A stretch of DNA of 64,000 nucleotides from Macrostomum hystrix (lineage: Eukaryota > Animalia > Platyhelminthes), in assembly GCA_950097015.1 (NCBI GenBank), contig CATNEN010000010.1:3038001-3102000 (forward strand), written 5' to 3'. The notes beneath the pieces were generated by a model. That model was given only the letters and a program-made list of their open reading frames with translations, had not been told where the DNA came from and searched no databases. Numbering within the stretch: position 1 is the first letter of the stretch; each line of letters opens with the position of its first letter. The translations under genes were made by a program, and so were the position numbers. Of this stretch, positions 1 through 64,000 are shown piece after piece.

Positions 1-476
1 ATTGAGAGATGTTTAGTGACAAAGGCAGCATTTTTGCTGCTTCTGTACGGAAAAGCGGATTGGTATCCCTACTGTTAATCACGGCATAAAGCTTTGGAAT
101 CGCCGATCACGGCCAATAGTCTGATCCCAGTCTGAGCTGGGCCAGATGGAAGCACTAATGAGTATTACGGCCACACAGTTGCATGTAGACAGTGCGCCGC
201 CAGTCCCACTCCAGCACGCGAGCACTCATGTCCTTCGAGCTGAGCCCAGCCCGGGCGGGTCGATGACAGAGCCCCTGCTACTATTTATATAGCGCCTAGA
301 TTGTCTCGAATAATGAGCGATCGATTCGCCACCGCGCCGATCGATCGCTCATCCGCTTTAAGCCTCACCAAACTCAGAGCTCATGAATTCGCACTTACAC
401 GAGTGCGGGGCAGCGAGACATGCACTTTTCTTTTGCGAATCTCTACTTTTTTTAATCATTATTTCAGTTCAGCTGT

Positions 477-781
477 GAGATCAGCAGCCAAGACTGAGGA
501 TCTGGGAGATCAGCTGTCAAGACTGAGGATCTGGGAGATCAGCAGCCAAGACTGAGGATCTGGGAGATCAGCTGCCAAGACTGAGGATCTGGGAGATCAG
601 CTGCCAAGACTGAGGATCTGGGAGATCAGCTGCCAAGACTGAGGATCTGGGAGATCAGCTGCCAAGACTGAGGATCTGGGAGATCAGCTGCCAAGACTGA
701 GGATCTGGGAGATCAGCTGCCAAGACTGAGGATCTGGGAGATCAGCTGCCAAGACTGAGGATCTGGGAGATCAGCAGCTAA
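477..781. repeat. 29-bp minisatellite, ~10 copies (AAGACTGAGGATCTGGGAGATCAGCTGCC)
   Basis: Direct tandem repeat read from the sequence. Confidence 0.95.
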
Positions 782-1392
782 AGCGGGAGATTTACCAAAA
801 CTTAAGCAAAATCTGCACCTTGCAAATGAACAAAGCCTCCAGTAAAGACGGAATCTTTATGAGATTTTAGCTGCTCAAGTCAAGTACTCTTCCGTGAAAC
901 TTGCTGCTGCTTTTACAAGCAATGCGAAGCCAATGGAGACAGAAAGGAATTCATATATTTTTAACAGAGCCGGGAACTGTTGTTAATGCAATAAACATTG
1001 TGAACCGAATTTTAGAACTGGGACTAGACAATATACTACTTACATTTTCTATGCCAGTAGTGAGTAGCGATAAGGTGGAGATTAAAAACTGGCTGAAATC
1101 TTAGCTGAGCTAATATCCAAATCAACAGACTTTCTATTTAAAAGTCATAGCAAAAATGTAGACACGCTACTGAAAGTAGGCAGGGCGATTCAGTAGTCGA
1201 TACATTTTTTTCCGATCAGCCATTAACCCGATATGCAAATCTCCGTTAGCTAGTTACAAAGTTATTATTTTTACAACAGCAAAAAACTTCTTTCAATTTG
1301 GAAATTCACAGCATTAAAATGTGTTATGAACAAGCTTAAAATACTTTACTGTCAGATCAGCACGGCAGTTTGTTATAAAAAACGGTTAACTG

Positions 1393-1752
1393 CTAAGCTG
1401 ATGGCCCACCGCCACCGCCGCCGGCGCCGCCTGCCCTGGCGGTAGTTTTGCCTTCGCAGGCAACAATCTTGACTCTGTCAGCGTGCACAATTTCCGTGGC
1501 CTCCTTGAAGTCGCAGCTGCTCAACACGAATGTCCAGACATTGTCGCAGAATCTGTAGGTGTCCAGCTTGCCACGGAATGTGACCCGACTCTTGACCCTG
1601 GAGGACAGGGCGGTGTTGATGCACTGGTCAAAGGTGCGCAGAACCAGCAGTGCCTGATCGCCATTCATCTGGCCATCGCGAACCAGCTCGTCTAGGGAGT
1701 CCTGCAGTGTGAGGCCCAGGGTGGTGTTGCGGTACAGCTGATGAAAGGCCAT
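1393..1752 (-). CDS. GTF2A2: Transcription factor IIA gamma (small) subunit, intronless CDS, 119 aa
   Basis: [23 protein letters not shown]...[17 protein letters not shown]...DRVKIVAC matches TFIIA-gamma. The true start is Met46 of the track ORF (ATG at 1752). Confidence 0.95.
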
Positions 1753-3499
1753 GAGTTCCCGATGAGCAGACAGTAACGATTCTGCTGGAAGTTTGAGCAA
1801 AATGGGATTACCAAGTTTAGAATTTCGGAATTGGTTTAGAAATAGGGTAAAAATATAAAAAAAGAAAAATGCTATAGAAAAGTACATGAATATGTTCCTG
1901 CCTACAGACTGGGCTAAATATAGGAATATAAATGAAGGGAAAATAAATCAACAGAGCTACACACAGATCTAGATAGATGTCAGCAAAAAGGCAGTTTTTT
2001 ACAATTGGCAACAGAAAAATTGGGGGCTACCTGACAACTCACATTTTGGATGTAAGAGTGTATGTTAATTTGGCGGACAAATCTTGTACAGCTTAAACAC
2101 AAATTCTTATATTACAAGCAGTAGCTAATGTTATTAGCATCATAATTAGAAAAATCACATATATATTGTTCACATATGGCAATACCACAAGCATTAAGGG
2201 AATGCTAGCTGCTAACTAAAAAGGAATTAGCATAAAAAAGTGCATCTCAATTCACTTTAAAAATATCTCAATGATAGCAGTGTCATGCCAAGTGCTTTGG
2301 CAAAAAAATATTGTCTACATACAAACATAGCAGTTGTACATAAGGGGGTTAAGGCACATGAGGCACATAAGGAGACTAAGTGGCAGAATATGAATTTGTC
2401 TTGACTTCTGACTCACTGCTCAAATCTGTGGCAAGGCCACTTGAATTTTTTAGATCCACTGGATCAATTTATGCCCATTTTAACCCCTAAAGCACATTGG
2501 GTGCTAATCACTTTGACAAATACTATGTTGTCCTATTGGATGCCAAACAGACAAAAAATAGGTATAGTTTGTTATAATCTCCTGATGTGGATGTAGCCAT
2601 GGCAACTGCTAAATTCATTGTGTACATGCAATAAATACATAAAAATATACTATGAAACTATACTATGCTATAAAACTATGAAATATCATTGTTTTGTAAC
2701 ACCCAATGACTCAAGGCTCAAATAACTTAATAAAAATAAGACAAAGAGTAAGGTCGGATTTGTGTAGTGGTGATGGACTGTCTATTTATTTATTAAGATG
2801 TCGGTCATAACCTGAGAATTTATTTTGATTTCCTTGTCTTAGTAGAAAAGTCTTGATTAAGCTCTAGCGCCCAATATGCTTCCAAAACCACTGGTAACTA
2901 GCTAGGCTGAGGCATGAAATACGCAGCGAATCAAATTTTAAATATAGAGCACAGATACATGGAATATAGTATGTGAAAACCGGACTTTCAATACTTGCAT
3001 AAATAATGAATAATATGTACAGTTATATATTTAATATAGATAAATAGGAGACATTATACATAGACCAAATTCACCAAGAATAAAAAAATTTAATTCACAT
3101 AGAAACTAAAAATTCCTAGACAAATAATGACAAACTACAATTACCAAATAAATGACATTGTCACAGTTTATTTGTCTTTAGACAGTTGCTGCAACATTTA
3201 CATTCTAGTGTATCAGTGCATGTCTGTTTCAATGTTACATTTCATTTAGACTATTTTATATTTCACCATAATTGAAGTAACTGTGACTCTGAAATTAAAT
3301 ATTCTTACATTTTTGCAAGTGCATCAAGCATAGTTAACCCACATAAAATAATTAGGATTCTAGTTGCTAAAATTATAAACTGTAAATACAACTTCCTTTA
3401 TTTCAGCACCAATTATGGTTTTCAAAACAAATTGATTTAGCAATATAGTTGATGCTTAAAAAAATATTTAGGAGTACAAGAGATAAAATTCTTACAATT

Positions 3500-4390
3500 G
3501 TTAGGCCTATTCTTAGTGGAAATATAAATTAAAACAAATTTGATTTAGATTTAGATTTTAAAAGTCATTTTTATCTATCTGCCCTCAAGCCTTGAGTAGG
3601 CCTATTGGTAGATGATAAAGTGACTAAAAATGAGGAATGAGCCAATTTTTTAATGGCAAAGTGAATAATGTTTCATAGTACCTTCCATTGTATATGAGAA
3701 AGTGAACAAAGGCAAAAATATTTAGGCAACAAAATTATTTTACAATAATTATATTGAAAAGAAATAATAATTTCACAATACAATAAATGAGAATTTTGAT
3801 TAATTTAAGGTAGTTTGATTATTCGTCTGGTTAACCTACCCAAGGACTTAATTTCTCCCCTTTCAACGAGCAGGAGCAACAATCCTCCCAAAGACCACTC
3901 TTGCCCTGCTGAGAGCCATCTTGAGTCTTGACCTCACAAAGACCAAACTATACCCTTGAACTAAGTTAGTCCCTGAAACAACCAAATTTCTGGAAAAGGT
4001 TATATTTTTTTAATTAGCTGATAAGTGAAAATAATTTGAGACAAACTTCAAATCTGAATGACTGTCCTTTTGCAGCTTGCTAATTATTTTATCTTACAAA
4101 TGATAGAGTAAAATCATCAACTCTATCATGGTTCTCGTGGTAGCGCTGCAACCCTTTATAACTTAGTTATAAGTTATAACTCGGTTGACCGGACGAATAA
4201 TCAAATGGCTATTTGTCCAGTTAACCAGACAAATAACAACTGCCTTAATTTAATCCAGCTACAGTAAAATATACTTCTTTCTTGCATTGATTTTGCCACA
4301 TTAAATTGAGAGTCCCACCTCAAAAGACCAAACTCATTCATTTTAATTGTATATGGATTCAGCATTTGATTAATCAGCAAAACCATATTC
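3500..4390 (-). mobile_element. Possible highly decayed hAT-like DNA transposase remnant
   Basis: ORF 4201-4386 contains LLRWDSQFNVAKSMQER, which resembles the hAT TRWNS..ML.R motif. The rest is AT-rich and disrupted, and no termini were found. Confidence 0.25.
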
Positions 4391-5119
4391 AGTCTAGAGA
4401 GGATTTTTTTTAGTCTACAGTCTACAGGTTGAATTCTACAACTCTACATGATGATTGGTTTCAATTCAAATCCAATGTTTAATTTACAACACCTACAAAC
4501 TGCAACTCTGCAAGTTAAAACTTCCAAGTCTGGCTGAAGTCCTAAACTGGTCATAACTAATTGAGCCAATAGTAACAACCATCTTGCATTGCACAAGGCA
4601 CCTAGTAAAGTGTATATAAATGTAACTGCTACCCATACCCACCATTGCTAGCCCACGACCCTAACCACACGCCATAGTGCGGATCATGTTAATTGTACGC
4701 GAGAAACGACCTGAAACTAATCCCCAAAAGCATGCCGACGACAAGCGAATGCACGCCGTGGAAACCAAACAACTAACTCTTAATGCTCATTAAGTTAATA
4801 TGGGGAACCCATATTTCCCCGACAGACATTTTCCGACAGACATTTTTCACTTTAAGCGAAAATTAAAACAAAAACACGAACTCTCGAACCTAAAGTGTAT
4901 GTCCGTCTCTGACGCCGAGCTATGCTTTAAAAAAATGTGCGGGACGAATCGTTTCGTCAATGATTTGCTACTGAAGAAACTTTTAAAGTGTGCTCTGACG
5001 GCTTTTTCTGTAGCAGGGACATGCGTCTAGCAGTTGTAACAGTATCTGGTGAAATAATTGACCCATGCCTTTAGTTGAGGCAGAAATAGGATTATAAGAC
5101 GCATCTGAAAATCTCACGC

Positions 5120-6120
5120 TGATTACAAATTAAGAAAAATCGCTGTTCGAAGCAGCCTTTGCCTCTTGCCGGGTTTTCTTCCAGCGCGTGAAAGATCCTT
5201 AGCCAGCTTCTTCATTCGAATATTTATAAAAAGCATAGCCATTACTCGAATCAAATGCAGCTTGTGAGACTCAATGCTGATACTCGCGGATGCCGAATGA
5301 GAGTCCAGTTCAGGGAACAGATCGATTGACATGCGCAGAATCTCCTGAACAGCTACATCACTAGAGAATCCGCTGCTGTAGCTGGCACGACGAACAACAG
5401 TCTCTGCATTGAGCAACACCCGCAGGACATTGCTGCTAGGAAAAATCAGGCCGCCAGTTCCTTCCTTGTTCAAAACATTTTTTATGGCAACGAGTGAGCA
5501 TGGTCCGCGTGAAGCTCCTGGCGTCAGAGCTTGCGATCAGAGCTGACCTGCACGGAGCACATTCAACTGCTTTCATCATTCTTCGGACGACCGCGCCTGC
5601 GATATAGCACACGATGGACTGGCAAATTTCACACACCGATGCATTCTTGCAGTTTTGGATTGAACCCAGGCTCAGTCCCATTTCATTTTGAGCTTTCATC
5701 TGCTTCCATGGCTGCTGTCCCGATGATGATGGCAGACAAGACAATGATAACTGATCAATAGTGGCATCCTGCTGCCTCACATTCGGACTCACGGACTGTA
5801 GAATGAAGTTGAAGTAGAAGTTGAAGCAAGACTCTGCAAAGTGGACCGAGCAGACTTGGGTGGTCGCCAATGGTTTGAACTCCTGGCGTCGGAGCGCAAA
5901 CAGCCACTTTCTCTTCATTTCAGTGTCCTTTGGAAAAAAATGGAAGGACACTGCCGCAGACATTGACGAGTTGTTCGAGCAGCCTAGAGCGCAGCAAAAG
6001 CTAAATATATTACTACATACTTAGCTATGTCCTTTGTATGTGTAGTTTTGATCAAAGATTATAAATATATAATCTTTGACTGAACAAACACTCTATTTAC
6101 ATAAACTATAGTCTTTAGAA
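5120..6120 (-). mobile_element. Internally deleted THAP/P-element-like transposon (THAP domain plus C-terminus, no catalytic core)
   Basis: FCCALGCSNN (in frame, upstream of the first Met) then FHFFPKD..KRKW..VCSVHF is a THAP domain. It is followed almost directly by the P-transposase C-terminal motifs YIAGAVVRR..C..C and GGLIFPS...HKLHLIR..FINIR. TIRs were not located. Confidence 0.75.
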
Positions 6121-6140
6121 ACGCCGATTGCTTTGTGCAC

Positions 6141-7866
6141 TGTTGCATATGCTGCATGCCATGCTGCATTATTCATAGATTTATTTTCTTTTTTCTTCTA
6201 AAAGTAGTCTGTGCCATCGGGGCAAAATGTTACCGTACACCTTGTTTGCTAGAAACTTCAATGCCCTTAAGGGTAAAGAAATATAAGAGCGAGCTTCGTG
6301 CTCATGCCAATTTGGAGCTGCTCAAATAACGCCCTTCTTCAATTCATAAACCCAAGTGCCTTCGTGTTATTCAAACGTAACATGACAACGAGAAAAGTCA
6401 CTGGATTCACTGAAGAAGTTGTGTATTGACTACCTTACTTTCGCAGGACTGATGGCTCAGCCGCTGGATTTTCGACTTGGAGAATTGCCTCTTTCTTATC
6501 CTGAGATTGAGCAGTATTTCAAAAGACTGCAGTTTTACTTGGTGGGTTCAGGGAAGCAAGCTCACTCCAAAGCAGTACTTCTAGCGAACGGTGCAGAAGA
6601 AGAGTCATTCCGGATGGGTGAGACCAGAGAAGACGTCTGCCCACAAGCAGCAGCACTGTTTGGACAACCGCAAAGGACCGACAAAGCCTCCTGAAACTGG
6701 TCACTGCCACACATGCGGAAAAGCAGGACACGTCAGGTCAAAGTGCCGATTTCGGGATGCGCAGTGCCGAAAGTGTGGGAAGGTTGGACACCTGGCAGCA
6801 GTTCGTCGCTCCAAGACCGTTAATGCTCTGCAGAACGTGTGCCGATCAGAGGATTCTAGCCATGGACATGTGGGAGCAATCTACGCGACAACTGACATCG
6901 GAGATCGTCATTCAACTGATCAGTGGTTTGTTACATGCAAGATCGGAGACGCGAGTGCTAAGATGTTGGTAGATACAGGCAGTCAAGCTACCATCATACC
7001 CAAGCATGTTGCTGATAGTTCCCATCAAGTCGTACGGCGGTTTCCAGCCAGAAATATACTGTCATTCAGGATGCCATTAATACTCTGTCCGATGGAAGAT
7101 CTGCCACTGGCAAAGTCTATGTAGGCAACGATTTATTGGCTATACTGGGAATGGATTTCCTATCGCGCCTGGACATACTGCACATCGACTGAAGCATTTC
7201 AGAAGATCTTCTTTGCATGCCAGTAGGTGCGCGATGCAAATTCGAGATTTCTCGCAAGTTTCCGCCTCCGCTCAGATGCTAGAACGGACGGCATGCGATA
7301 TCCTGCCAGATCTCGGCCCTTTTCGATGAAGTCTATGGTTGAGACTGAGCTCAAGTGCTAAATGCAGGCATTATATATCCAGTGAAAGACCCAGCCGATT
7401 CTGCGACAATTGTTCCAGTTTTAAAGTAGTAAGGCTCAGCGAGACCAATACGTCTATGTGGCGACTACTCAGTCACGCTTAATCGCATAATCGATGCCGA
7501 TCGCTACAAGCTTCCAAAGCTAGAAGAAATCCTTTCTAAATTCCTAATGCCAAGTACTATTCAGTCTTGGATTTGGAAGACGCGTTTCTTCAAATTGCGC
7601 TTTCCCCTGAGAGCCAGAAACTTACCTGCATCTCTACGCACCTGGGCTACTTTGCTTTAAAAAATCTTCAGTTCGGAATTTCCGCAGCACCATTAATATT
7701 CCAAGAAGTTATGGATGATGTGCTCAGAAACGTATAGAATACACTGCTTCGTATCAAGACGACATAATAATTGGAACTGCCGGAGACCGACAACAACACA
7801 TCCTGGTGCTAAACAAGGTAAAGCAACGTTTGGCTGACAATGGGTTCAAGATTAACGCAAGTCACA
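6141..7866 (+). mobile_element. 5' part of a decayed Gypsy LTR retrotransposon (5' LTR 6141-6381, gag, protease, partial RT)
   Basis: TG...CA LTR followed by TGACAACGAG (PBS-like). Two CCHC knuckles (CHTCGKAGHVRSKC, CRKCGKVGH), protease LVDTGS and RT RLCGDY...YQDD, with frameshifts and stops. Interrupted by a LINE at ~7866. Confidence 0.9.
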
Positions 7867-7869
7867 GGA

Positions 7870-10335
7870 ATGCTAGGACTCTCAGGGCGCACCTCGAGCG
7901 GGTGCACACATCGAACGCTCCACCGAAGCAGCCAGTGGGGCAGGAGCGACGAGGAGAGGCGCCGACTGACTGGTTTGAGGCTAGCACTCACCAGGCGGAT
8001 CGCGCCATCCACGTTGACCTGACCGACGAGGCGAGCCTGGGCAGTATCGGCGTCACGACGCAAAGGGACGGGGAGGGAGATTCTCATGCTGGGCAAATGT
8101 CCTCTGAGGGCTCCTCAGCCACCCTGACCGCCGGGGGCGCCGAGATTCCCATGGAGCTATGCGAGCCTTCCATCTCCGAAAAGGAAAAGGAGGAATTGCT
8201 GCGCGACTCCCCGACTGCGCGGCCATGATCAGCAGTCCAGGTATTTGCTGCCTGCAGATTAATCTGCAACACAGCGTCGCAGCTTCGGCTAACCTGATGC
8301 GTCAAGCCGAGCTCGACAAGCCGGGTCTCATCCTAGTCCAGGATCCGTCAACCTCCAAAGGTAAGCCCCAAAACGTGCCCTCTGGGTACAACTGCTTCTG
8401 CGTTAGCCCCCACGAGGCGAACCGGCCACCTAGAGCCTGTATCTTCGGGGCCAAAACCCTCGGTGCTTGGCTCAGATCCGACCTGTCTAACGGGGATATC
8501 TGCGTCATTCAATCTGAGGATCTGCTGCCTGGGAAAACCACCCTCGTTGCCTCGGTTTACCTACCAGGTGACGCAGCGGTCGTCCCCCGGACGCTCACCA
8601 CCCTGCATGGTTGAACTCTGCTCTGCCAGGAACTACGAGCTCATGGTCCCGGCGATATCAACGCCCACCATACCCACTGGGGCAGCACAGGGATAAACCA
8701 GAGAGGCGAAGACCTCCTGTCCTATTTTGCCTCTACGACCCTTGAGTTCTGTAACTCCGGGTCTACACCTACCTTCGACAATGGACGCTGGTCAGAGGTG
8801 ATTGACGCCACACTCGCTTCACCTAAACTCTTTCAAAGTATTGGGGTGTAGCGCGTGCTCCCGGTGCCGTCCCTCTCTGACCACAAGTTCATTCACTTTC
8901 GTGTGGCGAGCGCTCGCAGCCTTAACCACATCACGTGGAGACGGAACGCCAGAAATACTGATTGGGAAGCCTTCGGTCTTCGGGCCATGAAACCACCCAC
9001 TATCTCAACGTGCCGAGAAGCGAACGAGTACGCGACTACTGTTTTAACAGAAACGCTAACCGCCGCATTCGAGGCAGCCTGTCCCTAAAAGCCTACAAAG
9101 GCAAGACATCTGCCTTTTCCAGTGGTGCGCCGTGGTGGAATCCTGAGCTCGGCGACCTCCATCGCAGAGCGAAGAAATTACACCGCAGAGCAAACAAAAC
9201 CAGGAGCCCTGCAGACCAGACCGCCTACCTTGAAGCCATTCATGAGTTCAAGAGGGAGTTCAGGAATGCCAAGGCCCAGAAGTGGCGTCAATACTGCGAG
9301 GAGCTAGAGGGCTCACGCCCCACCTCCAGGATTGTCAAAGCACTTACGTTGGACAAAATGTCCAAGCTCTCCTCGGTAAAGCGAACCGACGGCACGTCAA
9401 CTTACAATCCTGGGGAGACGCTTGAGGTCGTGCTCTCTGCCTTCTTCCCCAAGGAGCCAACCAACCCGACCACCTCAGACCACACTGAGGGAGGCCAGAT
9501 GCTGGCTGCCTCTATCATCACGGAGGACCGCATCGTTAAAGTGGCCACCTCCTTTAAGCCTTTTAAAGCTCCAGGGCCTGATGGCATCGTACCTGCTTTT
9601 CTTAGAGAGGCGGTTAAATGCCCAGGTTTCCTGTGCTCTCTTTGCAGCCTCTATCGAGCCTGCATCACGCTCGGGTACGTCCCGCAGGCATGGACCGAGG
9701 CGAAGGTGATTTTTATCCCGAAGCCAGGCCGCCCGGACTACCAGTCCATTAAATCCTTCAGACCAATCAGCCTAACCACCTTCCTGGTCAAGCTGATGGA
9801 GAGACTTGTGGTTTGGCGCCTTCTCTCAGTGGAACTGAAGAACGCGCCGCTCAGCGACAACCAGCATGCTTTTCGGGCGGGTCGCTCCACCGAAAGCGCG
9901 CTGCACGTTCTGGTCGACAAATTAGAAAAAGCTGTGCTTGGCACCGGCTTCGCCCTAAGTGTCTTCCTGGACATTGATGGTGCCTTTGACAACGTCCTCT
10001 TCGAGGCGTTCCGCAAAGCCCTTTGTGAGAGACACACTCACTCGTCCCTCACCAGATGGATCATGTATATGATCAGTCACGCAAAGGGAGCCCGCAGGGA
10101 GGGGTTCTCTCTCCTATTCTCTGGAACATGGTCATTGACGAGCTCCTCCGAGACGCTCGTCCTGACCCAATCCTGAAGGTAGGTTATGCGGACGATGTCA
10201 CTGCTGTGGCGTCTGGCCCATCCCTGATACTCTCAGGGACCTCTTTCAGAATTTCATCCACTCTGCTTAACAATGGGCGGGTCGCTGTGGTCTGAAGCTC
10301 TCCGAGACCAAGAATGCAGTGATCATGTTCACCAG
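7870..10335 (+). mobile_element. Truncated non-LTR retrotransposon (LOA/R1-like; APE endonuclease + RT), frameshifted
   Basis: Endonuclease start LQINLQHSVAAS. RT motifs VIFIPKPGRPDY..FRPISLT, QHAFRAGRSTESALH, FLDIDGAFDNV, GSPQGGVLSPILWN and GYADD. Internal deletion near 10077 and 3' truncation. Confidence 0.9.
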
Positions 10336-10875
10336 AACTGTTTGAGAAGCAAAATATATATTTTAAATTTGTGAGCCGGGTATTTAATTGTGTTTTATGT
10401 GTGAGCAGTGAAGATTTTGTCAATCCAAAAACGGTGCAGATATTTTCCAAGATTTTTCAATCTCATTTGCAATTAGAATGCAGATGGTGCGATCATATCT
10501 GCCAATTTTATTTTTTGTTAGCGAAAATCTGTATACAATATACCTGAGGAATGACGGCGTGCACTAAAATTTTATTGGCTACTGCCACTTGACGAATTTG
10601 AGCAGAGCCGCGTCGCAGGTAACCTTGCGAAACTTAGTACGTATGCAGTTACAAAAACTTAAGTAGCTTAAGAAGCATTCCTACTATAAACTTGCCAAAC
10701 TTAGCAAGCACTTACGAAAACTTACTACGTTTAGAAGCATTCTATAAGCTTAGTAAGTTTAGTATGTCCTTAGCATAGCACTTTCAAGTCTGACTAAGGG
10801 TAGAAAAATAATTTTTCCTGAGTGTGCCACAATTTCCAGTGTATTCCTCATCAAAGTCTCTGATTGCGAAAGTCC

Positions 10876-13800
10876 TCACACTGCCTGCTGCTGCTGCCGC
10901 TCGATGCAGTCTGCCTTGAGCAGCGAGATGTTCGACGACAGCGGCTTGGCGTCCGGACCGCCGTCCTCGATCACCTGGGCATCGTTGGCATCGCGGCAGA
11001 CCCGCACGAAGGCCAGGTCATTGGCGATGTCGTCAAGCTGCGGTTCTTGGTCTCCGGCATGCAGATGAAGAAGAAGATCCAGAAGGGGACCACAACGCCG
11101 AGGTAGATGAGGAACACGTAGCCCTCGATAGCCAGCTTCAGGTTGACGAAGGTGGTGGACACCAGCAGGTTGGAGATCCACTGGACGCCCTGGCTCAGCG
11201 AGTAGGCGGCGCTGCGAGGCTCCTGGCGGAAGACCTCGGCAACGATGAAGCCGGGAATTGTGCCCAGGCCGAAGGCGAAGCCGGCTGTGTACACGAAGAT
11301 GAACACCATGAAGGTGATGGAGGCGCCGTACTTCACACTGTCGGAGTCGGACTCCTTGACCAGGACGGCGCTGACGCAGAGAACAACGAGGCTGACAGCC
11401 AGCACTGCCGACGGCGCCAGGAGGAGTGTCCGGCGGCCGAACTTCTCCAGCAGCGGCAGCGAGATCACGGTACACAGCACGTTGAAGAAGCTGAAGCCGA
11501 GGTTCACGTAGGGCACGGCGGCGCTGGTGATGCCAGAGATCTCCATCATGGCGGTCGAGTAGCTCATGACCTGACAGTTCAGCAAATCAGCTGGAGTTAG
11601 AAGAAGCTTTGCGCCCCACGGACACCCCCCCTGATCCCCAGTAGCATGGGATTAATCTGAATCAGCTAGATCTGTAACACACTAAAAGTGGGGAACGAAA
11701 CTCGCGCTGGCAGACCGAGACCGGTTTCTGGCTTGTTTGTCTTCGTCAGTCAGCCATAGCCACACGCAGTCCTCTCCCACCACTCTTAGTGAGCACGTAA
11801 GTCTGTTTTAACCTTGCCATTTTATGGCGATACTTTTTTAGTGCTATGTGAGAGTTTTGCAGCGAAGTCTTTGCTTTTCTACTGTTGTCAGTAGTCTGAA
11901 TTGTATCTCTCAGAAGATCCTCTAAGAGCCTCTGCTAATGTACAAAAATAGAAATCTCTGAAAAATATTTGGTCACAAAATTTCCTGTCTGGTGGTAAGG
12001 GAAGAACAATGCAACAAGCGCAGCGCCCGCCCCGAAACCTCGTCTGCCTTGGCGACAATTAACAGTGCTGTTTTGTTAGACAATGCTCCAGTGTTATAGT
12101 TGCTAGGCGGGGGAATAAGCTCTGAGTGCTTCATTTGGCATTCGGGAATTAGTGCCTGGACTAAAGCCGGGGCATTGGGAGCAGCTGTCGCAGCGATAGA
12201 ACAATTCAATGGCCCAGCATTTCAGTGCGGAAGGCTGAGCACGGCATAGGGGAGGTGGGTGTGAGGGAGAAAGGCGGATCCCCTCCTTGTTTCTATGAGT
12301 TCTCCCCTCCCAATTGCGCTGTGTAAGCCTAGGCGTATGTTGCCGTGACGACCAGCTCAACCGCCCACGTGTTTGTTGTCGATGCGAGCGCTAATGCACT
12401 GGCAAGATTTGAAGAGAGTCTCAGTTGAGGTTCCTTCTCAGCAAGTCCTGAGCTCTCACAGCCTTTCCAGTTGGATCTATAGCCTGACACACCCCTGCCC
12501 ATCAACTGCTCAGCGGGCAGCCACTACACGGCTGAGCAGTGCAGACAATGAAAGTCGAATCTGGTCACATGACACGACGCTATCTTAAATTATTCTTTTG
12601 TTTAAGAGGCCCATTTATCCTACTGTATTGTCTTCTGTCTTCTTTCTTATAGTACTATGATTGATGTGATGTACTATGATCGTACTTTTTGCGAAATGAA
12701 CAATTGACGCAGGCATAATGTGTCTGTGAAAATTCCTACAACCAATTAACATGCCTTTATTGCTCTAATGCCATTCTAATGTACTCAAATGTAATTCTAA
12801 TGTGCTCTAATCTCGTTTAAATGTGCTCTAATGTCGGGCAGCTCGCCGAACTCACAGCGCTGATTCCGCTGAGCTGTTGCATGATCTGGATGCCGACAGC
12901 GATAGCCACTGGCATGCGCAGGTCGGCCTGGGTGAACAGCTGAACAAACTTGAACTTCTTAGCCGGAACGGCGACGGTCTCGACGGTCTCATCGGCAGCC
13001 TGATCCTCCAGGGTGCAGCTGCCATTGTTGTCCATCTCGCGGCGCATCTCCTCGATGTGCTTGTTGGGGTCGTCATTGGGGTACAGGCGCTCCAGCGCCT
13101 TCTTGGCCTCGGCCTCGAGGCCACGGTTCATGAAGAGGAAGCGCGGCGACTCCGGGCAGAACGGCAGGACGATCAGGGAGATGACGGCCGGCACGCCGGT
13201 GAGGGCCTGGGCCACGATCCACAGGTCGCGGTGGTTCATGGTCTGCTCGAGGCCGGAGCAGACGAAGGCGACCAGGATGCCGATGGTGACGGCCAGCTGG
13301 TGGCAGGCGCCGATGGCGCCGCGGATGTTGATGGGAGCGATCTCGGTAAGGTAGATGCTGGCCAGCCCGATGGTCACACCTGGCGGCGGCGATGAGTAAG
13401 GGGTATGTTAGGCGCCGATGGCGCCGCGGATGTTGATGGGAGCGATCTCGGTAAGGTAGATGCTGGCCAGCCCGATGGTCACACCTAGGGCGGGGATGGG
13501 TCAGGAGTGTGTTAGACAGGGTGTTAGACAGGCTAAGCGACCTGTTTTGTGGGTGTCAGGTGGAGTAGTAAGTGGTTGCCGGGAGCAGTGAAAGCAGCTT
13601 ACCGCAATTAAAGCCAATGAAAGCGCGGCCGATGTACAGCAGATACGGCACTTTGGTCACCACGGTAGGCGCTGCGATGATGGCTCCGACTATGATGAAG
13701 GCATTGTTGAACAGTAGACCATTGCGCCTAGAAATCGAGGCGGATATTGTGCGATAGTCACCATGGAAACGGCCACACCCACCAGAGGACACAAATTAAA

Positions 13801-14570
13801 GTTTTTATGACCTGAGAAAGTGTGTCTTGGAGCTATGCCATCATAAAGCTACGATTATGTAAAAACAGTAAAAATAGCAAAAATACGAATGCATAATAGC
13901 TCGTATTGCATTGTAAATGGGTTTTATTGCTTTGCATATTGCTTTGCCTCTTCATTCGCCCTGCGTCTCTTCTCACAGGCAATGACGTGAGTACACTGTG
14001 CAATTGTGCCCAGGACTGTCAATCAAAGCTTCTCAGATGATGAGAACGCATGCCCACCGCTATGTCCAAAGCCTCTTAAAACTGCATCTAAACTGCTCAC
14101 CTGCCAAAGTAATTGGAGATGGCGCCGGTGCAGAAGGCTCCTATAGCGCCGAACACAATCCAAACAGTCATTATGAGCGAATAGTACAGGCCGATTTTGT
14201 ACTCAACACCGGTGCCACCATCGTTGGTGCCGTTGCTGCCGGGTGCTGGGCAGGGGCTAATCTTCAGCAGATTCTCGCTCAGGAAGCACTCGATGTGCTG
14301 GCATGAGGTTGGGTTGGGAGCTGGTTATGGAGACTGTCCTGCGCTCAGAGTCTAAATAATCGAAGCTCACCTGCTTAGGCCCGTTGAACACGGAGATGTT
14401 GTAGCCATAGAGCAGAGAAGAACCAAAGCAGGTGATGAAGCAGGACAGGATCAACCACGGAGTGATCTGAATGCAGGAGCAATATTGGGCTAGCAAAGCA
14501 GGCAGTCATATTTGTGCATTGCTTGAATTCAGTGCAGTTGTCAGATAAGTAGACTCACCACTTTTCCCAT
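10876..14570 (-). CDS. Facilitated glucose transporter (GLUT/SLC2 family), 6 coding exons, with a 1-nt frameshift in the C-terminal tail
   Basis: Exons 14559-14570, 14371-14466, 14101-14297, 13603-13727, 12856-13379 and 10876-11570 are all GT-AG with consistent phases. Motifs GRR, YLTEIAP..RGA, PESPR, QQLSGI, EKFGRR and PETK. Frameshift at ~11035. Confidence 0.92.
11673..11914. mobile_element. Solo LTR in GLUT intron 5, 5-bp TSD AGATC
   Basis: Starts TGTAACAC and ends ...CTCAGA. AGATC lies on both sides (11668-72, 11915-19). Homologous to 56558-56817. Confidence 0.85.
13411..13484 (-). repeat. 74-bp duplicate of the start of GLUT exon 5, with its own acceptor and ending in TAA
   Basis: Matches the first 74 nt of the exon beginning at 13379. 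Preceded by CCCGCCCTAG and followed in frame by TAA. Confidence 0.9.
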
Positions 14571-15353
14571 GACTTGTGTGTCGCGTGTGTCGCCTGAGTT
14601 CAGTTGAAGAGCCAGAAGCTGAGCTGTGTGGGCTAGACAATCTCTTTTTGGGGGCCGCAAGAAAGCTCTGCTAGATAGTACGGCGTGCGGGGTGTTAAAG
14701 GAGTGAACAATGGCGCGCGCGTGGTCTCAGAAAGACAGCTCTATCCTCTGATCCACCCCAGAACCTGCATCCCACACCCGCGACCCTGCAGTGTCCTCAG
14801 ACAACCTCTCTCCTAGTAGCGCCGTCAACAGAGGCAAAAATAGGGACAAAAATAGACTTGGGATTCGTGGCCAACGAACTTGGTGCAGCACCAAGCTGCA
14901 CCAAGCTACCCCACCCTCTCATATTCACTTAATAAATCATCATCCCCTGAAGATTAAAGCAACAGTGCTAATGCCTAAAGCAACTTTTGAATTTGATATA
15001 TCTGTAAACTCATTGAAACTGTTTAGCGTTTAAAATACATAGTTTTACTGTAACGAAATCTCTTCAAAATTGAGCACATATTCAAGCATATAGATTGTAA
15101 TAAAAGAGCATGTCGAAGGCGGCGTTCAAATCTTCTGATAGTCGAACCTCGGTGCAAACTTATTGACTGACTATTTATTTTATAATATATTTAAAATCAT
15201 CGTTAAAACAAATTTATAACATTAAAAACGCAATCAATTATAAATGAAAAAAGTGACACGTTGCAATATAAAAATGGCATAAATATAATAATCCGTACAA
15301 TTAAAATGAGTACCTAAGAATATTACAAGATTGTAAATTAATAAATTTGTGCG

Positions 15354-15925
15354 TGCTATGTTTGAAAAACACGAATGCACTTGGGTTAATGAATTGAAGA
15401 AGGGCGTTATTTGAGCAGCTCCAAATTGGCAGGAGCACGAAGCTCGCTCTTATATTTCTTTACCTTAAGGGCATTGAAGTTTCTAGCAAACAAGGTGTAC
15501 GGTAACATTTTGCCCCGATGGCACAGACTACTTTTAGAAGAAAATAAATCTATGAATAATGCAGCATATGCAACACCCCCACCGATGCTGAAAATCGTCA
15601 GTAACCAAAACGATCAGGGGGTCGACGTTGGTGAGAACTCCGCCTCGGTTCTTGCACCGCTTCCGTAGCTTGATTAGCCGTGGCGTCGGTGGTTTTTTCC
15701 TCTGGAACTGGTTTTTGATTTTGGTCTGAAACAGATCCGTCAGTCACGCCATGAAGCTTTGGCATAATATCCGATTGATGCATCAGCCGACCCTTGTCGT
15801 CGAGAAAGGTATTGGTTCCGACGGAAGTAGTAATCGTTGACGGAACCCTCTCTTCCTTGTGTTCCACACGAATGAAAACTGGTTCGGCTTGTAGTCGAGG
15901 TCGAATCCATTCAGTGCACACTCTT
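15354..15925 (-). mobile_element. 3' part of the same Gypsy family (integrase C-terminus, PPT, 3' LTR 15354-15575)
   Basis: The LTR is the reverse complement of 6141-6381, with a few substitutions and indels. G-rich PPT abuts it. The ORF ends RRSSHQRRPPDRFGY*, a typical pol tail. Confidence 0.9.
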
Positions 15926-15942
15926 CAAGGGGGTACTGCAAG

Positions 15943-16230
15943 GGGGTTGTAGCCTATAGTGTTTAGAGCGTGGGCCTCACTACTTGAAGGTCGAGGGTTC
16001 GATTCCCGACGTCACTGGAACAACCTGTGTATTTTAGCAAGACACTTAACTCTGCATTGCTTCAGTTCACCCAGCTGTTAAATGGGTACCAGCATCAGCT
16101 GGGTCATTTGAGGGTTGGGTATGTCGTCCCACCAGTCCATGGACTGGACAGCCGTACGCAGGTTCGAGAATCGGTGGCTTAGTGAGCAGTTGTGTGTCCA
16201 GGTTCTGTATTCAGGGCTCTACGCTGGTGT
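15943..16230 (+). mobile_element. tRNA-derived SINE, copy 1
   Basis: A-box-like head and B box GGTTCGATTCCC, then body AAGACACTTAAC...CACCCAGCTGTTAAATGGGTACC shared with 18320-18652 and 62195-62430. Confidence 0.85.
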
Positions 16231-16389
16231 TTAAAAAGAAGAATTTGCATTGTGCTTATAAAAGCCAAGTAGAATGAAATTCTATTGATTTCTAGATTCC
16301 CGCCTAGCGACAGTTGCTAAGCGCAAAAGCAGGTGCATCCAGTTCTCGTTAGCATCTGACAGAAATGAGAAAGAATTGCTTGGAAAGTG

Positions 16390-16700
16390 GCGCTACTCAT
16401 CGCACTCTCTAATGAGTCCCTTAAAAGTGCACCACACCCACCCCAGCCTCCTCTCTACATGCTCCACTCTAAACCCAGGGTGGCTGCAGGATTATACGAA
16501 ATGCAAGCTGAGCACAAGTTTTTCTTCCTGCATTAGGAACTGGTCTGAACTGGACCCTGCGAGCCCGCCTCTTCTCTGCTCAGTCAATTAACTGCAGGAC
16601 TGTGCCTGAGCACTTTCACTGACTTTAGCCTTTGTATTTTGCTAAAGCTGTACACCTTTTTTACGCATGAGGACCTTCAAGATTAGATTTAGATTTGATA
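16390..16700 (+). mobile_element. Possible 3' remnant of a CR1/L2-like LINE
   Basis: SFSSCIRNWSELDP resembles the SFFP..IR.WN.LP C-terminal motif. A short (TTAGA)-like tail lies near 16680. Confidence 0.3.
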
Positions 16701-16926
16701 CTTACTTGGATACACGCCAAGGCTGACTTTCTCTTTCGTGACCTCTTCCTATACCCAAAGGTGTGTTATGCTCTGGCATAGGCAATCATCATCCAGGACT
16801 GTCGCTAGGCTAGCGTTGCAGCAATTAGCCATACTCATCAATTGCCTGTTGTTTACGAGCTACAAAGCTATTTGTTCCACTTGCACCTGTGGCAGGATAT
16901 CCTACTTGCATCCGCATGGGCAGGAC

Positions 16927-18923
16927 CACAGATACTATAAACACTAGATAGGCCACTCAGGCTAATTTTCTGGGCAAGTTTTTTATTCTACTTTCTGCTT
17001 AGTAGCAATCAAAGGAAGCAACAGTATTATTTGCTAAGTTAGACAAAACGAGCGACTGTTTTCGAGACATCATTTGCTATAATATCGTCATAGACAACTA
17101 ACTTGTTTGGGCAGTAATGGCGTACATTAAGACGCGACAGTGTACAATGCCGCTTATCTTTTAAAGAGGAGGGAGGGGGTAGTCTGAAATGGGGTTTATA
17201 TCGGTTTCCTATAAGGCAGGGCAGGGTGAGTGGATCGATAATTTAGGCGCACTGGTGGTGGGGATAGAAAACCAAGGACTGCACATAGCTATCCTGGGTT
17301 AGGGGTGGGGGTTTGAGAGGTTGGGGGTTAGAAATTTTGGGGCTGGCGAATCGTGTTTAAATACAAGCTTATATTGTTGATAAACAGGAAGAGTCAAGAG
17401 TTATTGAAACTACTAGCTTTTCTATCTCGTAGAAATGATTCGATTTGATTCGAACCACTGCTGTGCTCCAATTGCACGAGCTCTGTGCTATCACCACCGA
17501 GAAAGGAAATCCGGTGCGAATGCATAGATTTCCAAAAGATAAAACTGTGGCGAAGCGCTGGCAGCAGCTATTGGAGTTGGATATTGACCTGCAAACAATT
17601 AAGTCGCGGGGCCTACGTGTATGCAGCATGCACTTTACGGACGAGGCCTACAACTGCCCTACAAAGCGCCACGAACAAGACACCCGTCTTCACTGGGACG
17701 CAATCCCACACCGAGAGCTGGTGCTGCCTCGGCTCGTTCGAATAGACCCTCTGTGCAAAGAACTGATGATGAAGCTGACAACATGTACCCTCCAATGCTG
17801 GAGCCAATTAGCGTTCAATGAAAAGCCCGAATTGGCGCCCTGAGATCAGTAGCGGGTGGCGGGCTCTCTAAGCCGGATTCATCGGCTAGGAACTGTGAGG
17901 ATGACGGCTGCTCAGCTGCGATCTCAGCTTCCGGCGCATCAGCTTGCGCATCAGTAGGACGAGACGACAGCAATGCTGCAACCAGTGACTGGACACCGCC
18001 GAGTGAAGCCTCTGGCAGCAATTCAAACAAGCAGCCATCCCGCTGCTGCACGAACCGATAGGCCTGGCTACTGTCCAAGACGATGCAGTACTGAACGAGG
18101 CCACTGAATACGTAGCTGGTTACGTGCTGAAAAAGAGTGGCGTATTGGACTGCAGCGACTGCAGGGCGGAGCCGACAGTGTCAGATTCGTCTGGCTGTCA
18201 TATGCAGCACGCTGCGAAAGTTTCACAAACTGCGATGAGCTGATTAATTGATGAGAAATCATTCTATTTAGATAAACGAATTTGGAGTATATAATAGCTT
18301 GCATTTGCTAAGTCATATACTAGTAGTAGTAATAATAATAATAATAATAATAATTGATTACACCTGCCCCAATTGGGCCAGATGTGCAGCCGACAGCACT
18401 GCCGCAGCCAATGCGCGGCGCATCTGAAGGCTGATCTGCGTACGGCTGTTCAGTCCATGGACTGCGGGGAACGCAACACCCACCTTCAATTATCCCAGCT
18501 AATGCTGGTACCCATTTAACAGCTGGGTGAACTGAAGCAAAGCAGAGTTAAGTGTCTTGCTAAAGGACACAAATTGTTTTAGTGGAGTCGGGAATCGAAC
18601 CCCCGACCTTCAAATCGTGAGTCCGACGCTCTAACCAATAGGCTACAACCTCTTCTAGGCTACAACCTAAGTATAGTTAACTGCAATAATATGGCCGTCA
18701 ATGCAATCTAAAGCATTCACACTAGTGCTTTTTGTCGTAGAAATTATAGTTAAATGTTTATTTTTGCTAATAATATCATAATACAATTGCTGCATTGTAT
18801 TCATCTTGGTTTTAAATTAAAAAAACGCCTAAATTTTTTTTATCCCTACTAAGCAGAAAGTAGAATGAACTCGTGTTGTGAAAATTAGCCTGAGTGGCCT
18901 ATCTAGTGTTTATAGTATCTGTG
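16927..18923 (+). mobile_element. P-element-like THAP transposon with ~45-bp TIRs, internally deleted, SINE inserted
   Basis: TIR CACAGATACTATAAACACTAGATAGGCCACTCAGGCTAATTTTC at 16927 with its reverse complement ending at 18923. THAP (NHCCA.NC, frameshifted; MHRFPKD..W..VCSMHF) and C-terminal EYVAGYVLKK..DCSDC. No TSD seen. Confidence 0.88.
18320..18652 (-). mobile_element. tRNA-derived SINE, copy 2 (most complete, with (TTA)n/(CTA)n tail)
   Basis: A/B boxes and the conserved body. Simple-repeat tail at 18320-18356. Confidence 0.88.
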
Positions 18924-19780
18924 GTGAGAGTGTAACACGGACCACGTGCTTAGACAATTGTCTTAAATCTGCAGGTTTCCTTCTAAACGTGTTTTTAGTG
19001 ACATATGACTTTAAATATTTTTTAACAATTGGTATTATTTCTAATTGATTTTCAGAAGTACATGCGAGTCATTACATATATATTTTTTCTTTTCGTTCCA
19101 TTTAATCGTTGTTTCGACTTTTTTATTGTTATCCAAACGAAATCAGAATTAAGTAAATAAAATTGAACATTGAACATGAAAACATTGAACATTGAAATTC
19201 AAAGACATGCGAATAGCGCGCATTTTGTAAAAAATTAGATTCGATTTTCAGCTGCGTTCAGTCACGAATTCCATTCCCATATCTGCAGAGAAATATGTCG
19301 CAATGCCTCCTATAGTAGCAGTAGGGCTGTAGCCGAAAACAAACTGAGCATTTAGTTTTTTTTAAGTTCGAACATACTTTTATCAGGTGCACTGACAAAA
19401 ATACTAGTATCTACTATCTACGGTTTAATAGAAGGGCAGTATTCTCACAACCAATTCCTAAAACCCTTGGCACAATGCTTTGTCGTTATGCACAGCAAGT
19501 TCAGATCTTAAAGCGACGCCGACGTGTTGTGATAATCGAGGGATTTTAGACAAGTTAAAATCTCCGGCTCCAAGATAGATAACTCAACTAAATTTTCAGC
19601 GCCGCACGAGAACAAAAATCTGCGAGACCCAGATATCTCGTATAAGTACTGCATGGGAACGATGCATGTCTACACATTTGCATTTAATTCTTATCGTCAC
19701 GTGCTGTGGCGTGTGTAAATATGAATGCTACATGGTGTCTATTCAGCTACCGCTACAAAATACTTATCAGCAAGAATGTC

Positions 19781-19787
19781 TATAAAA
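19781..19787 (+). promoter_or_regulatory. TATA box of the small secreted-protein gene
   Basis: TATAAAA 74 nt upstream of the ATG at 19855. Confidence 0.55.
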
Positions 19788-19854
19788 ATGTAACATCAAA
19801 CAGTCCAACAAAAAGGATCCGCTACTCGGATAGTAAGACTATTTTTAAACGAAG

Positions 19855-20746
19855 ATGAAGTTCTTCATTCTACTCGCCCTGTGCGCCTTTGCCACTGTGG
19901 CACAGGCCAACTGTAAGTCGATATATCTATTTAAGTTTTGTCACCTCCTTATACATAAACATTATTAATGGAGTCCACTTGGAAGGTTGCGAACTGAAGC
20001 TTTCCTATTTCGGTCGCTAGTCCGGGGTCATGTTGAGTGCCACTTCTGAGGTCCTGTAGGGTTCCAGTCCTGAGGTCCTGTAGGGTGCCAGTCCTGAGGT
20101 CCTGTAGGGTTCCAGTCCTGAGGTTCTGTAGGGTGCCAGTCATGGGGTCCTGTTGGGTGCCAGTCCTGAGGTTCTGTAGGGTGCCAGTCCTGAGGTCCTG
20201 TAGGGTGCCAGTCCTGAGGTCCTGTAGGGTGCCAGTCCTGAGGTCCTGTAGGGTGCCAGTCCTGAGGTTCTGTAGGGTGCCAGTCATGGGGTCCTGTTGG
20301 GTGCCAGTCCTGAGGTTCTGTAGGGTGCCAGTCCTGAGGTCCTGTAGGGTGCCAGTCCTGAGGTTCTGTAGGGTGCCAGTCCTGAGGTCCTGTAGGGTGC
20401 CAGTCATGGGGTTCTGTAGGGTGCCAGTCCTGAGGTCCTGTAGGGTGCCAGTCATGGGGCCCTGTAGGGTGCCAGTCCTGAGGTCCTGTATAGGGTGCAA
20501 GCAACGAACCCTAGCAAATTCACCATCTAAAATGAAATGAAACCCCACGCAGACGGCATGGACCCGATGATTCGCGATGCCATCGACTGGGTTGAGCGGT
20601 TCGTGCCGGAGGTCAAGGAAGTGCGCATCAACGGCAGCTACATCGAAATCCTGGCCAAGGTCATCGACGCCATACAGCGGTACCCAGGCCTGAAGGACCA
20701 AATGCAGAGGGATAATCCGCTGCTGTTCAAGCTGCTACTCGGTTAA
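19855..20746 (+). CDS. Two-exon small secreted protein, 83 aa, unknown family
   Basis: Exon 1 19855-19912 gives MKFFILLALCAFATVAQAN with a GTAAGT donor. Exon 2 20553-20746 follows CCCCACGCAG. Phases join in frame (NYGMDPMIRDAIDWVERF...LLFKLLLG*), and codon usage is GC3-rich. Confidence 0.85.
20040..20490. repeat. 24-bp minisatellite (~19 copies) in the intron of the secreted-protein gene
   Basis: Unit CTGTAGGGTGCCAGTCCTGAGGTC and variants. Confidence 0.95.
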
Positions 20747-21408
20747 ACTTTAATAAGCTCGTAAACTTGCACTCCCCAAAGTACACTCGATATAACAAAG
20801 AAACTTAAAAAATTGCCACTAAATAATGATGTAAGGGTATATTATTAATAATATATATTTTGATTGAAATAAGCTGCTAAATTTTGTGCCAAAAGAATTA
20901 TGAATAAATAAAGCCAATGCAACTCGAATAGCTAATAGTAGAAAGCTAGTTTTCTAAAAAGCTAAAAAAGAATTTCAAATTTGCTCAAACAAATAGCTCA
21001 CATTCAAACTGCAGGGTGGGAGGCACAGGTACAGGTACTTTTATACCCACATGCTTTAAAATGCTCCGTAAAATGCCCTCGCTACAGTAGCTAGGCGAGC
21101 ACATAATTGCGATATGTTCATTTCATCGCATTCGGCATCCACTGTAAGGTTTTTTGCGATAGGTGTGAATTATCTCATCGCTTGTTTAGAAGCAAAATTT
21201 TCACGAAGAATTTAAACTTACTGCGAAAAAAACATTTCATTGATTACTGAATTGTACCATACTTCTAGCTAAGTTTGATGGAGATAGCTCGACGACGCAA
21301 CTCCTAGCTTTTGGCTCATAAACCATCGCATATCTCTTGCTGTCTTTGTGTAACGACTTAGTTCGCCTGAAATGGACTTTACCTTCAGAATGTTCGCTGT
21401 CTTCTGAC

Positions 21409-21652
21409 AGAGCTTGGCTGTCTCCAGATGGAGCTTGGCTGTCTCCAGATGGAGCTTGGCTGTTCGCAGATGGAGCTTGGCTGTTCGCAGATGGAGCTTG
21501 GCTGTCTCCAGATGGAGCTTGGCTGTCTCCAGATGGAGCTTGGCTGTTCGCAGATGGAACTTGGCTGTCTCCAGATGGAGCTTGGCTGTTTGCAGATGGA
21601 GCTTGGCTGTCTCCAGATGGAGCTTGGCTGTTCGCAGATGGAGCTTGGCTGC
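21409..21652. repeat. 21-bp minisatellite (~12 copies) downstream of the cGLR stop
   Basis: Unit GAGCTTGGCTGTCTCCAGATG / ...GTTCGCAGATG. Confidence 0.95.
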
Positions 21653-21868
21653 CTATATGTACCGATTAGAAAACTGATCAAAGGATGTGATGTCTCAAAT
21701 AAAGAGCAGCAAATTATGGCATACGTTTTCCGACAATCGCTTTTACCAGACCGGCTCCCGAGGGTCGTCGCAGGGTTTCCTCGATTAGTTTCTTTTTTAA
21801 AAGCGGCTGAAATACAGTTTCAGAGGCCTCTACTAGCAAGAAGGCAAAAAGGCGAGAAGGAACTGATG

Positions 21869-24800
21869 TCAGAGTTCGAAGGCAATGTACCAACTACATA
21901 CCTGCGATTCCATAAGGGTTGACACTAGCCAGCTCAGGTGAGCTGCCGATATATCCTTCCTGCGCTTATTAATGATGGGTGCTAGGAACAACTCGCTGAT
22001 ATCGGGCCGCAAGCAGTAGTGCAGAAGCAGCCTCAGATCCTGCGGATCTTGGTAGTCCCAGGAAAATGTTTTGAACAAGGCTGTTGTGCTGCCTTCTCCC
22101 TCAGTCTCCCTAATCTGCTCGAACGATAGGGCTTTAAACAGCGCGTAGAAGTTAATGTAGCACTCATTTTCGCGTCTAAGCGGAAAAATCTCGACTAGAT
22201 GAGGTGGTAAAAACTTTAGTTCGATTCTCTTGTCGAAGAAAAAGTGAAACTTCCAAGCGGAATCATTCTTTTCAAGATACTTCAAAACATATTCTACGGA
22301 GGGTTTTCCTGCTTCGAACCTGACACCCTTGCTGACTGAGGCGTCGCTGCCGGTATTGATTGACATGGGCTTGCCCGCCTTCATCAGTGCCATGGCTCTG
22401 AGGCACTCCCGGGTCGTCCGGGCCCAATCGGGAATGCTGTTGATTTGCTTCTGGATGGTCGGACCGCTGAACTCGGCACTGGCCAGCTCAGATAACACAC
22501 TCCTAACAATGTAGTACGTGTCGTGATACTTCACATCGCCAGTCTGTACTGGTCGCTCGCCCAGCTCGGGCATAATCAGAAAAAAGTGCAATTGGTACTC
22601 AGTGACGTCATTCTTGCACAGATTTCGTCGAAACTCTTTCAACAAGATTGGAAGTTTCTCAATAGTCTCAATGACAGCGCTTCGAATTCTGTCAATGGAG
22701 CTGTGACCGCGATGAAGGTACACGAAGGCGTCTCGAAGAAAGAAGTGCCGCATGCAATGATGCTCTGAGATCGAGCCCGGGTGAAGGAGACCATCCTGCA
22801 GCATCTCCAGAGATCGTTTCACCAAGGCAAGGAGGTTCTCCTTGCGCCAATCTTCCTTCGGAGTCTTGTCCAGCATGAAGAATAATATATTCTTGGCGTG
22901 ATACGTCTTCAGACCTTTTACAGAGGCAGAAATGACTCTTTTAATGATGTACTTTAGTAGAACAAAAACCTGGCCTTGGACATCTGTGAGGCAGTGCATG
23001 AGTCGTCTCTCAAGCAAATTCGTGCTCACTCGCATCCACTTGCCCTCCAGTCCTGGCGGCGAGGCGGCAACCAAATGGAACCACGATTGGTTGAGCTCAT
23101 CCTTTAGCGATTTCAAAACTTCTGGATCGATGCAAGACTGATGGTCAGGCTGTAGCACTCTGATGTCGGGGTACTTACAGCAGTGATAAGCAGTCACAAA
23201 GTCGATGCTCGGTCGCAGCATCGAACCCTTTTGAGAGGCGCTTGGCTTTGAAACTACAACAGGTAAAAGTTACAGCAATAGTGATTTCGAATTTAACATA
23301 CTGATAGCGCTCGTAATAATGCTAACTCTCACCTGAGATAGAGTACTCGAAGTGTCCGTCCTTGTACTTTTCTTTGTCGCATGTGTGTACCAATTTAGCA
23401 GCTTGCATTACAGTCAGGTCAATGTCCGAATCGTCGTCCAGCCTTCCATCGTTCTGCGTAAAGCTCATACCCCAACCATCAGCGAAGCTGCCAACAATAA
23501 ATACGCCGTCAGTAGACAGGATTTGCCTCTGAATAGCTTCCAGTGCGCCAGCTACAGTCCTCAAAATCGCGGCGTTCTTTGCGTTGAACCCAGCACGGGC
23601 CATTTCGTCACTCAGCGTCGCTGCGTTTGTGCACTTTGAAGCCACGGTCTGCGCCAAGTGCGACAGCTCATGCTGATTTACAGAATGCAATTCATCCATT
23701 ACAAGCGTCGTCAACCATGGCGCTATGGATGCCTGGGCGAGGAGGAGGGCTCGAGTGATTTCAGTTTGGCCGTTGTACATGGCGATTGTTAATGCTGTTT
23801 CTTTCTTTCGATTCTGCAGACTGACATCGGCTCCGCTTCGTATCAGAGTTAAAGCAATCTCCACGTGCCCGTTCCTGGCCGCTATCATCAGCGGCGTCCA
23901 TCCAGCTCGAGTCTGAGCATCAATATTCGCCCGAGCATTCACTAGCATCTCAACCATTCGAAAGTGTCCACTCTTCGCCGCAAGAAACAGTGGCGACGCG
24001 CCGGACTTTGCGTTAACGCAGGCTCCCGCGTCAATCAAGCTGGTCACCGCATCGATGTGGCCCGTGGAGGCCGCTATGCAAAGAGCGGAGTCACCAGCTC
24101 TTGTCTGTCTGTCAATCTGGGCGCCGGCTGACACCAGCAAGGAGACGACGCTGGTGTGCCCCTGCTGCGCTGACGCATACAGAGGCGAGGAGCCCCTGCG
24201 ATTGCCGAGATTGACATCGGCGCCTGACGTCATCAGCTTACGCACGGTGTTTGGGCTACCATTCTTGGCTGCCATCAAAAGCGCTGAAGCTCCCAATTTA
24301 GTCTGATGGTTTATCTTAGCTCCTGCCTGGATGAGCTCAGCCACCACAGCTGGGTGATCTTGGCGGGTCGCAATAATAAGCGGCGTGCAGCCGTCATTGT
24401 CCGTCAGATCAACAATGGCTCCCTCTTTGATGAGCGATTTAACAGGATCGATGCGTCCTGACTGAGCAGCAGCATGAAGTGCTGTCCGCCCATAGCTGGT
24501 CTGAAGGTTTACGTCAGCCCCAGAAGTAATGAGTATGGAAATCACATCCACGTATCCGTGCTGAGCAGCGATGTACAGCGGCGATGCCCTCGAACCATGC
24601 AGACAGATGTTGACCATCGCACCGGACTCGATTAGCAGGCTGACAAACTCAGCGTGACCACCCTTGGCGGCAAGGTGCAGCGGGGTGGCCCCCGACCTGC
24701 TCGGCTGGTTCGTATCGAGGATGGTCTGGGCGGTGATGTACTTCGTGGTCAGCTCCACCTGGCCGCACAATGCCGCAATGTGAAGCGGTGTAGAGCCGTG

Positions 24801-25397
24801 GTCGTCAATGGTGCTTAAGTCGGCCCCGGCAGCTAAAAGAAGACTCAGAATCTCCCCGTGGCCCCTCATCAAGGCCAACTCCGCTATGGTCAGGCGTTTG
24901 CTACGCATGATGCACTTCTCCAACTCGCTGAGCGGCCTTTCCAACACCTGCAGATTTGTCGCCATGCCTTCCAGCGCCCAGAGAGCGGACGAGCAGGAGC
25001 TACGAAAGTCAATATCGGCGCCCGCTCGAAGCAGGACCTCCACGGAATCGAGCCGGCCTAATAAGACGGCTATGAACAGTGGCGATCCGACTGCCAGATC
25101 CCCGGTGCAGTAGATTGTGGCACCCATCTTCAGAAGCAGCCGAATAGCGGCACCCGCGGTCCTTGGCGATGCGGCGGCCACGTGCAACGGCCTGCTTCCG
25201 TCGGGTGCTCTGGAGTTCACAATTTCCGGATTATCCACGAGAAGCGCCTCTGCCGAGTTTAGCTCGCCGTTCAACAGTGCTAGTCTGAGTTGTTCCGATA
25301 AGGTGCGTGGTATAGTAGAGTCTATATCCCGGACTTCGGCCATCTGGTCCGGAATCGCGCATCCGATAGCTGGACATTGCCAAGCATTATCACGCAT
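21869..25397 (-). CDS. Ankyrin-repeat Mab-21/cGAS-like nucleotidyltransferase (cGLR), ~1149 aa, 2 exons
   Basis: Exon 1 23333-25397 has ~15 ankyrin repeats and then VGSFADG...DSDIDLTV. A 79-nt GT-AG intron follows. Exon 2 21869-23253 has SIDFV, WMRVSTNLLERRL and LKTYHAKNILF. TATATAAAAA at 25439-25448 supports ATG 25397 (25343 is an alternative). Confidence 0.88.
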
Positions 25398-25849
25398 TTT
25401 TGTTCCAAAAGCGGCTCTCACAAACACTCCATGCCAGATTTTTATATACTTGGCAGGTGCGGCCGTGCCTTTAGAAAATTACACGGCAAGTCCCGGCCAA
25501 AGCTGTCAAAAAACATTAAATGCAGCAATTGCTCACTAGCAAGCTACTGCCCTGTTGTGGTTTGAGTTCTGAAACTTAATTAGATCTGATAAGATACGAG
25601 CGTAGTAGCTTAAAAACAGACGTCTGCAACATCCAACTGTTGAGCCCAGAGTGTCGTTGGAAGTACAGTGATTTTGCTTTGATTGCTCTCTGGTGGGCCA
25701 GACTGCAGCTAAGCCACAAAATACCGGATGTTCCATTGTGCCGACCTCGAGTTTGACTCCGTTGATTAAAATATATTCTAAAATATTTCTCAGCGACGTA
25801 ACCGCCTTTTCAAAATTGGCACCCACAAAGATTTGAACACTCTTCTGGA

Positions 25850-25915
25850 GTCTAGTAGCTTCGGGTTAGAGCTTCCGACTCCAAACTGAAAGGTCCGGGG
25901 TTCGAATCACGGCTC
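25850..25915 (+). mobile_element. SINE head fragment (tRNA-like)
   Basis: GGTTAGAGC...GGTTCGAATCAC, similar to the other SINE heads, with no body. Confidence 0.45.
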
Positions 25916-26595
25916 AGAGAAAGACAAAGCAAGATCCTGAAAAAGTACAATTTTCATTTCACCGTGCTGTGAAATTGCAACAAAAATCTGCTGCAGCAAA
26001 ATTACCTGCTAGTTTTTGGATTTGCCAGGCAATAGCTGCGGCTGTACATCTTCTTTTTCTATACATTCCTACCCTGTCAACCGCATTTCAGAGCCATCAG
26101 AAACAATCAACTATAACAAATAAGGCACTGATCTTAAATAGTGATACAAGCGTACAAGCCAGGCAGAATATATATTTGTGACCTGTAAAAGAACAAGAAG
26201 AAAATTTGTATAAAAGAGAAAGTTGTAAGTGCACTCAGGAACATTTAGAAATAATTTTGTGTATTTCTATGAAATTAATCTCTATAAGTAAGTACTGTAC
26301 TGCTTGTTAATAACTGAACTAAATGGTTTCTTAAAAATATAGCATTTGTTTGAATATTGCCTATAATACGAGAGCTTTATCATAAATGGTGCAGAGTGTT
26401 AGTAACTTTTATTGCTTTGGTTAGCGACACCAGGACAACTATTACTAGATAAGAATCTCGCTTTTAAAAAGAATATATAGGAAGAGCAGCTCAAGTCACT
26501 ATGGTTAAGCGCATTAGCGTGGCGGTCTTTTGCTAAGCCACGCTTCCGTGCACATGCTCCCACAGTACTAGCAGTAGTGCAGTCAGCGAGCGGGC

Positions 26596-28841
26596 TCAGT
26601 CCAGCACCGCATCCATCTGGGGATTCTTCTTGTTGCCGCGGCAGGCCGTCACCGGGATCAGCGGATGCTGGGTGGTCTTCAGGTAGTTCTAGACAAAACA
26701 GCGATTTTCTGCACTTTAGGCTCGACTTCTTTCAAACTGAAATTGTCACGCCAAGGTAGACACCGATACTCACGTGCGCGTACTGCAGGGCGTTCTTCTT
26801 CTCCGCGTCAGAGGCCTTGGTGCCGACGTACACGAAGATCTCGACACCGATGTCGATGATGTACACATCCTGCAGTGGCAAAGAACGCGTAAACAGATTG
26901 CCCAACTACTAAAAGTAGTACAACCATATTTGGGTGAAAACTATTGAACACTCACATCTTCGTTGATCATGGATCTTGGACACTTGCCCTCGGACACCAG
27001 CGAGTACTGCAGCTTGCCAGACTCGTCAGACAGACTGCGGAGGGTGAGGTGGGTGTGAGACTGGATCAAAGATTGAGGAGGGCGGGGTGGGTGTGAGACT
27101 GAATAATAGATTGAGGAGGGTAAGATGGGTGTGAGACTGGATCAAATATTGAGGAGGGTAAGATGGGTGTGAGACTGGATCAAAGATTGAGGAGGGTAAG
27201 ATGGGTGTGAGACTGGATCAAATATTGAGGAGGGTAAGATGGGTGTGAGACTGGATCAAAGATTGAGGAGGGCGGGGTGGGTGTGAGACTGGATCAAAGA
27301 TTGAGGAGAGAGGTGGGTGTGAGACTGGATCAAAGATTGAGGAGTGAGGTGGGTGTGAGACTGAATCAAAGATTGAGGAGGGCGGGGTGGGTGTGAGACT
27401 GAATCAAATATTGAGGAGGGCGGGGTGGGTGAGAGACTGGATCAAAGATTGAGGAGGGTAAGATGGGTGTGAGACTGGATCAAAGATTGAGGAGTGAGGT
27501 GGGTGTAAGACTGGATCAAAGATTGAGGAGGGCGGGGTGGGTGTGAGGCAATCATATACGGAGGAGGGCGGGGTGGGTGACAGTTTGGCTGAACCCACCG
27601 AAACATGGCCTTCTTGCCGCTGCGCACGTCGCTGTGCACCTCGGAGGACTTCCTGGCATAGGGCACGTCCGGCAGGCTCTGGTAGAACTTGTGCTCGGAG
27701 CCGATGCTGTTTTCGTCCAGCGTGAAGGTCTGCGTCTTGCCATGGCGCTCGTTCTCCAGCTGCTGCAGGAAGGCGGCGGCCTTAATGCGCTCGTCCTTGT
27801 TGCAGGTGTTGCCGTTCCACTGATAGGCGACGCGACCCAGGTCCAGGATGAAGACGTCACCAGAGTTGAGGGCGCGCCGGGTCAGCTTGACCTCCTTGAC
27901 TTCGATGTTGCGCCGGACGCCGCAGAAGTGCAGCAGGCGAGGCTTGTACTCCTCTGGCTTCACCTGGCGGAAGCCGCTGTCGCAGCCGCCCTTCAGGTAC
28001 CTGAGGCGAAACGGCGGTTGAAGTGGTAGCTCGCGGTGACATTGCAAAAAAGGGAATTTCAGGTTAAGTGTCTTACGTGATGGTCTTAAAGTAGGACTTA
28101 AACAGCGACGATTCGTACTCCTGAACCTCGCGGTGCTGGACAGCCTTGTCGTCGAGAAAGGTGTCCAGCTCCACGGTCTTGTATGCGGCAGTGCCGTACT
28201 CATCCTAAATGGGATTAGAAAAGTTTGGTGGCATTTATGGGGGCATCTCAGTAAACAGGAAGAGCTTTTTATCGCTTTATCGCTTTACATCAAAATGATT
28301 ACCGCGATTCCTAAGCAACTTCATCTACCTGAGTGCTGTGCTTGCCAATCCAGAAGTGCACATCGTACAGCAGCTCATCGCCGTCTACCTCCTTGTGCAC
28401 ATTCAGCACAATGTAGGAGTCGCCGCTGAAGAACTTGCCGTAGTCCTCCTTGGGCCACACCTTCACCTTGAACTTTTCTATGCGCCACACGAAGAGCTCA
28501 TTGCTGGTGCAGTTCTTCACTGGCAGCCAGGCCGTCTCAACCTCTGACGAGGCCTCTGCAAAAAATGGGTTCATTGTGAAAGGAGCTCGGGTTGACCAAC
28601 TTTTAGTCAAGCTGGCGTAGGTCTTCTAGATCGGAAATTTCGATCCCACTCTACCATCCCCACCCGCTTTCCTCAGATTAACGGACAGGTAGAATTGCAG
28701 AAACATCAAATTGCCGAGCATTTACACACATAAGTCTGTCTAAATTACTGACAGCGGCTTACTCTTGACATCCTTCTCTGTCTTGCTGCCAAATAGGGCA
28801 AGATTTGAGTCCTTCCAGTCGTACTTCTGCGCCTTCTGCAT
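26596..28841 (-). CDS. Three-domain gelsolin/severin-like actin-severing protein, 367 aa, 7 exons
   Basis: Exons 28763-28841, 28329-28555, 28077-28204, 27599-28000, 26956-27034, 26774-26869 and 26596-26688 are all GT-AG and sum to 1104 nt. Motifs [47 protein letters not shown] and [10 protein letters not shown]. Confidence 0.95.
27044..27580. repeat. 36-38-bp minisatellite (~14 copies) filling gelsolin intron 4
   Basis: Unit GTGGGTGTGAGACTGGATCAAAGATTGAGGAGGGCGGG. Confidence 0.95.
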
Positions 28842-28939
28842 TTCGGTTTCGGCAAAAATTTGTGCAACTGCACAAGAACTTCACGCTGGCGGGGAGGGGT
28901 CGGACACGGGGAGTGCCAGGTTTTCGCCGGCTGCGCCAG

Positions 28940-28947
28940 TTTAAATA
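28940..28947 (-). promoter_or_regulatory. TATA-like box (TATTTAAA) of the gelsolin gene
   Basis: About 100 nt upstream of ATG 28841, in a GC-rich context. Confidence 0.4.
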
Positions 28948-29950
28948 GCGGGCGGGTTTCGCTGTGACAGAAGGAGCGCGTGAACTGCGCAGCAAAGGCC
29001 AGGCCTGGGAGGAAAGGAAGAGCGATCGATAGTAGGAGGTGGCAGCGCTGGCTGTGGTGGCTCGATGACCAGATTTCTTCCTTTTAGCGCAGGCCCGTAC
29101 ACCCAAGTGGAATGAGAATCGGAATTTCTGGTCAAAGAATAATGAAAATTAATTTCTGACCAGAAAGGCAGAAAGGCTCACTATGCGCAGAGTGGCTTGT
29201 TGGTCAGAGAAGTTTTACACCAGTGCACAGCTGGGCAGGGAGTTTTCGATAGTGAGAGGGGGACCAGAATTGCTTACGGATGGAATCCAGTTCGGTGCAG
29301 CAAGATGCATTATCGATTTGGCCCCATCCTGAAGTTTTTGGCGACGCACACTCCCGCAGCCTCCTAAACTGAAGGTGTTCACCCGCCTCGAGGCTGAAAT
29401 CTAATGGGTTCCAGGGCTTTCAGATGACAGTGCGGAAGGACACGATTGCATGGCTCGAATCTCTTGGCCTAGCGACCAATTTTCAGAGGAGTATCAGGCA
29501 GGTGTATAGATCTAGTCTGCAGTAGGGGTGTCATTAATTTTTTTTACAAAGTAGAGACATTGTACACGTACAGCGATTCGCTCCGCAGCTGTTATCTGTG
29601 AAAACTCAGAGTTCTAGATGTTTATTAAAATGTAAGCCATTTTTTTCGCTAACTACATGTAAGACTATTATAGAATACATTATTAGGCCTTTTATTAATA
29701 TTAACTAGATGAATTTAGACACATGGTGGTGCCAAAGCATTTAAGTCAAGCGACTTGTGAACCAAATTTATTATTCATAGAACAATACACTAAGCGAAAG
29801 TGACACCATTAAATGCGCCAGATGTACATACGAGCATAAATTGAGGCATGGAATGCATCCCTCAAGCATTCCTCACTTACAGAAAACTTTTACATCGACA
29901 ATAACTGCTGCTGCCGAATTCTACCTACTAAAACAATAAGACAACACTCC

Positions 29951-30325
29951 ATCTAGACAGAATGGCCAGTAGTATCTAGACAGAATGGCCAGTAGTATCT
30001 AGACTGCATGGACAGTAGTATCTAGACAGAATGGCCAGTAGTATCTAGACAGAATGGCCAGTAGTATCTAGACAGAATGGACAGTAGTATCTAGACAGAA
30101 TGGACAGTAGTATCTAGACAGAATGGACAGTAGTATCTAGACTGCATGGACAGTAGTATCTAGACAGAATGGCCAGTAGTATCTAGACAGAATGGCCAGT
30201 AGTATCTAGACAGAATGGATAGTAGTATCTAGACAGAATGGACAGTAGTATCTAGACTGCATGGACAGTAGTATCTAGACAGAATGGCCAGTAGTATCTA
30301 GACAGAATAGACAGTAGTGTCTAGA
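29951..30325. repeat. 23-bp minisatellite (~16 copies) immediately 3' of the RPC7 stop
   Basis: Unit TCTAGACAGAATGGCCAGTAGTA. Confidence 0.95.
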
Positions 30326-30334
30326 AATCAATTG

Positions 30335-31042
30335 TCAATAATACCAAGATTCTCCGTCCATGTCTTCCTCGCCGTCATCTGGCCCGTAGCCCTCGCCATT
30401 GTCAAAGTAGGCATCGACATAGTCATTGTCCTCCAGTTCTTCGTCGTTCTCAAATGCGGCGGCCTCTTCATCCTCCTCTTCGTCATCAGCGTCGCCAGCT
30501 TCGCCGCCAGCCGCTGCCGTTGCTTCCTTCGAGGCCTCAGTCGCCGACTCTAGTTGGCCAGCGGCGTCCTTCAAGCCGGCATCGACGGCTTCTTCGATAA
30601 GAGTCACAGCAGCCGCATCCTCGACATCTTGCCGACGTCTTTTAGCTTCGCCATTGGCGGCATTTGCCTTCTTTGACGCCGTCGTCGCCGCCTGCTGCTG
30701 GTTCTGAATCTGTCGACGTCGCTTGCGCCGCAGCCAGTCGAGTTCGGCCGGGAAGTTTGTCGAATTCGGCACCGCCGGCAGGCGAGAGGCGCAGCCGCAG
30801 AATCGGTTCTCTAGGTCCCGCTTGGCTGCCACCATGAATTTGAGATCCTTGACCACAGTCGGCGGGGCGGGTCGCCTTGGCAGCTGCGGATAGAGCAGCT
30901 GCTCGCCGCTGGCATCCTCGGCGCCGCCAAAGAGCGGGCCGGCACCGTCTGGTCGCATGAGGTGCTTGTAGGACTGCACTATGAAGCTGCCGCCGCGGCC
31001 TCCGCCGCGACCGCCGCGACCGGCGCCACCGCCTCTGCTCAT
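30335..31042 (-). CDS. POLR3G: RNA polymerase III subunit RPC7 (RPC31/POLR3G-GL family), intronless, 235 aa
   Basis: RGG-rich N-terminus, P.LYP..P motif, PAELD and an acidic tail ending ELEDNDYVDAYFDNGE...YY. Confidence 0.85.
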   Translation of the reverse strand: MSRGGGAGRGGRGGGRGGSFIVQSYKHLMRPDGAGPLFGGAEDASGEQLLYPQLPRRPAPPTVVKDLKFMVAAKRDLENRFCGCASRLPAVPNSTNFPAELDWLRRKRRRQIQNQQQAATTASKKANAANGEAKRRRQDVEDAAAVTLIEEAVDAGLKDAAGQLESATEASKEATAAAGGEAGDADDEEEDEEAAAFENDEELEDNDYVDAYFDNGEGYGPDDGEEDMDGESWYY

Positions 31043-31179
31043 GACGGGGCAGCGGCACAGACCAGCGGTGGAGACAGTGGGAGAAGCAACGAGGGATTTA
31101 TTGCGCCCAGTTTCTTAAGCTAACCGCTGGAATTTTTTAAAACTGATCAGGTGTATCTTATTGCGAAGAAATTAACACA

Positions 31180-31245
31180 CTGACACAAGGACGCAAATAG
31201 CTCTAATGTGTAGTCGGGAATCGAACCCCCGACTTTCAAGCCCGA
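31180..31245 (-). mobile_element. SINE head fragment
   Basis: GTCGGGAATCGAACCCCCGAC is identical to the B-box region of SINE copy 2. Confidence 0.5.
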
Positions 31246-31447
31246 CCACCCTCTATAACTCCTTTATAACCCATCAAAAAAACAACAAAATTCAAGTTTC
31301 ATTTTCAAATGCAGACCAAGATTATTTAGGTCCAGAGGTCAATATATTGGAGAAAAATTAGCAAACACTTTACATTACAGTTGGATGGCAACAGAAGATG
31401 TGGACATGTTTGCCCTACGCATCACACAGCTGCTTACTCCAATGTGC

Positions 31448-32547
31448 CTACAGCACAACAACTTTGACCTTCTTCTTTGCCAACTTCTTCAACTGTGCGC
31501 CATTTCTATCATCGCCAGCTTTCATCGTAGATGGCAACAGGGGAACTTCGTCATCTACGCTGCGACCAGCACCGGCCGCCAGCGTTGGCAGAGCCACCTC
31601 CTGGGCCGAGACTTCGGCAGCCCGGCGGCGCTGCATCAGCGGACAGTCGCGCTTGAAATGCTCGACGCTGGAGCACAGCAGGCAGCCGCCGCCTTTGGGA
31701 TAGAGACCGCGGGGATTGTCTGGACAGGAGCGGGACAGGTGGCCGCTGCGGCCGCACACGAAACAATTGGCGAACGGCAGGTCTGGCGCAGTCGCCGGCT
31801 GGCCTGACGACTGGGCGACAGCTGTGGCTTCTGGGCCGGCCGGCCGAGGCATCTTTGGACAGGCTGAGAGGGCGTGCTCGGTGGAGCCGCAGCGGAAGCA
31901 CACGCTGCCACTGCGGGAAGTCACCGAGGTTGAAGGATATCAAATTATACCTCTGCAGTCAGACTCCCCAGCCAATCACTACTATATTATCCCCTACTAG
32001 CCTCCCAGCCAATCAGTAACTCACTCTAACCTGTCAGCCTTCCAAACAATCACTGTCAGCCTCGTAGCCAATCAGTGCTCCACTCTCATCTGTCTGGCCT
32101 GTAAGTCAATGTCTCACTCTCCCGTCAGCAGCCAGCCAATCAGTGCCATATTTTATACTGCCAGCCAATCAGTTCTTACCTTGCGCCGCCTTCGCCGCCG
32201 CCAGCCTCCGGACAGTCGCTAACCAGATGGCCGGGCTGGCGGCAGTGAAAGCAGACCCTGTCGGCCTCTCTGTTCCGTTTGCGCTGCAGCCGACGACGCT
32301 CGGAGCCGGACCGCTTCCAGTGGCGCAGCTCGGCTTCGGAGCGCAGGACTCGCTCATACGAGCCGATGCGTACAACATAGTGCCCGTTCTTTAGCCGGGT
32401 GATCACCTTGCCACCGCTGCTGTTGCCATCAGAGCCGCCTGGCGCCTGGGACTTGGCGGTGAGCAGGTCGGCCTTCATCTCGGCCCAGCTGCTGGCCTCG
32501 ACAGGCTTCTTCTTGTTGGCCTGGCCTCCCCTAGCGTAGCGGGTCAT
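31448..32547 (-). CDS. ZCCHC9: Zinc-knuckle protein ZCCHC9 homolog, 276 aa, 2 exons
   Basis: Exons 32180-32547 and 31448-31910 (phase 2). MTRYARGG start and four CCHC knuckles including CFRCGSTEH and CPDNPRGLYPKGGGC. Confidence 0.9.
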
Positions 32548-33381
32548 GAGCTTAGGCCCAAAGCTGCTGCAATCTGGTTGCCAGGCAAATCTTATTGGCC
32601 TTTTCAGATTTTCTGGCATACCTGTACAAGCCTAATTCCAGCTTGTATAACTAAATGAAATCAATTCATTCCAATAAATTTAATAATAAAAGTCAATGTG
32701 TTTGAGATACAGAGCTGTAAGACAATACATGTAAAAAATATATATAAATTCTAATTAAATTATGCTTCTTAAAGTACTATATGCTGCTAGTTAGCAGTTA
32801 ACAAAGAATATTTATTGAAAGATTCTTCATTTACTAAATATATTTTTATTGCTAAATGGATATCACAAAAAGCTTTGTTATAATAGCTAGCTATTGTAAT
32901 AATTTCTAGACTTGTATTTCACACTCTAGAATAAGTCATTAGAGTAATAGTAGTACATAAAAGTTATTGTGCTATGCCCTGCATTGCCAATCTATATCAG
33001 TCTTACCCAATTAGAAGCACAGATTGCTTATCCATTTTTTGCTATTAAAAATAATGTGTAGCAGCTACAAGGCAAAGTAGACAAAAGACTATGGCCACAT
33101 AAAATAATATACTATAATTACTAGAGGATAAACAATAAACAATTGCTCAGAATTTTTACAAAAGAAACATATGGAGCAACTTATGCAATTTATATTATTA
33201 CTTATACGTGTATCCCAATGTAAAAAAGTTGTAGACTGTCTGGTGCATTTTCTAAAGCATAGCGGGCAGTATGCACAGGTACTACATCTGCATGCACTTT
33301 TCCTACTTAACTTTATTTGTGGCCATTTGACCTGTGCCCATTTTAACATAGAAGCCAACCAATGTTCCAAAAGTTTGTATT

Positions 33382-34249
33382 GGGTGCCAGTCAATTCAGC
33401 AACAGGTTAATTTGGCCACAACCAATTTGGCGACAAGTATAGTTATTAAAACTGAACAAAAAAGCCCTTTCAAAAACTCTGCCTACTTGCTAAGATTAAA
33501 ATTAATAAAAGAAAACAAATTTGTGGGTTTATTCCCATTTTTGCTTAGTTTGTGTGGAAGTATGTGCGGAATGAACACAAAAGTCACACATCATTTAAAA
33601 ATTCTTTGACTGGCTACATGTACATTGCTTACTAATTTTTGATGCTTTCACTATGATTTTACTAATTTTGGATGGTACAACGATTTAAATCAACAAATCA
33701 TTTCTTTGAGTCTCTACTATAAGTAGAATATATTGGAATTTGATGGAATCATGTATTTTATAATAAGGCTAGTGATAGTGTACTGGGTACCTAGAGTGTA
33801 TGTTGCTCAAGGTACCCAGCAAAGACGACAAAGGGTAAATTATTGCTGCTGGACCTGCAGTACCAGCACTATATAGGGCCAAATATCTCTCTAGAGAGTA
33901 GACTACAGAAAAATTGTTAGAATTGTGCAGCCTGCTGAATGGACCTTGAGTTTTTAATCTACATGTTGAGCATGCACATTTTAACAGCTTTTTAACATAC
34001 AGTACTCTTTACATATATATGGTAGGAGATTGGAGAATAATTTGATGCAAATATATAATAATACTCAAACAAAAATGAATAAATGTCCAAAGAATTAGTA
34101 ACTGATAAAAGTCATGTCAAGTTAAACTCTCAATCAAAATAATTTCTTGCAGAACCCTATTCGCTGTTGCCGAATTGACTGTCACTGAACTGACTTGTCA
34201 CCTAACTGGTTGTAGCCAAATTGGACTGTCACCAAATTAACTGGAAGCC
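33382..34249. mobile_element. MULE/foldback-type MITE with a 9-bp TSD
   Basis: Termini GGGTGCCAGTCAATT / AATTAACTGGAAGCC with inverted subterminal repeats. Flanks are GTTTGTATT and ATTTGTATT. Confidence 0.7.
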
Positions 34250-34596
34250 ATTTGTATTACAAGCCAGCAAACATTGACCAGTGACTAGGCGACTAAAAAT
34301 ATATAAAATAGTCTAAAGTTGCTGCCTATTCTAACTAAATATTGTTTTGTGATAGTATTGCTATCAATGTGTAGTTGTGTTCTGTGTAGACCTGAGCAAT
34401 TTTTACTAGCTATGGGGCTGATTGCTATTAAATAAGAAACAGATTAGTAGTAGGTAGTACATACTTAAATACTGGCTATAACTGTTGCTTTAAAGTACAC
34501 AATGAATTATTGCTTAGATTCGCCTCATTCGGCTAAATAAAAACTTAAACCCAATGCAAAGAGTCAAGACTTCTGTGACTCTGAGTACGTAAATCA

Positions 34597-35044
34597 GGTA
34601 CCTGGACACTTCGTCATCTTACAACTTCGTCATCCAGATGACGATCTGTCCAATACCTCAGAGGGTGGATGACGAAGAGACTTAGAATTGTGGACACTTC
34701 GTCATCTATAAAACAAAAGTTTTCAAAGTTAGAACAGAACCACCCCTCCCCACCTCCTCACATAGTGTTGGCATTGGCACCTTTCTTTCAACTCTTATAA
34801 TGAAATCAGTTTTGACACCTCTTTTTGGCATTTTAAGAAGTGAAGTGTGTTCACACCTCTGCCCCACCACCCCACCCTCACTTTATTGATGACGAACTTA
34901 ATTGATTATTTGTTATTAGTAGATGACGAACTGACCAAACTTTAAAGCATGCCAATTGGCAGGATGACGAAGTGTCCTACCTTCCAAGTGGATGACGAAG
35001 TTGTAAGATGACGAAGTTGTAAGATGACGAAGTGTCTAGGATCC
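34597..35044. mobile_element. MULE-type MITE with GATGACGAAG repeats and an 8-9-bp TSD
   Basis: TIR GG(TA/AT)CCT(G/A)GACACTTCGTCATCTTACAACTTCGTCATC. (C)GTAAATCA is duplicated on both sides. Confidence 0.85.
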
Positions 35045-37616
35045 GTAAATCAAGCCTAGCTTGATATACTGACTTTATTTGTACTAATTCGATTAGAAAC
35101 ATGATAAATGAATATTACAATGAAAGTCGAAGGGAAGGGTGTTAGGTTGGTAGGTCTACGCTCTAGTTCTACACTAAATTAAGTTGAGTGGGTAAAAACT
35201 TGCGGTGTCTTGGAAAATTGCAATCCTTTGAAATATTAAAATGCAGCATGATAAAACAAAGTAGTTTCATTTAATTTATTACAATAAGCCAAATAAAATT
35301 ACGAAGAGTTAGAACAATAATTTTTTTAGTAAATAATAGTAGCGTTGCTTTAAATGAAAGTACACGAATGATTTATTTCTTGGTTTGATTTTTTTTATTT
35401 GATATTTTTCATCTAACTGTGCTGAATCTAGATGACTAAATCTAGGTCCTGGAAGGTCTTAGTAGTCGTTGAACGTTTTTAGTGCCCGTTCCAGTTCCCA
35501 AGAATACATGAAACGAAAGTAAATAAAGCAAAGTCACAAAACTGCGAGTCAAAAGGTTTTAAACGACAAGCAAAACAGCCAAAGAAACATATTCCATTAA
35601 AAATATAATTTTAACAATATTATATTCTTTTTGCTGAGATCTAGCCCCATTATTTTTTTAAAAGCCAGATTTTTACGCTTTTACTACGTTTTCGCTGCTA
35701 TTGAGTGCAGCGAATTTTAAGTGTCAAGTAAATTTTTTAAACCTATAATTTAAATATAATTTACAAATTTCATGTTCAATAATAGGCCTACAGTTGAAGT
35801 AAATATAGCTAGAAAAGAAAAATGATTATCTTTTAATATTAGAAAAAATATAAATTACTACTGCCTCACTGTTACTGTAGACTGTTGCAGTCTGTTTGGT
35901 GTTTACATGAATGAGTTAAAAACAAATGTAAAGATCAAAGAGAAAGAAAGAGTAAATAAAAAAATCATTTATTTGATGTATCTTTTTCAGCATTCCAGAT
36001 CTCACCATTGTGTATGTGGTTGTCTATTACACCTAACTGCCAGGCTAATTCAACAAAATCTTCTCACTCAAAGGCTGCAATAATCCAACCTTTGTTAACA
36101 TTGCTGATCTTGTCATTTTTGTATTGTTTACTATCTGGCTTATCATTTTTAAGTAATTAGCATCCTCTTTGCCATCCTCCTCCATCAGATTGTCTGTGTC
36201 TTCTGAATTTGGTGGAGTCAACAAACCAATTTCAGATTTTTTCTTTTGAAACTGAGCATATCTTTTTAAAGATATTCTTGGTCAAGTGAGTAACTTATAG
36301 CTAAATGTTTTGACAATAGAGCATTGTATAAGTTTTTTAATTGCTGTCTCCTTTTAGACTTCTTATTGATTTTCTTTTTAGTTGGCTCGATTTCGCCATA
36401 ATTCAGACAAAAAAGGCAAGTTTGAATTAAACAGGCTTTGTGTCTTTTGAAAGGGTGCTTGTTTTTTTAGTAAGCGCTGATCATAGGTTAAAGTGTCTGA
36501 ATTTAATTCTACTTGTTTCTAGAATTGTAATCAGATCAAAATTGAACATTAAAAAGTTTAGTAAGTAAACATAGCCAATGAAATTCAAGTCAATCATTAG
36601 TTTTTAATTATTTTTTATCCTCTGAGCTCTTAGGGCCTATAATAGACAGTCAAAATTGATAGCTACAGTGATAAAGGACTAGCACAACTTAGAATCATGA
36701 GCTTTCAATAGCAATAATTAGCTATTTACTATCTTGTTCTACTACTGCTACTATTTTTTAATCTTCTGTTATATTCTAGTAGTTAGTCTAGTCTAGTAGT
36801 AGTAGTCTAGTAGCAAACAATATTGTAGATTGCATATAAAGTAAGAATTTTATATTAAAAAATAGCATATTATATAAATATATACTTGGATACTTGGAAA
36901 TTGGATACTTGGATTTTCAGATCTTAAGAGTCAGTAAAACAGAAAATGCAATAAGAATAAGTTACAACTTCACACTTTTAAGTGGTTTTTTAAGTTAGTC
37001 TGATTTGTATGTCAACTTCCAACTACTAACTTGTAGTTGGAAGTTGCTTCTTAAATATAGGAATGTTGTTATCCTTTGTAAATTCAGTAATTTTTGTATT
37101 CAGTGATATTATATATTATTTCAAGAGCCTATGAACATATTGATGCACCCCAGGCTAGAATCTAAGGCATAAAATTTTATGTATTGTTATGGCTAGCTAT
37201 GACTTCACTTGAGCTTTAAATGATCACAATCTATGCTAGCAACTACAGAAAAAACTGATTCCACTTGCTATAGCCACAAATTGAAGCCATTTAAGTCAAC
37301 TATTTAGTAGTTCTTGGTCTTGATTAGCAAATTAAATTTATGTGAGAAGGTACAGAAAGTGCAGTATTTATTTTATTTAAGTTCTATTCTATTTCTATCA
37401 ATTTATTCTATTCTATCTAAGTATTTAAAAGATCTATTGACCTCACTTTACAATGGCTCAATTTCTTATTGAATAACATTCAGGAATTTCAATCTATATA
37501 TATATTTCAGCATTTAAAATTGTAAAAAAATACAGACTAAACTGAGGCAGTCAATTTAGCAAAATCATTTCCAAACAGATAGCTAAGCCTTAAAGTTTGC
37601 TGAGCTGCCTTCATTC

Positions 37617-43835
<6,219 letters not shown>

Positions 43836-45529
43836 GCTTGAGGAGAGCCACTTAATTACAGCCCAGATTCTGTATGCGTGCCCGCAGACTCTGACACGTG
43901 CCGGCTATCGATTGCTTCTATCTATTGTTATAATTTATAAGAAATTATTATTACGATACTTATTCTCTTTAAATGTAACAATTAGCAACTGTTTAACTCC
44001 CTAGCAACTGACTCACCTGCCAGGCTTTTTTGGTTTATTATTTTACTAGTTTTGAATTGGCGCCGAAAAGCGTTAATGTGAGTACGAATTTTTCGACAGC
44101 AAAAATGGCTAGAATTGGCGTCAAATTCAAAATTAGCTAATAAAAATTGTTGACTTTCTAAAGGTTTTTACTGTCTGTTGTCCAACAAATTATTTTTACA
44201 CCAGACTATAATTTTTTTCTCTCAATTTGTTATTCACCAACCCCAGTGTTCCCAGCGTCTATGTAGAATTCTGATTTCCCTACTCTCTGCTAATTATGTG
44301 TGTTTAATTACCTCCACGCCAGTAGTACATGTAGCATATCCGCTTATTTCCTATTTTCCTATTCTGTGCAATAAATGAGACATTTTCCAAAATTTTATAT
44401 TGAAACCATTGTTCTAGGAAACAACGACGCAACAATTATTATCCCAACCAGCTTAGCCTATACCCAATGCATACTACTGCTTCGCCGCATAGGACAGTAG
44501 CATAGTGCGTGTTGTTGCTTTTCTCATTTTCGTCAACATTTTTTACCATTAAGGGGCGCTGATTTTTCTCTCACTCTAGTCAGTCAGCTGCTGCTTTGTG
44601 TGCGCAATGCTGATACCACTGGTGTTTTACTGCAACTCTTATTAATATTGCCTACACTTAACTGAATGTTTTAATGAGTAAGATTTCACCTTCGCTGTCT
44701 TACTGCCGCTGCTTTGTTGCTGGCCTACCATTTGCTTTTCCAGCTATTTTCAAAGTCTGTATTGTGTTTCTGTTCACTTGTTTATAAGAATTTGTGAAAT
44801 TTTTTACCTTTCGATTACAAATTTAATTAGCACCGTCTTAATTATGAAGCGATTTTGTGAGAATTTGCGCGAACCGTCGCGTCACTAGCCCTGCAGTAGC
44901 ATGTACCGCAAATCGCTATAGATATATAAATTCAATAGATAGAAATCTATAGATTTATATGTGCTGGGGTAAGTTTACGGCCCCGTAACCAAGGCACACC
45001 TGCGGTTGCTATGCCGGGCTAGTGGAACAGTCGCCACTTTTCGCTGGCTTATCTAAGAGCACCTGCACGGGATGATGGAATCTCCGCTTTTTACGCTTTT
45101 TTGCCGCTTTTGCCCGCCCCGCTGCTTCGCTGTTTTTTTCTGTTGTCGGCCCCATTCGCCCTGACCCCCTGTTTGTTCCAGCTGCTCTGCGCATGCGAAG
45201 TCTTGCTGGGTGCGACCACCCGGCACTGATCCACATACATACATAATAACTATTACTACTAATAATATACGCATAGACCATCTAAGTGCTCATGAATTTA
45301 GACACTAAGATACAAAAATTATCTATAGTTTAAGCTCTTTGCCTTTGGCTCTACTCATTTTGCGTCTATCTATTCTGTGGTTCAACATTTTGTTTATGTA
45401 CAAACTTCAGCAGAAAAAATAGCGAAAATCATGAGCGCATGTACAGCATAAGTCAGGGTGCAAGTCAGTGTTAAAAAAGGCTCATTTAAACTGTTTTTGG
45501 TCGGTTGCTAGGCGGTCGCCAAGCCAGCC

Positions 45530-45763
45530 TCAGCACATCGCAGTGCCGTCCATAGCGTTGATGGCACAGAACAGCGGCAGCAGGACGCCCTGGTGCAGCA
45601 AGTCAACGAAGGCAGCGCAGGGCCCGCAGCAGGCCTTGGTCGGCAGCAGCAGCAGGAAGATGGGGAACAGAAGGAAGGCCACGGGCCAGGCCAGCAGGAT
45701 CAGCACCAGCAGCCACAGGAAGGTCCACAGGCAGGACAGGCAGTCGGCTCTGTTGCGGCACAT
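45530..45763 (-). CDS. Small Cys-rich hydrophobic membrane protein, 77 aa, uncharacterised
   Basis: MCRNRADCLSCLWTFLWLLVLILLAWPVAFLLFPIFLLLLPTKACCGPC...LPLFCAINAMDGTAMC*. Strong GC3 bias, ACAATG context and a likely 5'UTR intron (~45821-45892, GTATGT...TTACAG). Confidence 0.7.
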   Translation of the reverse strand: MCRNRADCLSCLWTFLWLLVLILLAWPVAFLLFPIFLLLLPTKACCGPCAAFVDLLHQGVLLPLFCAINAMDGTAMC

Positions 45764-46758
45764 TGTTGCGGCGGCTGTTTTAGCTGCTTGGCGGCTGGGC
45801 TCGAGTTCTGTGCTCCACCTGTAAGGTGGACTGAGCTTTGACAATATAATCGGAGGCGGCCCCTGTTTGCTGAGCTGCAGAGCAAACATACTGGCCTCAT
45901 CTCTGCCAGTTCATCATGGCAACCGAGTGCGCTGAGAACAACTAAACAGCCGCCCCCACCGCTGTCCAGCTGTGCTATTTATTTGCTTTTATTTGAACAA
46001 GAAATCTCAAGATTTGAGCAGAAGTCGATCTCCGAAGTGAGTCTTGTTCTAGTTGGCCCTTTGATGGTCGTTAAGTTATAAATATTAATGTCTAAGACGA
46101 CAATGCTCATTATGCAGAGCATGAGTAGTCATTGTAGTGCTTTGATTTTTCTTCGAATGAAAGGAAATCAAGCAAAGTAGCAGAAAGTGATTTTATATTC
46201 TCTGCTCACTTTTTCGCAGTCAATTAGATCTAGCAAGCGGTTTCATTGTGCAAATCCGAACTTTATTTAGCATAAAATATGACTTTGCGATAGCTTTTAA
46301 CAATTTACAGAATAAAAACCAGGTACTACTCATCATTAAACTGACAGTAGTACATGCTGTTAAAACACGAAATAGAAAATAAATAGCAGAATGAACCTAG
46401 CAAAATAAGCCACAAGAAAAGCAAACACTTCCTCTGAAAGCGCCGTCTATTTAGAGCTAGGTGATCTAGCCAAGTGATTTATATTCGCAGGCAATGGAAT
46501 AATCTATTTTGAGTCCACGAGTTTCTTAATTCCAATTAACAGCAGTTTGACTCGTCACCACAAAAAGTGAGAAATACTATGAATTTGAAGTTACCCTGAT
46601 ACATCTCTTAGACAAATTCCATAAAAGTCTGAAGTAAAAGTACACACGAATTGCGCAACGCAAAATTGAATCTACAGAAGGCTTTTATCAAACATTTTTT
46701 TATTTTTCTTAGCGCGAAATTAAAATACGAGTACATTTCCTAGAAATTCGACGCTACG

Positions 46759-49700
46759 TCAGAGAGCGAACGGCCTGGAATCGATGAAGTCGCATCGGCT
46801 GTCAATGATAAGGTCGGCCAGCATGCGTCCGGTGGCCGGGCCATTCAGGATGCCCCAGCAACTGTGCCCGGCAGCCACGAATGCGTTATGCCGGCCGGGC
46901 GCCCGGCCAATCAGAGGCAGGTTGCGCTCGGCCAGGGGCAAGTAGCAGGCCTGGCTGGCCAATATGCGGCCCCTGGCCAGCCGGTCCGAGCAGGCCGCTG
47001 CCAGGCACCAGAGCCGGTCGCTGCGGCCCTGGTCCGGAGTCACCTGTCAATCAGTCACGGGGCGCAGGGTTGGCAGGAAGCACAGGACTGGCAACACAGT
47101 AAGCTGCCCCTATAAAAACTTTTGTCTTTTACAATCCTTCTCTAGGCTGTAATAACGATTCCACGGGCCTTAGCTACTACGGTCCTAAAGGCCGTAGCAA
47201 TGATCCCACAAGCATAAGCGACGATTCCACAAGCAGTAGAAACGATCACGCAGGCCATAGCAACGATCCCAGAGACCATAGCAACAATCCCAGAGGCTAA
47301 AAGCAACTATCCCAGAGGCGATAGCAACCATCCCAGATGTCATAGCAACCATCCCAGAGGCTAAAAGCAACCATCCCAGAGGCCATAGCAACCATCCCAG
47401 ATGTCATAGCAACGATCCCAGAGGCCATAGCAACCATCCCAGAGGCCATAGCAACCATCCCATAGGCCATAGCAACCATCCCAAAGGCCATAGCAACCAT
47501 CCAGAGGCCATAGCAACCATCCCACAGGCCATAGTAGCCATCCGTCAGGCCATAGCAACCGCCAAACAAAACCAATACGCAACTAACCAAATCGGCGGAC
47601 TCCGGCAGTGGCGGATCGTCGCCCAGGCCGCACACGTAGACGGTGCCGTCCGGCCGGGGGTAAAACTCTGGCGACGCCCGGCCGGCGTCCATTTGGGTGA
47701 ACAGGGCGTGCGGAGACACTGGCTCGGCCGGCTGCACAACCAGTGAGTGAGCCCGGTGGCCTCGCACCTGCCCAGGCGGCTGGCCCAGCCAGGCGAGCCC
47801 GACGTCGGTCCAGGGCCCCATGGCCAGCACCGCGGCGGAGCAGGGCACCGGCGGGCCACCGCCAGCGACCAGGACGTGGCTGACGCGCAGATGGCCAGTG
47901 TCCGGATCCGGCTCGGAGGAATACTGCAGGCCCGTCACCGTGGCGATGCGGACCTGGGCGTGGCAATTGATCATTCGCATTAGGAGCATTGGTCATTCGC
48001 ACCAGAAGTATTGTTCATTCGTATTAAAGTATTGGTCATTCGTATTAAAGTATTGGTCATTCGTATTAAAGTATTGGTTATTCGTATTAAAGTACGAGGA
48101 CTGTCCCAAAAGTAGTGTTACTTTTTGTTATGTTAGAAGTCAAGGCGAGTGTGTGCGAGCTACGAAACGCTTAAAGCCAGCGATGGGCAGAGAGCCGATA
48201 TATATATTATTGTTTAGTCAAGTGCAGTGAGCAATGTACATTGTACGCGTCAATGGGGGACTGGGGGGCAGGTGCACTGAGAGAGAAAGAGAAAGACTGC
48301 ACATCGGCTAGCCAGCATCGATCATTACACAACACCTCCTTACATTGAAAAGTACGAATATAATGGCACGAAAAGAGTAGAACGAATATAGTAGCACGAA
48401 TGGAGTCGCACGAAAACAGTTGAATGGGGAAAAATAAAAACATTGAAATATTTTACGATCATATGGAACAATACAATATTAATGTTGAAAAATATCATTT
48501 TAGACCGTTTGTTAAATCGCACGCTTGAGCAGCAAAGGCAACACATCAACTTCTGCCATACCTCCTTTCACCAAAATTATAGGAACTTAAAAAGAGCTTC
48601 CAGTTCATTTAAATTCAGTCAACAGTCATTTTTCACTCAAAAGTTCACCACGAGGCCTGGTACCTCTGCGGCTGATGGACAAGTCGACCTCGCTTGGTCC
48701 GGAACCCAGAGTCGTCCGAGCTTGAGCACGGTTGCACAGATGCCGGCTCCTCAGCTGGCTGCACTGGCTCTGCAGGCTGCTCTGTCGCCGGTTGCACGGC
48801 CGGTTGCACGGCCGGTTGCACGGCCGGTTGCACGGGTGCCTGCTGGTCGTCCGCCTCCGACAGATTGACATCCTCATCAGCCACTGGGTAGCTTTCATGG
48901 AATGGCACGCCGATCTCACGTGGCCTGATAAACCGCCGGTTGCGCCTGAGCAGCTGGCCCGACTCCGTGCGAAGCCAGTACGACCGCGGGCTGCCGTCCA
49001 CCTCGCTGTCGACCTCGGCAGCCACCCAGTTCCGACGATCGCACTGAAGCCAGACTGGCTCGCCGACCTCCAAGCGTCGAAGTGCGCGCGCACCGCGGTT
49101 GTAGAGCTGAGCTGCCCGGGTCCGCTCCTTCTGGAATGCTTCGATGCTGGCATGCACGTAGGTCTCCCGAGGCCGCAGATCTTGCACCGTTGTCGGCAGG
49201 TCGCACCGCAGTTTCCGGCCAAACGCCATTTCCGCCGGGCTGGGGAAGCCGCTGCCGACCGGCGTGTTGCGATAGTGCAAAAGGGCCAGTGCCAGGCTCT
49301 GTCCAGTCTCCTGGCACTTCTTCATAATATTCTTGGCAGTCTGCACATATCGCTCTGCTTTGCCGTTGGACTGCGGGTAGGCCGGACTCGATGTCCGGTG
49401 CTCCACTTGAAATCTGTTCATGAACTGGCGGAACTCTCCTGCGGTGAACTGCGGCCCGTTGTCACTGATGAGCTTCTCTGGCACTCCAAAGTTCTGGAAA
49501 TGGTCTTGGAGCACCTGAACTACTGCCAGGCTTGTTGTCGACCGCAGGCGGGTGATGCTCATCCAGTGGCTGTAGGCGTCTACGTACACCAGGTGCGCAG
49601 CGCCACGGAACTCGAACAAGTCGGTCGAGCAGACTTGGAACGGAAACTCGGGCATTTCAACGATCATCAAAGTCTCCTTTGACTGGGCCTTCATGTTACG

Positions 49701-52700
49701 CTGGCAGGCCTCGCACTGGCTGACAGTTCGCTCGATGCAGGTGCGCAGATGCAGATGCAGCTCCGTGATGATCGAGTCGTACGCCTCGTCGTGCTGATGC
49801 GTCCAGCTCCAAATGACGTCTTTCTTGAGCAGGTGTCTAAGCGGCTCTGCAGTAGCGGAAAGATGAGGACAAAACTTGGCCAGGTAAGTCACACAGCCGA
49901 GAAATCGCCTTAGCTGCTCCTTCTTCGAAGTGAGACCTTCAACATCATTCGGCCGGATCATTTCTTTGATGGCTTTGACCTTCATTGGATCTGCTCGCAA
50001 CCCTTCCGAGCTGAGCACATCGCCTAGGTAGTTGAGCTCTTGGACACCGACTCGCATCTTCTGTGGGTTCAGTGTCACCTTGGCACGCTTGCACTGCTCC
50101 AGGAGCTCTCGCACAGCTTGGTCGTGCTCCTCGACTGTTCTTCCCCACACGATGATGTCGTCAAAGAAGTTCTTAGAGTTTCTCACGTTGTTTGTGACGT
50201 TTTCTTCCATTCTCTTCTGGAAGACCTCGGGAATGGATGAGAGACCGTATGGAACTCGTTTCCAGCGATATCGGCCGAACGGGGTGTGGAACGTGGTCAG
50301 GAAGGAGCTTTCATCATCGAGTTTTAGTTGGTGAAAGCTCTCGTTCGCATCGAATGAGCTGTACAGGATGGCTCCAGCAGTCGCAGCTCGAACTTCCTCG
50401 GCGGTGGGGATCGGGTGGTACTCTCTGATGATGAACCTGTTCAGGTAGGTCGGATCTAGATACAGTCGCATCGAGCCGTCCTTCTTCCACACGATGGCCA
50501 CATTGGAGACCCACTGCGTCGGTTCGTCGACTCGCGCGATCGTTCCTTCCTTCTCCAGTCTCTCCAGCTCGCACTTCAGAGGTTGATACGCAGCAAATGG
50601 CACCTTGCGAGGAGGCTGCACTTTAGGCACTGCGTTGTCCGACAGTTGAATGGTGTATGGCTGCTTCATGCAACCAACGCCGTTGAATACTTCTGGGAAG
50701 CTGGCCTTTAACTGGCTGGAGTTCAGTTCCGATAACTGCTGCTTGCTCACCTTGCTGATGCTGCTTAGACTCTGCTGCAACGAGAACAGCTTCTTGACCA
50801 GCTGCAGCTCCTCAATCGCTGACTTCCAGCCGATGATGGGCGTGGAGTTCTCGCCGACAACAACAAACTGCAGTCGGGCATTCTTCCGGCAGGGCGAAGA
50901 CACAGTCAAGTACGTGATGCCGACCACGTCCAGCAGCTGCTTGTTGTACGTTGTCAGAGTCCAAGATGTCGGCTCAATCGATGCTGCAGGGGCGAGCTGG
51001 ATCAGCCGTTTCAGAGGGATCACGTTGACGTCCGCACCGGTGTCCACCTTGAACTGCAGCTTTCTTCCAGAGTCCGTGACAGTCAGGCACACCATCATCG
51101 CCGAGCTGTCGGTTTGCGCCTTGGTTCGAGCACCTGGCTGCTCCACGGTCATGATTGCTGCAGCCGGGCCATCACCTGCGGACTCGGTCTCGGTGTTCTC
51201 CACCAGCTCGTTGACCTTCTTAGCTGAGCGGCACACGGACGAGAAATGGTTTGCGCGACCACAGTTATTGCAGGTCTTACCGAATGCCGGGCACTTGCGC
51301 CGCTCATGCTGCTGTCCGCAGAAGCCGCAGCTGCGAGCCGACTTGGCATTGCTGGCGGTCTGCGACCGGCTGGTTCGGCCTTGAACTGCCTCGACGGACG
51401 CTGGCGCGGGTGCAGGCGTTGCTCGGCTGATCTGCGCTGTGGCCAGGGTCCGAGCCTGCCGCTTCGAAGTCTCCGACGCTCGACCCATCTGGATGGCGCG
51501 GTCCAGCGTCAGCTTTGTCTCGCGGAGAAGCCTCTCCCTCAGAGCTGGGTCGTTCGCACCGATGACGATCTGATCTCGAATGACGCTGTTCTCGATGGTC
51601 TCCTTGTTCGCTGGCTCGCTGTAGTTGCATCGCTTGATGAGCTGGCGAAGTGAGCCGACGAATTGGTCGAAGTCCTCAGCTTCTCCTTGCACTCTTGTTC
51701 GAAGCTGGTAGCGCTCAAAGGTCTCATTCGACAGAGGCTCGCAGTACTCTTGGAACGCACTCTTTACAGCTGCGTACGTTGCTACTTGGTCTGCAGGAAA
51801 CGTGGAGAATACGTCCTGTCCATCGGATCCCAGCGCGGTCAGGAGAACAGCGATCTTCACTTCTTCACTTTCTTCAGTCCTCTTCGTAGCTTTCATGTAG
51901 AAATCAAATGCACTGATCCATCGCCTCCAGTTGTCTGCCCTATTGGTGTCAAAAATCATGGGCTCTGGCGGCCTCAATCCATCCATGCTGGCTCGCTAGA
52001 AAGTTTAGACTTGCGACGTCATGTTATGTTAGAAGTCAAGGCAAGTGTGTGCGAGCTACGAAACGCTTAAAGCCAGCGATGGGCAGAGAGCCGATGTATA
52101 TATTATTGTTTAGTCAAGTGCAGTGAGCAATGTACATTGTACGCGTCAATGGGGGACTGGGGGGCAGGTGCACTGAGAGAGAAAGAGAAAGACTGCACAT
52201 CGGCTAGCCAGCATCGATCATTACACAACACTTTTGATTATATCTTTTGTTCTGATGGTTCAAATAACGTGATTTTACACAGTCTTATAGCGGCAAGTCT
52301 CTTCTTTATATTAATTCAAATCTTTTTTTCTAACAGACTAGGGAAATAGAAGTTATCAACGAAAAACTAACAGGACCTCAAACATAGACTTACAGTAAAT
52401 CAACAAGCAAGCAAAAATGACCAACAGTTGAGTGGTTGCGAATATGAAGTTTTCTCGTAGCAATTGAAACGCTCCTCTGCACTCGTCGGTGGGAATGCTT
52501 GACTTCTCAACGTAGTCACCGCCGAGCTGAAGGCATTTTTGCCACCGACTGAACAAACCGTCAATAGCGTTGGCAAAACTCTCGCGTGGAATTTTGTGGA
52601 GCAGGACATTCCGCACTGCCTGTTCGAGGTTGTCACGGTTCTCATGAACTTTACCTCGCAGATGCGACTTCATTAGTGGAAATAAGGCGAAATCTGCTGG

Positions 52701-54928
52701 CGCCAGATCAGGCGAATACGGTGGATGAGGCAAAATATTAAACTTGAGTCTGCTGACAGCCTCGGAGGTCTTCTGTGCAGTATGGGGTCTGGCGTTGTCG
52801 GTGGAGAAGAAAGGGCTTGATTCCAACCCGACGCTTGTTCCAGATTTCGAACTTCAATTTTTCAAGGGAAGCAATATAGCACTCGGCATTGATGCTCTTC
52901 CCTGGCTCAAGAAATTCGATTGTAAGTGGTCCATTTCTGTCGAAGAACAAAGTCAGAAGCACCTTTTTGCAGTGAGGCTCTCAACGTGCCTTAACAGGGG
53001 GGTCTGAACCCCTGATTGTCCAAACCTTGGACTCCTGTTTGAGGGCGACCTGTCCTGAGCTGATCAGCAAGGTCCGTCCTTCCCGCTCGAAACTGTTCTA
53101 TCCAACGATAGATGGTCATTTTACTGACCGCGCAAGACCCATGAGCTGATGAAAGTTGCCCATGAATCTCGGCTGCACTGTGCCCCGTCTTCCAAAGGGT
53201 GTAAATCACACTCCTCTGGGCAAAACTTGAATGCACATCCATGATCTTTAGCACAGCAAGAAATGAGAACAAAAATGCTCGTACTGAAGCCAAGTCCCAG
53301 TGAGAGATATGAAGATTTCATTCCATCTTTTCCAGAGACAACTTTCAAATTATAACTTCATTATGAGAAATTTCGCAGATTGAGAAATTGAGAAAATTTG
53401 GTTGAAAGAGTGACCTCAGTCGAAAGCACTTTCGTAGCATTCCGATAGCTTGTTGATTTACTGTAAGTCTATGTTTGAGGTCCTGTTAGTTTTTCGTTGA
53501 TAACTTCTCTTTCCTTAGTCTGTTAGAAAAAATATTTGAATTAATATAAAGAAGAGACTTGCCGCTATAAGACTGTGTCAAATCACGTTATTTGAACCAT
53601 CAGAACAAAAGATAGAATCAAAAGTAACACTACTTTTGGGACAGCCCTCGTATTGGTCATTCGTATTAAAGTATTGGTCATAAATAATATGATTTTAGTC
53701 TCGATACCACACAAATTTTCATTGTAAGCGCTAGTTCAAAGCTGAGGAAATTTTATTCACCTCGGTGCCTGCAAGCTCGGCAGCCTTAGCGGCCAGCGCC
53801 TTAGTCAGCTTTCCCGGGTGCACCTGAGCTGTGTTTTGAGTACTGCCCAGGTGGCCGCAGTCGGACACCGGCCCAGTTACCCAGTCCGGCAGGTCGGGAT
53901 TGCTCTGGCTCGTTTGGCCATCGCTGGAGCCGAACTCAACCGACAGAGTGTCCAGGCGTCTGGTGGGATTTGGCGAACGAGCTCTGATTCTTTGAATCTT
54001 TAAGGCCTCTATAATCATACTTAACACCTCCATAAAACAGGCCTCTATAATCATACTTAACACCTCCATAAAACAGGCCTCTATAATCATACTTAACACC
54101 TCCATAAAACAGGCCTCTATAATCATACATAACACCTCCATAAAACAGGCCTCTATAATCATACTTAACACCTCCATAAAACAGGCCTCTATAATCATAC
54201 TTAACACCTCCATAAAACAGGCCTCTATAATCATACTTAACACCTCCATAAAACAGGCCTCTATAATCATACTTAACACCTCCATAAAACAGGCCTCTAT
54301 AATCATACATAACACCTCCATAAAACAGGCCTCTATAATCATACTTAACACCTCCATAAAACAGGCCTCTATAATCATACTTAACACCTCCATAAAACAG
54401 GCCTCTATAATCATACTTAACACCTCCATAAAACAGGCCTCTATAATCATACTTAACACCTCCATAAAACAGGCCTCTATAATCATACTTAACACCTCCA
54501 TAAAACAGGCCTCTATAATCATACCTAACACCTTCATAAAACAGGCCTCTATAATCATACCTAACACCTTCATAAAATAGGCCTCGATAATCATACTTAA
54601 CACCTCCATAAAACAGGCCTCTATAATCAGCCTTAACACCTCCGCAAAACAGGCCGCACCGATAATCGATCACTTCGGCACCCAGCTCCTCTGCCAGCTC
54701 GCTGTGCAGCCGGAAGCTCTCTCTGGCCAGCGCATTCAGTGGGCCGCGACACCAGTCCAGAGCCAGGAAGCCGCCAGCCTTGCCAGAGGCTGCACTGGCG
54801 ATGGCCACTCGCTCCAATAGGATGCTGCGCACACCCCGCTTGGCCAGATAATAGGCCAGTGAGCAGCCAATGATGCCAGCTCCGCAGATCACCACAGGCA
54901 GCTGTTCAGTGTCTGATCCAGCTGACAT
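46759..54928 (-). CDS. FAD-dependent oxidoreductase (DAO family, TDA3-like), 372 aa, 4 exons
   Basis: Exons 54660-54928, 53761-53959, 47588-47953 and 46759-47043 total 1119 nt. GAGIIG FAD motif, ASAASGKAGGFLA, AQVHP, AMGPWT and GHSCWGILNGPATG. Confidence 0.92.
47195..47560. repeat. 21-bp minisatellite, oxidoreductase intron 3
   Basis: Unit GCCATAGCAACCATCCCAGAG. Confidence 0.95.
47988..48092. repeat. 21-bp minisatellite split by the mariner (continues at 53651-53681)
   Basis: Unit ATTGGTCATTCGTATTAAAGT occurs on both sides of the mariner. Confidence 0.9.
48126..52230 (-). mobile_element. Young Gypsy LTR retrotransposon (209-bp LTRs at 48126-48334 and 52022-52230; TSD CTTTT)
   Basis: TG..CA LTRs differing at 2 of 209 positions by eye. 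PPT AAGGAGG and a 5-bp TSD. Confidence 0.96.
48645..51986 (-). CDS. Gypsy gag-pol ORF, 1113 aa (gag-CCHC, protease, RT, integrase; RNase H absent)
   Basis: CGFCGQQH..C and CNNCGRANH..VC knuckles, VDTGADVN, FFDDIIVWG, then TDLFEF / SDNGPQF / SNGKAER. The RT connection joins directly to the integrase C..C segment. Confidence 0.93.
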   Translation of the reverse strand: MDGLRPPEPMIFDTNRADNWRRWISAFDFYMKATKRTEESEEVKIAVLLTALGSDGQDVFSTFPADQVATYAAVKSAFQEYCEPLSNETFERYQLRTRVQGEAEDFDQFVGSLRQLIKRCNYSEPANKETIENSVIRDQIVIGANDPALRERLLRETKLTLDRAIQMGRASETSKRQARTLATAQISRATPAPAPASVEAVQGRTSRSQTASNAKSARSCGFCGQQHERRKCPAFGKTCNNCGRANHFSSVCRSAKKVNELVENTETESAGDGPAAAIMTVEQPGARTKAQTDSSAMMVCLTVTDSGRKLQFKVDTGADVNVIPLKRLIQLAPAASIEPTSWTLTTYNKQLLDVVGITYLTVSSPCRKNARLQFVVVGENSTPIIGWKSAIEELQLVKKLFSLQQSLSSISKVSKQQLSELNSSQLKASFPEVFNGVGCMKQPYTIQLSDNAVPKVQPPRKVPFAAYQPLKCELERLEKEGTIARVDEPTQWVSNVAIVWKKDGSMRLYLDPTYLNRFIIREYHPIPTAEEVRAATAGAILYSSFDANESFHQLKLDDESSFLTTFHTPFGRYRWKRVPYGLSSIPEVFQKRMEENVTNNVRNSKNFFDDIIVWGRTVEEHDQAVRELLEQCKRAKVTLNPQKMRVGVQELNYLGDVLSSEGLRADPMKVKAIKEMIRPNDVEGLTSKKEQLRRFLGCVTYLAKFCPHLSATAEPLRHLLKKDVIWSWTHQHDEAYDSIITELHLHLRTCIERTVSQCEACQRNMKAQSKETLMIVEMPEFPFQVCSTDLFEFRGAAHLVYVDAYSHWMSITRLRSTTSLAVVQVLQDHFQNFGVPEKLISDNGPQFTAGEFRQFMNRFQVEHRTSSPAYPQSNGKAERYVQTAKNIMKKCQETGQSLALALLHYRNTPVGSGFPSPAEMAFGRKLRCDLPTTVQDLRPRETYVHASIEAFQKERTRAAQLYNRGARALRRLEVGEPVWLQCDRRNWVAAEVDSEVDGSPRSYWLRTESGQLLRRNRRFIRPREIGVPFHESYPVADEDVNLSEADDQQAPVQPAVQPAVQPAVQPATEQPAEPVQPAEEPASVQPCSSSDDSGFRTKRGRLVHQPQRYQASW
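54003..54660. repeat. 36-bp minisatellite (~18 copies), oxidoreductase intron 1
   Basis: Unit ATAATCATACTTAACACCTCCATAAAACAGGCCTCT. Confidence 0.97.
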
Positions 54929-56557
54929 CAATTGTTTGCTGTGGAATAAAAAAGGAAAATGCTTGAAAAATGATATTTATCACAACCTGGATTTACAGAA
55001 TCGCCAAGTACTAATTAGATGATGCGGTACACTGATATGCATTGTAAGACCTTTGTTAGCTCTACCTTTAAGCATATCACTGCATGCTCAGTCAGAAAAA
55101 ATTGGATTCATTGCTATATCTGTGTTATTTATCTTTTTTCTGTGCAACTTTTCTTCTATTTTTAGTAGGGCCTAGTAATTAAAAAATTATATTAGTTTTT
55201 AGCTTTCTCATAGTCACTGGTCAGTAACATTTAATTATATCTCAATAACTCTGTGTTAAACTATGTATAAATATATATAGGCTCAAGCTCTATTTAGCTA
55301 AGATATGTAGTTAAAGACTTCATTAAAACAATTTTAAATCTAGAATTGAAAAAATAGTTTTCAGTTGACATACTTTTTTCTTGAAAAATAAAGCCATATG
55401 GCAATCCTCAAGTTTTGTTTTTTTAATTACTTTATGAAAGATAGGCCTAATGACTTTCTTAGCTACTCAAGTGAGTTTTTGAATGATGAAGAAGTGCATG
55501 GCTATGTCTATGGCCAAAACCAAAGTGAAAGAGAGAAGAGAAATTGTAGGTTTTTAACCTTACCTAGATAAGTATGAGTACAATAACGCTAACACAGCAG
55601 TTACAGCTGAGCTAAGGCCAATGGTTATATGGGCTATGCCATAAATAGCTGTAAGTTACAATGTGTTTAAACTCAAAACCCAGGATCTGAGCCTATTATG
55701 GATACATTTTGGGCTTGAGATTTTCGCTTTATTCTAATAACTGTTTTATAACCTTTTGTTATATATAAATTATAAATATCATTGTCGCCGTGACCCGTCT
55801 AGTGTCTAAAGTTCTTGGAAATGCAATTTGTGAACTATACGCTCTTATATTCAAATAGCTGGGCATTTTTACATAGCTTAGTTTGCCGCCAGGATGACTA
55901 GACTTGGTCTAGGTCTTCCCGACTCATTTCGGGCGAGTCCACTATTTTTTAGATTCTAGTAGATCGCGGAGAAGTAAATCTGCAGCGCAACAGATAAAAA
56001 AGTTCCCTACGTCGCCCTTAGTACAATTATATTTTATAGCCGTTTTTCTTCTAACAGGGCTGCACCCATTTGCATTTTTCCTGTAAATTGACTTCTTAAC
56101 TTAATTCCCGGTCTTTAACAGGATTATGGCATTTGAGGATCAACATGGAGACTAAAATATAATTTCCTGGGTCCAATTACAATTTGGGGGATTGAGATTG
56201 ATGATTCTCGATCGTTATGCTGTGAGCAGGCTGCAAATCGTCGTACAATTAAGCTGGCATGGATATGTCCAATACCCCAGCATTTTGCATTGATGCATAC
56301 ATAATGCATATATATTGGCAAGAACAACTGAAGTAGACATATAACTTTACTTCAGCTGCTAAGCTGTAGTCAAACACTTACACTTATAATCCCATCATAA
56401 GGATGTATATACACCTGTCCTGACTTTCTCAACACTATCACTGTGCCTTGAGGTGCCATCCAAGGATCTAATTTGCACGACAAGCCCCCAAAACCTTCTC
56501 TCCGAGGCTGTGCCCCAAATGAATGTGGCCTCGAAGCGTAATATCTAGCTCAGGGAC

Positions 56558-56817
56558 TGTAACACACTAAAAGTGGGGAACGAACCTCGCACTGGCAGAC
56601 CGAGACAGGTCTCTGGCTTGTTTGCCTTCGTCAGTCAGCCATAGCCACACACAGTCCTCTCCCACCACTCTTAGTGTGCACACCACTCTTAGTGTGCACA
56701 AAAGTCTCATTTAACCTTGCTATTTTATGGCAATACTTTTTTAGTGTTATGTGAGAGTTTTGCAGCCAAGTCTTTGCTTTTCTACTGTTGTCAGTAGTCT
56801 GAATTGTATCTCTCACA
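56558..56817. mobile_element. Solo LTR with 5-bp TSD GGGAC (same family as 11673-11914)
   Basis: TGTAACAC...CTCACA with GGGAC on both sides and an internal ~18-bp duplication. Confidence 0.88.
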
Positions 56818-57181
56818 GGGACCTTGGTGCGAGAGGCGCACACGTTATACCGCTCTCTGCAACACCGTATTAATCGGTATTTCTTAATGAAACAAGCCAG
56901 TTAAAAGCATCGCCATCAAGGTATTCTCTATTGAAAGTTTGACTAAAAAACCTCGCAGTTTTCAATGCGATCATGAACAAAAGAATATAATATTTATAAT
57001 GATTTCGAGTACATGCGTGATACACATCTCAGATAAAAGGTAATCGGTTATAATATATATATAGAAGAATGAAGAAAAACATGTATGAAATTTACAGGTA
57101 AGCATGATGCTCTTGAATGTACATTTATTAAGCTGCATTGACCCAGCTGCAATGAAATGTGTCAGAGTGAGCAAAGCAGCT

Positions 57182-57970
57182 TCACGTTACACAAACTGCA
57201 CAAGACACCCCAACACTAGCGATTTCCTGCACCATGCTGCCGTCTTTCTTTTGCTTGAGAACCCAGAGCGGCAACTTCACCAGCTCCTGGCCGTCGCACG
57301 GGCAGCGAACGTCCGGCAGCAGCCGCGGCACCCGGTCGTCATCAGCGTTGATCACGAACGCCGGCTGCGACTGGTTGGCGATGGCGCTGCAGCTGACGGG
57401 CTGGTAGACGGAGCGACCGCAGCCCAGCATGGAATTGAGGCGGCGCAGGTCGCTGCCAGTTAGCGGCTCCGGGCTCCGGCGAGACCGCGGTAGGCTGAGC
57501 AGGGCGGCGCAGCCGACGCCCATCAGTCGAGTTACCAGTCGGAGAGTCGAGCTGTTTCCAACGGGCTCCAGAGAAGCCACGGGCAGCTGGAAGGTCCGGC
57601 ACTGCATGTGCAGGTTTAGCTCCGGGTTCTGGCTCGTGTTGCACTGGCAGCCGGACTCGTAGCGCAGCCGTGGCAGCGTTGGCGCAGGATTCTCGATTGG
57701 CCAGAACAGGTCCGGGCACAGGCGTCTCCTGTTGTCAGTTGGGATGTCTGGGTAGTCCTGCTTGGTCTCGCCCATGCTGCTGGTCTCGCAAGCTTCAGGC
57801 TGGGTATATGCCACACCTGAATAAGCGGCGAAGGTCAGGTTTTTGCTGTTGACACCCCAGCCGCATGCGTGATATTCATCGACTCGATAACAACTGCTCG
57901 GCCAAGCCTGCAGCAACAGCAGCAGCGGCGGCAGCAGCTGGACCAGCAGTATGTAAGGCCGCATCGTCAT
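57182..57970 (-). CDS. Secreted cystine-knot protein, IL-17/PTTH-trunk-like, apparently with two tandem domains, 262 aa, intronless
   Basis: Hydrophobic signal peptide. Domain 1: RRLCP..P..PRL..ESGCQC...LPV..L...VGC. Linker RSRR. Domain 2: INADDDRVPRLLPDVRCPC...LPLWVLK...VGVSCAVC. Confidence 0.65.
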   Translation of the reverse strand: MTMRPYILLVQLLPPLLLLLQAWPSSCYRVDEYHACGWGVNSKNLTFAAYSGVAYTQPEACETSSMGETKQDYPDIPTDNRRRLCPDLFWPIENPAPTLPRLRYESGCQCNTSQNPELNLHMQCRTFQLPVASLEPVGNSSTLRLVTRLMGVGCAALLSLPRSRRSPEPLTGSDLRRLNSMLGCGRSVYQPVSCSAIANQSQPAFVINADDDRVPRLLPDVRCPCDGQELVKLPLWVLKQKKDGSMVQEIASVGVSCAVCVT

Positions 57971-59059
57971 AGCAAACTAAGCTAGTTTTCTCTACTAACG
58001 GACAAATTTAGTTCTTAAACACCTTTGCTGGTGATTCCTGTGACAGTTCACTTGTATTTATGCGTCTGTAGCCTGCTGGTCGGCTGCCACAGAAGCGACC
58101 GTTTAGACTAATTTAGCATTGACTCTTGCACGCTTAATGAGTGTATTGGAAGTGACTATATTAATTTGTTATGCCGGCAACAAGGTTTTATTGTTGGCTG
58201 CCCTAAACCAGCAGCACACGGGAAACATGTAAATTAAGGAACAACTTTAACACATGGCTTGACAAATCTATAATTCAGCATTCTGTTAATTTTATCAATG
58301 GCTTCTTTATATTATTATACTCGTAGTAGCAGATGTATATTCAATTTGATCAACATATCGTCGAGACCTATATTTGGCCAGTTCTGTTTACGCACAGTTA
58401 GCAGCGATTACTTTACAGTGCCAACAATTAATCATTTAGCAAGAATACATTTTGTATTCATACGTTGCATGGACGAACGCGCCATGATCATACAGCAACA
58501 TACGCTCAGATGTGTAACTATAAAATTAATTCATTATATGCAATGTTGATGGACTGATGCATCATGATGTGTGGTCTTATAACTCTTAAGATAGTGCAAG
58601 ACAAATAGTTTTGCAAATCCTTCACAATTTTTTTTAAGTGATCAAAATTTGTCCGAGTGTCGAAGCTAATTTAATAGCTCTTAATGCACTCCGAGCACAA
58701 ATTAAATATAATAGCTATAAGTGTAGTGTATTAAAAAAAACATTTTTGTTTAAAATATGTTACACTCGACTTTGTATAATAGACAGTTCGGCCGCGTACC
58801 TATTCGAGCATGGATTATTTTACTCGATCCCATTTCATCTCGACTAATTAATCGCTGACACTGTCAACATTGTGTAAAAGGGCCTAATTGGTCAAATCAA
58901 ACTAGCGCGCGAAATATTTTTATATATTATTTTGTGCTACAAATATCTATACATAATATTTGTTTTACGCCACTAAAATATACTGGGAGTATTCAATAGG
59001 ATTTTAGTATAAATATAGAGGGGGTTTTATATAGGAAGCTAACCGTTGGGCCAACCAGT

Positions 59060-59400
59060 AAATTGGAAGCTTAAACAGTTTAAGTCTCTTCGTGAGCATA
59101 TTCCAAAGCCTAATTATACATATTTCTGAGTGAGTGAAAGCTGTTAACACCGATCCGGGGAAAGCCCGAGAAGGACAGAGAGCCTGACATATCTGAAGTA
59201 TTCAGAAGCACTCAGAGGTTGATATCTCTAGAAATAAAGCTAGATCCAGAATCTAGAAAACCACTTGCAAGAGGCCAGAATCTATCGTGTAGAAACGCCA
59301 CGCTACCCAAACTATCAGAATAGTTTGTTCGACCAGATAGAAGGGTGTGTATGATGCCTAACTGAGTCACGGACAAGTGACTGGAGTTATGAGATAAATA
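59060..59400 (+). mobile_element. Possible decayed Penelope-like RT fragment
   Basis: Traces of SLFVSI(P) and F.QIEG..M motifs among stops and frameshifts. Confidence 0.25.
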
Positions 59401-60038
59401 AATAAGAGAATATTAATGCAGTATTAATATTATTAAGTAAAATATAATAGTATAACGAAAGAGGTCTGCAACAATTGCTGACAATAAGGATACAGCAGCA
59501 AATACAAAAAAGCAACTAAATTGGGGAACACATTGTAAAGTTATACTATTTTGAAATAAAAGCTGGCTCTTCAATGACCTTATTAGAAGGTAAAGACCCG
59601 TGTTAATTGTGATAATGAATAGCGTAAGAAGTTTCTGTCCACCCCTTCACACGGAACACGCGGAATTCCAACGATGATCCCAATTTAAACAAAAAAAATA
59701 TTATTTTTTCAGAGGCAAAACTGGAGGGCTATGAAGTTCCTTAAAAAATACATTTAAACGGTATTCATTTTTATCCGACTGTAAAAACGAATTAACTTGT
59801 ATTACTTTAAGTTTGATCCCTTGCTTTAACTTGCATTTTATACGTCCTTTTTATTTTCATTGTAGCCAAAGCCCTAATTTCTAGAAGCGTATTTAGTTCG
59901 ATTTTCGTATTTCTACGGCTTGAACTGCGCATTTTTATTTATAGTAATATCAGTTAAATATGCAAAAATGCTAATTAAAAGGTGCACGTAGGATTGTCAG
60001 AATTCACAGAAGCCTCATTAAAAATATATTTATTAAGA

Positions 60039-62799
<2,761 letters not shown>

Positions 62800-63154
62800 G
62801 CATCTGAGAACAGGATGCCGGCAACGTGCTCACAGACCAAGCGAATGGCGCAAGCAACTCACAGAACTGCAAAATATCGCAATCAGAACAGCACTAGTGA
62901 GATGTGACCAAGTTATTAATTTTATTTTTCTTGGACGCAGCAAATGCCAACCTGCCTGTCGACTTGCAATGCAAAATTTTGCTTTGAAACCATCTATCAC
63001 CAAAACTGTACAGATAATTTCCTTGGCTGTATAACTTTTGCTGATAGCTGTGCAACTTCTGTCAATTTTATTGTAAATTACAATGTCTCATTTGGATTCA
63101 TATTTATGTGCGATTGTAAATTTCTATGACCTTTGCTAGCGTAAAACGTCCCCC

Positions 63155-63960
63155 ATCCCACACCCGTCATAGTCCCATCCCACACCTGTCATAGTCCCAT
63201 CCCACACCCATCATAATCCCATCCCACACCCATCATAGTCCCATCCCACACCCGTCATAGTCCCATCCCACACCCGTCATAATCCCATCCCACACCCATC
63301 ATAATCCCATCCCACACCCATCATAATCCCATCCCAAAACCATCATAATCCCATCCCACACCCGTCATAATCCCATCCCACACCCATCATAATCCCATCC
63401 CACACCCGTCATAGTCCCATCCCACACCCGTCATAGTCCCATCCCACACACATCATAATCCCATCCCACACATATTATAGTCCCATCCCACACCTATTAT
63501 AGTCCCATCCCACACATATTATAGTCCCATCCCACACATATTATAGTCCCATCCCACACATATTATAGTCCCATCCCACACATATTATAATCCCATCCCA
63601 CACATATTATAGTCCCATCCCACACATATTATAATCCCATCCCACACATATTATAGTCCCATCCCACACGTAGTATAGCCCCATCCCACACATATTATAG
63701 TCCCATCCCACACATTTTATAATCCCATCCCACACATATTATAATCCCATCCCACACATATTATAGTCCCATCCCACACCCATCATAGTCCCATCCCACA
63801 CCCATCATAGTCCCATCCCACACCCATCATAATCCCATCCCACACCTATTATCGTCCCGCCCCCCACACATATTATAATCCCATCCCACACATATTATAG
63901 TCCCATCCCACACATATTATAATCCCATCCCACACATATTATAGTCCCATCCCACACCAT
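63155..63960. repeat. 22-bp minisatellite (~37 copies) downstream of FoxJ
   Basis: Unit CCCATCCCACAC(CCATC/ATATT)ATA(A/G)T. Confidence 0.96.
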
Positions 63961-64000
63961 CTCAGCCTCATCTCGCGCCCATCGCAAGCTCAATCCGAGG

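Follow-up and report, generated by a model that had tools for sequence, protein, structure and literature searches.

Does the flatworm Macrostomum hystrix possess a working gene in which an array of ankyrin repeats is joined to an enzyme related to cGAS, and what might such a protein sense? The question arises from a locus in a 64,000-nucleotide stretch of the genome (contig CATNEN010000010.1, positions 3,038,001 to 3,102,000; hereafter the window), for which an original prediction, made from the letters alone, proposed a cGAS-like receptor (cGLR) gated by a protein ligand rather than by nucleic acid. The gene is real, intact, transcribed and spliced, and it fuses 15 ankyrin repeats to a cGAS-like enzyme. 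The locus probably belongs, as a functional and transcribed gene, to a large radiation of cGLR/Mab-21 nucleotidyltransferases (NTases) with fused ankyrin repeats that is specific to flatworms.

A transcribed three-exon gene and its paralogs

The gene model has the following parts, with the basis of each given in parentheses.

21714..25397, minus strand: whole coding sequence, three exons, 1169 codons plus a TAA stop (open reading frames, splice joints, and start and stop read from the sequence)
23333..25397, minus strand: coding exon A, ankyrin array and NTase N-lobe in a single open frame of 688 codons plus 1 nt (open reading frame, Pfam, transcript contigs)
23254..23332, minus strand: intron 1, 79 nt, GT..AG, phase 1, splitting the NTase core (sequence and joint 23253->23333)
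21902..23253, minus strand: coding exon B, with the putative third catalytic Asp, the Mab-21 C-lobe and most of the C-terminal extension (open reading frame, Pfam, transcript contigs)
21807..21901, minus strand: intron 2, 95 nt, GT..AG, phase 0 (sequence and joint 21806->21902)
21714..21806, minus strand: coding exon C, the final 30 codons plus TAA at 21716-21714 (transcript joint, sequence)
21396..21651, strand not assigned: 21-bp tandem repeat, 12.2 copies, just 3' of the stop, probably 3' UTR or flank

The likely start is the ATG at 25397, the GTG at 25427 being merely the mechanical beginning of the open reading frame 25427..23322 (minus strand), in which the ankyrin region reads on into the NTase motifs without a stop. 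Because the ankyrin and NTase parts share one exon, it is unlikely that they lie on separate transcripts. Exon A is covered by transcript contigs (23333-25475), and contigs from four runs tile the whole coding sequence with zero differences from the genome. Intron 1 has the ends CAG/GTGAG and TTGTAG/, and its joint is present in contigs of runs X1, X2 and X3 (shorter side 204 nt in X1), confirming the predicted joining of the two exons in transcripts; a contig of run X4 has a loose end that matches the start of exon B. The joint of intron 2 was found in contigs of runs X2 and X3, with a shorter side of 83 nt. The two-exon gene first proposed is therefore right in its junction between exons A and B and incomplete at its end, as a third coding exon exists and intron 2 removes the last ten codons of the earlier model. 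The stop that had been placed at 21869 is incorrect, since 21869-21871 sits within this transcript-supported intron and the real stop is the TAA of exon C. A third joint, 21483->21724, was rejected as an intron, with its TT..TA ends, 30 nt on one side and position inside the 21-bp repeat, and is attributed to an artefact of the repeat or the assembly, or to a length polymorphism. Transcript contig depth is raised over the repeat where this non-canonical joint lies.

The genome contains at least 133 N-lobe and at least 93 exon-B (C-lobe) copies of the family, partly in tandem arrays, so that the paralog count suggested with the original prediction comes to more than 100. Ankyrin repeats lie upstream in 18 of the 20 sampled loci on which this fusion frequency is based. 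Most paralogs carry the array and the N-lobe in separate exons, in contrast to the single exon of the window gene. As the family is very large, some of its members are pseudogenes: stops are present in 5 of the 93 exon-B matches, and a copy on contig C33, 99.2% identical to the window gene, has a broken exon-A frame. These findings would also suit a reading of the window gene itself as a decaying copy or assembly artefact without function. That reading is rejected as hardly credible, given canonical splice sites, a scan for stops and frameshifts that found none across the 1169 codons, and the gapless agreement with transcripts from four runs. The expectation of a gene free of disabling lesions was thus correct.

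The ankyrin array and the cGAS-like domain

Along the protein, the following features were assigned, from the N-terminus to the C-terminus.

23724..25301, minus strand: ankyrin array, N-cap plus 15 repeats, one of them degenerate (Pfam and repeat register)
23493..23723, minus strand: helical linker, the predicted N-terminal 'spine' helices leading into the NTase core (aligns to H2-14 and H19-40 of the P0001 model)
23469..23492, minus strand: GS loop GSFADGWG (in full VGSFADGWG), with G-S aligned to G48/S49 of P0001 (invariant in A1 and A4)
23418..23432, minus strand: DSDID, predicted metal-binding Asp pair (D-I-D), aligned to D70/D72 of P0001 (invariant)
23195..23212, minus strand: PSIDFV, putative third catalytic Asp, aligned to D132 of P0001 (paralog alignment)
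23006..23038, minus strand: WMRVSTNLLER, a Mab-21 'WRLS..E'-type motif (alignment A2)
22730..22972, minus strand: Pfam Mab-21_C, HhH/H2TH-like (E 1.2e-7, 32.2 bits)
21902..22612, minus strand: C-terminal extension, 237 aa of it in exon B (model; no Pfam family)

The ankyrin assignment is firm, with Pfam matches to Ank_2 (E 1e-86) and Ank (E 6.6e-84) in the open reading frame 25427..23322 and with tandem repeats in a 33-residue register, and the 15 repeats counted agree with the approximate number first given. At the other end of the enzyme, Mab-21_C (PF20266) passes the Pfam cut-off (32.2 bits against 24.1), and a sub-fragment scores 33.7 bits (E 4.2e-8). The WMRVS..LLE stretch that had been likened to a cGAS helix is present, and its Arg and Ser align with those of a Dreissena Mab-21 protein, P0012 (YWRLSTNLMER; alignment A2); we take these residues to have counterparts in cGAS. 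The N-lobe behaved differently. The HMMER check proposed for the domain calls succeeded for the ankyrin repeats and Mab-21_C and failed for the Mab-21 NTase family (PF03281), which had no match to the N-lobe alone at E up to 10. A word search with the N-lobe region returned none at E <= 0.001, a weak test with a 144-residue query against 5.8 billion sequences. Against PDB sequences, phmmer with each exon gave no cGAS (the tail of exon A matched designed ankyrins only, and exon B gave chance matches only), and the N-lobe profile A4 gave zero matches at E up to 10. The sole PDB match of the family profile A1 was the C-lobe of Sp-cGLR1 (8GJY; E 0.018), and the alignment of P0012, as a bridge protein, to cGAS and MAB21L1 was likewise limited to the C-lobe. 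On the evidence of the model described below, the N-lobe appears to be recognisable through structure and motifs only.

The fold was approached through an AF2 model of P0001, a homolog from Macrostomum lignano that shares 41% identity with the window protein over exon B and matches both exon pieces in alignment A2. The model has a pLDDT of 87.7 and a pTM of 0.88, and its best Foldseek matches are all cGAS or cGLR. In VIA searches, residues 5-317 matched human cGAS with a Z of 19.4 and an rmsd of 3.5 A over 267 aligned residues, followed by MB21D2 (Z 18.5), Cv-cGLR1 (18.4), Sp-cGLR1 (17.8) and MAB21L1 (17.8). The motif positions fall where the GS pair ends strand E44-47, the DxD lies on E70-76 and the third Asp on E130-139. 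The structure prediction that had been called for, run here on the homolog, thus points to a cGAS-like fold, and this protein family is predicted to have the bilobed cGAS-type architecture of an NTase core and a helical C-lobe. The putative equivalence of the triad is read from the homolog model at the level of strands, because the N-lobe has no sequence match to PF03281 or to solved NTases.

Compared with human and mouse cGAS (PDB 7FTR, 6CT9, 4K9B), the modelled family would share the bilobed NTase and Mab-21 C-lobe fold, including a GS loop and a core sheet that bears three acidic residues, at a sequence identity of 12-17%. It differs from cGAS in having no disordered basic N-terminus, a longer GS-to-DxD loop and a shorter N-lobe, and it adds ankyrin repeats at the N-terminus and a helical domain at the C-terminus; activation by DNA is not indicated. 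The GS-to-DxD loop is about 20 residues long and the third Asp follows the DxD by about 46, both spacings departing from what we take to be those of cGAS. This atypical spacing, together with the fact that a fold does not by itself determine which product is made, is what could be said for an active NTase with a different chemistry, making linear 2'-5' oligonucleotides as OAS does or nucleotidylating a protein or RNA held by the ankyrins. However, cGAS and cGLRs lie nearest among solved structures, and the best 50 matches of each structure search (Foldseek and VIA) were all cGAS, cGLR or Mab21, with OAS and poly(A) polymerase absent; Pfam OAS also had no match in this protein. The OAS-like reading is rejected, and a different chemistry as a whole is highly improbable.

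The prediction of an intact set formed by GS...DSDID and a third Asp (SIDFV) is upheld by conservation, as far as alignments and the homolog model can indicate. Little or no variation is seen at the GS pair, the DxD and the third Asp, whether in A1, A2 and A4, in 19 paralog translations or in the M. lignano proteins, at an identity of just 30-45%. At the third position, Asp is found in 19 of 19 paralog exon-B translations, within P[AS]xD in 18 and AAVD in the remaining one (L026). This bears on a further possibility, that of a non-enzymatic Mab-21 scaffold or adaptor, like MAB21L1 or shrimp Mab21, which would signal by protein-protein contacts of its ankyrin and helical domains. Consistent with a scaffold are the close predicted structural match to MAB21L1 and the report that crustacean (shrimp) Mab21 proteins act on IKK-epsilon outside nucleotide signalling and the canonical paradigm (2026, PMC12928593); the accessible text of Li et al. 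2023 (PMC9980059) also gives no activity for the M. lignano relatives. Conservation of the motifs across paralogs of two species would, however, be hard to explain without selection on catalysis, and Mab21L1/2/3, described in the same text as lacking a predicted functional active site, differ in this respect from the present family, which keeps the GS pair and all three Asp. We therefore regard the scaffold as improbable and favor an enzyme.

The C-terminal extension that had been noticed as long is indeed so, at about 265 residues in total. Its model (pLDDT 85.7, pTM 0.86) is mostly helical and TPR-like with a small beta unit. No Pfam family matched it; its best Foldseek match in the PDB had an E of 1.1; a wide VIA search reached a Z of 6.9, at background level, with generic TPR/HAT-like helical proteins; and the best ESM Atlas match, to TPR/SNAP, had a TM of 0.49 and gave no specific relative. 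On these searches the extension is specific to this ankyrin-cGLR family, and no new fold is claimed for it.

Relatives in Macrostomum lignano and other animals

This kind of protein is already known, and the gene is less novel than earlier assumed. Li et al. 2023 (PMC9980059, Table S2) list ankyrin-fused cGLRs that include M. lignano proteins of this family with an N-terminal Ank_2, and Tables S2 and S3 contain PAA86972.1, PAA45980.1, PAA68676.1, PAA67649.1, PAA58690.1 and PAA68216.1. In our searches, M. lignano proteins P0001-P0011 (UniRef, metaclust) matched exon B with E from 2e-93 to 1e-40. The window protein and the M. lignano ankyrin-cGLRs have in common the pattern GS[FY][AS][ED][GA]WG ... 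D[SA]D[IV]D, the third Asp and a long C-terminal extension with 'HPF', 'PDCA' and 'DSAWKF' motifs. They belong to different species, and as the best M. lignano match is only about 40% identical, the window gene would be a paralog or diverged ortholog of an M. lignano protein.

More distant relatives differ mainly in architecture. Cv-cGLR1 (8GJW) and Sp-cGLR1 are good structural matches to the homolog model; unlike the window protein, they are single-domain nucleic-acid sensors. Human MB21D2 (7LT1) and MAB21L1 (5EOG) have the fold that is predicted here, belong to the superfamily as orphan or non-immune proteins and lack the ankyrin and C-terminal domains. An ankyrin fusion was noted for coral cGLRs in the accessible text of Li et al. 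2023 (PMC9980059), where 3 of 42 carry extra domains; such fusions are thus few in corals, whereas the flatworm family, with over 100 members, carries the fusion as a rule.

Possible ligands, signalling and significance

We infer catalysis, a product, a ligand and a downstream receptor. In the proposed mechanism, the enzyme would be held inactive until a ligand is bound, and the role of sensor or autoinhibitor could fall to the ankyrin array or to the C-terminal helical domain, because the array feeds directly into the N-terminal spine helices. Once released, the active site would condense NTPs into a nucleotide second messenger, which might be read by a STING-like receptor or another effector. 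A candidate for the former coexists with the ankyrin-cGLR genes in the genome, a sub-threshold STING ligand-binding domain at G000:C2:9104529-9104996(-) recognised from its sequence (Pfam STING_LBD 26.2 bits, below the gathering score of 27; E 5.7e-6). Its open reading frame gave a weak phmmer match to STING 8EFN (E 0.073) with the start motif of the ligand-binding domain aligned, as this motif is to solved STINGs; an Atlas feature search produced no usable match.

The ligand might be a nucleic acid, as for cGAS or Drosophila cGLR1, in which case the ankyrin array would serve only for contacts with other proteins (to localise or oligomerise the enzyme, or to recruit downstream factors) and would not be the ligand sensor. 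Within the catalytic core, the part encoded by exon B is basic (pI 9.5), and the cGLR ligands characterised so far are all dsDNA or dsRNA in the accessible text of Li et al. 2023 (PMC9980059). Against this, the N-lobe piece is acidic (pI 5.0). The activity screen of that study included five catalytic-domain constructs from M. lignano members of this family (Table S3), yet its text leaves Macrostomum unmentioned, and the groups to which it assigns the 15 enzymes active with dsDNA or poly I:C do not include flatworms. In addition, a rough comparison indicates that the ankyrin arrays are more divergent among paralogs than the enzyme part, and the array of one close paralog looks exchanged, as would be expected for a recognition module. 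A nucleic-acid sensor is accordingly possible but rather unlikely.

Within the favored reading of an ankyrin-fused enzyme family, we tentatively raise a more specific idea, to which we give similarly modest credence. The more than 100 ankyrin-cGLRs may form a diversified receptor repertoire. Their modular ankyrin arrays, evolving quickly and exchanged now and then, would detect proteins or ligands of another kind than nucleic acid, possibly with help from the TPR-like domain. They would then switch on second-messenger synthesis via the spine helix, with a divergent STING as receptor. If true, this would amount to an NLR-like recognition logic grafted onto cGAS chemistry.

A single gene on its own establishes no new principle. 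What the locus documents for a macrostomid-type flatworm is that ankyrin-cGLR genes are intact, spliced and expressed, number more than 100, keep their putative catalytic residues and occur alongside a candidate STING-like domain. Most cGLRs of animals are still orphan proteins that lack both an assigned ligand and an assigned product. M. lignano is a laboratory model with RNAi and transgenesis, and such a family could make the activators of non-nucleic-acid cGLRs experimentally approachable.

Gene structure and transcription

On the minus strand the ankyrin-fused cGLR gene contains two long open reading frames, and a scan of the window for other sequences resembling these two found none. The features are as follows.

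25427..23322, minus strand: first open reading frame, 701 aa, ankyrin array and NTase N-lobe
23221..21869, minus strand: second open reading frame, 450 aa, third Asp, Mab-21_C and C-terminal extension
21396-21651, downstream of the gene: tandem repeat, 21-bp unit, 12.2 copies, site of the non-canonical joint 21483->21724
20019-20490, downstream of the gene: tandem repeat, 24-bp unit, 19.7 copies

The first frame matches the Pfam families Ank_2 (E 1e-86) and Ank (E 6.6e-84), and its array follows a 33-residue register, with an N-terminal cap and then 15 repeats, one of them degenerate, as against about 15 in the original prediction. From the ankyrins it continues through a helical linker to VGSFADGWG and DSDID, uninterrupted by any stop. 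The second frame carries PSIDFV and WMRVSTNLLER, so all of the motifs first noticed (GS, DSDID, SIDFV and WMRVS) are present. It also has a Pfam Mab-21_C match of 32.2 bits, above the gathering score of 24.1; the Pfam search found no family in the approximately 240 residues that follow. The domain check thus bore out the ankyrin assignment and, through Mab-21_C, the Mab-21 one; searches with the N-lobe sequence against Pfam and PDB sequences, and with the N-lobe profile (family alignment A4) against the PDB, matched no known NTase.

Intron 1 was predicted from sequence as a phase 1 intron, with CAG/GTGAG at 23333/23332 and TTGTAG before 23253. Transcript data came from four public runs of one study (X1-X4), stored as contigs of unrecorded kind and containing 47-78% of the window's sampled words; they behave as RNA, since their contigs carry spliced joints. 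When these contigs were placed on 21000-26500, the intron 1 joint 23253->23333 (79 nt skipped, GT..AG, minus strand) was found in X1, X2 and X3, with a shorter side of 204 nt in X1, while X4 had a loose contig end matching the start of exon B. A second joint, 21806->21902 (95 nt, GT..AG, shorter side 83 nt), was found in X2 and X3. The two exons originally proposed are therefore joined in transcripts, but the proposed stop at 21869 falls within intron 2: exon B ends at 21902 in phase 0, and a third exon, C, adds 30 codons and a TAA stop at 21716-21714. Apart from this 3' end, the original observation was correct. With the earliest in-frame ATG at 25397, the three-exon model predicts a product of 688 + 1 + 450 + 30 = 1169 aa. 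The ankyrin array is encoded in the same exon as the GS/DxD half of the enzyme, so their fusion is independent of splicing. A further joint, 21483->21724, was judged unreliable as an intron, having TT..TA ends and a shorter side of just 30 nt, inside the 21-bp tandem repeat.

Transcript contigs tile 21902-25475 with zero letter differences, one of them reaching 25475, and none of the four runs had contigs at 25600-26150. Immediately 5' of the probable start codon are a TATA-like run (25437-25446) and a four-codon, out-of-frame uORF (ATG 25432). Upstream, from 26163 onward on the minus strand, the neighboring gene encodes gelsolin repeats (Pfam Gelsolin E 8.4e-6, e.g., 26735-26905); its transcript contigs have a much higher word depth, 65-91 versus about 3-9 for the cGLR gene.

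Predicted fold and active site

A word search with exon B as query matched 12 proteins. These included eight M. lignano "Mab-21 domain-containing" proteins (E 7.8e-88 to 1e-40, 39-51% identity) and a metaclust protein, P0001 (E 2e-93, 41% identity), treated as M. lignano because it shares 90% identity with P0002, a protein of that species. Other matches were two JGI proteins, a Dreissena Mab-21 protein matching over the Mab-21 part only, and a protein filed under a bacterial MAG. This last entry (P0006, 347 aa, NCBI, Kangiellaceae bacterium MAG, 40% identical to exon B) is probably animal contamination of the metagenome bin.

Both exon pieces and paralog pieces were aligned to the M. lignano proteins (alignment A2), with which P0001 was folded (pLDDT 87.7, pTM 0.88). 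All 50 of the 50 Foldseek matches listed against the PDB were cGAS or cGLRs, including MB21D2 (prob 1.0). In VIA, the homolog model superposed on human cGAS with Z 19.4 (rmsd 3.5 A over 267 residues, model 5-317 on cGAS 162-521), in keeping with the original assignment, followed by MB21D2 (Z 18.5), Cv-cGLR1 (Z 18.4), Sp-cGLR1 (Z 17.8) and MAB21L1 (Z 17.8). The assignment of the gene as a fusion of an ankyrin array with a cGLR-type enzyme is well supported.

In the P0001 model, G48-S49 lies at the end of strand 44-47, D70 and D72 on strand 70-76, and D132 on strand 130-139, a predicted arrangement that is canonical for NTases as judged by strand positions rather than residue-level superposition. 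The GS, D-I-D and S-I-D of the window gene align to these columns in A2. Alignments A1 and A4 show GS and both DxD aspartates as invariant, and these were kept in 19/19 paralog N-lobe translations, as was the third Asp in 19/19 exon-B translations. Mainly because these motifs are conserved although overall family identity is only 30-45%, we infer from the sequences that catalysis is retained. The loop between GS and DxD spans about 20 residues, and about 46 lie between DxD and the third Asp; we take both spacings to differ from those of cGAS. In many paralogs the N-lobe contains a conserved H..G.C.C, and a CC pair directly follows the third catalytic Asp (A2 columns about 150-250); these residues could form a metal site. 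The window gene keeps just H-T-C and H-C-C.

For the C-terminal extension, the window gene's own residues (21902-22612) were folded with 21 relatives, giving a model (pLDDT 85.7, pTM 0.86) composed mostly of helices with a small beta unit. Foldseek found nothing in the PDB (best E 1.1), VIA wide gave generic TPR/HAT-like proteins (best Z 6.9), and the ESM Atlas gave TPR/SNAP clusters (best TM 0.49). The extension is thus predicted to be a TPR-like helical domain with no specific relative in the PDB or ESM Atlas. It is conserved family-wide, and its F-H-P, P..A, D and N-F positions are nearly invariant.

Paralogs and the evolution of the ankyrin arrays

The paralog count proposed with the original prediction gave, in the species' own genome (220 Mb, 42 contigs), at least 133 N-lobe copies and at least 93 exon-B copies, five of the latter with stop codons. 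Many lie in tandem clusters, including seven exon-B matches on C18 (222 kb) and groups at C3 10.2-13.1 Mb and C1 18.5-23.6 Mb. A family match also lies about 51 kb before the window (C10:2986737-2986955). Among 20 paralog loci, 18 have ankyrin repeats directly upstream of the N-lobe; the two C9 loci, with an NTase about 70% identical to P0001, had none within the approximately 3 kb upstream examined. In most paralogs the array and N-lobe are on separate exons, while the window gene is one of a few in which the two are continuous; an intron within the catalytic core is common to the family. The entire locus is present again at C33:5290218-5296697, 99.2% identical over 6.4 kb to 21394-27761; this copy has an exon B protein 100% identical, an exon-A frame broken into two ORFs, and a frameshifted N-lobe end. 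It may represent either a haplotig carrying assembly indels or a duplicate that was disabled recently.

A rough comparison of six close paralogs (L027, L029-L033) used stop-to-stop ORFs that include some non-coding flank. Ankyrin exons showed 78-86% amino-acid identity and dN/dS of 0.65-1.06, versus mostly 87-91% (one pair 95%) and mostly 0.4-0.6 (one pair 1.13) for exon B. Between L027 and L029-L033, ankyrin exon dS was about 0.7 (55-58% identity) as against about 0.12 for the enzyme exons (87-91% identity), which suggests either that the ankyrin module was exchanged or that the enzyme part underwent gene conversion. The number of repeats differs as well, with ankyrin ORFs of 412-545 aa in L029 and L031-L033 and 868 aa in L027, which runs off the locus start. 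Ankyrin divergence, possible exchange, and length variation are consistent with a recognition role, short of proof.

STING and relation to known cGLRs

The sole genome match to Pfam STING_LBD, C2:9104529-9104996 (minus strand; L013:1501-1968), scored 25.6 to 26.2 bits, short of Pfam's gathering score (27); the excised piece gave E 5.7e-6. Its N-terminal LBD start motif aligns to the solved STINGs 8EFN and oyster TIR-STING 6WT6 at E 0.07-0.24 only, and we regard it as a candidate STING ligand-binding domain. We hypothesize that the ankyrin-cGLR may be gated by a protein ligand and may signal through STING.

Single-domain proteins make up 87% of animal cGLRs, and TPR or ankyrin modules occur in some (Li et al., 2023; PMC9980059). 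Since that study's Table S2 assigns N-terminal Ank_2 domains to six M. lignano proteins, the ankyrin-cGLR architecture is already catalogued and the window gene is a further member. Its 140-protein screen (Table S3) included five M. lignano constructs with motifs of the ankyrin-cGLR family; the 15 enzymes found active are attributed to insects, anemones, molluscs, hydras, and corals, and Macrostomum is absent from the main text (Li et al., 2023). A full-text literature search found no paper containing both "Macrostomum" and "cGLR". Of greater interest are the scale of the radiation and the modular behavior of the ankyrin arrays.
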